A stretch of DNA of 64,000 nucleotides from the NCBI GenBank assembly GCA_964574655.1, contig CAZNOH010000001.1, positions 400,247 through 464,246 on the forward strand, given 5' to 3'. Shown in pieces: positions 1 through 64,000 of the stretch; position 1 is the stretch's first letter; each line of letters starts with the position of its first letter. The notes beneath the pieces are model-generated. The model saw nothing but the letters and a program-made list of their open reading frames with translations. It ran no database searches and was not told the DNA's origin. Both the position numbers and the translations under genes were made by a program. Source of the DNA: an uncultured Candidatus Saccharibacteria bacterium (lineage in GTDB: Bacteria; Patescibacteriota; JABMPQ01; JAQVVF01).

Positions 1-267
1 TTAATTGTTGCTTATCATGGCTCTTGGAATCGAACTGAACCAACAGGATACAAATTAGTTAAATATGATATGGATAAAGATGGTAATTATATAGTTGATG
101 AAAAAGGTGAGCCCAAAAACACTGATTTTATTTCTGGCTGGCTGACTACTGAAAAAGAATCTTTGGGAAGGCCAACTGGAATTTTGATTAAAGATAATGG
201 AGTTATGTATATTGCTGATGATAAAGCTGGCGTGATTTATCGAGTATTTTATAAAAAAGCTAGTTAA
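1..267 (+). CDS. C-terminal fragment (the gene starts upstream of the window) of a PQQ-dependent glucose/sorbosone dehydrogenase-family beta-propeller protein
   Basis: Open frame from base 1 in frame with ORF 70..267. The C-terminal motif GRPTGILIKDNGVMYIADDKAGVIYRV is typical of the soluble GSDH family. Confidence 0.4.
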   Translation, partial: LIVAYHGSWNRTEPTGYKLVKYDMDKDGNYIVDEKGEPKNTDFISGWLTTEKESLGRPTGILIKDNGVMYIADDKAGVIYRVFYKKAS

Positions 268-305
268 ACTAGTTAGATAAGTTAGACTAGTTAGACTGGT
301 TAAGC
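268..305. repeat. 9-bp tandem repeat (TAGTTAGAC-like) x4
   Basis: ctagttaga taagttaga ctagttaga ctggttaag lies directly after a stop codon and upstream of the NUDIX gene. Confidence 0.6.
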
Positions 306-312
306 TAAAAAT

Positions 313-801
313 ATGGCTAAGAAAATTTATACGCAAGTGTTTTGCGTTGTTGGGACAATTGTTGTAAAAGACAGCAAAATTTTATTGATTAAAGAAGCAG
401 GAACAGTTGATAAAGGCAAATGGAATTTACCAGCTGGCTGGCTTGATGTGGGAGAAAATCCAATTGATGGCGCAAAAAGAGAGGCAAAAGAAGAGACAGG
501 TTTGGATATAGAAATAACTGATTTTTTAGGCATTTATTCATTAGTGAGGGCTGATTTGGAAACAGTTGATGGATTTATTCGTCATCCGATAAAATTAATA
601 TTTATTGGAAAAATTGGCGGAGGAAAAATTAATAATGAAAGCAATACAGAAGTTGCTGAAGTGAAATGGTTTAGTTTGGAAGAAGTTGAAGAGATGTCAA
701 AAAATGAATTGAGAGATATTGATATCAAAAATCAATTTAAAGAATACTTGGCTGGTAAAAAATATCCATTAGAGATAATCAACCATGCAATTAAAAAATA
801 A
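313..801 (+). CDS. NUDIX hydrolase
   Basis: Nudix box GWLDVGENPIDGAKREAKEETGL (GX5EX7REUXEEXGU). Confidence 0.8.
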   Translation: MAKKIYTQVFCVVGTIVVKDSKILLIKEAGTVDKGKWNLPAGWLDVGENPIDGAKREAKEETGLDIEITDFLGIYSLVRADLETVDGFIRHPIKLIFIGKIGGGKINNESNTEVAEVKWFSLEEVEEMSKNELRDIDIKNQFKEYLAGKKYPLEIINHAIKK

Positions 802-810
802 TTATAAATT

Positions 811-1632
811 GTGAAAAAAATAAAATTTTTGATTTTGTTATCATTATTTTTAGTTTTGCCAGTTTTTGCTAGTACTTATACAATAGGCGAAATAGCAAAA
901 CATAATATAAAAGCAGATTGTTGGATATTGATTTCAGGCAAAGTTTATGATGTTACTGCATTTTTTGGTTATCATCCAGCAGGTGATTTAACGTTATTGC
1001 CTAATTGCGGCAAAGATGCCACAGATGCTTTTCAAACACAAGGCGGGCAAGAAACAGATCATAGGCCAACGACTTATTCTTTATTAGAAAAATATTACAT
1101 AGGCGATCTGCAAGGAAATATTTCTGTAAATGATCCTGTTGTTAATGAAATAAAAAAAGATACAAAGACTGTTGAAAAAAAAGCTATTAATGAGATAACT
1201 GATGAAGCAAAAATTGAAATAAATCAAGCTAATGAATTAGGCACTACTGCTGTTTTGACAAAAAAAGAAGTTACTCAGGATGCGACAAATTTTAAATATC
1301 CTGGTGCAATTGTCTCTGCTTCAATTATTTCGTTGATTTATATTGTTTTTGGAATTCTTTATCTTTTGTCTTCAAACAGATATTTGTTTAGGTTAAAAAT
1401 AAAAAAATTTACTAGCATTGTCTTGTTTATAACTTTCATATTTTCTGGTTTGATTGGATTATATCTAGCTTTTTTTAATAATGTTTATTTTGGAGAACAA
1501 TTAGATTTAAAATCTATTCATGTTTCTTTTTCTGTTGTTTTTGCTATTTCATCAATTATTTATATTATTTTGCATTTAAAACAAATTTTGAATTATTTAG
1601 CCATATCAAAACAAAAAGACAGTAATTTATGA
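811..1632 (+). CDS. Secreted/membrane protein with an N-terminal cytochrome b5-like heme-binding domain and C-terminal TM helices
   Basis: Signal peptide, then IAKHNIKADCWILISGKVYDVTAFFGYHPAGD...DATDAF (b5-family HPGG-type motif). The hydrophobic C-terminal third suggests TM helices. GTG start. Confidence 0.55.
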   Translation: MKKIKFLILLSLFLVLPVFASTYTIGEIAKHNIKADCWILISGKVYDVTAFFGYHPAGDLTLLPNCGKDATDAFQTQGGQETDHRPTTYSLLEKYYIGDLQGNISVNDPVVNEIKKDTKTVEKKAINEITDEAKIEINQANELGTTAVLTKKEVTQDATNFKYPGAIVSASIISLIYIVFGILYLLSSNRYLFRLKIKKFTSIVLFITFIFSGLIGLYLAFFNNVYFGEQLDLKSIHVSFSVVFAISSIIYIILHLKQILNYLAISKQKDSNL

Positions 1633-1740
1633 CGTAATAAGATTTATTTCATACTTTTTTGTTGATAACATTTTTTAAACTCGTGTTATACTTGTGGTGA
1701 CTAGTAAAAGCTTCAAATATAAATTGTTAAAATAAAAATA

Positions 1741-1786
1741 AAATAGCTGTTAGGTAATGTTCAATTCCATTGTAGCTATTTTTTGT
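1741..1786 (+). terminator. Hairpin plus T-run downstream of the b5-like gene
   Basis: AAATAGCT...AGCTATTT stem followed by TTTTTG. Confidence 0.35.
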
Positions 1787-1885
1787 CCTCTAATTTTGGA
1801 GATTCGGTTGAAAATTTGTTTTCGCAGAGTGAATCAAGCATAAAGATAATAAATTTAAATATTATATAAAAAATAAAATTAAAAT

Positions 1886-3769
1886 ATGAAGGATCAAAAC
1901 ACACAAACAAAAAAAGAGATAAATGTCGATGTTCTGTCGACCATAGATGAGTATTTAGGAAAAATGGATTGGCGAGTTTCAGCAAACGCAAATCAAGGCT
2001 ATTCTTTAGGCGGTATGATTTTAAATACTGCAGGAAAGGTAGTGGCTAATTATTGGTTGCATAAAATTTATCCAAAAGAAGTTGGTGAAGCTCATATCCA
2101 TGGTGATTATCATATCCATGATTTGGATATGTTCACTGGTTATTGCGCTGGATGGAGCATTAGGCAACTTTTGGAAGAAGGCTTTAATGGAGTTTCTGGC
2201 AAGGTTGAATCTGGGCCAGCAAAGCATCTAGAAACTGCTTTGGGACAAATGGTAAATTTTTTAGGAACATTGCAAAATGAGTGGGCTGGCGCGCAAGCTT
2301 TTTCATCTTTTGACACTTATTTGGCCCCCTTTGTTAAGATTGATAATTTGGATTATGAAAGAGTAAAGCAGTGTGTCCAGCAATTTGTTTTTAATCTTAA
2401 TGTTCCATCTCGTTGGGGAACACAAACTCCTTTTACGAATGTTACTTTAGATTGGGTTTGCCCAGAAGATATGAGAACAAGGAAGCCGGTAATTGGCGGC
2501 AAGGTCGTTGATTTTACTTATGGAGATTGCCAAAAAGAAATGGATATTGTTAATAAAGCTTTTATTGAGACAATGATTACAGGCGATAATAAGAGCAGAA
2601 TTTTTACTTTTCCAATTCCAACATACAATATTACAAAAGATTTTGATTGGGAAAATGAAAATGTGAAATTATTATTTGAAATGACAGCTAAATATGGTAC
2701 TCCTTATTTTCAGAATTTTTTAAATTCAAGCTTGAAGCCTTCTGATGTTAGAAGTATGTGCTGTAGATTACAATTAGACTTGCGTGAATTAAAAGCAAAA
2801 GGCGGAGGCTTGTTTGGCTCTGCAGAAATGACAGGCAGTGTTGGAGTAGTAACTATTAATTTGCCAAGAATTGGCTATTTAGCTAAAACAAAAGAGGAAT
2901 TTTTACAAAGATTAGAAAAATTAATGAGCTTGGCTAAAACTTCTCTAGAAATGAAAAGAAGAGTAATAGAGGAAAACATGGATAAGGGCTTGTTGCCTTA
3001 TACAAAACGCTATCTTGGATCATTGCATAATCATTTTTCGACAATTGGCGTTAATGGATCTAATGAAGCTTGTTTGAATTTTTTGGATAAAGATATTTCT
3101 CATCCAGAATCCAAGCAATTCATTCTTGATGTTTTGGATTTTATGAGAAAGAAATTAGCTGATTATCAAGAAGAGACAAATAATTTCTATAATTTGGAAG
3201 CAACTCCAGCAGAAGGTACAACATATAGATTTGCAAAAGAAGATCAAAAGAGATATCCAGATATTATTCAGGCAGGAACAAAAGAAGCCCCTTATTATAC
3301 AAATTCAACTCATTTGCCTGTCAGCTATACTGATAATCCAATGGAGGCATTAGACCATCAAGATGATTTACAAACTAGATACACCGGCGGAACAGTTTTG
3401 CATATGTTTTTAGGCGAAAGAATTATGAATTGGAAAGTTTGCCGAGATTTAGTTAAGAGAATCGCTGAGAATTATAGACTGCCTTATTTTACAATGACTC
3501 CCACGTTTAGTATTTGTCCAACGCATGGTTATTTGAATGGCGAGCAAAAGAATTGCCCAATTTGTGAGAAAGAATGTGAAGTATGGTCAAGAGTGATGGG
3601 ATATTTTAGGCCTGTCTCACAATGGAATAAGGGCAAACAAAGTGAATATGCTGAACGCAAAGAATATGAAATTAAGAATTTAAAATATGAAAATAGCCGG
3701 GTTTCAGAAATTAAGCCTATTAGAATACCCAGACAAGATTTGTGCAATAGTGTTTCTGCAGGGATGTAA
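1886..3769 (+). CDS. nrdD: Anaerobic ribonucleoside-triphosphate reductase (class III), NrdD
   Basis: 627 aa. C-terminal Zn-ribbon CPTHGY..CPIC and glycyl-radical motif RVMGYFRPV..WNKGKQSEY. The read-through tail overlaps nrdG. Confidence 0.9.
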   Translation: MKDQNTQTKKEINVDVLSTIDEYLGKMDWRVSANANQGYSLGGMILNTAGKVVANYWLHKIYPKEVGEAHIHGDYHIHDLDMFTGYCAGWSIRQLLEEGFNGVSGKVESGPAKHLETALGQMVNFLGTLQNEWAGAQAFSSFDTYLAPFVKIDNLDYERVKQCVQQFVFNLNVPSRWGTQTPFTNVTLDWVCPEDMRTRKPVIGGKVVDFTYGDCQKEMDIVNKAFIETMITGDNKSRIFTFPIPTYNITKDFDWENENVKLLFEMTAKYGTPYFQNFLNSSLKPSDVRSMCCRLQLDLRELKAKGGGLFGSAEMTGSVGVVTINLPRIGYLAKTKEEFLQRLEKLMSLAKTSLEMKRRVIEENMDKGLLPYTKRYLGSLHNHFSTIGVNGSNEACLNFLDKDISHPESKQFILDVLDFMRKKLADYQEETNNFYNLEATPAEGTTYRFAKEDQKRYPDIIQAGTKEAPYYTNSTHLPVSYTDNPMEALDHQDDLQTRYTGGTVLHMFLGERIMNWKVCRDLVKRIAENYRLPYFTMTPTFSICPTHGYLNGEQKNCPICEKECEVWSRVMGYFRPVSQWNKGKQSEYAERKEYEIKNLKYENSRVSEIKPIRIPRQDLCNSVSAGM

Positions 3770-4412
3770 TTTTAGATGTCCATTTTGCCATAATCCAGAA
3801 TTGGTCGGTGATCCTCCTTCGTCCTGCGGGACTTCGGAGGACGAGGTCTTCGGTTATTTGGTCAAGAAGAAGAAAATGCTAGATGGTGTTTGTATTACTG
3901 GCGGAGAGCCGACTATTTGGAAAGACTTGCCGGAATTTATTGTTGAGTTAAAAAAGCTTGGTTATTTTGTTAAGCTTGATACAAATGGATCTAATCCTGC
4001 GATGCTTGAAAAGCTTTATAAAAATAAATTGCTTGATTATGTTGCAATGGATTTGAAGGCTCCGTGGACGAGATATTCGGAAATTGGAATATTCGGAGCT
4101 TCGGAGCTTCGGAGCTTCGGAGCTTCGGAGCTTATGAAATTGGTTGAGAATTGTCGGAAGTCTTTTGAATTGATTCAAAATTCAGGAGTAGATCATGAAT
4201 TCAGGACAACTGTTTTTCCACAAAAGCATGTTGAAAATGATTTTATGGAAATGGCAAGTTATTTGAAATCTGGTGAAAAATATTATTTGCAGAATATTAG
4301 ATATATCAAGAATTTAGATCCTGCTTTAGATCAGAGCAAAAAGATTAATGTTAGCTTGGTTGTAAAAAATTTAAAGCAAAAATATCCTGATTTAATTGTT
4401 GAAGAAAGATGA
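3687..4412 (+). CDS. nrdG: Anaerobic RNR activating enzyme (radical SAM), NrdG, with in-frame repeat insertions
   Basis: N-terminal SLLEYPDKICAIVFLQGCNFRCPFCHNP (CxxxCxxC radical SAM). GGEP motif. Confidence 0.8.
   Translation: MKIAGFQKLSLLEYPDKICAIVFLQGCNFRCPFCHNPELVGDPPSSCGTSEDEVFGYLVKKKKMLDGVCITGGEPTIWKDLPEFIVELKKLGYFVKLDTNGSNPAMLEKLYKNKLLDYVAMDLKAPWTRYSEIGIFGASELRSFGASELMKLVENCRKSFELIQNSGVDHEFRTTVFPQKHVENDFMEMASYLKSGEKYYLQNIRYIKNLDPALDQSKKINVSLVVKNLKQKYPDLIVEER
3812..3848. repeat. GC-rich CTTCGG hairpin mini-element, copy A, in-frame inside nrdG
   Basis: atcctccttcgtcctgcgggacttcggaggacgagg. Stem TCCTCC/GGAGGA. It shares the loop and the motif with the copies at 6897 and 11058. Confidence 0.6.
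4092..4131. repeat. 8-bp tandem repeat (TTCGGAGC)x5 inside the nrdG coding sequence
   Basis: ttcggagc x5, translated in-frame as FGASELRSFGASEL. Confidence 0.85.
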
Positions 4413-4438
4413 TATTTAACAGTGAATACTATTTTTTG

Positions 4439-4468
4439 AATACAGAGTTTCAAATTCTGTATTTTTTT
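4439..4468 (+). terminator. Rho-independent terminator after nrdG
   Basis: atacagag-tttcaaat-tctgtat followed by T7. Confidence 0.5.
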
Positions 4469-4618
4469 GTTATTATAGATATAATTGTTCTATTGTTAAA
4501 TTGCTGAATTGTTGTTTCATTCGAATGTTTTTTTGAATAGAACTCTAATCAATTTTCAAATTAAAATCAGTATTCGAGATAAGTATTAGAACAATTCGAA
4601 AGGTATTAGTGTGAGGCA

Positions 4619-4643
4619 ATAAAAAAACGCTAGGAATAGCGTT
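4619..4643 (-). terminator. Rho-independent terminator for the minus-strand gene 4646..5149
   Basis: aaaaaaACGCTAggaaTAGCGTt. On the minus strand this reads as a hairpin plus T-run. Confidence 0.5.
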
Positions 4644-4645
4644 AG

Positions 4646-5149
4646 TTACAAAGAGCCGTCAATGATTTCTGTACAGCCAAAGTGCTTGCAGGTTTCTTTT
4701 GCTCGTTGGCATGGAGTTTCAGTGAGAAAGAGCTTGATTACTGGATCGCTTTGAATATCTCGCAGTTTGAGATTGGCGCGATTGGCAATTCCTGGATGAC
4801 TGGATAAGTGAAGAATTCCGAGATCTTTTTCAGCCTGTGGAATTTCACGTTGAACCTTGCGATTGGTGGAGCAAACGATTCCTCGTTTTCCTTGATACCA
4901 ATCACGAGATTCATCGGTCGTGCCCCAGACTCCATCGTATCTGATCATGTATTCGAGATCTTGGTTTGCCATTTGAAGATCAATCCTTGTATTTTCAATC
5001 CTTTCATTGATCTTGCCGAGTTGCATATCTTGCAAGCAAGTTTCATCACCATTACAGATAACGCGATCAAGTTCAGAACTGTCAGCATAGGCGATCAAGC
5101 TTCCGAATGCAATCAAAGGAATTACAATTAGCATGTCTGTTTGGCGCAT
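4646..5149 (-). CDS. Hypothetical secreted Cys-rich protein with atypically high GC and a strong SD
   Basis: Start chosen at MRQTD, preceded by GGAGGAAAAAGG. Signal peptide MLIVIPLIAFGSLIAYA. No recognisable domain. GC is visibly above the genome background. Confidence 0.4.
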   Translation of the reverse strand: MRQTDMLIVIPLIAFGSLIAYADSSELDRVICNGDETCLQDMQLGKINERIENTRIDLQMANQDLEYMIRYDGVWGTTDESRDWYQGKRGIVCSTNRKVQREIPQAEKDLGILHLSSHPGIANRANLKLRDIQSDPVIKLFLTETPCQRAKETCKHFGCTEIIDGSL

Positions 5150-5272
5150 CCTTTTTCCTCCGTTTTTGCCCCGCAACCTTTTTGGGGGCCTCTCTTTGAG
5201 AGACATAGAACGAGTATATGATAGAATTAAATAATTGTCAATCGTTTTTGTTAATTAAAAATCATACATACT

Positions 5273-6547
5273 ATGAAAAAGAAGTTACTATTGATATTAG
5301 GTTTTTTGTTGTTATTGCCTAATTTTGGCTATTCTAAGGCACAAGATTGGGGTGTTGTTTATAATTTGACAGAGTCTGATTTAGCTGTTTCTCAGCAGAT
5401 TTTTAATAGATCAAAGAGAATTGAAATTAAAATACCAGCAAATTTAATAGATGCTGAACAAATAAACATTAAATTTAAAAAGCTTGCAAAAGATGAGCAT
5501 AAAATTCCAGAAGGATATGAAGCAATCAGCAATATTTATCGCTATGAAATTTCTAATGAGACTGATGATTTTGTTTTATTAGGAAAAGTAAAAATTTTAT
5601 TAAAATATAATTCAAAGACATTTAATAAAAAAGGCGCATTTTATTGGGATTTTGATGAAAATAGATGGAATGAATTAAGAAGTAAAATTAATGATAGCAA
5701 GGATTTGGCGATTATAAAAACTGATATTGAAGATTTAGATATTGTTGTTTTAGAAAAAAGCAGCAAATCAAGCATTATTGAACCAACTAAGAAAGCTGAT
5801 GTTTCTGATCCAGATGTTTATTCTCTGGGAGGAGTATTGATGGATATAAAATCTGGCAAGATAATGTACTGCAAAGATTGTGATCGAAAGTTGACTTTAG
5901 CTTCAATGACAAAAATGATGACAGCTAATATTGTTCTGGAGTCTGGTTTAGATTTAAATAAAATTTATACTTATCAGCCACGGGATGATGCTGAGGGCCA
6001 GAGTGTTTGGCTGACAGCAGGTGATAGAATAAAAGTTGAAGACTTGCTTTATACGTCTTTAGTAAAATCAGCCAATAATGCAACTAACGCTTTGGCTCAT
6101 GCAACAGGAATGAGCGATGCTGAATTCGCTGCTAAAATGAATGAAAAAGCAAAAAAGGTGGGAGCAAATTCATGTTCTTTTTATGAGCCTTCTGGTTTGG
6201 ATTGGCGAAATGCTTGTACTCCTAAAGATTATGCTAAAGTTGCGATTGATGCTTTGAAAAAATTTAAAATCATGCAAGCATCAACAACTAAGGTCTATTC
6301 TTATCAAACTTTGGGAGGCAAAACTATTAGCGTGACTAATACTAATGCTTTGCTGAATAGTAATTTGTATATTTTGGGTGGAAAAACGGGCTATTTGCCA
6401 GAAATTGGCATGAATTTGATGACTAAAGCGCGAGATAAAAACGGGCATGAATTAATCGGAGTTGCTATTGGTTCTGGATCTTATTATGGTGTAACAAATG
6501 ATGTTGAAAAGATGTTGAGATGGGGGTTTAATAATTGGACATGGTGA
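5273..6547 (+). CDS. Serine-type D-Ala-D-Ala carboxypeptidase (S11, PBP5/DacA-like) with an N-terminal extra domain
   Basis: Signal peptide. SxxK (SMTK), SxN (SAN) and KTG (GGKTGY) motifs. Confidence 0.7.
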   Translation: MKKKLLLILGFLLLLPNFGYSKAQDWGVVYNLTESDLAVSQQIFNRSKRIEIKIPANLIDAEQINIKFKKLAKDEHKIPEGYEAISNIYRYEISNETDDFVLLGKVKILLKYNSKTFNKKGAFYWDFDENRWNELRSKINDSKDLAIIKTDIEDLDIVVLEKSSKSSIIEPTKKADVSDPDVYSLGGVLMDIKSGKIMYCKDCDRKLTLASMTKMMTANIVLESGLDLNKIYTYQPRDDAEGQSVWLTAGDRIKVEDLLYTSLVKSANNATNALAHATGMSDAEFAAKMNEKAKKVGANSCSFYEPSGLDWRNACTPKDYAKVAIDALKKFKIMQASTTKVYSYQTLGGKTISVTNTNALLNSNLYILGGKTGYLPEIGMNLMTKARDKNGHELIGVAIGSGSYYGVTNDVEKMLRWGFNNWTW

Positions 6548-6566
6548 TTAGATATTCGGAAATTGG

Positions 6567-6595
6567 TTGTGAAATTAGGGTTTTTTTGGTATAAT
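6567..6595 (+). promoter_or_regulatory. Sigma70-like promoter TTGTGA-N17-TATAAT for the BON-domain gene
   Basis: ttgtga aattagggtttttttgg tataat. Confidence 0.5.
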
Positions 6596-6663
6596 CAAAT
6601 TAAGCTTAAAGTTAAAAGTCTAAAATTAAAAGTAAAATCTTAAATTAAAAATAATTAAAATTT

Positions 6664-6897
6664 ATGTCAGAATTTTCAAACAGATCAGATAAGGATATCT
6701 TTCAAGATATCGAAAAATCTTTATTAGAAAATGAAGACGTTATGACTGATAATGTAAACGTGCAAGTTACAGGCGGAAAAGTGATTTTATCAGGTCCTGT
6801 TGAGTCTTTGGAGGAAAAACAAGGAATTGAAGATACTATTTCTGATATTCCGGGAGTGGCTATCATTGATAATGATTTGCAAATAGAGAAAATTTAA
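6664..6897 (+). CDS. BON (OsmY-like) domain protein
   Basis: VQVTGGKVILSGPVESLEEKQ...IPGVAIIDNDLQI pattern. Confidence 0.5.
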   Translation: MSEFSNRSDKDIFQDIEKSLLENEDVMTDNVNVQVTGGKVILSGPVESLEEKQGIEDTISDIPGVAIIDNDLQIEKI

Positions 6898-6927
6898 TCC
6901 TCCTTCGTCTGTAGGACTTCGGAGGAT
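6897..6927. repeat. GC-rich CTTCGG hairpin mini-element, copy B
   Basis: ATCCTCC-ttcgtctgtaggacttc-GGAGGAT. It overlaps the BON stop codon. Confidence 0.6.
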
Positions 6928-7009
6928 AATTGATTGGACGAAGATTTAGCACGTACTTGTAAAGATGTATTATAGATTGTAAAAAGATATACATTATTTA
7001 AAAACAAAA

Positions 7010-7384
7010 ATGCAAATTTTTTTAGATTATATTGAATGGTGGTATTCTTATGGTTTAATCAGAATGCTTAAGTATTTAAAAGCATTTATTTTAGTTTTGG
7101 TTGATACTTTCTCTGTAAAAATTTGTTTTTCGACATTATTTGCGCCATGGAAAAGAGATGCTGTTTCAACAGAAGGAATGAGTTTGCAAGAGAGATTTGG
7201 AGTGTGGGGTGGAAATCTGATTGCAAGATTATTTGGTTTTTTTATTAAATTTATAACTTTATTAATATTTTTAATCTGTTTTATAATTTTGCTTTGTTTT
7301 GAAATTGCTATTATAGTTATTTGGTTATTACTTCCAATGTTGCTGGTGGAAGGAATTGTAGTAGGTGTTATGTATTTAAGATAA
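7010..7384 (+). CDS. Hypothetical small membrane protein
   Basis: ORF with hydrophobic helices. No motif. Confidence 0.3.
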   Translation: MQIFLDYIEWWYSYGLIRMLKYLKAFILVLVDTFSVKICFSTLFAPWKRDAVSTEGMSLQERFGVWGGNLIARLFGFFIKFITLLIFLICFIILLCFEIAIIVIWLLLPMLLVEGIVVGVMYLR

Positions 7385-7499
7385 TCGCTAATATTTTGCT
7401 AATGTTTGCGAATTATTTGCAAATAAAGTAAAAAGCCTGGTTGAATAGTAAATTTTATTAGCAAATAATTAGCAAATATTTGCAAATGATTAGCGAAAT
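7385..7499. promoter_or_regulatory. Two phased arrays (4+4) of the TTTGCTAAT/TTAGCAAAT/ATTTGCAAAT motif upstream of the Clp ATPase gene
   Basis: GC(T/A/G)AAT cores at 7388, 7398, 7408, 7419 and 7461, 7472, 7482, 7493 (10-11 bp period). ATTTGCAAAT itself is palindromic. Confidence 0.55.
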
Positions 7500-7514
7500 A
7501 ACAAATGTTTTTTT

Positions 7515-10079
7515 ATGATTACATTTAATACAGGAAAATCAAAAATATTTCGTTATGCAGGATTAGTCAGATTCTTGCGAGTTTTTATTTTTAAGATTTT
7601 GTCTTTTTTTGTTTATTTATTAGGTATTTGTTCTTTTGCCTTTGTAATTTTATATAATTTTTCAAGTTTATATAATTTGAATTTTAACAGCAGAATGTTG
7701 GGTTTTGCGGTTATCTGCTTGGCTTTTTCTTTGTTCTATTTGTCATTCCATGTTTTTTATGAATCAGGAGTCAGAAATGTAAAGCCATTAATTCCTTTGA
7801 AAGATGCTTTGGCGATTGCAAAAAAAGACGGAAATATTAATTTAGCTGATTTTGTCTCTATCAATTTAGCAATTGCAATATCAAATGCTTTGAAGAAGAG
7901 CAAAAATAAAAAGGATGCGATGATTAATTCTTCTGATCTGCTTTTGGAATTATTGAAAGTGAAATCAATAAAATTTATTGTTAATCGTATTGGTCTAAGT
8001 GTTTTGGATTTAGAAAAATATGTTGAAGAATATGCGTCAGCAAAATCAAAACAATATCTGGATTCACCGCAAACATTGAAAAAAGCTTTAGAGGTTGGCT
8101 ATCTGGAAGGACATGAAATAATAAGTTGCGGTGATATTTTTGTTGTTTTGTCAGCTCTTGATCCTTTGATGAAAAAGATTTTGTTTGATTTAAATTTAAA
8201 GATTGAAGATATTGCGAATATTGTTTATTGGGAAACTTCTTTTTATAAATTTAGAAAAGAGAAGAATTTTGATCCGGATAAAATCAAGAGAAAGGGCGGG
8301 ATTGGTAGAGAGTGGGCATATGGTTATACTAGAGCGTTAAGAACATTTGGTCATGATTTGACTGATGAAATATTAAGAGGCGCGCTTCCTTTTCATATTA
8401 TTGGACATGAAAAAAATATCAATCAGATAGAAGATGTCCTTGTTCGCGCGACACATCATAATGTGATTTTACAAGGCGCTCCTGGCGTTGGTAAAAGAAC
8501 AGTTGTTTTGGGTCTTGCAAAAAGAATTCTGGAAGGTACTGCTTATTCTAGCTTAGCTAATAAGAGATTAATTGAATTAGATGTTGATAGATTGTTAGCT
8601 GGAGCACAAACTCCAGGTGAGATTATTGAAAGATTGGAAGCAGTAATGTCTGATGCTGTTGTTGCAGGCAATATTGTGTTGTTTATTGATAATATTCAGA
8701 AATTATTTGGTAGCGGTGAGGGCAAGGTTGGATCAATTGATGCTTCTCAAGTGTTAGTGCCATTTTTAGAGAATCCAAATTTATATTTTGTATCAACTGC
8801 TAATTCTGACGATTTTCATCAATATATTGAAACAAGATCAGCAGTATCTGATAAGTTTGAAGTTTTGGAGATTACTGAGCCTAATGAAAATGTGACCTTA
8901 AGAATTTTAGAAGATATGGCTCCAAAGCTAGAATCTCAAGGAGGAGTAATAATGAGCTATCCGGCTTTGAAATCCATCTACAAATTAGCTGATCAATTTT
9001 TGTATTCAAAGCCTTTTCCTGAAAAGGCAATTGATTTTTTGAATGAAACAATTGTTTTTGCTTCTGCTTTTGGCAGAGGAACAATTGTTTTGCCAAAACA
9101 CATTGAAACTTTGATGAAGAAAAAAGTTAAGGCGCCGATAGGCGAGGCTGAAGGCGCAGAAAAACAATTGTTATTGCATTTGGAAGACTTTTTGCATAAG
9201 CGTGTTGTTGATCAAGAAGAAGCAATAAGGGTAGTTTCTGATGCTTTGAGGCGTGCAAGATCAGGCGTTGAAGCAGGAAATAAACCAGTGGGTAGTTTCT
9301 TATTTTTAGGACCAACTGGAGTTGGAAAGACTGAAACCACAAAAGCACTTGCAGAAGCTTATTTTGGTTCGGAGAAATCAATGATACGTTTTGATATGTC
9401 AGAATATCAGGATCAAGCCTCTGTTTATCGTTTGATTGGTCCTCCTCCTGGAACGACTGAGGCGAAAGCTGGCGGTGAATTAACAAATGCAATTAAAGAT
9501 AATCCTTTTACTGTTGTTTTGTTTGACGAAGTCGAAAAAGCGCACAAAGATATTTTGAATTTATTTTTACAAATGTTGGACGAGGGCTGGTTGACTGATT
9601 CTTTAGGAAGAAAAGTAAAGTTTAATAATGCCATGATTATTGCAACATCAAATGCTGGAGCTAACTTGATTCAAGATGGTATAAGACAACATCTCGATCC
9701 AGTAGTTTTAAAAGAGAGATTAATAAATTATTTACAGGCCGAGGGCATATTTAGGCCGGAATTTTTGAATAGATTCACTTCTGTCGTTTATTTCAAGCCT
9801 TTGGAAAAAGAGCATGTTTTACAAATTACGAAAATGTTATTAGGTAAACTAGTCAAAAGATTAGAACAAGAAAAGGGAATTTATTTGAGAATTGATGAGC
9901 CAGGAATTGAAAGATTGGCTGAGCTTGGTTTTGATCCTTTGATGGGTGCAAGGCCTATCATGAGGACAATTCAAAACTATGTTGAAAATATTTTGGCAAA
10001 GAAGATGTTAACTGGTGAAGTTAAAAGAGGAAGTCAGTTTGTGATTACTTTAGTTGATATCAATAATACAAAACAATAA
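7515..10079 (+). CDS. Membrane-anchored Clp/Hsp100-family double-AAA+ ATPase (ClpA/ClpC-like, no ClpB M-domain)
   Basis: N-terminal TM helices. D1 Walker A GAPGVGKRT with a degenerate Walker B LFIDN. D2 Walker A GPTGVGKTE and Walker B FDEVEKAH. Confidence 0.75.
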   Translation: MITFNTGKSKIFRYAGLVRFLRVFIFKILSFFVYLLGICSFAFVILYNFSSLYNLNFNSRMLGFAVICLAFSLFYLSFHVFYESGVRNVKPLIPLKDALAIAKKDGNINLADFVSINLAIAISNALKKSKNKKDAMINSSDLLLELLKVKSIKFIVNRIGLSVLDLEKYVEEYASAKSKQYLDSPQTLKKALEVGYLEGHEIISCGDIFVVLSALDPLMKKILFDLNLKIEDIANIVYWETSFYKFRKEKNFDPDKIKRKGGIGREWAYGYTRALRTFGHDLTDEILRGALPFHIIGHEKNINQIEDVLVRATHHNVILQGAPGVGKRTVVLGLAKRILEGTAYSSLANKRLIELDVDRLLAGAQTPGEIIERLEAVMSDAVVAGNIVLFIDNIQKLFGSGEGKVGSIDASQVLVPFLENPNLYFVSTANSDDFHQYIETRSAVSDKFEVLEITEPNENVTLRILEDMAPKLESQGGVIMSYPALKSIYKLADQFLYSKPFPEKAIDFLNETIVFASAFGRGTIVLPKHIETLMKKKVKAPIGEAEGAEKQLLLHLEDFLHKRVVDQEEAIRVVSDALRRARSGVEAGNKPVGSFLFLGPTGVGKTETTKALAEAYFGSEKSMIRFDMSEYQDQASVYRLIGPPPGTTEAKAGGELTNAIKDNPFTVVLFDEVEKAHKDILNLFLQMLDEGWLTDSLGRKVKFNNAMIIATSNAGANLIQDGIRQHLDPVVLKERLINYLQAEGIFRPEFLNRFTSVVYFKPLEKEHVLQITKMLLGKLVKRLEQEKGIYLRIDEPGIERLAELGFDPLMGARPIMRTIQNYVENILAKKMLTGEVKRGSQFVITLVDINNTKQ

Positions 10080-10087
10080 GAGATATT

Positions 10088-10600
10088 ATGAATAGTATTT
10101 ATATTTTGGAAGTCGGGAGGGTTGATGATCTGGATTGGCGAAAATTAGAAAACGGTTTAGTAAAAATTTTTAATTTTAAGATAAAAAAAATCGGGCCTGT
10201 TGATGTGCCTGATTTTGCTTTTAATTCAGAAAAAAATCAGTATGATGCAGAAAAAATTTTGCTAGATACTCAAAATATTAATTTTGATGATTTGGAAAAA
10301 ATATTGGTTGTTACGGAGAAAGATATATTTGCTTTAGAATACAATTATATTTTTGGACAAGGAGATTGCCCAGGCAGACAAAGTATTGTTTCAATATTTC
10401 GTTTGCTAGATAAAGACAAAAATTTATTTGAGGAGCGAGTTTTAAAAGAGGCAATTCATGAGTTGGGACATAATTTTGGACTTTCTCATTGTCCAATAAA
10501 AACTTGTCCAATGTATTTTTCTAATAATGCAGTAGATACAGATTTGAAAGAAATTGAGTTGTGTGAAAAATGTAATAATTTGTTAAAAATGGTAAAATAA
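10088..10600 (+). CDS. Archaemetzincin-like zinc metallopeptidase (M54)
   Basis: HELGHNFGLSHC (HExxHxxGxxH). C-terminal CPMYF...CEKC cysteine motif. Confidence 0.7.
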   Translation: MNSIYILEVGRVDDLDWRKLENGLVKIFNFKIKKIGPVDVPDFAFNSEKNQYDAEKILLDTQNINFDDLEKILVVTEKDIFALEYNYIFGQGDCPGRQSIVSIFRLLDKDKNLFEERVLKEAIHELGHNFGLSHCPIKTCPMYFSNNAVDTDLKEIELCEKCNNLLKMVK

Positions 10601-10660
10601 TGCGGAATTGCTAAAATTGTTATAATGTTTTATATTAAAAATGAAGTTAAGTAAAATTAT

Positions 10661-11025
10661 ATGGATAAACAAACTAAAAAAGAATTTACAACGCTCAAAA
10701 AAGGATTTACTACACTCAATAAAGAATTTACAGATCTGAAGAAAGTAATAAAAAATGGATTTAAGACGCAAGATGTTAAGTTTAATAATTTGCATGATAG
10801 AATTGATGATCTAGCTATGATGGTAAAAAAAAGTTTGATCAGAATAGTAAAGAGCATGAACAAAATAGAATAGAACATGAGCAAAATAGAAGAGAGCATG
10901 AAGAGATTTTAAACGAATTGGCAGAAGTTGATTTGAAATTAGGGGAAAAAGCAATGTGTGGTGATTATATTGATTTAGAGAGTCGTGTTGATGTTATCGA
11001 AAGAAAATTATTTCCGATTAGATAG
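10661..11025 (+). pseudogene. Small coiled-coil protein interrupted by a frameshift at an A8 homopolymer (10825-10832)
   Basis: Frame 1 MDKQ..MMVKK terminates at 10873. The +2 frame continues as KFDQNSKEHEQNRIEHEQNRREHEEILNELAEVDLKLGEKAMCGDYIDLESRVDVIERKLFPIR to about 11025. An A9 tract would fuse the two frames. Confidence 0.4.
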
Positions 11026-11057
11026 GCGTAATTTCCAGACAACAGTAAAAGCCTCCC

Positions 11058-11085
11058 ATCCGCCTTCGCTGTTGCTTCGGCGGAT
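11058..11085. repeat. GC-rich CTTCGG hairpin mini-element, copy C (diverged)
   Basis: ATCCGCC-ttcgctgttgcttc-GGCGGAT. Confidence 0.5.
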
Positions 11086-11095
11086 ACTTTGCATA

Positions 11096-11830
11096 CTATT
11101 TTTTTGGAATTATTTGTTGTTTAGAGTTTAGTTTTAATTTCCAGACAATCCAAAAAGCTTCGTAAAATATTTTCTTTGAAAATTTAGAAATACCATTTTT
11201 GCGATCAGCAAAGACAATCGGTATTTCTTTTATTTTAAAGCCTGCTAACTTTGTTTTGAAAGCCATTTCAATTTGAAAAGAATAACCATCAGATTGAATT
11301 TGATCAAGATTGATTTTTTCTAAAACTTGACGTTTATAGCAACGGAATCCAGAAGTTAAATCATTAATTTCAAGCCTTAAGATTGTTTTGGCATATAATG
11401 TTCCAAAGCGACTGATTAATTTTCGATATAGCTCCCAATTTTTTGTTGATCCACCATCAATATACCGTGAGCCGATAACTAGATCTGAATCTTGCATTGC
11501 CTTCAAAAAAGAGGGGATACTGTGCGGATTGTGCGAGAAATCAGCATCCATTTCAAAGATATAATCAGCGCCTAAAAAGAGCGCTTTTTTAAATCCAGCA
11601 ATATAAGCAGAGCCTAGTCCCATTTTAGCTTCTCTGTCGATGACATAGAGTTGTTTTGGGAGGTTTTCACTCAATCTTTGGGCCATAATGCCTGTTCCAT
11701 CAGGCGAATTGTCGTCAACAATGATAATATTGCCATCAATATTGTTATCTCTAAAGACAGTTAAGATTTCTCGAACGATTTTTTTGAAGTTATCTACTTC
11801 GTTGAATGTAGGTAAAACGATACTGATCAT
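11096..11830 (-). CDS. GT2 glycosyltransferase, Dpm1/polyprenol-phosphate glycosyltransferase-like
   Basis: MISIVLPTFNEVDN...IIVDDNSPDGT and GT2 fold motifs. Confidence 0.75.
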   Translation of the reverse strand: MISIVLPTFNEVDNFKKIVREILTVFRDNNIDGNIIIVDDNSPDGTGIMAQRLSENLPKQLYVIDREAKMGLGSAYIAGFKKALFLGADYIFEMDADFSHNPHSIPSFLKAMQDSDLVIGSRYIDGGSTKNWELYRKLISRFGTLYAKTILRLEINDLTSGFRCYKRQVLEKINLDQIQSDGYSFQIEMAFKTKLAGFKIKEIPIVFADRKNGISKFSKKIFYEAFWIVWKLKLNSKQQIIPKK

Positions 11831-11869
11831 AGTTTTTGGCTTTAAAAAGGTATTTACTAAGCACTAAGA

Positions 11870-13414
11870 ATGTTATATAATAATTTTAGCATAATTTTAT
11901 GCTTTTTCAAAGGATATTTTATGAATAAAAAGCCTGATTTTAGGCAATTATTGGCTAAAATTAAGAAAATTGATTGGTGGACAGAAGAGGCGCCTGGTGT
12001 TTATCAAAAGTTTTTGTATCCTGTTGCTTCGGCAATTGGTCAACGACGTTTTTTTCATCCTAAATATTTAGATTTTGTAATTTTTGTATTTGAAAACGAT
12101 TTTGTACATGAAGAAAGTCCAATTAATCAAAAGCAAGAGATTTATAAGTATATTTATAAAAAAGTAGAAAAAGACAAAAGTTATTTAAAAAAAAGGAGAA
12201 AAGAATCTTTGGAATCTGCGAGACGTTATATTTGCAAAGGCAATTTTTTCGAAAAAAATCAGAAGAAGCTGACAAATAAGCAAGTTTGGCAATTGTACAA
12301 AAAGTTTGTTCAGGGTGATTATTATGATTATGTTTGTTATGGATATATGCTTGAATGTGCTGATGTGGTAAATTTTCAAGGATTGGTAAAGAAAGAGAAA
12401 AAACAGTTGGATGATGAAAACATTGAAAAAATTTGTTTTGTGCTTGGAGTGCCAGCTATTTTGAGCTTTATGGAGAAAGCTAGAATTATTTTTTTGGAAG
12501 CTATATTATCGTCAGACCATGAGCAAAGAGAAAACAAAATTAAAGAGTTGGCAAAAAAATACTATTGGCTGGAAAATAATTATAAAAGAGCAAAAATTTT
12601 GGAAACTGGCGATTTTAATGAAAAAATTAAAGGCGAACTGAAAAAAGTTAAGAGAAATGATTTAAAGAAGGAACTATCAAGCTTAAAATCAAAAGTTGGC
12701 AAACTATTAAAAGAAAAACAAGCAATTAAAGAGAAATATAAATTTTCTCAAGATTTATTGTTAAATTTTGAAATTTTAGAATATATTGGTTCATGGAGCG
12801 ATGAGAGAAAGGCGAATATGATGCAAGCGAATCATTATCTTGAAGCTTTTTGTCAAGAAATAGCTAAAAGATTTGGAATTAAAGTTGAAGACATTAATTA
12901 TTATTTGGTTGAAGAAATCAAAGATTTATTATTGAAAGGCGTTAAAGTTAAAAAGGATATTTTAAAAAAACGCAGAGATTTTTCAGCGATTGTAATGACG
13001 CCTGGCAGAACAAAAAGAGATGTTAAAATGGAATTTTATTATGAAAAAAATGCTAAAAAGATTTATAATGCAATTTTTGAAAGGCAAGAATCTTTAGAAA
13101 TCAGAGGACAAGTTGCTTCAGCACCAGTTGAAAGGATTTATGGTCAAGTGCAGTTAGTTTTGGATCCTGATAATGTTGAATTTAAAAAAGGCAGAATACT
13201 GCTGACAACAATGACAAGGCCGGATTTTATTCCTATTGCAAGATTAGCGAGTGCAATAATTACTGATGAGGGCGGAATAACATGTCATGCTGCTATTTTG
13301 GCTCGGGAAATGGGCGTTCCTTGTATTATTGGTACAAAAAAGGTAACTAAAGTTTTGAAAGATGGAGATAACATAGAAATGGATCTAAAAACAGGAATAA
13401 TTAAATTAATTTAA
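11870..13414 (+). CDS. Protein with a C-terminal PEP-utilizer phosphohistidine (swivel) domain and a novel N-terminal domain. First of two paralogs.
   Basis: C-terminus ITDEGGITCHAAILAREMGVPCIIGT (PEP-utilizers domain, catalytic His). The N-terminal ~380 aa have no known motif. The true start may be the downstream MNKKPDF. Confidence 0.6.
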   Translation: MLYNNFSIILCFFKGYFMNKKPDFRQLLAKIKKIDWWTEEAPGVYQKFLYPVASAIGQRRFFHPKYLDFVIFVFENDFVHEESPINQKQEIYKYIYKKVEKDKSYLKKRRKESLESARRYICKGNFFEKNQKKLTNKQVWQLYKKFVQGDYYDYVCYGYMLECADVVNFQGLVKKEKKQLDDENIEKICFVLGVPAILSFMEKARIIFLEAILSSDHEQRENKIKELAKKYYWLENNYKRAKILETGDFNEKIKGELKKVKRNDLKKELSSLKSKVGKLLKEKQAIKEKYKFSQDLLLNFEILEYIGSWSDERKANMMQANHYLEAFCQEIAKRFGIKVEDINYYLVEEIKDLLLKGVKVKKDILKKRRDFSAIVMTPGRTKRDVKMEFYYEKNAKKIYNAIFERQESLEIRGQVASAPVERIYGQVQLVLDPDNVEFKKGRILLTTMTRPDFIPIARLASAIITDEGGITCHAAILAREMGVPCIIGTKKVTKVLKDGDNIEMDLKTGIIKLI

Positions 13415-13462
13415 AATTATATGGCAAAAACATTTGAACAAATAATTTAAATCAAATAATTT

Positions 13463-14890
13463 ATGAGGAATAAGTGGCTTATCTATACAAGAGGCGCTAT
13501 ACCATTATTTCGAATTGAATTGTTTATTCAAGGTTTGTTTGATTATCAAAAATTAAACAAAGATTTTGAAGTAAAGAATATTATTTTTTACAATAGTGGC
13601 AAGAAAGTTTGGTTTGGATGGAAAGATGGAGAAATAAAAAAGATCTGTCGGAAAATTGTGAAAAAATGTTATGACAGGAGCATCATTGAATATTTAGATG
13701 ATTGGCAAAAACAAGCAAAAGAAATTATTAATTTTTCTAATGAGTTCCTAAAAATTAATTTGAAGAAATCTAGCCAAAAAGATTTATTAATGCTATTTGA
13801 TAAGATATATGCGCAAAGTTTTGGTCCTTTGGCTGTTTTAAATACTTATATTGACGCAATCGATATTGTTTTTGAAAAAGAATTAATAAAATCATTAAAG
13901 AAAGAATTAGTAGGCAAGTTAGATGATAATGAATTTTTAAATTTTTATCGTCAGATTTCAAAGCCAATCTTTTTGTCTTACGTTGCATTGGAAGAAAAGG
14001 AATTGTTAAAAATAAAATTAGACTTGAACAATAAAAATGTTCAATGGTTGGCAATAAATTTTTGGTGGACAGCATTGGGATGGGAAGGTTTGGAAACTAA
14101 AGGTATAAAGTATTTTTCAGCTAAATTAAAAAAAATAGATAAGAAGCAAGCTAAAAAGAGACTTAATAAGATGGAAAAAGGTTTGTCCAAAACTAGGAAT
14201 TTAAGAGGGCAATTGATTGAAAAATATAAATTATCAAATAAGATAATGTTTTGGCTTGATTTATGTGATAAATTTGCAGTAGTTCATGATTTAAGAAAAG
14301 AAATACAGATGAGGACTGTCTATTGTTTTTTTATTATTTTGACAGAAACAGCAAAAAGGATGGGATACAATGTGCTTGATTTGGAATATTTGGCTTTTCA
14401 GGAAATAAGAATAATGCTTAAATCAGGAATAATAGAGAGGGATAAAATATTGGATAGAAAAAAGTCTTATGCGGTATTGTCTAGTTCGAGGCAAATTAAA
14501 TATTTTAATTCAAAACAATCAAAAGTTATTTTTAATCAGGAAATTAGTAGTCAAAGTGTGAAGACTAAAGAATTGTCAGGAATGAGCGCAGGCGCGCAGA
14601 GAAATGTGACAGGCAAAGTTAAAGTTTGTGCTGGATATAAAGAAGCAATTAGAAAAATTAAAAAAGGCGATATTCTTGTTTGTGGAATGACTTTGCCTGA
14701 TTATGTTCCTGCAATGAAATTAGCATCTGGTATAATAACTAATGAAGGCGGAATTACTTGTCATGCTGCAATTTTATCTAGAGAGTTGGATATTCCATGT
14801 ATTGTTGGAACAAAAATAGCGACTGAAGTGTTAAAAGATGGAATGTTTGTAGAAATGGATACAAAAAGAGGAATTGTAAAAATAATTTAA
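13463..14890 (+). CDS. Protein with a C-terminal PEP-utilizer phosphohistidine (swivel) domain. Second paralog.
   Basis: C-terminus ITNEGGITCHAAILSRELDIPCIVGT. Paralogous to the upstream ORF. Confidence 0.6.
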   Translation: MRNKWLIYTRGAIPLFRIELFIQGLFDYQKLNKDFEVKNIIFYNSGKKVWFGWKDGEIKKICRKIVKKCYDRSIIEYLDDWQKQAKEIINFSNEFLKINLKKSSQKDLLMLFDKIYAQSFGPLAVLNTYIDAIDIVFEKELIKSLKKELVGKLDDNEFLNFYRQISKPIFLSYVALEEKELLKIKLDLNNKNVQWLAINFWWTALGWEGLETKGIKYFSAKLKKIDKKQAKKRLNKMEKGLSKTRNLRGQLIEKYKLSNKIMFWLDLCDKFAVVHDLRKEIQMRTVYCFFIILTETAKRMGYNVLDLEYLAFQEIRIMLKSGIIERDKILDRKKSYAVLSSSRQIKYFNSKQSKVIFNQEISSQSVKTKELSGMSAGAQRNVTGKVKVCAGYKEAIRKIKKGDILVCGMTLPDYVPAMKLASGIITNEGGITCHAAILSRELDIPCIVGTKIATEVLKDGMFVEMDTKRGIVKII

Positions 14891-14893
14891 GTT

Positions 14894-15151
14894 ATGAAAT
14901 ATATTTCTTTATGGAAAAGAGAGTATACTCCTCAATATGTTGATAATTATATGAGAGCATTGGGAATAAATAATAGTCTTTATAATCTAAAGACAATTTT
15001 GTGTTATCCAAGTGATCATATGGAAGTAAATGTTTGCAAAGAAGATGATTTTGAAAGATATATTACTCATGTTTTTGATTTTTTTGGAAAAGATTTGAGT
15101 AAATTTAAAATTTTGGAAGATAATTTGAAAAAAAATGGTTTAAATATATGA
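14894..15151 (+). CDS. Hypothetical protein (operon member)
   Basis: ORF tightly packed in the operon. No motif. Confidence 0.3.
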   Translation: MKYISLWKREYTPQYVDNYMRALGINNSLYNLKTILCYPSDHMEVNVCKEDDFERYITHVFDFFGKDLSKFKILEDNLKKNGLNI

Positions 15152-15900
15152 AAAAAGTGTTTAAAATTTACAAAAAAATTGAAGAAACAAACTTATTAAA
15201 GTTGAGTTCTGTTTTTCTTGGTTTTGTAGTTGGAAAAAATAAGGATAAGCAAATAAAGCCATTTTTTAAAAATTCTTTTGTAGTTGCTAGAGAGAATGAA
15301 GGAATATTATATTGGCAAGAAGAAAGTTTTGAAAAAACGATAACAAAGTTAGATAGCTTACTTCAGAAAAAACCAAAATATAATCTTGAATTATTGAAAA
15401 AAATTGGCAAAAAGGCAAAAGAAATTAAAAAGATAACTGCTAAGATTTTGAAATCAAAGCTGAATAAAAAAAGTAATTCTGAAATGATAAAGTTGCTACA
15501 GCAATTGTATAATGTCGAAATGGAATGGGCGGATATGTTGGCTGTTCCGAATATTCTTATTTTGGGATTTAAAGAAACTTTAAGTCCAGAAAAAGAACTT
15601 ATTTTATCTAAAGTAAAACCAGGTGAATTTGTGAGTTTTGTAGTTGATACGGAGAATATGATGAATCAGGCTATGAATTTGGTGATTAAAGAAATATCTA
15701 GACGGACATTTTATTCTGTTAATCAATTGAATTATGCTTTGCCTATCGAAATAAAGGATATAATTAATAAAAAAGGATTGAAAAGATATGAATTAGAGGA
15801 AAGGCAAAAAATTTGTTTGGTGCAATGCAATAGAAATGGTAAATTAAAGATAATCGATGGTGATGAGGCAAGAAAATTTATAAAAAAGAATGCAAAATAA
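15148..15900 (+). CDS. Hypothetical protein (operon member)
   Basis: ATGA overlap with the upstream ORF. No motif. Confidence 0.35.
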   Translation: MKKVFKIYKKIEETNLLKLSSVFLGFVVGKNKDKQIKPFFKNSFVVARENEGILYWQEESFEKTITKLDSLLQKKPKYNLELLKKIGKKAKEIKKITAKILKSKLNKKSNSEMIKLLQQLYNVEMEWADMLAVPNILILGFKETLSPEKELILSKVKPGEFVSFVVDTENMMNQAMNLVIKEISRRTFYSVNQLNYALPIEIKDIINKKGLKRYELEERQKICLVQCNRNGKLKIIDGDEARKFIKKNAK

Positions 15901-16849
15901 TTACATCATTCCATTTGAAAAATTAAATAAGGATTCAATTTTTGAAGCTGGAGGCAAAGGCGCTTCTTTGGGGGAAATGTTGGAGCATGGTTTTCCTGTT
16001 CCTAGTGGTTTTGTGATTTCAGCAAAAGCTTTTGAGAAATATATAGATGATAATGATATTAATGTCGAGATTATAAAATATTTAGCTAAAGTAAATTTGA
16101 AAGATATGGAAAGCGTTGAAGAAGCTTCAGAAGTGATAATAAGTTTAGTTAGAGATGGCAAGATGGATGAAAATTTACAAAAATTGATACTTGCTGAATT
16201 TAAAAAACAGAAAATGGATTTAGTGGCTGTTAGATCAAGCGCAACTGCCGAAGATTCTAAAATTGATTCTTGGGCAGGAGAACTGGAATCTTATCTAGAC
16301 GTAAATAAGAAAGATTTGATTCAGAAAATAAAATTATGTTGGGCATCTCTATTTACTCCTAGAGCAATATTTTATCGCTTAGAGCGCAAATTAGGCGGAA
16401 AAAAAGTGATGGTAGCTGTAGTTGTTCAGAAGATGGTGCAGTCCGAAGTTTCAGGAGTTGCTTTCTCTGTTCACCCAGTAACAAGAGATAAAAATCAAAT
16501 GATAATTGAGGCAGGGTATGGATTAGGTGAGGCGATTGTTGCTGGATTGATTACGCCAGACGCATATATTATTGATAAGCGCAATTTTGAAATTATTGAT
16601 AAGAATATGTCTAAGCAGACTCTTATGATAATAAGAAACAAAAAAGCAAGAAAACAAAAAAACACTATTGATACTAGCGTGCCTAAATCAAAGATAGAAA
16701 GACAAAAATTAAGTAATAACAAAATTATTGAATTGGCTAAAATAGTTAAAAATATTGAGAAACATTATAAAAGGCCGATGGATATTGAATGGGCTTTGGA
16801 AAAGGGAAAATTATATGTTGTACAAGCAAGACCAATCACGACATTGTAA
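15890..16849 (+). CDS. Stand-alone PPDK_N / PEP-synthase-type ATP-grasp nucleotide-binding domain protein
   Basis: EAGGKGASLGEM...VAVRSSATAEDS...MVAVVVQKMV...IIEAGYGLGEAIV...VQARPIT is a complete pyruvate phosphate dikinase N-terminal-like domain. There is no swivel or TIM-barrel domain. Confidence 0.7.
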   Translation: MQNNYIIPFEKLNKDSIFEAGGKGASLGEMLEHGFPVPSGFVISAKAFEKYIDDNDINVEIIKYLAKVNLKDMESVEEASEVIISLVRDGKMDENLQKLILAEFKKQKMDLVAVRSSATAEDSKIDSWAGELESYLDVNKKDLIQKIKLCWASLFTPRAIFYRLERKLGGKKVMVAVVVQKMVQSEVSGVAFSVHPVTRDKNQMIIEAGYGLGEAIVAGLITPDAYIIDKRNFEIIDKNMSKQTLMIIRNKKARKQKNTIDTSVPKSKIERQKLSNNKIIELAKIVKNIEKHYKRPMDIEWALEKGKLYVVQARPITTL

Positions 16850-16911
16850 ATTTGTGGATATTATTAGTAGATAATATGTTATAATAATTTGAAAAATAAT
16901 TTTAAAACAAA

Positions 16912-17178
16912 ATGACAAAAGAAGATTTGGAGCAATTTCGCGATATAGTTTATAAGGTTTTTAGAGATAAATTTTCATCATACATTAGGAAAAATATTAA
17001 GAAAAATAAAAAAGCAAGAGTTTTAAAAGAGCGTAGAATGCATGTTTTATTTGAAAAAAGAGACGAAGTATTGAGATTATGCAGAGAAGTTAAGTATGGG
17101 GCAAGAAGAAATAGAATTAAAGCAGAAAAAATGTTGTTTAATACAAATAATTATCTTAAGAAACATAGAAATGCTTGA
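16912..17178 (+). CDS. Small basic hypothetical protein
   Basis: 88 aa, K/R-rich. No motif. Confidence 0.3.
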   Translation: MTKEDLEQFRDIVYKVFRDKFSSYIRKNIKKNKKARVLKERRMHVLFEKRDEVLRLCREVKYGARRNRIKAEKMLFNTNNYLKKHRNA

Positions 17179-17206
17179 TTTTGTGGATAAAAAGGGCTAA
17201 AATGAG

Positions 17207-17231
17207 CATGTAATATTTACATGTTTTTTTT
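17207..17231 (+). terminator. Hairpin CATGTAA-tat-TTACATG plus T8, abutting the pfkB start codon (terminator or attenuator)
   Basis: The stem-loop is followed by tttttttt and then ATG at 17232. Confidence 0.4.
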
Positions 17232-18170
17232 ATGCAAAAAGTTTTAGTTTGTGGATCTTTGGCTTTTGATTATATTATGAATTTTAATGACAAATTTAAA
17301 AACCATATTTTGCCAGATAAAATTCATGTTTTGAACGTTTGTTTTGGGGCAGAAAAATTATCAAAGGAATTTGGTGGAACTGCTGGCAATATTGCTTATA
17401 ATTTAAGATTGTTGGGCATTGATCCAATTATATTTGCTTCAGTAGGAAAAGATTTTGTAGATTATAAATCATGGTTAGCAAAGAATAAGATAAAGACGAA
17501 TTATATTAATTATACAAAAGAATATACAGCTTCTTGCCATATTATTACTGATTTGGATGATAATCAGATCACTTTTTTTCATGGAGGAGCAATGTTGCAC
17601 AATCATTTGTCTTTAAAAAAGATTATTAAAAAAGAAAAGATTAAATTAGCGATTTGTGCGCCTGATTGTCATAAAGGCATGTTATTGCACACAAAAGAAT
17701 TGCAGGATATGAAGATTCCTTACATTTTTGACCCAGGACAAGGAATTGGCGGGTATTCTGGATCTGAATTAATTAGAATGGCAAAAGGCTCGTTATGTAC
17801 AATTTTGAATGATTATGAATTCAGTGTTTTCCAAGAAAAGACAAAGCTAATAAAACAGGAAATCTTAGAGTTAACTAAATATTTAATAATCACATTAGGA
17901 CCTAAAGGTTCAGAAATCTATTTTGGTGGTAAGGTTTATAAAATTTTATGCGCTAAACCGAAGAAGATCCTGGATCCAACTGGAGCGGGGGACGCATATC
18001 GGGCTGGATTAATATTTGGCTTGTTAAATAATTTTAAAGTTGATAAAATTGGTAAAATAGGAGCGTGTGTATCGGCATATACTGTTGAAAAATATGGTAC
18101 ACAGACACACAAATTTGATTTAATTAATTTTAAGACAAGATTTAATAAAAATTTTAAAGAAAAAATATGA
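17232..18170 (+). CDS. PfkB-family carbohydrate/nucleoside kinase, probably adenosine kinase given its coupling to ahcY
   Basis: DPTGAGDAYRAG PfkB signature. 4-nt overlap with ahcY. Confidence 0.7.
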   Translation: MQKVLVCGSLAFDYIMNFNDKFKNHILPDKIHVLNVCFGAEKLSKEFGGTAGNIAYNLRLLGIDPIIFASVGKDFVDYKSWLAKNKIKTNYINYTKEYTASCHIITDLDDNQITFFHGGAMLHNHLSLKKIIKKEKIKLAICAPDCHKGMLLHTKELQDMKIPYIFDPGQGIGGYSGSELIRMAKGSLCTILNDYEFSVFQEKTKLIKQEILELTKYLIITLGPKGSEIYFGGKVYKILCAKPKKILDPTGAGDAYRAGLIFGLLNNFKVDKIGKIGACVSAYTVEKYGTQTHKFDLINFKTRFNKNFKEKI

Positions 18171-19423
18171 AATCTGATGTAAAAGATTTGGAACTAGCAA
18201 AAAATGGCAAGAGAAGAATAGAATGGGCAGAATCTCAAATGCCTGTTTTGAATTTGATTAAAGAAAGATTCAAAAGAGAAAAACCTTTTTCTGGAAAGAA
18301 AATTGGAGCATGCTTGCATGTAACTTGTGAAACTGCAAATTTAATGAGAGCCTTGAAAGCTGGTGGGGCAGAAATAGTATTATGTGCATCTAATCCACTA
18401 TCTACTCAAGATGATGTTGTAGCTAGTTTGGCAAAAGATTATGGAATTAATACTTTTGCAATTAAAGGTGAAGATAAAAAAACTTATTATAAACATTTGA
18501 ATGCTGTTTTGGATTTTAAGCCAGCTATTACTTTGGATGATGGAGCTGATTTGATTTCATTGCTGCATTCAAAGAGAAAAAACCAAATTAAAGATGTATT
18601 AGGAAGCATGGAAGAAACAACTACTGGCGTTATTAGATTGAGAGCAATGGAAAAAGATAAGGCTTTAATGATTCCTATTATTGCGGTTAATGATGCTTTG
18701 ACTAAGCATTTATTTGATAATAGATATGGAACAGGTCAAAGTACAATAGATGGAATCATCAGAGCAACTGGAGTTCTTTTTGCTGGGCAAACTGTTGTTG
18801 TAGTTGGTTATGGTTGGTGTGGAAGGGGATTTGCATCAAGATGCAAGGGGTTGGGAGCTAATGTGATTGTTTGCGAAGTTGATCCGATCAAAGCAATTGA
18901 AGCGAGCATGGATGGATTCATGGTAATGCCAATGCAAAAAGCTGCAAGTTTGGGAGATGTCTTTTGTACATTAACGGGAGATATAAATGTAATAAATTCG
19001 AACCATTTTAGGAAAATGAAAGACAATGCTATCGTATGCAATTCTGGACATTTTAATGCAGAGATTGATATTGATGGATTGAAAAAGATTTCTAAGAGCG
19101 TTAAATCAGTGAACACATTTGTTGAACAGTACATTTTAGAAAATGGAAACAAGATTAATTTATTAGCAGAAGGTAGATTGATTAATTTGTCTGCTGCCGA
19201 AGGTCATCCAGCAAGTGTCATGGATATGTCTTTTGCTAATCAAGCGCTCTGCGTTGAATATGTTGTTGAAAATTATAAATATTTAAGTCCGAAAGTTTAT
19301 TCAGTGCCAAAAGAGATTGATGAAAAGGTAGCTAAATTAAAGCTTGATTCAATGGGTATTAAGATTGATAAGTTATCTTCAGAACAAAAGAAGTATTTGA
19401 ATTCTTGGGAGATGGGAACATAA
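18167..19423 (+). CDS. ahcY: S-adenosyl-L-homocysteine hydrolase
   Basis: 418 aa. NAD-binding GYGWCGRG. Conserved AhcY blocks throughout. Confidence 0.9.
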   Translation: MKSDVKDLELAKNGKRRIEWAESQMPVLNLIKERFKREKPFSGKKIGACLHVTCETANLMRALKAGGAEIVLCASNPLSTQDDVVASLAKDYGINTFAIKGEDKKTYYKHLNAVLDFKPAITLDDGADLISLLHSKRKNQIKDVLGSMEETTTGVIRLRAMEKDKALMIPIIAVNDALTKHLFDNRYGTGQSTIDGIIRATGVLFAGQTVVVVGYGWCGRGFASRCKGLGANVIVCEVDPIKAIEASMDGFMVMPMQKAASLGDVFCTLTGDINVINSNHFRKMKDNAIVCNSGHFNAEIDIDGLKKISKSVKSVNTFVEQYILENGNKINLLAEGRLINLSAAEGHPASVMDMSFANQALCVEYVVENYKYLSPKVYSVPKEIDEKVAKLKLDSMGIKIDKLSSEQKKYLNSWEMGT

Positions 19424-19534
19424 AACTACAGATTTTACACAGATTTTTTACAGATTATTACAAATAACACAGATGAGATATCTGTGTTATTTGTGTAGAA
19501 TTTGTATTTAATTTGTGTAAAATTTGTAGTTTTC

Positions 19535-20344
19535 TTATTCAATTGGGTAGTCTTTGTTTTGCCATTCTGGATAGCCATTGATGAGGTTTATTGCTTGGGT
19601 AAACCCTTTTTTAGTTAGGCTTTCAACTATAAGTTTACTTCTGTTGCCAGTTTTATCATAAACAATCAATTCTTTATTTCTGGGCAATTCTTTTATTCTG
19701 TTAGCCACTTCTTCAAGAGGAATATTAATTGAATTTTTGATGTGTGTTTTGTCATAATCTTCTTTGTCGCGAATATCTAGGATAGCGATATCTTCTTTGT
19801 TATCAATTTTTTGTTTTAGTTGATCTATATCAATGCTTTTATAGATAGCTTCAAATCCAGAGATTATTGGATAATTTTGTTCTTCCCAGCCAGCTATGCC
19901 ATCTTTAAAGTCTTTAACATTTTTTAATCCTTTTGATGATAGCAATTCTGCGGCTTTTGTGGAAGTCTGGCAGGAGCTATTGTTGGTGCAAGTTGTAATT
20001 ATTTCTTTGTTATTAGGAATTTCTTTTATTCTTGCTTCTATTTGTTCGTATGGAATATTCATTGAGCTAGGAATATGCTTGGTCAAATAGTATTCTTCGC
20101 CTTGAACATCAAGTATGTAGATATTCTCTTGATTGTCTATCTTTTCTTTTAATTCTGATGCTGTTATAACAGGTATCGTTGATTTTGTGCTAGATTCATT
20201 TGCGGTTTGATTATTTTTTGAAGGCTTCATGTTTATTTTCCATTGCGGTTTGATAAAAATAGCTGCTATACCGCCAACGACAATTATGACAGCAAAAATA
20301 AGCATAAGTGTTTCTTTTTTGCTTGTTTTGTTTGTTTCAGACAT
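19535..20344 (-). CDS. Membrane-anchored tandem rhodanese-domain protein
   Basis: N-terminal TM. Two rhodanese-like repeats (YILDVQGEEYY..., ILDIRDKEDY...). Confidence 0.55.
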   Translation of the reverse strand: MSETNKTSKKETLMLIFAVIIVVGGIAAIFIKPQWKINMKPSKNNQTANESSTKSTIPVITASELKEKIDNQENIYILDVQGEEYYLTKHIPSSMNIPYEQIEARIKEIPNNKEIITTCTNNSSCQTSTKAAELLSSKGLKNVKDFKDGIAGWEEQNYPIISGFEAIYKSIDIDQLKQKIDNKEDIAILDIRDKEDYDKTHIKNSINIPLEEVANRIKELPRNKELIVYDKTGNRSKLIVESLTKKGFTQAINLINGYPEWQNKDYPIE

Positions 20345-21276
20345 TATTTTGCTATTTTATTTATAATGTTCTTGTTTCCGAGTAAATAATCTGATGTTGA
20401 AATTTCTTTTTTCCCTTCTGGTTGCCATTTTTCTATAATAAGAGAGCTTTTTGTGCAGGCAATTGCAATTTTATTCTCGTAAATAAATATTGAGCCATGC
20501 TTTTTTTTAGAATCATGGTCAACTGCTTGTGCCTTAGTTATTTTGAAGCGTTTTTGATCTATAAAGGTGTAGGCAGATGGCCAAGGAGTAAAAGCATTGA
20601 TTTGTTGTAGAATATCTTGGGCACTTTGTTGCCAATTAATTTTTCCGTCTTCTTTTTTAATAATTTTTGTGTAAGTGGCTAGTCTGTCATCTTGTGGTTT
20701 TGAAGCAATTTTTTTATTGATATAATCTGGTAATATTTTTAGGAGAGATTCTGCTCCAATTTTTGATAAACGATTATGTAAAGTTTCTGATGTATCATTA
20801 TTATATATTTTTTCAGTTGTTTGCGCAATTATGTCACCTTCATCCATTTTTTCATTCATAACTATAATTGTAATACCAGTTTTTTCTTCACCATTTAGTA
20901 TTGTTGTTTGAATCGGAGATGCACCTCGATATTTAGGCAATAGAGAAGCATGAATATTAATGCAGCCATATTTTGGTAAATCTAAAATTTCTTTTGGAAT
21001 TATTTTTCCGTAAGCGGTAACAACTATTAGGTCAGGATTTGATTGTTTGATTTGTCGTATAAATGCTTGATCTTTAATTTTATTTGGTTGAAGAATCGGA
21101 ACGTGGTTGCTTTGAGCAATTTTTTTTACAGGTGAAAAAATTACTTGTTGCTTTCGGCCGACTTTTTTATCTGGCTGAGTTATAACTGAAATAACTTGAG
21201 TATTCTTGATTAATAGCTCTAATGTCGGAACTGAAAAATCGGGTGTCCCAAAAAAAATTGTTTTTATTTTTAACAT
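20344..21276 (-). CDS. fmt: Methionyl-tRNA formyltransferase
   Basis: Formyl-transferase N-domain (IIFFGTPDFSVP...). Operon with def. Confidence 0.85.
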   Translation of the reverse strand: MLKIKTIFFGTPDFSVPTLELLIKNTQVISVITQPDKKVGRKQQVIFSPVKKIAQSNHVPILQPNKIKDQAFIRQIKQSNPDLIVVTAYGKIIPKEILDLPKYGCINIHASLLPKYRGASPIQTTILNGEEKTGITIIVMNEKMDEGDIIAQTTEKIYNNDTSETLHNRLSKIGAESLLKILPDYINKKIASKPQDDRLATYTKIIKKEDGKINWQQSAQDILQQINAFTPWPSAYTFIDQKRFKITKAQAVDHDSKKKHGSIFIYENKIAIACTKSSLIIEKWQPEGKKEISTSDYLLGNKNIINKIAK

Positions 21277-21708
21277 TTATTTTATAATTTTATCAATAAA
21301 AAGTATGCCTAGTAGATGATCAATTTCATGCTGGAGGACGCGAGCATAGAGTCCTGTTGCAGTTAATTTTTGTTTTAGGCCTTTTTCATTTTGAAATTTT
21401 ACAGTAATTTTGTATGATCTTTTTACTTTGCCAAAAATTTTTGGTAGCGATAAGCATCCTTCTTCGGCGATTTCTTTTTTGAAGGATTTTGAAGTTATCT
21501 TGGGATTAATAAAAATTTTAGAACCGTCTTTGGTTTGAATAGCAATAAGCTTAATAGATCTTCCAACTTGGGGTGCAGCTAAGCCTATTCCGTCATTTTC
21601 TTTCATAGTTTTTATGAATTCCGGAATAAAATTCTTAATTGCAGAAAAATCCTCAATTTCTTGAGCTTTTTTTCTTAGTATTTTGTTTGGATAGGTGATG
21701 ATTTTCAT
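21277..21708 (-). CDS. def: Peptide deformylase
   Basis: GIGLAAPQVG, EGCLSLP and QHEIDHL motifs. Confidence 0.85.
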   Translation of the reverse strand: MKIITYPNKILRKKAQEIEDFSAIKNFIPEFIKTMKENDGIGLAAPQVGRSIKLIAIQTKDGSKIFINPKITSKSFKKEIAEEGCLSLPKIFGKVKRSYKITVKFQNEKGLKQKLTATGLYARVLQHEIDHLLGILFIDKIIK

Positions 21709-21710
21709 AA

Positions 21711-23702
21711 TTAGAGTAGACTTTCCGGATCAATATCAATGATCCAGTCATTAGGAATTTGTCTTAAAATATTTTCTTTAAATTTTGAATCTTTTAACTT
21801 GATAATTATTTGCCAAATATATCGGCCTTGTATTTTTGTGAAAAATGATGGAGCGGGACCGAGCAAAGTTGTACGTTGTAAGTTGTTCGTCTTCGTTGAA
21901 ACTTCGGCGGATAAATAAGTTGTAAGCTTCGTGAATAATTTCTGTGCTTCGTATTGAGCTTTGTCTGGGTCAGAATTCTTGTAGATTAACTTAATTATTT
22001 TGACAAATGGGGGATAATCAAGCTCTTGGCGAGTTTTAATTTCATTTTTGTAAAAACTTACAAAATCATGCTTAGCTGCTGTTTTGATAACAAAGCTTTC
22101 TGGATTATAGGTTTGAAAAATTACTTTGCCTGGATTTTTGCCACGGCCAGTTCTTCCAGCAATTTGTGTTAGGAGTTGGAATGTTCTTTCTTGTGCCTTG
22201 TAGTCTGGAAGATTAAGGCCAACATCTGACGAAATGACACCAACTAAATCAACTCCTTCTAAATCCCAGCCCTTAGCAATCATTTGAGTGCCAATCAGTA
22301 TATTGGCTTTTTTTAGCCTAAAATCGTTATATATTTGCGCATGGGAGTGTTTGGTACGAGTCGTATCCGAATCCATCCTGAATATTCTAACATATTTGTA
22401 CATTTTTTGCAACTCCTGTTCTACTTTTTCTGTACCAGTGCCAAAATATTTTATAGCCGAGCTTTTACATTTGGGACATGAAATTGGGGTTGGCGTAGTG
22501 TAGCCACAATAGTGGCAACTCAAATTCTGTTTATATAGATGAAAAGTGAGTGGGACGTCACAATTTTTGCAGGTGGCAATATATCCGCAATCTCGGCAAT
22601 TAACAAAAGTGGCTACTCCTCGTCGATTAATATAGAGTAATGCTTGGCGATTGTTTTTAATGATAATTTCAAGCTCTTTTTGTAGGTTCTCTGAAAAAAT
22701 AGAAAAGTTCTTTTTTTTGAATTCTTCTCTCATGTCTACAATTTCTACTTTTGGCATTACAGAATTGGCAGTAAATCTTGTTGGTAAATTCAGTAGTGTA
22801 TAAATATTTTGTTCAGATAGATAATATGATTCGATGCTGGGAGTTGCTGATCCAAGGACTATTTTTGCGTTGTAGAGGCTAGCTAATTTTATTGCTGCCT
22901 GTCTTGCGTGATAGCGAGGATTTTGATCATATTGCTTGTAGGAAGAATCATGCTCTTCATCAATAATAATTATTCCGAGTTTTTGTATTGGTGCAAAGAT
23001 TGCTGATCTTGGACCGATAATTATTTTTGCTTTATTTGATTTGATTTTTTTCCATTGAGTAAACTTTTCGCCAGAAGATAATTTAGAATGTAGAATTGCA
23101 ATTTGGTCTTTACTAAAATGTTGAGAGAAGCGATTAATTGTTTGAGGCGTTAAAGATATTTCAGGAACCAAAACTATTGATTGCTTATCTAGTTTTATTT
23201 GTTGTTCGATTAGTTTTAAATAAATTTCTGTTTTGCCAGAGCCTGTTACTCCATGAATTAGGAAAACTCTAAAGTCTTTTGTTGAATTTATTTTTTCGTA
23301 TATTTTTTGTTGTTGTTCTGTTAGATCTGGATAGGGAATAGTTGTTGATGTCACACTTTTATCTTTCGTTCTTTGGTTGACTAATTGAGGCAGCATTAAT
23401 TTTATCACAGAGGCAACAGAAGTATGATAATATTCTGAGATCCATTTTGCTAATTCTATTTGTTTTTCTGTCAGACTAAGATTTTCTACTTGTCTAATAA
23501 TACCTTTTGGTTTGAAATCAAGCTCATGAATACTTTTATTGTTCAGCGAGTAAACTATGCCTTTTATATTTTTTCCACGAAAAGGAATTTCAACAACTTG
23601 GCCTAAAGATATATTTTCTTTTGATAAATAAGAAAAAACCTGATTTTTGTCAGGAGGTAATTTAATGGATGGAATAATATTAAATAACCAATTAGCTGGC
23701 AT
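21711..23702 (-). CDS. priA: Primosomal protein N' (replication restart helicase)
   Basis: Walker A GVTGSGKTE. DEEH box. CxxC...CxxC zinc-binding insertion. Confidence 0.85.
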   Translation of the reverse strand: MPANWLFNIIPSIKLPPDKNQVFSYLSKENISLGQVVEIPFRGKNIKGIVYSLNNKSIHELDFKPKGIIRQVENLSLTEKQIELAKWISEYYHTSVASVIKLMLPQLVNQRTKDKSVTSTTIPYPDLTEQQQKIYEKINSTKDFRVFLIHGVTGSGKTEIYLKLIEQQIKLDKQSIVLVPEISLTPQTINRFSQHFSKDQIAILHSKLSSGEKFTQWKKIKSNKAKIIIGPRSAIFAPIQKLGIIIIDEEHDSSYKQYDQNPRYHARQAAIKLASLYNAKIVLGSATPSIESYYLSEQNIYTLLNLPTRFTANSVMPKVEIVDMREEFKKKNFSIFSENLQKELEIIIKNNRQALLYINRRGVATFVNCRDCGYIATCKNCDVPLTFHLYKQNLSCHYCGYTTPTPISCPKCKSSAIKYFGTGTEKVEQELQKMYKYVRIFRMDSDTTRTKHSHAQIYNDFRLKKANILIGTQMIAKGWDLEGVDLVGVISSDVGLNLPDYKAQERTFQLLTQIAGRTGRGKNPGKVIFQTYNPESFVIKTAAKHDFVSFYKNEIKTRQELDYPPFVKIIKLIYKNSDPDKAQYEAQKLFTKLTTYLSAEVSTKTNNLQRTTLLGPAPSFFTKIQGRYIWQIIIKLKDSKFKENILRQIPNDWIIDIDPESLL

Positions 23703-24754
23703 TATTTTGTAAAGTAATTAATGACTTTCATTCTTCTGTTTTTACTTCTAAGATAATACGGGAGAATCCTATATAAAAGAGATATTATAGGTTTTATTCT
23801 ATAAAGGCTGATAAATTTTTCGCAGAATTTTTTTTGTTCTAAAAGTTTCTTAAATCTTTCGCTATGTTTATAATTTGGATTAATAATTTTTTTTGCAGCT
23901 TCCTGTCCTGATAGTAGCGCGTTGTAGATTCCTTCTCCTGTCAATCCATTTGTAAAACCGCCTGCTTCACCGACTAAAAAGAAATTATTAAATTGCATGC
24001 CTTTAAAATCATAGTTAATTGGAAATGATTCAATATCTTTTTCTGATATGTTGTATTTTTTTAACCATTGTAAAAAATTGTTTCTTAATTTTGGAATTGA
24101 AAAATATCTTTGGTCGGTTGCAGTGCCGAAACGAGTGTGATCTTTGTGTGGAAAGATCCAGGCATAGTGTGGTCCAAAAAGTTTGGTGTCAATTATGATT
24201 TCAAAGTCATTGAACAATTTGGTTGTTCGGACTTGCATTGTTATTGCTAGTTTGTCTGTTGAGATTTTTAGGGATTTTCGAACCAATGAATTTGCTCCAT
24301 CAGCGCCGATTAAATATTTAAATTGATAGCAATCTTTTATTGTATTGAGAGTATTTTTTTCTATAGAGGTGACTTGTGAGTCTGTAATTATGCTTGCACC
24401 AGCTTTTCTAGCTTTTTCTGCTAAGTATGTCCCAAGTTTTTCACGTTCGATCGTATATAAATAAGGTTCATCTTGGCTTAAGTTTATAACTTTATTGTAA
24501 ATAGTTATTTTTGCAGAATTAAAACTCTTGTCACAAATTGATATTGGAATGTTAAAGTAATTAATATCTTTTTGTGTTAATCCTCCAGCACAGACTTTTT
24601 TTCCAAATTCAGTATTTTTTTCTAAAACTAAAACTTTTCTATTCTGTTCGGCAAGTGTTTTAGCTGCTGATAATCCTGATGGCCCTGCACCAACAATGAT
24701 AGTTTCGAAATATTGCATTTGTTTTAAGTTTAGCATTTTTTTGTAATTCATCAA
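23702..24754 (-). CDS. FAD-dependent oxidoreductase, geranylgeranyl-reductase family
   Basis: IIVGAGPSGLSAA Rossmann motif. The true start is probably the internal MQYFET. Confidence 0.6.
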   Translation of the reverse strand: MMNYKKMLNLKQMQYFETIIVGAGPSGLSAAKTLAEQNRKVLVLEKNTEFGKKVCAGGLTQKDINYFNIPISICDKSFNSAKITIYNKVINLSQDEPYLYTIEREKLGTYLAEKARKAGASIITDSQVTSIEKNTLNTIKDCYQFKYLIGADGANSLVRKSLKISTDKLAITMQVRTTKLFNDFEIIIDTKLFGPHYAWIFPHKDHTRFGTATDQRYFSIPKLRNNFLQWLKKYNISEKDIESFPINYDFKGMQFNNFFLVGEAGGFTNGLTGEGIYNALLSGQEAAKKIINPNYKHSERFKKLLEQKKFCEKFISLYRIKPIISLLYRILPYYLRSKNRRMKVINYFTK

Positions 24755-24768
24755 ATATTTGATATACT

Positions 24769-25329
24769 ATGTATATGAAAAAGAAGCGTATATTTATTTC
24801 ATTGAATGTTTCCGAGAGTATAAAAAATAAAGTCGTTGTATTACAAAAATACTTTGTTGGCTTTAAGGGTGTGAAATGGGAACCGAGAAAAAAATTGCAT
24901 GTTACTCTTCATTTTTTAGGTTATCTAGATGATGATGAAATTGAAAAAGTTAAAAATGTTTTGTCAAAGATCAGGTTTGAAAGCTTCAAAGCAAAATTAG
25001 CTGATTATGATTTTTTTCCTAGCAAGAAGCAGACCAGAGTAGTTGTATTTGATATTTATAGTGAAAATAAAATTGAAAGTTTGCAAAAAATGGTTGGTGA
25101 CAAATTATGCAAGTATAATTTTTTTAAACCGGAAAAAAGAAAATACAAAGCGCATCTGACTTTTGGCAGAGTAAAAAATATTTCGCAAAAGGAAATTAGA
25201 TTGATTGAAAATGAAAAAATAATTGGAGGTTGGCGAGTGGATGAAATTGATTTGATGAAAAGTGTTCTAAGAGGAAAGCTAGGATCTAATTATGAAGTAT
25301 TGAATAAATTTGTTTTGACGGAATGCTAA
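24769..25329 (+). CDS. thpR: 2'-5' RNA ligase / 2H phosphoesterase (LigT/ThpR)
   Basis: Two HxT/S motifs: HVTLHFLG and HLTFGR. Confidence 0.7.
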   Translation: MYMKKKRIFISLNVSESIKNKVVVLQKYFVGFKGVKWEPRKKLHVTLHFLGYLDDDEIEKVKNVLSKIRFESFKAKLADYDFFPSKKQTRVVVFDIYSENKIESLQKMVGDKLCKYNFFKPEKRKYKAHLTFGRVKNISQKEIRLIENEKIIGGWRVDEIDLMKSVLRGKLGSNYEVLNKFVLTEC

Positions 25330-25357
25330 AGCATTCCGAACCCCAGCTAAAGCTGGG
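25319..25357. repeat. Two adjacent hairpins with an identical GCTAAAGC centre (cggaatGCTAAAGCattccg, cccaGCTAAAGCtggg). The ligT stop codon TAA sits in the first loop.
   Basis: Read directly. A third member, tcgGCTAAAGCcga, lies at about 50928-50943. Confidence 0.55.
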
Positions 25358-25375
25358 TAGAGAAAAATTAAAATT

Positions 25376-26224
25376 ATGGAAAAAGTAGATATCTTAGGAG
25401 TAAAAATAAGTAAACTGACTACTGATCAAGTTTTAGATGAGATTAATCATTTTTTAATTAGTGATGAAAAAAAATACATTTCAACTGTGAATCCTGAATT
25501 TGTTATGGCAGCTTTGAAGGACAGTGATTTTAAGCAAATATTGAATAATTCTAATCTAGCGATACCAGATGGTATCGGAATGCTTTGGGTGGCTAAATAT
25601 TTGAGTTGGCAGTCACGTATGAAAAATAGATTTTTGCTAATGATAAATGAAAGCTACAAAATAGTTGTTAGTGGTCTTAGTTTAATTTTTTATCCTAAAT
25701 TTTGTAGAAGTGTTTTGTCAGAGAGAATAAGTGGCGTTGATATGCTTTGGGAGATTGCAAAAATATGTGAACAAAAGAATTGTTCAGTGTTTTTCTTGGG
25801 AGGTTTTGATAAAGTAGATGAGATTACGGCTAAAAAAATTAAAGCTGTCTATTCGAATTTAGAAGTTGCTGGAGTTTATGAAGGATCATATAAAGAAGGC
25901 GATGATTATGTTATTCAAGGATTGGTTAACAAATCTAATGCAGATGTTATTTTTGTAGCTTTTGGACAAGTTAAACAGGAAAAATGGATTGTTCGAAACT
26001 TGCCAAATTTATCAAATATTAAATTGGCAATTGGTGTTGGCGGGTCATTTGATTTTATTGCTGGTAAAGTAAAAAGAGCCCCTAGATTTTTTCAGAAAAT
26101 TGGTTTAGAATGGTTGTGGCGGGTATTATTACAGCCGAGTCGCTTAGGCAGAATATTCACCGCAACTTTTAGATTTGTTAGAGCAGTTTATAAATATAAG
26201 ATGAATAATTATGGTCAGAACTAG
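25376..26224 (+). CDS. WecB/TagA/CpsF-family glycosyltransferase (GT26)
   Basis: ILGVKISKLTTDQVLDEI... family signature. Confidence 0.7.
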   Translation: MEKVDILGVKISKLTTDQVLDEINHFLISDEKKYISTVNPEFVMAALKDSDFKQILNNSNLAIPDGIGMLWVAKYLSWQSRMKNRFLLMINESYKIVVSGLSLIFYPKFCRSVLSERISGVDMLWEIAKICEQKNCSVFFLGGFDKVDEITAKKIKAVYSNLEVAGVYEGSYKEGDDYVIQGLVNKSNADVIFVAFGQVKQEKWIVRNLPNLSNIKLAIGVGGSFDFIAGKVKRAPRFFQKIGLEWLWRVLLQPSRLGRIFTATFRFVRAVYKYKMNNYGQN

Positions 26225-27716
26225 ATTTGCGCCATCTCCAACTGGATATATGCATATTGGAAATTTCAGAACAGCATTGTATGCCTATCTTTTTGCTAAG
26301 CAAAATAATGGAAAATTTATTTTAAGGATTGAAGATACAGACAAGAAAAGATACATACAAGATTCTTTAGAAAAATTAGTAAATGTTCTGGATTGGTCTG
26401 GTTTGATATATGAAGAGGGTGTTTTTATTGAAAATGGCCCCAGCCATGAAGGCGGGATAAAAAAAGTAATTCAAAAAGGAGACAAGGGTCCATATATTCA
26501 ATCAGAACGTTTAGATATTTACAAAAAATATGTAATGGAACTTGTTGAAAAAGAAAAAGCTTATTATTGTTTTTGTACCGAAGAGAGACTGGAAGAGATG
26601 AGAAAAACGCAAATTGAAAGTGGAAGAGCACCAATGTATGATCGAAAATGTTTAGATTTGTCTAAGGACGAATTAGAAAAGAAAATTGCAAATAAAGAAG
26701 AATATGTAATCAGACAAAAAATTGATACTGCTGGTTTTACTGAATATGAAGATGTGATTCGAGGCAAGATAACAATTAAAAATGATATGCTAGATGATCA
26801 GATATTATTAAAATCTGATGGCTATCCAACTTATAATTTTGCAAATGTCGTTGATGATCACTTGATGGAAATCACTCATGTGATTCGTGGAGAAGAATAT
26901 ATTTCAAGTACTCCCAAGTATATTCAGCTTTATAACAATTTTGGTTGGGATGTGCCTAAATTTGCACATTTGCCATTACTTTTGAATCTTGATAGGACAA
27001 AATTATCAAAAAGACAAGGAGATGTTTCTGTTGAAGATTATATTAAAAAAGGTTATTTGAAGGAAGCAATAATAAATTTTGTGGCATTTTTAGGTTGGAA
27101 TCCGGGACAGGGGAGTGAAGAAGAATTTTTTAATTTAGACCAATTAGTACAGAAATTTGATTTAAAGAAAGTTCATAAATCCGGTGCGATATTTGATTTA
27201 AAGAAATTAGATTGGATTAATAGTCATTACATTAAAAATTTATCTATTGATGAATTATATAAGTTAGCTTTTCCATATTTTGAACAAAAAGATTTTTATA
27301 AAAATGCAAAAGCAGAACAAAAAACTGAAGAATATTTGAAGAAAGTATTAAATATAGAAAAAGAAAGATTGAATAATTTATCAGAGGTTGGTGAAAATAA
27401 TAAATTCTTTTTTTCTGAAATTAAATATGAAAAAGAATTATTGTTTTGGAAAAAAATGACTGATGAGGAATTAAAGACATCATTAAGTATGTCAAAAGAA
27501 GCATTAAGCAATATTTCAGACCAAGATTGGACAAAAGATAATATTGAAAAGATTTTACTTGAAATTGCAAAAGATAAGAGGGGAGAGCTTTTGTGGCCTT
27601 TGAGGGCTTGTTTGACAGGTGAAAAAAAGTCTCCATCGCCTTTTGAAGTTGCCTATGTCTTAGGGAAACAAGAAGTTTTGAAACGGCTTGATCAAGCTTT
27701 GAATTTGTTAAAATAA
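26211..27716 (+). CDS. gltX: Glutamyl-tRNA synthetase
   Basis: HIGNFRTALYAY (HIGH) and KLSKR (KMSKS) motifs. Confidence 0.9.
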   Translation: MVRTRFAPSPTGYMHIGNFRTALYAYLFAKQNNGKFILRIEDTDKKRYIQDSLEKLVNVLDWSGLIYEEGVFIENGPSHEGGIKKVIQKGDKGPYIQSERLDIYKKYVMELVEKEKAYYCFCTEERLEEMRKTQIESGRAPMYDRKCLDLSKDELEKKIANKEEYVIRQKIDTAGFTEYEDVIRGKITIKNDMLDDQILLKSDGYPTYNFANVVDDHLMEITHVIRGEEYISSTPKYIQLYNNFGWDVPKFAHLPLLLNLDRTKLSKRQGDVSVEDYIKKGYLKEAIINFVAFLGWNPGQGSEEEFFNLDQLVQKFDLKKVHKSGAIFDLKKLDWINSHYIKNLSIDELYKLAFPYFEQKDFYKNAKAEQKTEEYLKKVLNIEKERLNNLSEVGENNKFFFSEIKYEKELLFWKKMTDEELKTSLSMSKEALSNISDQDWTKDNIEKILLEIAKDKRGELLWPLRACLTGEKKSPSPFEVAYVLGKQEVLKRLDQALNLLK

Positions 27717-27743
27717 TATAGAATTTAAAAATAAAATAAAATT

Positions 27744-28940
27744 ATGCTAAAAAAAATAATTTCATTATCGTTGGCGATATTTTTAGTCTTCTTTTTTGGC
27801 TATAAAGTTCTTGCAGCAAATTTGAATGATCAGTTGGATGTCAAGAAGGATAATATTCAACAAATTGATCAGAAAATTCAGGAATTGCAACAACAAATTG
27901 AGCAAAAACAAAATGAGCAAGTAACATTAAAAAATCAGATTACGATATTTGATACAGAAATAGAAAAAACAAAAGCGCAAATACAAAAGACTCAGGTTGA
28001 AACTGAGAGAACTAACTTAGAAATTGACAAACTAAAAATTGAAATTGATTTAAAGAAAAAAGAAATTGCCAATCAAAAAATTATATTAGGCGAGTATATT
28101 AGATTGATTTATGAGTATGATCAAGTAAGCGCAATTGAAATTTTGTTTGGTTATAATTCTTTTTCTGATTTTTTGGATCAAATGGAAAATGTGGAAACAT
28201 TGGAAAATAAAGGACAGCAGACATTAGATCAAGTTCAGAGAATTAAAATTGAAATGGATAGCAACAAGAAGGATTTAGATTCAAAGGCAAAAGATTTAGC
28301 TAATTTGGATGATCAGCTTAGCTTTGAGAAAGAAGAACTTAGTGGCAAGAAAATTGGCAAGGAAAATATTTTAGTACAAACAAAAGATAAAGAGGAAGAA
28401 TTTCAATCCTTATTAGTAAAGGCGAAAGAAGAACAAGATATTGCAAATAATGAAATCTATGCAATTGAACAGCAAATTAGAAGTCAGCAACAAGATGATC
28501 CTCAGCAAGATGATTGGCAAGATGTGGGTGGCGCAGAACTAGGTTGGCCGATAAATCCAGTGCAGGGAATTAGTGCTTATTTTATGGATCCTTCTTATTA
28601 TGCTTTTTGGGGACTTCAGCATTATGCGATTGATATTCCAGCTCCACAAGGAACTCCGATGCATGCACCAGCTGATGGATATGTCGCAAAATACAGTGAT
28701 GCTGGGCTAGGATATAGCTATATTCTTCTCTATCATGGCAATGGTCTTTCAACTGTTTTTGGTCATGCCTCAGCTTGTTATGTTGCTGAAGGATCAAATG
28801 TAAAGCGTGGTGATGTTATCGGTCTTTCTGGTGGTATGCCTGGCAGTCGTGGAGCTGGTTTTATGACTACTGGTCCACATTTACATTTTGAAGTTCGTAT
28901 TAATGGCAATCCAGTCGATCCAATGAAATACTTAAAATAG
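27744..28940 (+). CDS. M23 peptidase with an N-terminal coiled coil (EnvC-like)
   Basis: HYAIDI...D and HLHFEV metal motifs. Long Q/E/K coiled coil. Confidence 0.8.
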   Translation: MLKKIISLSLAIFLVFFFGYKVLAANLNDQLDVKKDNIQQIDQKIQELQQQIEQKQNEQVTLKNQITIFDTEIEKTKAQIQKTQVETERTNLEIDKLKIEIDLKKKEIANQKIILGEYIRLIYEYDQVSAIEILFGYNSFSDFLDQMENVETLENKGQQTLDQVQRIKIEMDSNKKDLDSKAKDLANLDDQLSFEKEELSGKKIGKENILVQTKDKEEEFQSLLVKAKEEQDIANNEIYAIEQQIRSQQQDDPQQDDWQDVGGAELGWPINPVQGISAYFMDPSYYAFWGLQHYAIDIPAPQGTPMHAPADGYVAKYSDAGLGYSYILLYHGNGLSTVFGHASACYVAEGSNVKRGDVIGLSGGMPGSRGAGFMTTGPHLHFEVRINGNPVDPMKYLK

Positions 28941-28942
28941 CA

Positions 28943-28985
28943 AGCGCTGATTTTACGCTGATTTCGAACGCTGATATACGCTGAT
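28943..28985 (+). repeat. ACGCTGAT x4 array, copy 1
   Basis: agcgctgatttt acgctgatttcga acgctgatat acgctgat. Located 3 nt after the M23 stop. Confidence 0.9.
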
Positions 28986-29030
28986 ATAAAATTTGTTAAA
29001 ATTTGACGATTCTAGCGTTTTATATATCTA

Positions 29031-29058
29031 ACCAGGTATCAATTCACCTGGTTTTTGT
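29031..29058 (+). terminator. Rho-independent terminator after the M23 peptidase gene
   Basis: ACCAGGT-atcaattc-ACCTGGT followed by TTTTTGTTG. Confidence 0.6.
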
Positions 29059-29631
29059 TGAGTTAGTTATAAGTTATCAGTTAAAAGTTATATATTTATA
29101 ATATTTATCAAAGACACTACTCTTTTCTTTTTTATTTTTTGAAGAAAGGCGAGATTGAACTTGGTTTAGGAACTTTGTAGAGAGTGAATCATTTATTTAT
29201 TTTTTAATTAATATAATAAATAAGTGAGAAGGCACGGAGGGATGGCACAGTGGTGGTTGGTTTGATTAATGATATATTAATTATTAAATAGGATATAATA
29301 ATTAATATAAAAAATAAAATAGGCTAAGGGGAGTCGTTCAGGATTGAATACGTCGCAAAAGATATATTGTGCGACGTGATGTCTCTTTGCGCTTTCTTTT
29401 GAACTGACTAACTTTTAACAAATTTTAATTAATCTTTTATATTATTTATTTAATTATTTTCATAAATAATTCGGAAATTCTTGGTGGCACTTCGTCTTCT
29501 GGTTGCCTGACTGTTGATTATTTTGTTAATTAATTATAAAAATAAATAATTAATTCGGGCTTCCCTGTTCTCTGTTGACTTTTTGGTCAAAAATGAAGCA
29601 AAGATTGGTTGAGTAGATTTATTAATGTATA

Positions 29632-29657
29632 AGAGCTATATAATGCTCTTTTTTTTG
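29632..29657 (+). terminator. Weak hairpin plus T8 (possible plus-strand terminator of an unannotated transcript)
   Basis: AGAGC-tatataat-GCTCT followed by tttttttt. Confidence 0.35.
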
Positions 29658-29659
29658 TT

Positions 29660-29689
29660 ATCAAAAAACGCTAGATTGTTTCTAGCGTT
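29660..29689 (-). terminator. Rho-independent terminator of the L,D-transpeptidase gene
   Basis: AACGCTAGA-ttgtt-TCTAGCGTT preceded by an A-run (a T-run on the minus strand). Confidence 0.55.
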
Positions 29690-29709
29690 CTAAAAGTTTT
29701 TATAATTCC

Positions 29710-31167
29710 CTATTCAACAACAACTGGCGTGTCAATTGGTGCCCAATTGTAAATCCATTCTGCATCTGGCGTGTACATATTAACGCAACCATGACTCATT
29801 TGATTGCCAAAATTGCTATGCCAGTATGTTCCATGAATTGTATATGGTCCATTAAAGGACAAGACAAATGGTACTCCAGGTAAATCATAGTTGTTAGGAT
29901 TACCAGGGCCATAGACATACGACATTCTGGTTGATCTGATTTTGCTGAAAACTTTGAAATCACCTGTTGGCGTTGGGAATGAATCAAGACCGGAAGAAAT
30001 AAGAAAAGAATCTAGCAATTCTCCATCTTCATACGCATATAAGGTTTGATTTGCTAAATTAACATGAATATATTTACCTTCTTTGTATTCTGGTTCCCAG
30101 GTTGGTTGTGGTGGATATTGATCAGTGTCTCTAGTTTTGAATGCATATTCTTTATCGCCTTCTAAAAAAGAAGCGTCTTGTGTACTTTTAATGCCACTAG
30201 CTATTTTAATTTTATATTCAGTGTTTTTAGCAAACTGATCTTCAGGAATAAAAGTCATAGTATTATCTTTCCATTCTATATTCCCTTTTGTTTCTGGAGC
30301 CAAAGTAAAATTGCTTTCTACTTGTTGATGATCAACTGGCTTGTTGAAAGCTAGAGATATCTTTCTTTTGACGTGGACATTTTGATCATTGTTTTCTGGC
30401 AATTCTTTTGTAATTTCAACAGGTGGTAATGTCGCAAAATGAAAAACTTGGGTGTCTATCGCCTTTTTATTTGGTGCATAGGTTTGTTTTACGGTAAAAG
30501 TGTAGTCAATTCCCTGTCCTAGCTGAGTAACTGGATCAATTATAAAAGCTGTTTGATTATTTTCTTCAATCTTATCTTTTACTTTTAACTCTGTTGTTGG
30601 CTCTAGTTTAAAATTAAAACTAAAATAATCACCAATTCCATCAACTGTAATTTTTAGTTCCGGTTTGATGTTAATATCTTTTTGATCATTTTTTGGATAA
30701 GTATCAACAATTTTAAAAGGTTTAACTGTGGAAAAAGCATAGGTGCGATTTTTAATTTTGGTACCAAAAACACTTTCTATGTCGCCTATTTCGATTGAGT
30801 AGTTTTTGTTTTCATCAAAGTATGTTTCTGGTGAGAAAACTAGTACTTTTGAATAGCCGAAAAGATAGTTTCTTTCCCAAGTAATTTTTCCTTTTGTTTG
30901 TGGATAAATGGAAAAAGAAGATTGAGCTTTTTTTTCGGAAATAGGAATATTGTATTTTATTCTTATTTTTTCATTCGGCTGGACTAGTTCCGTGCTATTA
31001 TTATTTCTTATTGTATAAACCTCATAAATTTGATAAAGATCTTGATAAGCTATAGCAAAAATAAAACCTAAGGCAATTAAAAAAAATAAAGTGAGAATGC
31101 AAAATGCGCTCTTATTAATTTTAAAATAAAAAAACTTTGATAATATACTTTTTTTGTTTGTTTTCAT
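29710..31167 (-). CDS. L,D-transpeptidase (YkuD domain) with N-terminal Ig-like repeats
   Basis: C-terminal TIHGTYWHSNFGNQMSHGCVNM catalytic His/Cys motif. TM anchor. Confidence 0.7.
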   Translation of the reverse strand: MKTNKKSILSKFFYFKINKSAFCILTLFFLIALGFIFAIAYQDLYQIYEVYTIRNNNSTELVQPNEKIRIKYNIPISEKKAQSSFSIYPQTKGKITWERNYLFGYSKVLVFSPETYFDENKNYSIEIGDIESVFGTKIKNRTYAFSTVKPFKIVDTYPKNDQKDINIKPELKITVDGIGDYFSFNFKLEPTTELKVKDKIEENNQTAFIIDPVTQLGQGIDYTFTVKQTYAPNKKAIDTQVFHFATLPPVEITKELPENNDQNVHVKRKISLAFNKPVDHQQVESNFTLAPETKGNIEWKDNTMTFIPEDQFAKNTEYKIKIASGIKSTQDASFLEGDKEYAFKTRDTDQYPPQPTWEPEYKEGKYIHVNLANQTLYAYEDGELLDSFLISSGLDSFPTPTGDFKVFSKIRSTRMSYVYGPGNPNNYDLPGVPFVLSFNGPYTIHGTYWHSNFGNQMSHGCVNMYTPDAEWIYNWAPIDTPVVVE

Positions 31168-31169
31168 GC

Positions 31170-31214
31170 AAGCGCTGATTATATGCTGATTTCCAACGCT
31201 GATTTGACGCTGAA
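31170..31214 (+). repeat. ACGCTGAT x4 array, copy 2
   Basis: aagcgctgattat atgctgatttcca acgctgatttg acgctgaa. It starts 3 nt from the ldt start codon. Confidence 0.85.
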
Positions 31215-31220
31215 AATTTG

Positions 31221-31592
31221 CTATTTATTTCGATTTTTATAATCTTGTATGGCTTTGTGTAAAGCATCGGCAGCTAAATTAGAGCAATGCTCTTTAATTG
31301 GTGGTAATTTTCCTAAAGCATCAGAAACGTCGCCTCTTGATATTTTTTCAGCTTGTTCTAGTGTTTTTCCTTTTGCTAGGTCTGTAATCATTGAAGAAGT
31401 TGCTATTGCTGCAGCACAACCTAAAGTTTGAAACTTTATATCTTCTATTTTATTATCTTTTACTTTTATGTAAAGCTTCATCATATCCCCACATAGAGGA
31501 TTTCCTACTTGACCCAGACCGTCTGGATTTTCTATCGCACCCATGTTGTGTGGATTTTTAAAATGATCTATTACTTTTTCTGTATATTGCAT
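31221..31592 (-). CDS. iscU: Fe-S cluster scaffold protein (IscU/NifU-like)
   Basis: GNPLCGDMM...LGCAAAIATSSM...HCSNLAA conserved Cys/His. Confidence 0.75.
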   Translation of the reverse strand: MQYTEKVIDHFKNPHNMGAIENPDGLGQVGNPLCGDMMKLYIKVKDNKIEDIKFQTLGCAAAIATSSMITDLAKGKTLEQAEKISRGDVSDALGKLPPIKEHCSNLAADALHKAIQDYKNRNK

Positions 31593-31636
31593 AATTTAAG
31601 TTCTTAAAGTTGTAAAGTTTTTAAAGTTATAAAGTC

Positions 31637-32803
31637 TTACTTGATTGGTGAAATCGTTCTTAATCTTGTAATGATCTTTTTCAATACTTCTACGGTTTTA
31701 TTTACGTCTTCCATCGTGTTTTCTTTACCAAAGCTAAAGCGAATACTGCCATGTGCTTGGAGATGGGATTTACCCAAAGCTAAAAGGACGTAAGATGGAC
31801 TTAAAGAGCCAGAAGCGCATGCTGATCCAGTTGAAACTTCAATGCCTTCAAAATCTAAGTTTAGCATTATACTTTCACCTTCGACTTTGTCGAAACTAAT
31901 ATTGGCATTATTTGGCAGGCGTTTGGTTTGGGAGCCATTTAGGTGCGAGCCTGTAATTTCTGTAAGTATCTTTTTTACTAATTTGTCTCTAAGAGACTGA
32001 ACTCTTTTGTTGTTCACTTCTCTATTCTTTTTTACAATTGATAATGCCTCGCCTATTCCTACAATGCCAGGAGTGTTTAAAGTTCCAGCTCTAAGATTAA
32101 ATTCTTGATGTCCGCCATGTTGAATTGGCTTTATCTTTGTTTTTTTTTTGATATATAGAATGCCCATTCCTTTTGGACCGCAGATTTTGTGTCCTGATAA
32201 GGATAATAAATCTGTTTTTAGTGCTTTTGTATTGCAATTTAGGTAGCCAGCTGCTTGCGTTGCATCAGTATGAAAGTAGATTTTGTTTTTTCTTTTCTTG
32301 TTAATTTTTTCAACTTGTTCGCCTATTTCTTTGATTGGTTGGATTGTGCCGATCTCATTATTTGCATACATAATTGAAATAAGAATTGTGTTTTCTTTGA
32401 TTGCTTTCTGAACAACATTTGTGTTCACTACTCCGTCATGAGTAACTGGCAATATCGTTACTTCTACCCCCCTACTCTTTAGATTTTTAACAACTTCTAA
32501 AATTGCTGGATGTTCAATATTTGTGGTTATAACGTGAGGCTTTTTAGTTTCTGTGGCGTCAATTATGCCTTTTAAGGCTAAATTGTTGCTTTCTGTTGCT
32601 CCTGATGTAAAGATAACCTCATTTGTTTCGCAATTCAAAAAATCAGCTACTTGCTGTCGCGCTTTATCTGTTCCTGCCAATGCTTCTTGGCCGGCAGTAT
32701 GAATTGAGCCTGAATTGCCAAAAATTTTATTAAAATATGGCTGCATAGCTTTTAGAACATCTGGATCTAAAGGCGTGGTTGCAGCATGGTCGAGATATAT
32801 CAT
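31637..32803 (-). CDS. iscS: Cysteine desulfurase (class V aminotransferase, IscS/NifS-like)
   Basis: PLP site SGHKICGPKG. IHTAGQEA motif. Active-site Cys loop SGSACASGS. Confidence 0.85.
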   Translation of the reverse strand: MIYLDHAATTPLDPDVLKAMQPYFNKIFGNSGSIHTAGQEALAGTDKARQQVADFLNCETNEVIFTSGATESNNLALKGIIDATETKKPHVITTNIEHPAILEVVKNLKSRGVEVTILPVTHDGVVNTNVVQKAIKENTILISIMYANNEIGTIQPIKEIGEQVEKINKKRKNKIYFHTDATQAAGYLNCNTKALKTDLLSLSGHKICGPKGMGILYIKKKTKIKPIQHGGHQEFNLRAGTLNTPGIVGIGEALSIVKKNREVNNKRVQSLRDKLVKKILTEITGSHLNGSQTKRLPNNANISFDKVEGESIMLNLDFEGIEVSTGSACASGSLSPSYVLLALGKSHLQAHGSIRFSFGKENTMEDVNKTVEVLKKIITRLRTISPIK

Positions 32804-32909
32804 AAAAAACTTGAAAAACTAAAAATATAATAAATTAACTAAAGATAATATAGCATAAACATGATTAGTTTGTAAAGTTCATAAAGTTTTAAAGTTATAA
32901 AGTAAATTT

Positions 32910-33425
32910 TTATTTTATACTCGCGCTTGGTTCATAGCCTGCTTTTTCGGCTGCTTTTGCATCAGGAAAACAGATTTTGTTTTGCTCGCTAAGACTTTTT
33001 GCTGATGATGAGTCTGCATTATAGTATTTATGTCCTCTGCTACTTGCAACAAATTCACATCCATCATTTTTTGTAGATGTTTTAGCATCTTTTTTGGGTT
33101 TTTCTGTATTTTCTTTTTGTTCCTTGATGCTTTTCGTGCTCGAGTTGTCTTGTTCTGGTGTTTTAGTTGTTTCTGTGTGAAAGGTGTTTATATTTTGCTG
33201 AGGTTGTTCAATCTTTGCTTCTAGTCGTGTATTTTCTTTTATTTCGATTGGTATTGTTTGTTTATTGACCGATATTCTGCCAGCAGCAAAGCTGCATGCA
33301 GTGATTAAAATTGCACCAACTGTTAATATTATTTTATCTTGATTGTTTTTAAAAAAATCCTTGATTTTTTGCATAAATTTTGTTATTTTTATTATAGTTC
33401 TTTTGATAAGAAGAAAAGGAGGCAA
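32910..33425 (-). CDS. Hypothetical membrane-anchored protein with a C-terminal Ada-Zn-binding-like YH..C...AxxAGY motif
   Basis: TM near the N-terminus. C-terminus DGCEFVASSRGHKYYNADSS...ICFPDAKAAEKAGYEP. Confidence 0.3.
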   Translation of the reverse strand: MPPFLLIKRTIIKITKFMQKIKDFFKNNQDKIILTVGAILITACSFAAGRISVNKQTIPIEIKENTRLEAKIEQPQQNINTFHTETTKTPEQDNSSTKSIKEQKENTEKPKKDAKTSTKNDGCEFVASSRGHKYYNADSSSAKSLSEQNKICFPDAKAAEKAGYEPSASIK

Positions 33426-33427
33426 GG

Positions 33428-33901
33428 ATGATTAGGCTGAATTTGTTAGAAACTCCAGAAGCCGAGGAATTGAGAAGGTGTAGTAAAAATTTTGTTATAA
33501 TTGGAGTTCCTCATGATACAGAATTTGATTTTCTTAGGCATTTGATCGATTTTAGAAGGATTGTGCCTGATAGAGATGACCAAAACTGGATTAGTCTTAT
33601 TGAACCTTGTCTTGAGCTTCCTAAAACAATTGAATTTTTAAGAAAAAGAAAGCCTGATTTAGTTCTTTTATCTACTATTTTTGATCACGGAATTTTTTAT
33701 TGCATAAGAGAAGCAATTGGAGACCAAGCTCTTCTTATTGCATTTTCGACATTTGGCGTTTCTGATCAGCATAGAGCTATCTTGCTAGAGTATGTAAATG
33801 GAATAATAGAACGTTCTAAACGACAAAATGCTTTATGCGAAATAAAGTCCGTAACTTCTTTGAGCTATTGGGATTGGTTGTACCAAAGAGCGAAGAGCTA
33901 A
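33428..33901 (+). CDS. Hypothetical protein in the position usually held by rplU; strong SD and higher GC
   Basis: AAAGGAGG at -8. No similarity to L21 or Prp. Confidence 0.35.
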   Translation: MIRLNLLETPEAEELRRCSKNFVIIGVPHDTEFDFLRHLIDFRRIVPDRDDQNWISLIEPCLELPKTIEFLRKRKPDLVLLSTIFDHGIFYCIREAIGDQALLIAFSTFGVSDQHRAILLEYVNGIIERSKRQNALCEIKSVTSLSYWDWLYQRAKS

Positions 33902-33916
33902 TGAGCTCTTTTTTTG
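33893..33916 (+). terminator. Rho-independent terminator
   Basis: AAGAGCT-aatg-AGCTCTT followed by TTTTTG. Confidence 0.5.
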
Positions 33917-33921
33917 TTTTA

Positions 33922-33950
33922 TTGACAATTTATTTTTTAAATGCTAATAT
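33922..33950 (+). promoter_or_regulatory. Sigma70-like promoter TTGACA-N17-TAATAT for rpmA
   Basis: ttgaca atttattttttaaatgc taatat. Confidence 0.55.
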
Positions 33951-33983
33951 ACTATATATATTAATCATTAATATCGTAAATAT

Positions 33984-34256
33984 ATGGCACATCGTAAAGC
34001 TGGCGGAAGTACCCAACTTGGGCGCGATTCTAAAGCGCAACGTCTTGGAGTTAAGAAATTTGCTGGTGAAAAAGTGAAGACTGGCAATATTATTGTACGT
34101 CAAAGAGGTACAGAATACTATCCTGGAAAAAATGTTAAGCAAGGTTGCGATGATACTATTTTTGCATTAAAAGAAGGAGTAGTTGAATTTAATTCTAAAA
34201 TGACAAAGAAATTTAACGGACGTTTAAAAAAGACTTGTTTTGTAAATGTCAAATAA
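33984..34256 (+). CDS. rpmA: 50S ribosomal protein L27
   Basis: [24 protein letters not shown]... Confidence 0.9.
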
Positions 34257-34258
34257 CA

Positions 34259-34302
34259 AGCGCTGATTTGACGCTGATTACTAACGCTGATCTAACGCTG
34301 AT
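34259..34302 (+). repeat. ACGCTGAT x4 array, copy 3
   Basis: agcgctgatttg acgctgattacta acgctgatcta acgctgat. It starts 3 nt after the rpmA stop. Confidence 0.9.
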
Positions 34303-34304
34303 AA

Positions 34305-34335
34305 TAAAAAATCGCTGATGAGGCGATTTTTTTGA
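34305..34335. terminator. Bidirectional rho-independent terminator between the convergent rpmA and pyrG
   Basis: AAAAAATCGC-tgatgag-GCGATTTTTTT. Confidence 0.7.
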
Positions 34336-34337
34336 GA

Positions 34338-35969
34338 TTATTTTTTGTTATCTATACAAGCTTTTATGAAGCTTTTGAATAGTGGATGTGGGTTTTCTAA
34401 CCTTGACTTAAATTCTGGATGAAATTGCGTACCAACAAACCATGGATGTTTATCTAGTTCAACAATTTCAGCAAGATCTAATTTTGGATTAATGCCAGTA
34501 ATTTTTAGACCATTTTTTTCTAATATTTCTTTGTATTTATTATTTATCTCATATCTATGACGATGGCGCTCTTGAATAATTTCTTTGCCATATGCTTTGA
34601 AGGCTTTTGTGTCTTTTTTAATTTTACATTCATATGCTCCTAATCTATTTGAAGCGCCATATTGTTTTTTAGCTAAAAGCTCTTTTTGTGCTTCCATAAC
34701 ATCAATGATGGGATTCCTTGTATTTGGGTCGTTCTCTGTTGTGTTAGCATCTTTTATTTTGCAGATGTTTCTGGCAAATTCTATGACTGCCATTTGTAAT
34801 CCGTAGCAAAGACCAAAATATGGTATTTTATTTTCGCGAGCGAATTTGACAGCATTTATTTTTCCTTCCACTCCCCTTTTTCCATAACCTCCAGGAACAA
34901 TGATACCATCATTGTTCTTTAATTCTTCAACTTTTTCAGGATTTTTTTCATAGGATTCTGCATCAAGCCAATTTATTATAGGGTTGACGTTGTTTGCCCA
35001 GCAGGCATGTTTTATTGCTTCTATCACAGAAATGTATGAATCTCCTTGCGAGAAATCTCCGGAAGTGAAATATTTACCGACAATTCCAATTTTTATTTCT
35101 TTTTTTACTTCCTTGATTGTTTTTACTAATTTTTTCCAATTGCTTAGACTTGCTTTTTTCTTTGGTTTAACGTCAAAGAATTTTAAAACGCATTCAGCTA
35201 CTTTTTGTTTTGCTAAAATTAGTGGAACTTCATAAATTGATTTGACATCTGGATTGGAAAAAATGTTTTCAATGGAAATATCTGTATTGCGTGAAAGAAC
35301 CTCCATACGATGTTTGTCCATGTATGTTGTAGAACGGCCGATGAATATATCTGGGACAATTCCAGCTGAAAATAGAGTTCTAACTGAGTATTGAGCTGGT
35401 TTTGATTTCATTTCTCCAATACTTGGAGGAATTGGAAGATATGCGATATGAATATTGAGGACATTTTTTTTAAGCTCATGTTTCATCATTCTATCTGCTT
35501 CTAAAAATAAAATTTGCTGATATTCGCCGACTGTACCGCCGAATTCAACAATTGCAAAGTCAGCTTTGTTTTTTTCGGCTGCTAATTTTATTCTTCTGAT
35601 TATTTCTTCTGGAACATGTGGTACAACCTCGACATCTTCGCCGTTATATTCTAGATTTCGTTCTCTTTTTATGACTTCTTGGTATATTTGGCCAGTTGTA
35701 AGAAAGCATTCTTTTCTTATGTCTTGATTAAGAAATCTTTCGTAAGTACCAAGATCTTGATCGCATTCCATTCCATCTTCAGTGACGTAAACTTCGCCGT
35801 GTTCGGTTGGTCTAATTGTTCCGGCATCAATATTAACATACATTTCGCACTTAATATTTACGACCTTAAAGCCTAAATCTTGCAGAAGCTTTCCAATTGA
35901 TGCAGATGTAATGCCTTTGCCCAAGGATGAAATAACACCTCCTGTTACGAAGATATATTTTGGTTGCAT
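34338..35969 (-). CDS. pyrG: CTP synthase
   Basis: 543 aa. N-terminal synthase domain VTGGVISSLGKGI. C-terminal glutamine amidotransferase GLCYGLQ. Confidence 0.9.
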   Translation of the reverse strand: MQPKYIFVTGGVISSLGKGITSASIGKLLQDLGFKVVNIKCEMYVNIDAGTIRPTEHGEVYVTEDGMECDQDLGTYERFLNQDIRKECFLTTGQIYQEVIKRERNLEYNGEDVEVVPHVPEEIIRRIKLAAEKNKADFAIVEFGGTVGEYQQILFLEADRMMKHELKKNVLNIHIAYLPIPPSIGEMKSKPAQYSVRTLFSAGIVPDIFIGRSTTYMDKHRMEVLSRNTDISIENIFSNPDVKSIYEVPLILAKQKVAECVLKFFDVKPKKKASLSNWKKLVKTIKEVKKEIKIGIVGKYFTSGDFSQGDSYISVIEAIKHACWANNVNPIINWLDAESYEKNPEKVEELKNNDGIIVPGGYGKRGVEGKINAVKFARENKIPYFGLCYGLQMAVIEFARNICKIKDANTTENDPNTRNPIIDVMEAQKELLAKKQYGASNRLGAYECKIKKDTKAFKAYGKEIIQERHRHRYEINNKYKEILEKNGLKITGINPKLDLAEIVELDKHPWFVGTQFHPEFKSRLENPHPLFKSFIKACIDNKK

Positions 35970-35979
35970 AAATTAAACT

Positions 35980-36023
35980 AGCGCTGATCTAACGCTGATT
36001 TTTAACGCTGATCTGACGCTGAT
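35980..36023 (+). repeat. ACGCTGAT x4 array, copy 4
   Basis: agcgctgatcta acgctgattttta acgctgatctg acgctgat. 10 nt upstream of the pyrG start codon. Confidence 0.9.
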
Positions 36024-36052
36024 GACAAAATTAATATTTAAAGATTTTTGTT

Positions 36053-36499
36053 TTATTTTTTGATGACAATGACTTTAATATCAGCTGAAATTTCAGGAGC
36101 AAATTTTAGTTTGACTTTGTACTCTCCTGTATTTTTAATTGCAGATGATAGAGCTACAACTTTTTCGTCAATATCTAGCTTCAATTGCTCTTTTATATTT
36201 TCGGAAATAACTTTTGCTGTTATTGAACCAAACAAAATTCCTTCTTCGTTTGCTTTAGAAGCAATTTTGATTTCTTTTTGATTTATTGTTTCAGCTAAAT
36301 CTTTTGCTTGCTTCAAAGCTTCTTCTTTTCTTTTCTTTATTTCAGTTTGCATTTGTTTTGCCAATTCAATCTCTTTTGTAGTTGCTAAGACAGCTAATTT
36401 TTTTGGCAAAAGAAAATTCTTACCAAAGCCCAAAGTTACTTCTTTGATTTCGCCTGTAAAACCTAATTTTTCGACATCCTTTTTTAAAACAACTTTCAT
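36053..36499 (-). CDS. rplI: 50S ribosomal protein L9
   Basis: MKVVLKKDVEKLGFTGEIKEV..GFGKNFLLP. Confidence 0.85.
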   Translation of the reverse strand: MKVVLKKDVEKLGFTGEIKEVTLGFGKNFLLPKKLAVLATTKEIELAKQMQTEIKKRKEEALKQAKDLAETINQKEIKIASKANEEGILFGSITAKVISENIKEQLKLDIDEKVVALSSAIKNTGEYKVKLKFAPEISADIKVIVIKK

Positions 36500-36550
36500 A
36501 AAAATATAAAAAATTAAATATAAAAAAATAAAAACACATATTAAAAATAG

Positions 36551-36826
36551 TTATAATTCTATCGTAAACTGATTGAACTGGCTTGTTGGTTTTGACCAGC
36601 TTATTTTTACATCTGTAACCAGTGCGAGCCTTGGGCCTGTTTTGGCGTGGTTTATAAGTTCTTGCAATTTATCATCTTCACCTTCAGCAACTGCTATCAA
36701 TGTGCCATTTGTTTCATTTTTGACATAGCCTTTAAGATTTAGCAAATCAGCCTTTTCTTTGATAAATTGCCTAAAAAAAATACCTTGAACTTTGCCAGAA
36801 ATAGCTAGTTCTAATCTTTTGAACAT
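36551..36826 (-). CDS. Acylphosphatase
   Basis: VQGIFFRQF and GYVKNETNGT motifs. Confidence 0.7.
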   Translation of the reverse strand: MFKRLELAISGKVQGIFFRQFIKEKADLLNLKGYVKNETNGTLIAVAEGEDDKLQELINHAKTGPRLALVTDVKISWSKPTSQFNQFTIEL

Positions 36827-36841
36827 TATATTAGAATATAC

Positions 36842-37072
36842 TTAATTTTTGTTTTTGGCAAGAGAATTAAAGATGCCGACAGATCCAGCTAGAATTGCAA
36901 GATCATCTAATTGGCCTAAAACAGGTATAAGATCAGTGATAAAGTCAAGCGGAAAAATAATATAAAATATTGCGCCTATTGGAATAAGCTTGTATATAAA
37001 GGGTGTTTCTTTCTTGAAAAATAATCTGCCTGCTTGTCTTACAGGCTTAAAAGTTTGATGAAATTTGCGCAT
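36842..37072 (-). CDS. DUF1232 (YkvA-like) small membrane protein
   Basis: IPLDFITDLIPVLGQLDD signature. Confidence 0.5.
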   Translation of the reverse strand: MRKFHQTFKPVRQAGRLFFKKETPFIYKLIPIGAIFYIIFPLDFITDLIPVLGQLDDLAILAGSVGIFNSLAKNKN

Positions 37073-37118
37073 ATTTTTATTGATTTATTTTTTTAGATAA
37101 CGATGTAAAAATTATGAG

Positions 37119-38342
37119 TTATTTTGTCAATTCTTCGATTGCTTTGTCTAATTGAGGATCTTTGTTTTCGTTATAATTTTTTTCGGTTAATTCTATATTT
37201 ATATCTGGTTCCAGACCCTTGCCATTAATGCTTGTGCCATTTGGAGTTAGCCATTCTGCGATACTTATTTTTACTGTTGAGCCGTCTTTTAAGTCTTCTA
37301 ATTGTTGGACCGTACCTTTGCCAAATGATTTTTCGCCAATTAATTTGCTTTGTCGTAAATCTCTTAATGCACCAGCAACTATTTCTGAAGCACTTGCCGA
37401 GCCGTTATTCATTAAGACTATTACCGGAATATTTTCAAAGGGGGCGTCTGATTTTGTTTTAAATTCTTCTTTTTTGCCGTCGCTAAAAGATTCAATTGCA
37501 GCGATTTTTCCTTTTGGAACGAAAAAATTGATAATATCAATTGAGCTATCTAAATATCCGCCGGAATTATTTCTCAAATCTAAAATAATACCTTTTGGAT
37601 TTCTAGGTAAAATTTGAGTTACTGCATTTTGGAATTCTGATGCCGTGTCTTTGCCAAAATAGCCGAGTTTTATGTAGGCAATATTATTATTTTTTAGAGC
37701 CCATTCAATGCTTTTAACTATAATTTTTTGTCTTGCTATTGTTATTTCTTTTGTTTCTTTGTCTCCTTCGTGAAAAATTGTTAATTTTACTTGAGTATTT
37801 TCCTTGCCTCTGATTTTTGATACTGCTTCAAGCAAAGTCATATTAGTAGCATCTTCATCATTTATTTTTAAGATGATGTCATTTGGTTTTAAGCCTGCTT
37901 TTTCAGCTGGAGAATCAGAAAGTGGTGAAATAACAGTTAGGGCGTCATTTTTTATTCCTAATTCTGCTCCAATGCCTTCTAGATTTCCTTCAATTTCATC
38001 TAAAAATTCTTTTGATTGTTCAGGATCTAAAAAAGCTGTATATGGATCATCTAATGATTTAACCATGCCAGAAATAGCGCCATAGACCATTTTTTTATAA
38101 TCAAGCGGTTGATGTATGAATTTTTGTTGCAATAGATCCCAAACATCCCAAAATATTTTAAAATCAACTTTTCCACCAGTTTGATTAGTGTATTTATTCT
38201 CTACTTGGTCAATTTGACGAGCGGTGTTTTGAGTAACTAGCCTGCTTCTGCCAGTAAATAAACCGATTGTAAAGCTTGCTAAAATAGCAAGTAGAATTAA
38301 ATATGTGCGAAGCGTTTTATTCTGTTTTGGTTGTTTGTACAC
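37119..38342 (-). CDS. C-terminal processing peptidase S41 (CtpA-like) with a PDZ domain
   Basis: PDZ GLKPNDIILKIND. Catalytic GSASASEIVAGAL and FGKGTVQ. Confidence 0.8.
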   Translation of the reverse strand: MYKQPKQNKTLRTYLILLAILASFTIGLFTGRSRLVTQNTARQIDQVENKYTNQTGGKVDFKIFWDVWDLLQQKFIHQPLDYKKMVYGAISGMVKSLDDPYTAFLDPEQSKEFLDEIEGNLEGIGAELGIKNDALTVISPLSDSPAEKAGLKPNDIILKINDEDATNMTLLEAVSKIRGKENTQVKLTIFHEGDKETKEITIARQKIIVKSIEWALKNNNIAYIKLGYFGKDTASEFQNAVTQILPRNPKGIILDLRNNSGGYLDSSIDIINFFVPKGKIAAIESFSDGKKEEFKTKSDAPFENIPVIVLMNNGSASASEIVAGALRDLRQSKLIGEKSFGKGTVQQLEDLKDGSTVKISIAEWLTPNGTSINGKGLEPDINIELTEKNYNENKDPQLDKAIEELTK

Positions 38343-38393
38343 GTTAAAAAAGTTAAAATTAAAAAGTAAAAAGGCAAAAGTTTTAACAAAAAA

Positions 38394-40328
38394 TTAATAT
38401 TTTATGATAAATTCTTTGTCACTTTGCAACTCTGTTGTAAAAATTGCTTTATTGTTTTCTATTTTGCCTATATCTTGAGGAGAAACACTTTTGATTGGAT
38501 TGGTGGAATTGTAATTTATGATTAAGTCTTGGTTAATGACGCCAGCTTGCTTCTGAACAATTATTCTATACTCCCCTTTTTTGATTTGATCCCTGACATA
38601 TTTTGGTAAAATAAAATTGTATGTGATTGTTTTTGTTTCTTGAGTTTCAATATTTATGAATGTGCCAAAAACAGATTTGTTTAAATCTTCTGATATTTCA
38701 TAACTTTGGTCTGAATTGTAAAGGTCTAATCCTTTCTCGTTATTTTCGACACTTAGAAATTCACTTCCTTTCGGTACATAAATTCTGGTCCAAGATCTAT
38801 ATCTTGTTGCCAATAAGGCAGGCACAGCGTTGTTTGTATAGGTAATAGCAACTTTTGCTTGGCCATTTGGTTCAATAGTATATGCTATGTTTCTTTCCAT
38901 GTAGGGATCTGTTTTTAAGCTAGCCATATTTGAATCCACAACCATGAGATAATCGCTATTTTTAGTATTCTGGTCTACTGCTCCAGCTAGATCATTTTTT
39001 TCTAGCATTTTTTCTTTGTTTTTGTCATCAAAGTAGACAAATACTTGTTTGTCTAGAAAGGCTTTTTGAACTGTTTTTAAAAGTTCTGGCCACTTGTCTT
39101 TTTTAAGTAAAAATATTTTTCCAAGTAAAGCTTTGGAAAGGTCGCCTATTATGCCTTTTCTTGTTTTTTGCTCTAGGATTACAATCTTGCCTTCGTATTG
39201 GCCTGTTGTATGTTGTTGGATTGTTTCGGTAATGTTTTCAGCTGTAAATTTTTCATCTCTAGCTTTAATTGGGCCGACAACTTCTAAAAGATATTCGATG
39301 AATGTTGGAGTAAGCGCGACTACGCCATTGATGTTTTTTTCTTCTCCGCCTTCTTCTTTGTAGAACCAGATTGCTTTTTTGGCGTTTGTTGGAAAGTCAG
39401 GAGACCAGTTTGAATCTCTAAGAAACCAAGATTGTATTTTTGGATCAACGTATTTTGCAAATTGCCATGGGGCTGTGACTTGTATTTTTGATGGGTAATC
39501 TAAATTGTAGACGTTTTCTGTTTTTAATTTTGTGAGTTCTCCGCCTTTTATTTTTATTATTCCATAAGTTCCAATAAAACCACCGCCTGGACGCAATTCA
39601 GAATTATTTTCAAGCAAGAATAAATAAGTTTGTTCATTTGGATAACCTAGAGCTTCAGGGAGTAATTTTGAACCTTGTGCAACTTGTTCCATGACATCGC
39701 TGATTAACGGTAAGTATTGATTAACTTGTTTTTTTGCATCAGTTATTTTCTGAAGTGTTAAGAATGTAGGCATTCGATTAATTTCAATTTCGGCCATTTT
39801 TATTTTGCTTGAGCTTTCGGCAAAATTTGGTGATGCATTATAAATATTTTTTATGATTTCGGTTTTTTGATTTTCCGACACTCCTCGAGCAGATTTTACG
39901 TTTTCTGCCTGAAGAGGTTTTATTATGTTTTCAATAGACAGTGTTGTTTCTTGAAGTCCAGAAGTGATATTGTAGGCTGCTTTGACAAGATGTTCAGCTG
40001 CACTATATTGAATTCCGACATAAGGTATGATTTTTAGCCAAACTAAAAAATACATATTATTTTTTGCTCTTCTAAAATTGTCGCTTGATTTTTTTAATGT
40101 TGTCGTAGCTTGAGCAAAATTTTGATCTTTGACAGCTTTTTCAGCTTCAACAAGATCTTGTTTTCCTTGCATTGCAGATTTGTAGGCGTTCAAGCCTGGA
40201 TAAATGCTACCTAAAACAAGTAAAATAAATAACCCGATAATGATCAATACAATACGGCTAGGTTTTAGTTTATTTTTTGTTGTTTCGTTATTTGCTGGCT
40301 GATTGATATTGCTCATCTTTTTGTCCAA
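38394..40328 (-). CDS. Large membrane-anchored extracytoplasmic protein (DUF4012-like), linked to the glycan locus
   Basis: Single N-terminal TM, then about 600 aa. Its context with GT genes resembles DUF4012 proteins. Confidence 0.35.
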   Translation of the reverse strand: MDKKMSNINQPANNETTKNKLKPSRIVLIIIGLFILLVLGSIYPGLNAYKSAMQGKQDLVEAEKAVKDQNFAQATTTLKKSSDNFRRAKNNMYFLVWLKIIPYVGIQYSAAEHLVKAAYNITSGLQETTLSIENIIKPLQAENVKSARGVSENQKTEIIKNIYNASPNFAESSSKIKMAEIEINRMPTFLTLQKITDAKKQVNQYLPLISDVMEQVAQGSKLLPEALGYPNEQTYLFLLENNSELRPGGGFIGTYGIIKIKGGELTKLKTENVYNLDYPSKIQVTAPWQFAKYVDPKIQSWFLRDSNWSPDFPTNAKKAIWFYKEEGGEEKNINGVVALTPTFIEYLLEVVGPIKARDEKFTAENITETIQQHTTGQYEGKIVILEQKTRKGIIGDLSKALLGKIFLLKKDKWPELLKTVQKAFLDKQVFVYFDDKNKEKMLEKNDLAGAVDQNTKNSDYLMVVDSNMASLKTDPYMERNIAYTIEPNGQAKVAITYTNNAVPALLATRYRSWTRIYVPKGSEFLSVENNEKGLDLYNSDQSYEISEDLNKSVFGTFINIETQETKTITYNFILPKYVRDQIKKGEYRIIVQKQAGVINQDLIINYNSTNPIKSVSPQDIGKIENNKAIFTTELQSDKEFIIKY

Positions 40329-41151
40329 AATATTTTAGAAAAAATTTTAGGGCTGATGTAATATGAGTTCTGGTTTGTTTTTTAAGCATTGCTTTTACTA
40401 GGCCTGATTCTGATGATGATGCTCTGGCATAGTAATGAACCATTTTGACTTCAGGATAATATCTGACCTTGTATCCGGCTTTCCAGAATCTTCTGCACCA
40501 ATCAACGTCTTCCATGTACATAAAAAATCTTTCATCCATAATGCCAACTTCGTCAATTGCTTTTTTGCTAATTAACATACAGGAACCTAGAATCCAGGCG
40601 ACATTTTTTTCGGTAAGATGGTCCCATGATTTCATTGTAAAATCATCAAGCATTTTTCTAGCGTGATTTAGTCTTCCGAATGAAGTTCTTCTATATAAAA
40701 CTAATTCTGGCGATGTGAATTTGTTGAAACAAGAAAGTTGGATGGAACCATTTGGATTAATTAATTTTGGTCCTAAAACAGCAACTTCGGGATGTTGTTT
40801 CAAGTAGGCCATCATTTTTTCAAGAGAATCTTCCAGAATAGTTATGTCAGGATTAAGCAGTAAGATATATTTTCCTGTCGCCATTTTAACGCCTTGATTA
40901 ACAGCTTTTGGAAAGCCAAGATTTTTTTTGTTAGCAATCAATTCGACATTGCTGATTTTTTGGTTTTTGTAATTGTACATGAAATCATCTTCAACCATTT
41001 GAACGGTCAAGTCTTGAGAATTATTGTCAACAACAATAATCTCATATTCCATTTTAGGAGCATGTTTCTTGATGGATTTGATGCACTGTCTTAGATGTGA
41101 AGCGGTCTTATAATTAATTATAATGATTGAGAGATCTTTTGTTGGTGTCAT
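40288..41151 (-). CDS. GT2 glycosyltransferase
   Basis: SIIIINYKT...IIVVDNNSQD and a DxD-type core. Confidence 0.75.
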   Translation of the reverse strand: MTPTKDLSIIIINYKTASHLRQCIKSIKKHAPKMEYEIIVVDNNSQDLTVQMVEDDFMYNYKNQKISNVELIANKKNLGFPKAVNQGVKMATGKYILLLNPDITILEDSLEKMMAYLKQHPEVAVLGPKLINPNGSIQLSCFNKFTSPELVLYRRTSFGRLNHARKMLDDFTMKSWDHLTEKNVAWILGSCMLISKKAIDEVGIMDERFFMYMEDVDWCRRFWKAGYKVRYYPEVKMVHYYARASSSESGLVKAMLKKQTRTHITSALKFFLKYFGQKDEQYQSASK

Positions 41152-41246
41152 ATCTCTAGTCTAAAAAATTATATAAACAAATTTATAAATTTGATTTTTG
41201 TATTAGTAGCCGTATTTTTATATCTTCAGTCCTAGTCTCGTTGTTT

Positions 41247-41900
41247 TTATTGTAGCATTTTTTTAGTTACTTCTCCGTAAAAAGCAAAATGTTTTCCGCT
41301 TTTTAATGCCCACATTTGATTGCCCCAGTCGAAATGCCACCATTCATCTTCGTCAAGAGTGAAATCTTCATTAATCATTGCCTCACGAATAATTTGGCGG
41401 TTTTTGGCTATTTTTTTATCTTTATATATTTCAAAATAAAATGGTTGCGCCTTAGGACCAAAGAAGTCAAATTCAGTTCCCATGTCTAACTCATTGTCAT
41501 TCTTGTCTACTAAAGTTAAATCTACTGTTCCACCAGTTGTGTGAGGAGGAATTCGATTTTTTTGATATGCAGGTGAAACAAATTTTCCAATTTCTAATTT
41601 TAATTCTTCTTCATTCAAATTAGGATGTGATATCTTAATCTCTTCCCAATATTTTTGATAAATATTATTTTGTGTGTCTCTTGAACGGAAAGCATCCCAT
41701 ATTTTTAAACGGAATGGTCCTAGGTTTTTTTGCACTTGTGTAAGTTTTTTAGCTGTTTGCTCTCTTAGGAAAAATCTGGATTCAGTAGATAATTTTTGTT
41801 GAAAATATTTAGGATCAAGTATGAAATTATACTTACTTAAATCAGCCATAGGTTCGTTATTTTCTTGAATTTTAATGGAAGTATATTTTGCTAATGACAT
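41247..41900 (-). CDS. D-Ala-D-Ala dipeptidase (M15D, VanX/DdpX-like)
   Basis: PPHTTGGTVDL (SxHxxGxAxD) and DEWWHFDW (EWWH) motifs. Confidence 0.65.
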   Translation of the reverse strand: MSLAKYTSIKIQENNEPMADLSKYNFILDPKYFQQKLSTESRFFLREQTAKKLTQVQKNLGPFRLKIWDAFRSRDTQNNIYQKYWEEIKISHPNLNEEELKLEIGKFVSPAYQKNRIPPHTTGGTVDLTLVDKNDNELDMGTEFDFFGPKAQPFYFEIYKDKKIAKNRQIIREAMINEDFTLDEDEWWHFDWGNQMWALKSGKHFAFYGEVTKKMLQ

Positions 41901-41916
41901 AAAAAATTCTTATCTG

Positions 41917-42972
41917 TTAGTAGATGTATTTTCTAATATCTTTTGGCTTGATCTTACTATTTTTTAATATAGCATTTCTTTTTGCTTTGGTCAATTTGCA
42001 TAATTTAAGCAAATCAATGATTGCAGTGATATTTCTAGTCTCAAAAAATAATAAATATATAAATTTTCCCATTTCATAAAAGAAAATCCAAAAAAAGTAA
42101 ATAAATAGATTTGATGCAAATTCATTTTTGTAGAGCAATAATAAATGATTTCGGTAAGAAAGTTTATTAATAAAATCTGTTTTTTTGCTTCTTTGCTTGA
42201 TTGTTTTTTGGGTGCTGTTGCTTGTGCCTGTTTCCCAGCGATCATGCCATGCGTGTGATTTGTGGTCAAACCAAATTTCCCAGCCAGCATGAAGCAATCG
42301 CCAAGATAAATCGATATCTTCTTTGTAAGCAAAAAATGATTCATCAAAATATTGCCTCACACTAATATCGTTCGAATTATCGCTAATAATTCTTGAATCT
42401 TTTTCTTGAAAAGAAATTGATTCTAATGCTGTTCTGCGATATATTGGTGCAGTGCCAGAAACGCTAAATATTTTTTTCAATGTTTCAAATTCTTGTGAAT
42501 TTTTTTGATTGCTTCCCCATTCTATGATTCGATGAGTTTTTAGAATTCTGTGTCCGCAGGAATCAATAATGTTGGTTTTTTTGTTTTGAGCAAAATCCCA
42601 TTTGAAGAGTTTTCCAGTTATGGCGCCCATTTTTGGATTTTGTTTTAGAATTTGCAAGCAATTTTTTATATAGTTTTTGTCTAAAATAATATCTGGATTT
42701 AGGCAAAGAATAAATTCGTTGGTAGATTTTTTTATGATTTCATTATGTGCGACTGAATAGCCAGAATTATCTTTATTTCTAATGAAATTAATTTTAGCTA
42801 GCGGATATTTGTGTTCTGCATAGCTTTTTAGGTAATCAAAAGAGCCGTCTTTTGATGCATTGTCAACAAAAAATATTTCGAAATCCTGATGAGATTGTTG
42901 TAAAATTGAATCTAAACAATAAATAAGATATTTTTTTTTGTTAAAGTTTAGAAGTGAAATAGTGACTTTCAT
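41917..42972 (-). CDS. GT2 glycosyltransferase
   Basis: VTISLLNFNKKKYL...FFVDNASKDGS. Confidence 0.75.
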   Translation of the reverse strand: MKVTISLLNFNKKKYLIYCLDSILQQSHQDFEIFFVDNASKDGSFDYLKSYAEHKYPLAKINFIRNKDNSGYSVAHNEIIKKSTNEFILCLNPDIILDKNYIKNCLQILKQNPKMGAITGKLFKWDFAQNKKTNIIDSCGHRILKTHRIIEWGSNQKNSQEFETLKKIFSVSGTAPIYRRTALESISFQEKDSRIISDNSNDISVRQYFDESFFAYKEDIDLSWRLLHAGWEIWFDHKSHAWHDRWETGTSNSTQKTIKQRSKKTDFINKLSYRNHLLLLYKNEFASNLFIYFFWIFFYEMGKFIYLLFFETRNITAIIDLLKLCKLTKAKRNAILKNSKIKPKDIRKYIY

Positions 42973-43015
42973 AGCATAATTAATTAAAAATCTTGTATTC
43001 TAAAATTTTTAATTG

Positions 43016-44617
43016 TTAAAAGTTGTTTACCGTGTTTATTGTGCTTGTTTTTATTTTTTCTAAGGCAAAGATTATTGCTGCAGTAATTAAAACAAAACCA
43101 ATGCCAAGAGGATGATTCAGAAACGGAGTTGTGATATTAGTAAATAATATTAAAACAATGCCGGCTAAAAAACAAGTGACTAGATTTTTATTGTCTTTGT
43201 CTCGTGTTTTGTATCCTTCTCTGAATATTGAGTATAAAAACCATAAATATGATATTAGCCCCAAAATACCTATTTCGATAATTGTATCTAAATAAGCCCA
43301 TTCGAATGAGAACACTCTGATTGTTCCGTATTTTTCATAGGCAACACTAACGTATTCAATCGTTGTTCCGAATCCTGATCCCAATACTGGATGTTCTTTA
43401 ATTTTTTGGAAAGCAGGAGTTAAAACATTATAGCGATTTGAAGCGGCTGCTTCTGTTTTTGGCTGAAAAATACTTGAGACTCTGTTCCCTACCAGATCGT
43501 AAACTTGTGGTAGTAATGTGCCAAAAATTATAATGATTAAAAAAATTATTCCTATTGAATATAATGCAATTTTTGTAGCTCTTTTTTTAGGAAGATTAAA
43601 AAGCAGAAATATCAAAGCAAATACAAGGCCTATCCAGAGACTTCTAGAAAAACCAACGAAAACCGCTAGTCCGCAGAAGGCAGATGATGAAAGTGGAAAG
43701 GCATTATTTTTTAAGGAAAGTTTTTGATCTTGCAGAAATTTTGCTAATAAAACTATGCAAATCAGTGCTGAATATAATTGTCCAGCTGAGAAGAAACGAA
43801 AGAATGGACCAGTTAAGTATGATATTTCGCCCATTCCTGTATCTTGTGTCCAACGATAAATATATGGTTTTGGAGTGTCCAGATTTCTAAAAAATGCGCG
43901 AGACATCAATTCTTCTTTGGCGAAAATTGAATGAGATATCATAAATTCGCCTGCTTCTTCGGACTCTAAAGTTTGTTCTGTAGATTTTACTCCTGCCATT
44001 CCTGGCCTTGCTTCTTGATGCATTATTGTGAAGCCGATAGAAACGTAAAGAGTTAAAATTGATATTGCTAAACTTCCGGCGACTAAGTATTGAATCAATT
44101 TTCGAACTTTTAATTTATTATGGATAATATCAAAAATTGGAAAGACAAAAGCTAAGTAGAGATATCCATTAGCATCAAAGAATATATTTTTTGCAAAATT
44201 ACCGTTGATTAGTCCGGTTGAGAAACCAATTAAAATAAAAATTGTTAAAACTGCGAAAGGTATAAAAAATTTTGAGTGTAAAAAATTATATTTGTTTGCT
44301 TCGAAAGTCTTTGCTTTTTTAAATAACCAGATTAAAAAAACCATGGCAAATAGTGCAATTCTGATTGATAAGACGAATCTACCGCCAAAATCGAATGAGA
44401 ATAAATAGCCTTTGACGCCAATAAATAATTCTATGAGAACTATGAATACGCCGTACTCTAATTTTTTTATAGTCAAAGCAAAAGTTCCGATGACAATTAG
44501 CCAAAAAATTACACTATTTAGAATTGGAAATAGATATGCAAAAAATGATAAAATATAAAATAAGATGCAAACTGCTGTTATTTTTAATATAAATTTTGGT
44601 TGTAAGAAATTTGGCAT
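43016..44617 (-). CDS. Polytopic membrane protein, O-antigen ligase/polymerase-like (Wzy_C-like)
   Basis: About 12 TM helices with a large loop. No soluble domain. Confidence 0.4.
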   Translation of the reverse strand: MPNFLQPKFILKITAVCILFYILSFFAYLFPILNSVIFWLIVIGTFALTIKKLEYGVFIVLIELFIGVKGYLFSFDFGGRFVLSIRIALFAMVFLIWLFKKAKTFEANKYNFLHSKFFIPFAVLTIFILIGFSTGLINGNFAKNIFFDANGYLYLAFVFPIFDIIHNKLKVRKLIQYLVAGSLAISILTLYVSIGFTIMHQEARPGMAGVKSTEQTLESEEAGEFMISHSIFAKEELMSRAFFRNLDTPKPYIYRWTQDTGMGEISYLTGPFFRFFSAGQLYSALICIVLLAKFLQDQKLSLKNNAFPLSSSAFCGLAVFVGFSRSLWIGLVFALIFLLFNLPKKRATKIALYSIGIIFLIIIIFGTLLPQVYDLVGNRVSSIFQPKTEAAASNRYNVLTPAFQKIKEHPVLGSGFGTTIEYVSVAYEKYGTIRVFSFEWAYLDTIIEIGILGLISYLWFLYSIFREGYKTRDKDNKNLVTCFLAGIVLILFTNITTPFLNHPLGIGFVLITAAIIFALEKIKTSTINTVNNF

Positions 44618-44647
44618 TATGTTTGTTTTGTTATTTTGCTAATTGTG

Positions 44648-44676
44648 TTGACAAAAATTGCTAATTATTATATATT
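44648..44676 (+). promoter_or_regulatory. Sigma70-like promoter TTGACA-N17-TATATT with two TTGCTAAT motifs
   Basis: ttgaca aaaattgctaattatta tatatt, upstream of the HAD gene. Confidence 0.45.
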
Positions 44677-44724
44677 TTACTGGTCAGTTTATGAGTGCTC
44701 GTTGCAAAAAAGAAGGAGGAGAGA

Positions 44725-45474
44725 ATGTTGGAATGGCTGGGTACTCAATTCGCTGGATTTACGCGCAGTCATGCATTTAGGGCGCTGGCTTTGTTTGATA
44801 TGGATGGGACTATGTTGCCGTTGTCTTCGTTGAAAAGCGGAAATAATGGTCATGCACGTGCAATTTTTGGAGCCTTGGATAAAGTATGTGGCATTAAAGA
44901 TGCTTCATTGGACGGAATCAATTATCATGGATTTACTGATACTCAGATAGTGTATGCGTTGCTTGAAAAATATGGTATTGAGAAAAATGTAAATCAGGAA
45001 ACGTTGTTTGCGATTTTTGCTGAAATGGCGAGATTCCATAGGGCAGAAACTGCCAATATTGATATTTGTCCTTTGCCTGGAGTGAAAGAACTGTTGTCAA
45101 CATTACTTCGTAATGGCGTTGTGCTTGGTGTTGTTACTGGCGCTATCAAGGAAATTGCTAGACTGAAATTGCGTAAGGCAGGGTTGACTGGATATTTTAA
45201 AATTAGAGTATTTGGTGATCAGGCTTTGCTTCGTTCTGACTTGGTCAGACTGGCATTGCGACAGAATGAAGAAAATAATTGGGCGCCAGAAAATAGAGTT
45301 TTCTTGTTTGGGGATACTCCAAAAGATATTGAAGCTGGCAAGGTTTGTAGAGTGAAAACGATTGGAGTTGCAACTGGCTTGGTTTCAAGAGAAGAATTGG
45401 CTAAGACATTACCGGATTATTTGTTTGACGATTTGACGGATACAGCTCTTTTACTAAAAACAATTTTGGGCTAA
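44725..45474 (+). CDS. HAD-superfamily hydrolase
   Basis: LALFDMDGTMLP (DxDGT) motif. Start at the ATG preceded by AAGGAGGAG. GC above background. Confidence 0.7.
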   Translation: MLEWLGTQFAGFTRSHAFRALALFDMDGTMLPLSSLKSGNNGHARAIFGALDKVCGIKDASLDGINYHGFTDTQIVYALLEKYGIEKNVNQETLFAIFAEMARFHRAETANIDICPLPGVKELLSTLLRNGVVLGVVTGAIKEIARLKLRKAGLTGYFKIRVFGDQALLRSDLVRLALRQNEENNWAPENRVFLFGDTPKDIEAGKVCRVKTIGVATGLVSREELAKTLPDYLFDDLTDTALLLKTILG

Positions 45475-45547
45475 GACTATTTATTAGTCTTTTTTTTTGT
45501 GGCTCACACTAATACTTTTTCGAATTACACTAATATAACACTTATAA

Positions 45548-46735
45548 CTATTTTATTGTTGAAATTCTAGAGTAATCACCATTAGTTGAAAGTCGAAATT
45601 CTTTATCATTTACAATAAGTATCCCACCATAATTTTTAATTGTAAACCTTTTATCTTGATAAAATGAATTTTTTAAATTTAATGTTTTTGTTGTTTTGTT
45701 AAATTTTGTTTTTGCAATATATTTATCAATTTTGGAAATTTCAGCGACTAGGCTGAATCCAATATCGTCATGGTAATTTGGTTTCGATCCTTCCATTGTT
45801 GAGTGGAACTCTAATTTATTAGGAAACATTTTGTCGTTAAAAAAACGATTTTTGGCATAGTTTAGATAAACGCTGTAATCTTTATGATTAAATCTTTTGT
45901 TTAATGCTCCTAGCATCAGATAAGTTTGAGCACCTAGACCGATTGGTCTTGCGCCTATTTTTGCTTCAATGAAACCATTTTTAAAAGTCATTTTTCGAAT
46001 ATTGGAGGTCATTTTTTTAGCTAAGCTAAGGTATCCTTTGTCATTAAAATAATCTCCATAAAACATTAAAAGGTATGCTGATAAAACGTGATAGTGCGTT
46101 GAAAAATATTTTTGATCGCCTTCAAAGTACCAGCCATCTTCGTTAATGCATTGCGTAACACTTTTAGAAATTTTTTGTTTGTTTTTATTAATTAAGCGTT
46201 CATATGCAAGCTTGTCAATCCGTTTGTTTTCGTAAAGTTTGTCAGCTAAATAAGAATCTAAAATGCCGGCAATGATTCCCCTATTCTCAGTGTCATTGAT
46301 ATTTATTCTTGCAAAAAGTGATTCTGTTAATTGAGAATTGTAATTCTGTTTTTCAGATTTGTTAAGCAGATCTTTTTGTTGATAAATCAAAAAATGAGCA
46401 ATAGAATCGTTGAAGGATTGTGTCATGGTTGGTCGAGCTTGAATTTCTGATATTGCGTTATTTAAAGCAGAGATAACAAGGTTTTTTGTTTTTTCATTGT
46501 CAGTTCTATTAAAATAATATGAAGCAAACATTGACCATTCGCGGGCATTGTTAGGATGCTTATTAATTATGGAATAATTTGGTTGATTATATTGCCAGCC
46601 ATTTTTGTCAAAGTTTTTTGAATATCGGCTATAGGTGTTATTAATATAATCTTGAATATTTTGGGCATAAGAAAACAGCGGAGCAAACATGATTGCTAGG
46701 CTTAAAATTGTAATTAATTGTTTTTTGATTTTCAT
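45548..46735 (-). CDS. Hypothetical secreted protein (possible polysaccharide lyase/hydrolase-like alpha-helical fold)
   Basis: Signal peptide. No diagnostic motif recognised. Confidence 0.3.
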   Translation of the reverse strand: MKIKKQLITILSLAIMFAPLFSYAQNIQDYINNTYSRYSKNFDKNGWQYNQPNYSIINKHPNNAREWSMFASYYFNRTDNEKTKNLVISALNNAISEIQARPTMTQSFNDSIAHFLIYQQKDLLNKSEKQNYNSQLTESLFARININDTENRGIIAGILDSYLADKLYENKRIDKLAYERLINKNKQKISKSVTQCINEDGWYFEGDQKYFSTHYHVLSAYLLMFYGDYFNDKGYLSLAKKMTSNIRKMTFKNGFIEAKIGARPIGLGAQTYLMLGALNKRFNHKDYSVYLNYAKNRFFNDKMFPNKLEFHSTMEGSKPNYHDDIGFSLVAEISKIDKYIAKTKFNKTTKTLNLKNSFYQDKRFTIKNYGGILIVNDKEFRLSTNGDYSRISTIK

Positions 46736-46849
46736 GAAATTGATAGGTGTTATTGTCTTTGATAAGCCAAAATATTGTTAAATAATTGACTTTTTTGCTT
46801 ATGTATGATATGCTAATATATCGGTTACGAGCCTGAAAGGAGGAGAGAG

Positions 46850-47197
46850 ATGAATACATTTTGGGATGAGTTTGCTAAGTATGCGATTGCAAACATGGAT
46901 GGACTTTTAGCTGCTTTGTCTCTTTTTGTACTCTTGTTGGGACTTTTTGTTGTAGTAGGTTTGATTGCAAGATCTGAAAGTAGGAAAAAAATTCGTGAAC
47001 AAGAGTTCAATTTACGTGAACGACAGATGAAACTAGATGAGACGAAGGCTAGCAATGTTGCAAAACTTGTTGCAAAAATGGATTCTTTAGAAAGAAGATT
47101 GTCTGATGCTAGGCTGAGTCAAGAGATTATTAATGCAAGCGAACGAGCTTTAGTGGTTGCTACTGAAGTGATTGAAGAAGAACAGCGACAACGTTAA
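46850..47197 (+). CDS. Hypothetical membrane-anchored coiled-coil protein with a strong SD
   Basis: GAAAGGAGGAGAGAG precedes the ATG. One TM, then a charged helix. Confidence 0.35.
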   Translation: MNTFWDEFAKYAIANMDGLLAALSLFVLLLGLFVVVGLIARSESRKKIREQEFNLRERQMKLDETKASNVAKLVAKMDSLERRLSDARLSQEIINASERALVVATEVIEEEQRQR

Positions 47198-47255
47198 AAA
47201 ATGTACTTTGATCTATCAATTCGTTGATAGATTTTTTTTATCTTTTTTTATGAAA

Positions 47256-47953
47256 CCCCTCCCATGGGGAGGGTAGAAGATTTCTACCTTGGCCATGCCA
47301 AGGGTAGCGTGGTTTGAGGTAAGTTCTTTGTTTTTAATGATTTAAGTTGTTTAAGATCAAGTGTTCCTTCATTATCTTCGTCAATATTTATTACATTTCT
47401 AATTAACTCTCGCATTGCATTATCTCCATATTTTTTAGCATAATATCCGTAGCTTGAAAAAGGATTTTCTTTTAGATCTTCAAATCTGCTTACTTCTCTG
47501 TGTTTTAGTAAATTGCCGTTGATATATCCGATAATTTGCCAGTACATTTTTTCGTCTTTAATAAAAAATGTTTTTGTTGTTTGCCAGAAGTTTTTGCATT
47601 TGACTCGGTAAATTTTTTTATATTCTCTAGATATTCCGCTATGTAATATGTTCCTTAGTTGAGACATTGTTTTTCCTGATTTTAAGTAAAGCATAATATG
47701 GAAATGATTCATTGAGATACTGAATGATTGAAAAGGAACGTACAAGACTTCTTTGATTTGTTTGAATTTATTTAGAACAATTTGTTTCTGTTCAGATTCC
47801 TTAAAATACGGATAATGAAGGAAAGTTGAGGTTGTGAGGAAGAAAAAAGAGTTATCTGGCCAAATTATTTTTTGATTTGGCGGAAGTGGTTTTTGCATTG
47901 CTTTTTTGAACTTAACGACCCCTGCCATGGGTAGGGTAGAAGCTAAAGATCTT
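47256..47953 (-). mobile_element. RAYT/IS200-like (Y1 HUH) transposase gene flanked by REP-like GC-rich hairpins
   Basis: Left end: CCCCTCCCATGGGGAGGG, GGTAGAA-gat-TTCTACC and CCTTGG-ccatg-CCAAGG. Right end: CCCCTGCCATGGGTAGGG plus AAGATCTT. Both ends share the block CCATGGG(G/T)AGGGTAGAAG. Confidence 0.55.
47284..47928 (-). CDS. IS200/IS605-family Y1 transposase, REP-associated (RAYT-like)
   Basis: HuH motif NHFHIML. Catalytic-Tyr region GYINGNLLKH resembles IS200 YIHNNPVKAG. Confidence 0.5.
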   Translation of the reverse strand: MAGVVKFKKAMQKPLPPNQKIIWPDNSFFFLTTSTFLHYPYFKESEQKQIVLNKFKQIKEVLYVPFQSFSISMNHFHIMLYLKSGKTMSQLRNILHSGISREYKKIYRVKCKNFWQTTKTFFIKDEKMYWQIIGYINGNLLKHREVSRFEDLKENPFSSYGYYAKKYGDNAMRELIRNVINIDEDNEGTLDLKQLKSLKTKNLPQTTLPLAWPR

Positions 47954-48857
47954 TTTCTTTTTTAATAGGAACAAACAATTTTACAAAATCAACGAGTAAA
48001 GCTAACAGCAAGCTAATTGGATATAAAATCAAAATTATCAAAAAACTGAATATCGAATGAAATTTTTTGAAATAATGCAAAAGTGAATTATTCAAATAAA
48101 CTTGTTTTTTTATTCCTAAAACTTGATTAAAACTTTGAGCTTTGGCATGAATTGTTTGAGCATCTTTGAAATAGTAAATTTTGAAGTTAGCATTTTTTGC
48201 TTGTTTACAATAATCAACTTCTTCAAACCAGATCCAATATTTTTCATCTAGTAGGCCAATTTTGTTTATAACTTTGCGATTAATTAGAAAATACGCGCCC
48301 ATGACTTGATCAACGAATTGGCTTTTTTGGTAATCAAAATCAGTCATGTGATATTTTTTTAAAGTTGTTTGATTTGGGAAGAGATTGTGAAGTTTGAAAA
48401 GTATCAGAATTTGAGATGAAAGAGTCGGAAATGTTCGAATCGATGCTTGAACTGTTTTATCTGGATTTAAAAGTTGACAGCCTAAAATGCCAATGTCTTG
48501 ATGTTCTCGCATATAGTTAACTGTTCTTTGCAAGCAATTATGTTGGACTTCAGTATCTGGATTTAATAATAAGATATACTCGCCTTTCGCTCTTTTTATT
48601 CCTTGATTATTTGCTTTTGCGAATCCTAGATTTTGTTCATTAATAATGACGTGAGCATTTGTAACAGAATCAAAACGATCCAAATATTGATCTTTGGCAA
48701 GCTCATATTTTAGCATATCAGCCGAGCCATCTGATGATGCATTATCAATGACAATAACTTCATAATCAAAACTAGGCGCATTGGACATAATTGATTGAAT
48801 GCATTTGCGCAATAATTCTTTGGTGTTCCAGTTGACGATAATTATGGATAGTAACAT
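47943..48857 (-). CDS. GT2 glycosyltransferase
   Basis: LSIIIVNWNTKELL...VIVIDNASSDGS. Confidence 0.75.
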   Translation of the reverse strand: MLLSIIIVNWNTKELLRKCIQSIMSNAPSFDYEVIVIDNASSDGSADMLKYELAKDQYLDRFDSVTNAHVIINEQNLGFAKANNQGIKRAKGEYILLLNPDTEVQHNCLQRTVNYMREHQDIGILGCQLLNPDKTVQASIRTFPTLSSQILILFKLHNLFPNQTTLKKYHMTDFDYQKSQFVDQVMGAYFLINRKVINKIGLLDEKYWIWFEEVDYCKQAKNANFKIYYFKDAQTIHAKAQSFNQVLGIKKQVYLNNSLLHYFKKFHSIFSFLIILILYPISLLLALLVDFVKLFVPIKKEKDL

Positions 48858-48864
48858 GTTTATT

Positions 48865-50808
48865 TTATTTTAATTCTATATTTTCTATTTTAATCTTTTG
48901 CTTTTTTTCGGTTGGAATCAATTCAAATTGATTGATATCATCAGATGTAAACCAAGCTGGGCATTTTGTTAAATCAATTTTGTATTCATTATCCCCTGCT
49001 TTAATAGGCAGCAAAATATTATTTTTATTTTTATCAAGAGTGTTGTTATTTGTTGACCAAAAGAAATTGGCAATAGAATTTTTTTCAGCTGTCATTTTGA
49101 AGTTGATTTCATCTATTATTTGGGGTGGAAAATTTACTTTTGAGCTCCCTGGATTTGTTGGACTTGTGTTGGCGAGAGGATGTTGAGTTTCAGCCCAGCC
49201 TTTATAAATTGATTTTTCATCATCAATTATTTGAATAACAGTATTAAACTGTTGCTTTATTGTTTTTTTGTTTTCTTGTTTTCTTGCGATGTCTTGTTGT
49301 TCGATGAATCTGTTCTGTTGGTCATTCCAGTTAAAAACTTGAATGCCAGTTGTTTGAGGGTTTTTTTTGTAGTTGCAAAGTGATGTTATTGCATCTTTGT
49401 TTCCTTTGACAACCCAAACTATTTTTTCTTTTGGATTAACAAATATTTTTTTATTATTAAATTTAATTCTTAAAGCTTCTGGAAATCCATTTCGATATAC
49501 AAAAGCGCCGTAAATATTGTCTGGCAGATTTTTGAAAAAGAGTTCTTTATCATAGGTTGCATAACTAATTTTAGAAAATTCTGGATGTAATTGTTGAATA
49601 TCATCCAGAATAATTTTTGCTTTGGCTTGGGCTTTGTGCCATGGCATATAGTTAAAGAAAAATCCGATGCTGAAAGTTAGACAAATTATTGACGCAAAAG
49701 CGATTTTAATTTTTTTCTTGTTGTTTAAATCATTAAAAATCAAATAAGAAATTAAAATAGCAATCGGAATTGAGGCAATAAATAAGACTCGAGTATTCAT
49801 TAAATTTAGTTTCAAGGCTGGTAGTATGGAAAAGTTTGGAATTGAAACAAAATAAATTATGAAAACTAGGAAAACAATGTTTTTCCAAAAATTTAGATCT
49901 TTAAGTCTTTTTAAATTTAATAAAAATACAGAAATTAAAAAGATAAACATTCCAGATAAAGCAACTAGATTGGCTGAAAAATTGCTGGCTAATTTTGGAA
50001 TAAATGATCCTAAATATTCAAAATTAAATAAATATTTAACAAAGTAAAATGGTAGCAGAATTGCTTTGGGCGAAAATTGTGTTGAAGATACTTCTCCAAA
50101 TAATCTATAACCTCCAATCCAACTGCCTACTATTTGTTTTCTGATTACAAAATAAATTATTAGCAAAACAAGATATGGAAGCCATAATAAAAATATTTTT
50201 TTAAAACTTAGTTTTGATTCTTTTCTTAAATAAAAAAGATAAATTAATGCAAGAACAAATGGCAAGGTCATGGAGATTTCTTTGCTGAAAAAAGCAGGAA
50301 TTGCTGATAAATAGGATAAAATGAGCCATGAACTTTTTTGTGTTAAAGAATATTTGATGAATAAATAGATAGTCAGTAAATAAAAAAAGCAAGCAAGAAG
50401 ATCAGTTCGACCGCCAATCCAAACCGTTGTTTCAAAATGATTTGGAATGACGATAAAAATCAAGCTGGCGAAAAAAGCCATTAAGTTATTTTTTGATATT
50501 TTTTTGACGATTGCGTAGATTAAAAGTGCGGATGATATAAATAGTAGTAAGCTAGTGAAGTGAAAACCTGTTGGATGGTAATGATAAATTAAATAATCAA
50601 TAACAATTGATAAATTCATGACTGGTCGGTACATATCGCCTGGAATTTTGAAGATGCCTGGAATCATTTCGACATTATCAACTGATCTGGCGAACATTAA
50701 GTGATCATAATCGTCTGACAAGAAATTGTCATTTAAACTTGGAAAATAAAAAAGAAACGCTATCGCGATGATGATAATTGGAAATATAAATTTTTTAAAT
50801 TGGTTCAT
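48865..50808 (-). CDS. GT-C fold membrane glycosyltransferase (ArnT/PMT/GT39-83-like)
   Basis: More than 10 TM helices. N-terminal loop motif SDDYDHLMFAR. Soluble C-terminal domain. Confidence 0.5.
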   Translation of the reverse strand: MNQFKKFIFPIIIIAIAFLFYFPSLNDNFLSDDYDHLMFARSVDNVEMIPGIFKIPGDMYRPVMNLSIVIDYLIYHYHPTGFHFTSLLLFISSALLIYAIVKKISKNNLMAFFASLIFIVIPNHFETTVWIGGRTDLLACFFYLLTIYLFIKYSLTQKSSWLILSYLSAIPAFFSKEISMTLPFVLALIYLFYLRKESKLSFKKIFLLWLPYLVLLIIYFVIRKQIVGSWIGGYRLFGEVSSTQFSPKAILLPFYFVKYLFNFEYLGSFIPKLASNFSANLVALSGMFIFLISVFLLNLKRLKDLNFWKNIVFLVFIIYFVSIPNFSILPALKLNLMNTRVLFIASIPIAILISYLIFNDLNNKKKIKIAFASIICLTFSIGFFFNYMPWHKAQAKAKIILDDIQQLHPEFSKISYATYDKELFFKNLPDNIYGAFVYRNGFPEALRIKFNNKKIFVNPKEKIVWVVKGNKDAITSLCNYKKNPQTTGIQVFNWNDQQNRFIEQQDIARKQENKKTIKQQFNTVIQIIDDEKSIYKGWAETQHPLANTSPTNPGSSKVNFPPQIIDEINFKMTAEKNSIANFFWSTNNNTLDKNKNNILLPIKAGDNEYKIDLTKCPAWFTSDDINQFELIPTEKKQKIKIENIELK

Positions 50809-50938
50809 TGTTTGATTGCTAATTTGTTCATAATTTCTACCTGCCTTTAGGCAAGGGGATTAAAAATTTTGCAATCCAAAATTTTTAATGAACTTTAGTT
50901 CTGGAGTCGACTAAAGCTAAAGCATTACGACCCTTCGG

Positions 50939-52111
50939 CTAAAGCCGAGTAGAAACTAGCTCAAGCATCTGATTAACTCTGTTCTTCCAGTTTTCATTTT
51001 GAACTGATTCTTTTCTTTTGATTTCTAGCTCTCTATTATTCTCCTTCAAAGCTTGATTAATTTTTTCGTTGAATTCCTCCTTTGTTTTGGCGGTATAGAT
51101 AAGTTCCTGAAATTTTTCAATTCCTGCAATTTGAGTGGTGACAATTGGCTTTCCACAAGCTAGATATTCATACAATTTTAAAGGATTCATTGATTTTGTA
51201 TACTTATCAATTTTGTGAGGAATAATGCTGACATCAAATTCATTCATATAATAAGGAAGTTCTAAATATGATTTTCGGCCAAGAAAATGCACATTGTCTT
51301 GTGATTTTAATTCATTGACTTCAGTATTTTTCCAGACTGGACCAATTAAGACAATCGATTTTTCAGGATTTTTTAGGCTTAAATATTTTATTAATTCTAT
51401 ATCAAGCCTTTTTTCAATTGTGCCGACATAGCCAATGATTGGATGTCCGACGTGAATTATTTTCTTGTCTGCTTTTTTTTCAAAATGATTAATGTCTACG
51501 CCATTCGGTATCCATGTTTTGTTTTTGGTATCTGGAAAAAGATTTAATAAATCTTTTGAAACTGTAAAGATGTAATCTGCTTTTTTGGAAATTATATCGT
51601 AATTATTTTTAAGTCTTTCTGTATAATTAACAAAATTAGGATGTTCCATCCAATTATCAACAGTATCAAAAATATTTATTGTTTTAGATACTGAAAAATT
51701 TTTGAAATAATCGAAATAACCAGAAAACATTGGAAAATATGACCAAATTAAAATTGGATATTTTTCTTTAAAAATGTTTTTCTTTTTGATTATTTTATTT
51801 ATTTTTTTATAGACTTTTTGTTCACTAAATATCGAGTCAATCGTTGAGTAAGCGTAAATTTTGTCGCTGTATTCTACTAATTTTGAAGTTAAGTCCATGT
51901 AGATTCTTTTGCCTCCATTTGATTTTAGAATTGATTGCGTGTAAATTCGCAAAGCTCTTTTTTTTGTGTAGGGTAAAAAATCAACAGCAAATATTTTGTT
52001 GATTTGATCCTTCTCCGATAAATTGTGCAAAATGTGATAATTTCTATTAACAATGCCAGATTTCCATTCTCGGAATTCTGACATGTTGAACATTATTACA
52101 TTATATTTCAT
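50939..52111 (-). CDS. GT1/GT4-like glycosyltransferase
   Basis: The C-terminal half, YEYLACGKPIVTT, fits a GT-B nucleotide-sugar-binding domain. Confidence 0.6.
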   Translation of the reverse strand: MKYNVIMFNMSEFREWKSGIVNRNYHILHNLSEKDQINKIFAVDFLPYTKKRALRIYTQSILKSNGGKRIYMDLTSKLVEYSDKIYAYSTIDSIFSEQKVYKKINKIIKKKNIFKEKYPILIWSYFPMFSGYFDYFKNFSVSKTINIFDTVDNWMEHPNFVNYTERLKNNYDIISKKADYIFTVSKDLLNLFPDTKNKTWIPNGVDINHFEKKADKKIIHVGHPIIGYVGTIEKRLDIELIKYLSLKNPEKSIVLIGPVWKNTEVNELKSQDNVHFLGRKSYLELPYYMNEFDVSIIPHKIDKYTKSMNPLKLYEYLACGKPIVTTQIAGIEKFQELIYTAKTKEEFNEKINQALKENNRELEIKRKESVQNENWKNRVNQMLELVSTRL

Positions 52112-52115
52112 AAAT

Positions 52116-52156
52116 ATCGCTAATCATTTGCTAATTTTTGCAAATTATTTGCTAAT
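52116..52156. promoter_or_regulatory. Phased array of four TTTGCTAAT/TTTGCAAAT motifs filling the NHL-GT1 intergenic region
   Basis: atcgctaat, tttgctaat, tttgcaaat, tttgctaat at about 10-bp period. Same family and same ATCGCTAAT leading unit as the array at 7385. Confidence 0.55.
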
Positions 52157-52163
52157 AAAAATA

Positions 52164-54446
52164 TTATTCTATAATAAATGCGGCTTTTTTGACATATTCT
52201 TGACCGTCAATATTTACAACTTTGACATCATAGGTTCCGCCTGGCATTTTACCAAATGGAATTACAGCTGTTAATGCATTGGGGTTTTTAAAATATGTTT
52301 TGTTAGCTTTATAATTTCCAAAATAAACAGTTGCTGCTGACATAAAATTATAGCCAGTTATATCAAGAAATTTTGTTTCATTCGGATTGCCTGAATATGG
52401 ATAGTGATTTGTTGGTAAAACTCCAGTGACAATTGGTGCTTTTTCGTAAAATTTATGAGAGCCAGTAATATCTACTTTTCTAATTAGATCATTCCAAGTA
52501 TCGGCGACAAGGAGTCTGCCTTTTTTATGATCTGGAAGAATTCCTGAGGGATTATTGAATTCAGTATGATATCTGTCGCCATTTTGAAAACCTCTGGTAT
52601 CTGTGCCAGTAATTGTTTTTACTAAGCCATTATTAGGATTGATAACTCTGATAGTATGAGTGCCTGCTTCGGAGGTATACAAAAAATTGTCATTGTCCAT
52701 TATCACAAAATTAGGCGTAGAAAAAGATGCATCATCGCCATAGCCATCACGATAGCCACGGACATCATTGCCAGCAAAAGTCGTTACTTTTTTGGTGCGT
52801 ATATCAATTTCTCTAATTCGATTGTTGTAGGAATCAGCAACATATAATTTAGTGCCTGTTTTGTTGATTGTAAGACCATACGGACGGCTAAATTTTGCTT
52901 TATTTCCTGTGCCATCTGCAAATCCTGTCTGGCCTGATCCAGCAATTAAAGATGTTTTTCCAGTAGAGATTTTTATTTTGCGAATTCTTTCATTTGCTGT
53001 ATCTGCGACATAAAGATATTTTTGATTTGGGGAAATTGCGAGACCTAATGGATTGCTGAAGTGGGCTGATTTTTTTGTGCCTTCTTTATAACCATTGCAA
53101 GAACGGCCTGTACAATTAGTTCTGCCTCCGCCAGAAACAAGCTCTGTTTGCAAGGTATCTAGATCTAAGCGTCTGATTTTGTTATTCCATTGATCTGAAA
53201 GAAATATTGTCTGTCCATCTTTGGATAAGACAAGAGAGCCAATATGACTAAAACGCGCGACTGCACCAATTCCTTCTACATATGAATCGACAACATCGCC
53301 AGTAACCAGACTTGTTTTTCTAGTGGCAACTTTTATTTTTCTAATTAAATTGTTTTCTGCTAAATAGATTGATTTTTTGTTTTTAGAATAAATAGGATAA
53401 GTTGGCCAGCCGACTAGAGATTTTTTTTTGCTTCCGAAATCATTTTGAAATCTTTTTTTGCCGGCAACAAGTTCACCCTTGTCTCTAATAATGCCAGTAT
53501 ATCGATTAAAGCGATAGATATTTCCCAGCCCCATATTGCAGATATAGACATGATTATTTTTTATATCAATACCTTTTGGATAATTAATACCAATCATATC
53601 GGAATCCCAGGCAACAAGACTAGTTTCTTTTGTTGCTAAATCTATTTTTCTGACACGGTCGGTATAGCCATTCCCGTCTGTCACAAAAAGTGCATTTTGC
53701 CCTTCGTCAATTACTACGCCAGCTGAATTTTGAAAAACTGCGTTTGCGCCAATACCTTCTTTGTAGCCACTCTTGCCACTTCCAGCAATTAATTCAATAT
53801 TTCCGTTGCTAATAGTTATTTTGAATATCTTGTGGGCTTTGTAGTCTGCTACATATAGATATTGTCCTGAAGAATCAACTTTTAATTTTTCTGGCTCAAT
53901 CAGACCAAGGCCTTTCTGAATTGTTGTGACTTTACCGCCATTAATGGACACTTTTTTTATTGCGCCATTTAGGCTATCTGAAATGTATACAGTTGAGCCA
54001 TAAATAGCTACGCCTTTTGGAAAATTCAAGTCTTCGTCAACAATTGTAGTAACTCGATTGCCAGATATTTTTCTGATTTTTTGATTCCAAGTATCAGCAA
54101 CAATTATCGTTGATCCAGATACAGCCAAGCCACGAGGTTGACCAAATTTTGCTGAAGAAGCATCACCATCTCGATAGCCATACGATCCTGTTCCAGCAAC
54201 AGTTGATGTGATGTTATTAGTATTAACTTTGCGAATTACGTTATTATAAGTGTCAGCAATAAACATATTGCCTTGATCATCAAACATGACGTCTTCAGGA
54301 AAATCAAAATAAGCGCCTAAAGGATTGCCTCCATCTCCCGCATAGATTCTGCTGAGCCAAGTCGTTACATCTCCATAGGATGCATTGCAATTTTGGATAG
54401 TAAATAATGCCAAGATAATTGTTACGACAATGATTACTTTTTTCAT
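52164..54446 (-). CDS. Secreted NHL-repeat beta-propeller protein with a C-terminal IPT/TIG-like domain
   Basis: Signal peptide. Repeated YNNVIRKV, WNQKIRKI, NNKIRRL, ANERIRKI, YNNRIREI NHL signatures. Confidence 0.7.
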   Translation of the reverse strand: MKKVIIVVTIILALFTIQNCNASYGDVTTWLSRIYAGDGGNPLGAYFDFPEDVMFDDQGNMFIADTYNNVIRKVNTNNITSTVAGTGSYGYRDGDASSAKFGQPRGLAVSGSTIIVADTWNQKIRKISGNRVTTIVDEDLNFPKGVAIYGSTVYISDSLNGAIKKVSINGGKVTTIQKGLGLIEPEKLKVDSSGQYLYVADYKAHKIFKITISNGNIELIAGSGKSGYKEGIGANAVFQNSAGVVIDEGQNALFVTDGNGYTDRVRKIDLATKETSLVAWDSDMIGINYPKGIDIKNNHVYICNMGLGNIYRFNRYTGIIRDKGELVAGKKRFQNDFGSKKKSLVGWPTYPIYSKNKKSIYLAENNLIRKIKVATRKTSLVTGDVVDSYVEGIGAVARFSHIGSLVLSKDGQTIFLSDQWNNKIRRLDLDTLQTELVSGGGRTNCTGRSCNGYKEGTKKSAHFSNPLGLAISPNQKYLYVADTANERIRKIKISTGKTSLIAGSGQTGFADGTGNKAKFSRPYGLTINKTGTKLYVADSYNNRIREIDIRTKKVTTFAGNDVRGYRDGYGDDASFSTPNFVIMDNDNFLYTSEAGTHTIRVINPNNGLVKTITGTDTRGFQNGDRYHTEFNNPSGILPDHKKGRLLVADTWNDLIRKVDITGSHKFYEKAPIVTGVLPTNHYPYSGNPNETKFLDITGYNFMSAATVYFGNYKANKTYFKNPNALTAVIPFGKMPGGTYDVKVVNIDGQEYVKKAAFIIE

Positions 54447-54531
54447 TTTGTTTTAATTAAATTGATTTTATAATTTATATTAACATATTTTTGAAATTCA
54501 CAAAATCTTATTTTGGTGTTATTATATTGAT

Positions 54532-55995
54532 ATGTTAGATCAATTTAAAAGACTATTTAAACATTCTTTTATTTATGCAATTGGATCTTTAGCCCAAGGA
54601 ATTGTTGGGTTTATTTTGATTCCAATGTATACGAGGTATTTATCCCCTGCTGACTATGGCCAGTTGGAGATTTTGAATACTTTGATTTTAATTTTATCAA
54701 TGCTTTTGTCTTTTGGGTTTGCTTCAGCTCTTTTTAAATGTTATGAGCGAGACTGCAAGACAGATATCGAGCAAAAACAATTGGTTGGTACGGCATTTTT
54801 ATTTATAATTCCGCTTGCAACTTTATCAACATTAATTTTGTGGTTTTTTAGAGATTTTTTGGCAAATGCTTTCTTAGGTGGCACCCAATATGCTGATTTA
54901 GTTAATTTGTTATTAATAACAAATTTATTTGCTGTTTTTTTAGCGCTCGCTTTTTCTGTTTTTCGCGCCGAAGAAAAATCTGTAAAATATATTATTTTTT
55001 CTTTATTAAAATTTTCATTAGTTTTGGGTCTTAATATTTATTTTGTTGCGTATGCAGAAATGGGTGTTTTCGGCATAATGCTTGGAAATTTTATTGCCCA
55101 AGTTTTTATTAGTGTGCCTTTTATTTTTAATTTGATTCCGTATTTTAAATTAAGTTTTTCTAGAGATTTATTGAGAAAATTGTTTGCGTTTGGAATTCCA
55201 ATCATTCCGGCATCTTTAGCAATGTGGGTCATGGATTTGTCTGATAGATATTTTTTGAAAGTTTATGATTCTTTGACGGAAGTTGGTCTTTATTCTCTTG
55301 GCTATAAAATTGGCTTTATCGTCTCAATTTTGCTTGTTATTCCTTTTCAATTAGCTTGGCCGACTATTTCTTTTTCTGTAGCTAAAAGAAATGATACTAA
55401 GCAAATTTATGCTAGGACTTTGACTTATTGGTTGTTATTATCAAGCTTCGTAGCATTAGCTATTTCGATTTTTGCTAAACAAATTGTGGAAGTGGTCTCA
55501 TCTCCGGAATATTTTGAAGCTTATAGAATTATTCCATTGATCTGTTTTTCTTATGTTTTGTATGGAATGCATTTCGTTATTGTTCCTGGGTTGCATTTGG
55601 AAGAAAAAACAAAATATTATCCCTTGCTTGTTGGCATTCCAGCTGTTTTGAATATAGTTTTGAATATTATTTTTATTCCAAAATATGGAATGATGGCTGC
55701 TGCTTGGTCAACTTTTGTTTGTTTTGTATTAATGGTTGTCTTGACTTATCTGGTTTCAAATTATTATTATAAGGTTGTTTATGAATGGTCAAGAATAATT
55801 AAATTGGTTTTGATTAGTGGCTGTTTACTAGCATTAAGTTATTTATTTCAGAATTTTGAATTTTATACTTCAATATTATTGAATCTTGGTTTATTGTTGC
55901 TGTTCTTTATTTTGCTTTTTGCGACTGGATTTTTCAGAAATGGCGAGCTGAGTCAACTCAAAGTTTTGTTTAGCAAAAAGCAAGGCTTAAAGTGA
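54532..55995 (+). CDS. Polysaccharide biosynthesis flippase (Wzx / MOP superfamily)
   Basis: 487 aa. About 14 TM helices. Typical Wzx N-terminus. Confidence 0.65.
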   Translation: MLDQFKRLFKHSFIYAIGSLAQGIVGFILIPMYTRYLSPADYGQLEILNTLILILSMLLSFGFASALFKCYERDCKTDIEQKQLVGTAFLFIIPLATLSTLILWFFRDFLANAFLGGTQYADLVNLLLITNLFAVFLALAFSVFRAEEKSVKYIIFSLLKFSLVLGLNIYFVAYAEMGVFGIMLGNFIAQVFISVPFIFNLIPYFKLSFSRDLLRKLFAFGIPIIPASLAMWVMDLSDRYFLKVYDSLTEVGLYSLGYKIGFIVSILLVIPFQLAWPTISFSVAKRNDTKQIYARTLTYWLLLSSFVALAISIFAKQIVEVVSSPEYFEAYRIIPLICFSYVLYGMHFVIVPGLHLEEKTKYYPLLVGIPAVLNIVLNIIFIPKYGMMAAAWSTFVCFVLMVVLTYLVSNYYYKVVYEWSRIIKLVLISGCLLALSYLFQNFEFYTSILLNLGLLLLFFILLFATGFFRNGELSQLKVLFSKKQGLK

Positions 55996-56084
55996 TATTT
56001 CAGAGAAATAATATTAATTCTTAGGATTCCTTAAGGATTGATTTTTTTTTATTATAGAGTAAAATATAAGATAGTATATGAAAT

Positions 56085-56129
56085 AAGCGCTGATTTTACG
56101 CTGATTTCTAACGCTGATATAACGCTGAG
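56085..56129 (+). repeat. ACGCTGAT x4 array, copy 5
   Basis: aagcgctgatttt acgctgatttcta acgctgatata acgctgag. It ends 18 nt before the GT2 start codon. Confidence 0.9.
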
Positions 56130-56147
56130 ATTAGACTAAAAAATTTT

Positions 56148-57092
56148 ATGAAGCTAATAATAACAATTCCTGCATATAATGAGGAAGCAAATATAGCTGA
56201 GGTAATTAGAGAAATTCCTAGGCAGATTTTTGGTATAAAAAAGGTAGAAGTATTAGTCTTGGATGATGGATCTGTTGATAATACAGCAACAAAAGCAAAG
56301 GAAGCTGGAGCTGATTATGTAATTTCTCATAAAAAAAACAAGGGGTTGGCAATCAGTTTTAAAGATGCTGTAACCTCCGCTCTTTGGTTTGGCGCTGACA
56401 TTATTGTAAACACGGATGCTGATAATCATTATGATCAGTCAAGAATTCCAGACTTGATTGATCCGATATTGAAAAATAAGGCTGATATTGTTATTGCTAA
56501 CAGATGTGTTAGAGACTTAGATTTCATGCCAAAATTTAATAAATATGGAAATATGTTTGGCAATTATGTTGTTTATAAAATCGTTGATTTGCCGAGAAAA
56601 TATGATGTGTCCTCTGGATTCAGAGCGTATACAAAAGAGGCTGCGATGAAAATAAATATTTTGTCAAAGCATACTTATACTCATGAATCGATTATACAAG
56701 CCTTAGATCATGACCTGCTGATTGCAGAAGTGCCAATTCGTGCTCGAAAAGTAAACAGAAAATCAAGATTGATCAAGAGCATTCCTTCTCATATTGCAAA
56801 ATCGTTGATGGTTATTGTTAGGACTTTTACAATCTATAAGCCGTTGAGAGTAATGAGTATATTGGGCTCTGTTTTGTTTGGCACTGGCTTGCTGTTTGTT
56901 GTTAGATTTTTATATTATTTTTTGAACAGCAATGGCCAAGGACATATTCAATCTTTAATTCTAGCTGGCGCTTTGATGATGATTGGTTTTCAAGTCTTAG
57001 TAATCGGTCTTTTAGGTTCGGCTATTGGCTGGAATAGAAAGCTTTTAGAGGAAATATTATACAAGATAAAACGAATGGAGTTTAGAAAATAG
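56148..57092 (+). CDS. GT2 polyprenol-phosphate glycosyltransferase (GtrB/ArnC/DPM-like, C-terminal TM pair)
   Basis: ITIPAYNEEANI...VLDDGSVDNT. Two C-terminal TM helices. Confidence 0.75.
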   Translation: MKLIITIPAYNEEANIAEVIREIPRQIFGIKKVEVLVLDDGSVDNTATKAKEAGADYVISHKKNKGLAISFKDAVTSALWFGADIIVNTDADNHYDQSRIPDLIDPILKNKADIVIANRCVRDLDFMPKFNKYGNMFGNYVVYKIVDLPRKYDVSSGFRAYTKEAAMKINILSKHTYTHESIIQALDHDLLIAEVPIRARKVNRKSRLIKSIPSHIAKSLMVIVRTFTIYKPLRVMSILGSVLFGTGLLFVVRFLYYFLNSNGQGHIQSLILAGALMMIGFQVLVIGLLGSAIGWNRKLLEEILYKIKRMEFRK

Positions 57093-57197
57093 GAGCGGGT
57101 AGATAAGATGCTAAATGTTAAATTGTTCAATTGTTAAATTGTTAGGCGTTGAAAATCGTTTAACAATTGAGCATTTAGCAATTGAGCAATTAAAGCT

Positions 57198-64000: not shown

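What the first reader, a model, noticed from the sequence alone, without database searches (positions are those of the whole stretch)
47256..47953. RAYT/IS200-like Y1 transposase flanked by REP-like hairpins inserted in the glycan cluster
The 214-aa ORF has an HuH motif (NHFHIML) and a Tyr region GYINGNLLKH, which resembles the IS200 TnpA YIHNNPVKAG motif.

Both ORF ends are embedded in GC-rich hairpins sharing the block CCATGGG(G/T)AGGGTAGAAG:
- left end: CCCCTCCCATGGGGAGGG, GGTAGAA/TTCTACC and CCTTGGCCATGCCAAGG;
- right end: CCCCTGCCATGGGTAGGG plus AAGATCTT.

This matches the REP/RAYT arrangement known from Proteobacteria and is unusual for a CPR genome.

The neighbouring 44.7-47.2 kb genes (HAD, coiled-coil protein) have strong GGAGG Shine-Dalgarno sequences and raised GC, which suggests an acquired segment.
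Basis: partly seen in the sequence, partly recalled or inferred. Interest (0 to 1): 0.6.

Follow-up and report, generated by a model that had tools for sequence, protein, structure and literature searches.

The report
CPR RAYT transposase with REP hairpins
A small gene for a REP-associated (RAYT-type) single-strand-DNA transposase sits between its own GC-rich hairpin repeats in a tiny Patescibacteria genome; it is a real but divergent member of a known kind of domesticated mobile element, and it was inherited in place rather than freshly inserted.

Summary
ORF 47284-47928 (-) encodes an HUH/Y1 protein. It scores E=1.4e-11 on NCBIfam REP_Tyr_transpos, below that model's cutoff. Its AlphaFold model matches E. 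coli TnpA-REP (4er8) best.

A 25-nt repeat, ACCCCTSCCATGGGKAGGGTAGAAG, flanks the gene, and a third, inverted copy lies downstream.

The module "7-bp hairpin + TAGAA" flanks homologues across Patescibacteria, and stem changes are compensated. RAYT-less doublets (TTCTACC-hairpin...hairpin-GTAGAA, 50-85 nt) lie scattered in intergenic DNA of related metagenome contigs. A second, RAYT-less doublet of a paralogue's repeat type lies at 50835-50954 in the window.

So this is a REP/REPIN-RAYT system.
- It is not a recent insertion. An orthologue (86% identity, within the neighbours' range) occupies the same slot in a related genome.
- The true start is probably 47898, so the 5' hairpin is untranslated.
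- The family is common in CPR metagenomes.

It differs from canonical RAYT/REP in three ways. The tag is mirrored: hairpin-GTAGAA-3' rather than 5'-GTAG-hairpin. The tyrosine motif is Y---NL rather than Y---NP. Scores fall below the curated family cutoffs.

Repeat copy number in this genome could not be measured.

The parts
47284..47898 (-). RAYT-type HUH/Y1 transposase gene. It is 204 aa from the probable start at 47898; the mechanical ORF runs to the ATG at 47928, giving 214 aa. HuH codons are at 47706-47698 and the catalytic Tyr135 codon at 47526-47524. The stop TAG (47286-47284) is the TAG of the GGTAGAA tag.
47918..47942 (-). Upstream REP. In gene sense it reads CTTCTACC-CTACC-CAT-GGCAG-GGGT. 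It sits in the 44-nt gap between the GT2 stop and the RAYT start. The stem has one G.T pair, so the hairpin is weak as DNA.
47282..47305 (-). Downstream REP 1. In gene sense it reads ACC-CTTGGC-ATG-GCCAAG-GTAGAA, a 7-bp stem with an ATG loop. It overlaps the last 7 codons and the stop codon of the RAYT gene.
   Evidence: The identical module is present in the orthologue locus.
47255..47279 (-). Downstream REP 2. In gene sense it reads CTTCTACC-CTCCC-CAT-GGGAG-GGGT, with a perfect 7-bp stem. Together with REP 1 it forms a tail-to-tail doublet, GGTAGAA-ATC-TTCTACC.
50835..50954 (-). RAYT-less REP doublet (REPIN/MITE-like, 120 nt) of the second repeat type. It reads TTCTAC-TCGGC-TTTA-GCCGA-AGGGTCG ... 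AT palindrome (50889-50859) ... CCCCTTGCC-TAAA-GGCAGG-TAGAA. Its ends match those around the paralogous RAYT P0047. It overlaps the stop of ORF 50939..52111 and is absent from the orthologous intergenic region of L003.
   Evidence: z = -4.7.

Best explanation
This is the gene of a REP-associated tyrosine transposase (RAYT, class-2 HUH/Y1 enzyme) together with its cognate repeats. It belongs to a divergent subfamily that is widespread in Patescibacteria (CPR).

The repeat unit is a short GC-rich hairpin: either a 7-bp stem with an ATG loop, or, in a sister clade, a 6-bp stem with a TAAA loop. The hairpin is preceded by AC and followed by TAGAA. On the other strand this reads TTCTA-hairpin-GT.

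The gene is bracketed by two such repeats in inverted orientation: 5'-TTCTACC-hairpin ... gene ... hairpin-GGTAGAA-3'. The same two ends without the gene form 50-120-nt doublets (REPIN-like) that are scattered in intergenic DNA.

Inferred mechanism, by analogy with E. coli TnpA-REP and IS608 TnpA:
- The enzyme binds the hairpin plus its conserved single-stranded tail on transiently single-stranded DNA.
- It coordinates a metal with His75/His77.
- It cleaves with Tyr135 through a 5'-phosphotyrosine intermediate and rejoins strands, which copies or moves the doublets.

The gene itself is stationary and vertically inherited, and is probably transcribed by read-through from the upstream GT2 gene.

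Shown: homology, fold, catalytic residues, the repeat-gene association, stem covariation, RAYT-less copies, presence/absence differences between related genomes, and synteny.
Inferred: catalysis, which strand and site are cut, and that the doublets are mobilised by this protein.
For: Protein:
- NF047646 REP_Tyr_transpos E = 1.4e-11 over 128 aa. All 29 aligned family members hit it, best 3.3e-13.
- PF01797 gives a weak hit, E = 0.0045.
- The AF2 model has pLDDT 87. Its best PDB match is 4er8_A, E. coli TnpA-REP with a REP hairpin, E = 1.4e-7, TM 0.70. IS608, ISDra2 and IS200 TnpA follow.
- hhalign puts NHFH on EHMH and GYINGNLLKH...NPFSSY on DYIYINPVKH...WPFSTF of E. coli RayT.
- H75, Y135 and G138-H143 are invariant in the family.
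- More distant relatives keep the canonical Y---NP.

Repeats:
- The hairpin+TAGAA module flanks the gene in the window, in the orthologue L003, in the paralogue L004 and in L006, L008, L009, L010, L042, L048, L049 and L053.
- 10 of 14 distinct loci show the TTCTACC-hairpin...gene...hairpin-GGTAGAA layout.
- Clade A proteins go with 7-bp/ATG hairpins (9 loci) and clade B with 6-bp/TAAA hairpins (5 loci), without exception.
- In 41 distinct modules, 5 of 7 stem pairs change on both sides, while TAGAA and the loop TG stay invariant.

Dispersal:
- The metagenome scan returned 28 CPR-like contigs with the repeat, and 22 of them hold no RAYT. These include contigs with 2-5 kb of sequence on both sides (L020, L021, L022, L032).
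- About 16 of the 22 are doublets, mostly intergenic.
- Seven contigs of one metagenome carry the same doublet.
- In the window, a RAYT-less doublet at 50835-50954 is absent from the orthologous site in L003.
- L003 has a repeat inside its PMT2 gene that the window lacks.

Inheritance:
- Synteny is the same in GCA_041662665.1, and identity is 85.8% against 66-88% for the neighbours.
- Clade B genes sit between pheS and pheT in different genomes.
- The two paralogues in this genome are 51% identical.
Against: - Scores are below the curated cutoffs: 44.5 versus 80 bits for NF047646, and 17.5 versus 23 for PF01797.
- The class-2 signature Y---NP is Y---NL here.
- The conserved tag is 3' of the hairpin (hairpin-GTAGAA), not the 5' GTAG that E. 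coli TnpA-REP needs.
- In the 64-kb window the gene's own repeat type occurs only at the gene. The rest of the 654-kb genome could not be scanned, because neither it nor its relative is in the genome collection.
- The upstream copy carries a stem mismatch, so the system could be decaying in this genome.
- The stem covariation count used modules pre-selected for at least 6 of 7 pairs.
- There is no biochemical evidence.
Confidence: 0.8

Rival explanations
1. It is an autonomous IS200/IS605-like insertion sequence. The whole TTCTACC...GGTAGAA unit moved recently into the glycan cluster as part of an acquired segment.
For: - The unit has inverted termini and a Y1 transposase.
- 6 of 29 family members also touch the IS200 model NF033573.
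- IS608 and ISDra2 TnpA are structural neighbours.
- The gene next to the downstream repeats differs between the two related genomes: 115 aa versus 573 aa, with no homology.
Against: - The gene occupies the same position in a genome whose neighbouring genes are 66-88% identical, and it is itself 85.8% identical.
- There is one copy in the window. The only other copy known in the genome is 51% identical and has a different repeat type.
- The tyrosine motif is of the Y---N class, not the IS200 Y----Q (PMC6006769).
- No tnpB gene is adjacent.
- No relatives were found on viral contigs.
Confidence: 0.08
2. It is a relic. The protein is a RAYT homologue, but in this genome the repeat population is extinct or was never expanded. 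The flanking hairpins would then be leftovers or act only as RNA or transcription signals for the gene.
For: - The gene's own repeat type is seen only at the gene in 64 kb.
- The upstream copy has a stem mismatch and does not fold better than shuffles as DNA.
- The genome scan found few copies in representative genomes.
Against: - The ORF is intact with all invariant residues.
- The downstream doublet is perfect and is conserved, with a compensated stem change, in the orthologue.
- The close relative L003/L023 carries an extra copy inside PMT2. Low-GC contigs of the same metagenome carry RAYT-less copies.
- A RAYT-less doublet of the paralogue's type is present in the window.
Confidence: 0.1
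3. The hairpins are ordinary terminators or regulatory stem-loops unrelated to the protein, and the HxH and Tyr motifs are chance features.
For: The hairpins are GC-rich and lie at gene ends in an AT-rich genome. The Pfam hit alone is sub-threshold.
Against: - No T-run follows the hairpins.
- The TAGAA tail and AC head are invariant while the stems covary.
- Hairpin type tracks protein clade.
- The fold and motif matches to TnpA-REP are specific.
- No Rfam family matches.
Confidence: 0.02

Closest known systems
E. coli RayT (TnpA-REP, YafM) with REP/BIME sequences (the REPtron; PDB 4ER8; PMC3479197)
   Same: - It has the HUH/Y1 fold and is the best structural match.
- The HuH motif, YIxxN.[VL]KH and PFS[ST][FY] align.
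- It is a single stationary gene bracketed by hairpin repeats that also occur elsewhere.
- A GTAG-containing tag abuts the hairpin.
   Different: - Identity is only 16%, and no sequence-level PDB hit was found.
- The motif is Y---NL, not Y---NP.
- The tag polarity is mirrored: E. coli has 5'-GTAG-hairpin, whereas here it is hairpin-(G)TAGAA-3', which reads 5'-TTCTAC-hairpin on the other strand.
- The hairpins are short, perfect 7-bp or 6-bp stems with 3-4-nt loops, rather than longer imperfect palindromes.
- There is an about 60-aa C-terminal extension with a conserved acidic loop.
REPIN-RAYT systems of Pseudomonas and Enterobacteria (Bertels & Rainey; PMC3116915, PMC5581495)
   Same: - The dispersed unit is a doublet of two inverted repeats.
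- The RAYT is low-copy, syntenic and vertically inherited.
- Each paralogue has its own repeat type.
- The copies are mostly extragenic.
   Different: - The doublet arms have different stems (for example CCCTGCC and CGCTCCC), so only the TTCTAC/GTAGAA termini pair with each other.
- Copy numbers seen so far are small: at least 7 contigs in one metagenome.
- The hosts are 0.65-Mb CPR genomes, not covered by those surveys.
IS200/IS605 TnpA (IS608, ISDra2)
   Same: It has the same superfamily fold and catalytic motifs, and hairpins at both ends of the gene.
   Different: - The Y----Q motif is absent.
- There is no tnpB gene.
- The ends are inverted copies rather than same-strand LE/RE hairpins.
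- The gene is not multi-copy or near-identical.
- Its position is conserved across genomes.
Atypical TnpA-Y1 groups with non-GTAG structures (subclass 2.6 and class 3 of Quentin et al. 2018, PMC6006769; the TIRYT/TIRtron of Di Nocera et al. 2013, PMC3733652)
   Same: These are RAYT-like genes flanked by secondary structures that lack the canonical 5' GT[AG]G foot, with copies elsewhere in the genome.
   Different: - Those groups are from Bacteroidetes, Planctomycetes, Acidobacteria and Proteobacteria.
- Class 3 has Y----Q and a CnGA foot.
- Neither paper's sample mentions CPR.
- I could not place this family in their trees.

Membership tests
HUH/Y1 transposase superfamily (IS200/IS605-RAYT) | HuH metal-binding motif and a single catalytic Tyr on a following helix, about 58-67 aa apart, in the ferredoxin-like TnpA fold | tested here: met
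   - H75-F-H77 and Y135 are 60 aa apart and are invariant or nearly so in 29 sequences.
- The AF2 model has pLDDT 87.
- The top 24 Foldseek PDB hits are all TnpA-REP, IS608, ISDra2 or IS200 TnpA.
RAYT / TnpA-REP (class 2) | Passes the curated model for REP-associated tyrosine transposase (NF047646, cutoff 80 bits) or Pfam PF01797 (gathering score 23 bits) | tested here: not met
   It scores 44.5 bits (E = 1.4e-11) and 17.5 bits (E = 0.0045). All 29 relatives hit NF047646; the best E-value is 3.3e-13, and the one member whose score was shown is below the cutoff.
RAYT / TnpA-REP (class 2) | Tyrosine motif Y---NP (PMC6006769) | tested here: not met
   The motif is Y135-I-N-G-N139-L140, and N and L are invariant in the family. 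More distant relatives found with the family profile have Y---NP, so this is a derived P-to-L change.
RAYT / TnpA-REP (class 2) | Gene flanked by REP hairpins in inverted orientation | tested here: met
   The window has 47918-47942 upstream and 47282-47305 downstream. The same layout is seen in 10 of 14 distinct homologue loci.
GTAG-tagged REP | Conserved GT[AG]G tetranucleotide 5' of the hairpin foot | tested here: not met
   GTAG is present but lies 3' of the hairpin (hairpin-G-TAGAA). The 5' side reads AC, and on the other strand TTCTA. The E. coli control reads 5'-GTAGG-hairpin (PMC3479197).
REP/REPIN | Repeats dispersed in extragenic positions in the same genome, outnumbering the transposase gene | tested here: inconclusive
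   - In the window there are 3 modules at the gene plus one RAYT-less doublet of the paralogue's type.
- The rest of the genome is not available.
- In related metagenome contigs the feature is met: 22 of 28 repeat-bearing contigs hold no RAYT, most copies are intergenic doublets, and 7 contigs of one sample share one doublet.
Domesticated RAYT (Bertels et al. 2017) | Low copy number, divergent paralogues, vertical inheritance at a fixed locus | tested here: met
   - There is one copy in the window, and the paralogue is 51% identical.
- Synteny and identity are in line with the neighbours.
- Clade B genes sit between pheS and pheT in different genomes.
RAYT / TnpA-REP | Binds and cleaves single-stranded REP DNA | not testable with these tools
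   Needs biochemistry.
IS200/IS605 insertion sequence | Y----Q motif, multi-copy near-identical elements, frequently with tnpB | tested here: not met
   Position Y+5 is Leu. No second copy and no tnpB are in the window. The locus is syntenic.

The most novel reading that the evidence does not exclude
Patescibacteria carry their own ancient RAYT lineage. Its enzymes read a mirror-image substrate: a hairpin with a 3' TAGAA tail and a 5' AC, instead of the 5' GTAG foot. In genomes of only about 0.65 Mb this lineage maintains small populations of two-hairpin mini-elements. These co-diversify with the protein (ATG-loop and TAAA-loop clades) and occasionally land in frame inside genes. That would be an unclassified subclass of HUH/Y1 enzymes with a new recognition geometry, and the first REPIN-RAYT system described in the CPR.
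Probability: 0.45. Interest if true: 0.6.

Novelty: new variant of a known kind. Interest (0 to 1): 0.45.

Why it matters
REPIN-RAYT systems are discussed as long-lived, vertically inherited intragenomic replicators. They have been characterised almost only in Proteobacteria and a few other phyla.

Finding a coherent, co-varying RAYT/repeat family in ultra-small CPR genomes shows that such systems persist even under extreme genome reduction.

It also gives a compact natural variant, with short perfect hairpins, an invariant TAGAA tail, Y---NL and mirrored tag polarity. This variant can be used to test how HUH/Y1 enzymes choose hairpin, strand and cleavage site.

There are practical consequences for annotation:
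- The ATG in the hairpin loop causes gene callers to over-extend starts, as with the 214-aa call here.
- The repeats overlap stop codons and can insert in frame into genes.

Tried and rejected
- **Sequence searches of the PDB** with the protein and with the family profile gave only weak EF-hand or cyclin noise. Only the fold search found TnpA-REP.
- **The genome-contig scan** for the repeat returned 5 stretches and not the window itself. The source genome and GCA_041662665.1 are therefore not in that collection, and within-genome copy number stayed unmeasured. Two hits, Pseudoalteromonas and Alkaliphilus, look like chance.
- **High-GC metagenome hits** (L017, L019, L037, L045, and also L038) have mismatched stems and were set aside as chance.
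- **Contig ends.** I tested whether repeats sit near contig ends, as assembly-breaking repeats would. There is no enrichment (KS p = 0.73, 5 of 28 within 150 nt). Logan contig L001 does break inside the 50.8-kb doublet.
- **Viral contigs:** no relatives.
- **Rfam:** nothing in the window.
- **A hairpin+GTAGAA at 38270-38296** lies inside a coding signal/TM segment and is AT-rich. I judged it chance. The same applies to weak modules at 12.1, 14.8, 25.5, 56.1-56.2 and 57.0 kb.
- **Cluster look-up** gave no accession or organism name for the source genome.
- **A target-site rule** was sought from the flanks of seven copies of one doublet. Only an A/T-rich continuation (TT|TTCTAC...GTAGAA|AA) was visible, with no duplication.
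Full report
**1. What is in the sequence**

The window holds a 214-aa ORF on the minus strand at 47284..47928. It lies between a GT2 glycosyltransferase gene (47943..48857, same strand) and a convergent 115-aa ORF.

A 25-nt sequence, ACCCCTCCCATGGGGAGGGTAGAAG (47255-47279), recurs at 47918-47942 with two changes. A diverged inverted copy lies at 47282-47305, 3 nt from the first. The shared 18-mer occurs nowhere else in 64 kb even with three mismatches, and shuffles expect 0.00.

Each copy is a 7-bp GC stem with an ATG loop followed by TAGAA.

Folded as single-stranded DNA:
- The left doublet folds well, at -15 kcal/mol, z = -3.8.
- The right copy has a G.T in the stem and folds no better than shuffles.

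**2. The protein**

Profile and structure evidence:
- Pfam Y1_Tnp is a sub-threshold hit, E = 0.0045, 17.5 versus 23 bits.
- NCBIfam REP_Tyr_transpos (NF047646) matches residues 24-151 to nearly the whole profile at E = 1.4e-11, also below its cutoff, 44.5 versus 80 bits.
- Sequence searches of the PDB found nothing relevant.
- An AlphaFold model built on a 29-sequence family alignment is confident, pLDDT 87.3, pTM 0.82. Its best PDB match is 4er8_A, E. coli TnpA-REP bound to a REP hairpin, E = 1.4e-7, TM 0.70. About twenty IS608, ISDra2 and IS200 TnpA chains follow.
- hhalign against E. coli RayT, taken from MG1655, lines up NHFH with EHMH, and GYINGNLLKHREV...NPFSSY with DYIYINPVKHGWV...WPFSTF.

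In the family alignment H75, Y135 and G138-N-L-L-K-H143 are invariant, and H77 is nearly so. The HuH-Tyr spacing of 60 aa is in the usual range for most subclasses (PMC6006769).

The class-2 (TnpA-REP) signature is Y---NP. Here it is Y---NL. More distant relatives recovered with the family profile do have ...GNPLKH or ...HNPIKH, so the Leu is a derived feature of this branch.

The branch is small and well separated. Among 1.84 billion cluster representatives, only 460 reach E <= 1e-3, 112 reach 1e-10 and 32 reach 1e-30.

**3. Start and stop**

Orthologues and most family members begin at the residue equivalent to M11, MQKPLPP. The ATG at 47928 is the ATG in the loop of the upstream hairpin (CCATGG), so the 214-aa call is probably an over-extension. 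The likely gene is 47284..47898, and the upstream repeat sits in the 44-nt gap after the GT2 stop.

At the other end, the last residues (PLAWPR) are encoded by the downstream hairpin, and the stop codon is the TAG of GGTAGAA. The same frame relationship recurs in many clade A members, which end in PLPWAG, PPSWTA or similar.

**4. The repeats belong to the gene family**

The protein has about 60 relatives at 43-86% identity. Nearly all are from Patescibacteria, Parcubacteria, Falkowbacteria or Pacebacteria assemblies, or from groundwater metagenomes. One is labelled RayT by JGI.

I read the flanks of 14 distinct loci. Nearly all carry hairpin+TAGAA modules next to the gene.
- In 10 of the 14 the layout, in gene sense, is 5'-TTCTACC-hairpin ... 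gene ... hairpin-GGTAGAA-3'. This is often followed by another TTCTACC-hairpin, which gives a tail-to-tail doublet as in the window.
- Two protein clades use two hairpin types. Clade A, including the query, has a 7-bp stem with an ATG or GTG loop (9 loci). Clade B, including the query's paralogue P0047, has a 6-bp stem with a TAAA loop (5 loci). There are no exceptions.

Across 41 distinct ATG-type modules:
- The loop TG, the last stem G and TAGAA are invariant, and AC precedes the stem.
- The stems differ: CCCTGCC, CCCTCCC, CCTTGGC, CGCCGCC, CGCCGTC, CGCTCCC and others.
- 5 of 7 pairs change on both sides, and 99% of cells are paired.
- Caveat: modules were picked with at least 6 of 7 pairs, so the percentage paired is not independent evidence. 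The variety of compensated stems is.

Between the window and its orthologue, one downstream copy changed CCCTCCC/GGGAGGG to CCCTGCC/GGCAGGG.

**5. Copies without the gene**

Inside the window, a 120-nt element at 50835-50954 reads, on the minus strand, TTCTAC-TCGGC-TTTA-GCCGA-AGGGTCG ... ATTAAAAATTTTGGATTGCAAAATTTTTAAT-CCCCTTGCC-TAAA-GGCAGG-TAGAA.
- Its ends and the AT palindrome match the sequences around the paralogous RAYT P0047. P0047 comes from the same sequencing project and has the same longest contig, 654,272 bp.
- It folds into an outer TTTCTAC/GTAGAAA stem enclosing the inner hairpins, z = -4.7.
- It overlaps the stop codon of ORF 50939..52111, and the last residues, VSTRL, are repeat-encoded.
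- The orthologous intergenic region of the related genome has no such element.
- Conversely, that genome (L003, and the same organism in L023) has an ATG-type repeat in frame inside its PMT2-like gene (STLPMGGV), where the window has unrelated sequence between well-conserved flanks.

An exact-pattern scan of JGI metagenomes returned 33 stretches, of which 28 look CPR-like, with GC 0.28-0.48.
- Only 6 of the 28 hold a RAYT homologue on the contig.
- Among the other 22, about 16 are doublets of the form TTCTACC-hairpinB-(2-36 nt)-hairpinA-GTAGAA, 50-85 nt long. These are the two ends of the gene-bearing unit without the gene.
- They lie mostly in short gaps between ORFs.
- Four sit on contigs with 2-5 kb of RAYT-free sequence on both sides (L020, L021, L022, L032).
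- Seven contigs of one sample (Ga0172379) carry the same doublet, with CCCTGCC and CGCTCCC stems.

These properties are those of REPs/REPINs: extragenic, palindromic, repeated, with presence/absence differences between relatives.

**6. Not a recent insertion**

GCA_041662665.1, a Patescibacteria MAG with a 645-kb contig, has the same gene order: GT1, PMT2, GT2, RAYT, a variable gene, a 395-aa protein, HAD, Wzy. Amino-acid identities are 77, 81, 82, 85.8 (RAYT), 74, 66 (HAD) and 88%.

The RAYT and the GC-richer HAD gene were therefore in place before these lineages split. Only the ORF next to the downstream repeats differs: 115 aa here and 573 aa there, with no similarity and no Pfam hit.

Clade B genes sit between pheS and pheT in different genomes. 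There is one copy in the window and none on viral contigs. This is the behaviour described for domesticated RAYTs (PMC5581495), not for an insertion sequence.

**7. Mechanism**

By homology with E. coli TnpA-REP and IS608 TnpA, the inferred mechanism is as follows:
- The protein binds the hairpin and its single-stranded flank on transiently single-stranded DNA.
- It holds a divalent metal with H75/H77.
- It cuts with Y135, forming a 5'-phosphotyrosine link, and then rejoins strands. This would generate and move the doublets.

None of this is shown here.

One point differs from the model system. E. coli REPs carry GTAG 5' of the hairpin foot, and TnpA-REP needs it for binding and for CT-specific cleavage (PMC3479197; the MG1655 repeats read ggtaggccggat...). 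In this family the invariant tag lies 3' of the hairpin: hairpin-(G)TAGAA. On the other strand this reads 5'-TTCTAC-hairpin. Neither strand gives 5'-GTAG-hairpin. Either recognition is mirrored, or the shared GTAG is coincidental.

The TTCTAC and GTAGAA termini of a doublet can also pair with each other. This is REPIN-like, although the two inner hairpins have different stems.

**8. Comparison and novelty**

The closest known systems are the E. coli REPtron and the Pseudomonas REPIN-RAYT systems. The closest atypical ones are subclass 2.6 and class 3 of Quentin et al. (PMC6006769) and the TIR-flanked tyrosine transposases of Di Nocera et al. (PMC3733652).

The full text of Quentin et al. does not mention CPR, Parcubacteria or Patescibacteria. 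Di Nocera et al. report tagged REPs in eight named phyla, none of them CPR. Full-text searches found no paper on RAYT, REP or REPIN in Patescibacteria. The one co-mention concerns an archaeal K07491 hit.

The family fails three formal membership criteria: the curated score cutoffs, Y---NP and the 5' GTAG. It meets the structural, catalytic-motif, flanking-repeat and inheritance criteria. I therefore call it a new variant of a known kind.

**9. What remains open**

- The copy number of either repeat type in this genome is unknown. The genome was not in the searchable genome collection, and only 64 kb is in hand.
- The system could be nearly extinct here. The upstream copy is degenerate, and no RAYT-less ATG-type copy lies in the window.
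- The strand and site of cleavage are unknown, as are the role of the conserved acidic C-terminal loop and whether the upstream hairpin regulates the gene.

Noticed in passing
window 50835-50954: A 120-nt RAYT-less repeat doublet of the paralogue's (TAAA-loop) type lies between the GT1-like and PMT2-like genes. It supplies the last five codons and the stop (VSTRL*) of ORF 50939..52111. It is absent from the orthologous site in L003. The Logan contig L001 breaks inside it.
   Followed up: partly
L003 7700-7727 (also L023 5761-5782); orthologous window gene 48865..50808: An ATG-type repeat sits in frame (STLPMGGV) in a loop between predicted membrane segments of the PMT2-like glycosyltransferase of the related genome. 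The window gene has unrelated sequence there (net 9-nt difference) between about 85% identical flanks.
   Followed up: partly
window 46850-47197 (+) versus L003 10661-12382 (-): The gene next to the downstream repeat doublet is the only non-syntenic one. It is a 115-aa TM/coiled-coil ORF here and an unrelated 573-aa ORF in the relative. Neither has a Pfam hit. This may be a replacement hotspot beside the repeats.
   Followed up: partly
window 44695-45474: The HAD hydrolase gene has raised GC (0.39-0.41 versus about 0.30) and strong positive GC skew. It has the lowest identity to its orthologue (66%) among the neighbours. It is nevertheless syntenic, so any acquisition predates the split of the two genomes.
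   Followed up: partly
RAYT residues 166-202 (window about 47433-47323): The C-terminal extension gives weak EF-hand-like matches to centrin, calmodulin and lanmodulin (E = 0.05-1.6) around NIDEDNEGTLDLKQL. E184 is invariant and G188 nearly so in the family. E. coli RayT has a regulatory C-terminal tail, so this loop may matter.
   Followed up: no
L048 10001-10582; L049 5280-5864 (also L050, L051): Clade B RAYT genes lie between pheS and pheT in different Pacebacteria-like genomes. Extra RAYT-less modules lie 1-5 kb away, for example the doublet at L048 4698-4798.
   Followed up: partly
L010 5493-6153: A contig labelled as an uncultured Gammaproteobacteria MAG carries a clade A RAYT (64% to P0031) between inverted ATG-type repeats, as does the groundwater contig L042. 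The ORF list shows it split (160 + 93 aa), so it may be a pseudogene, and the bin assignment may be wrong.
   Followed up: no
L006 1620-1664 and 2263-2307: In Parcubacteria GW2011_GWA2_38_13 the RAYT gene is flanked by two identical tail-to-tail doublets in direct orientation (hairpinA-GTAGAA-AT-TTCTACC-hairpinB). This looks like RE|LE-gene-RE|LE, as a partial tandem or a junction would.
   Followed up: no
window 47928; L053 836: Gene callers start the RAYT ORF at the ATG inside the hairpin loop (CCATGG). This adds 10-30 spurious N-terminal residues in several database entries (P0001, P0016).
   Followed up: partly
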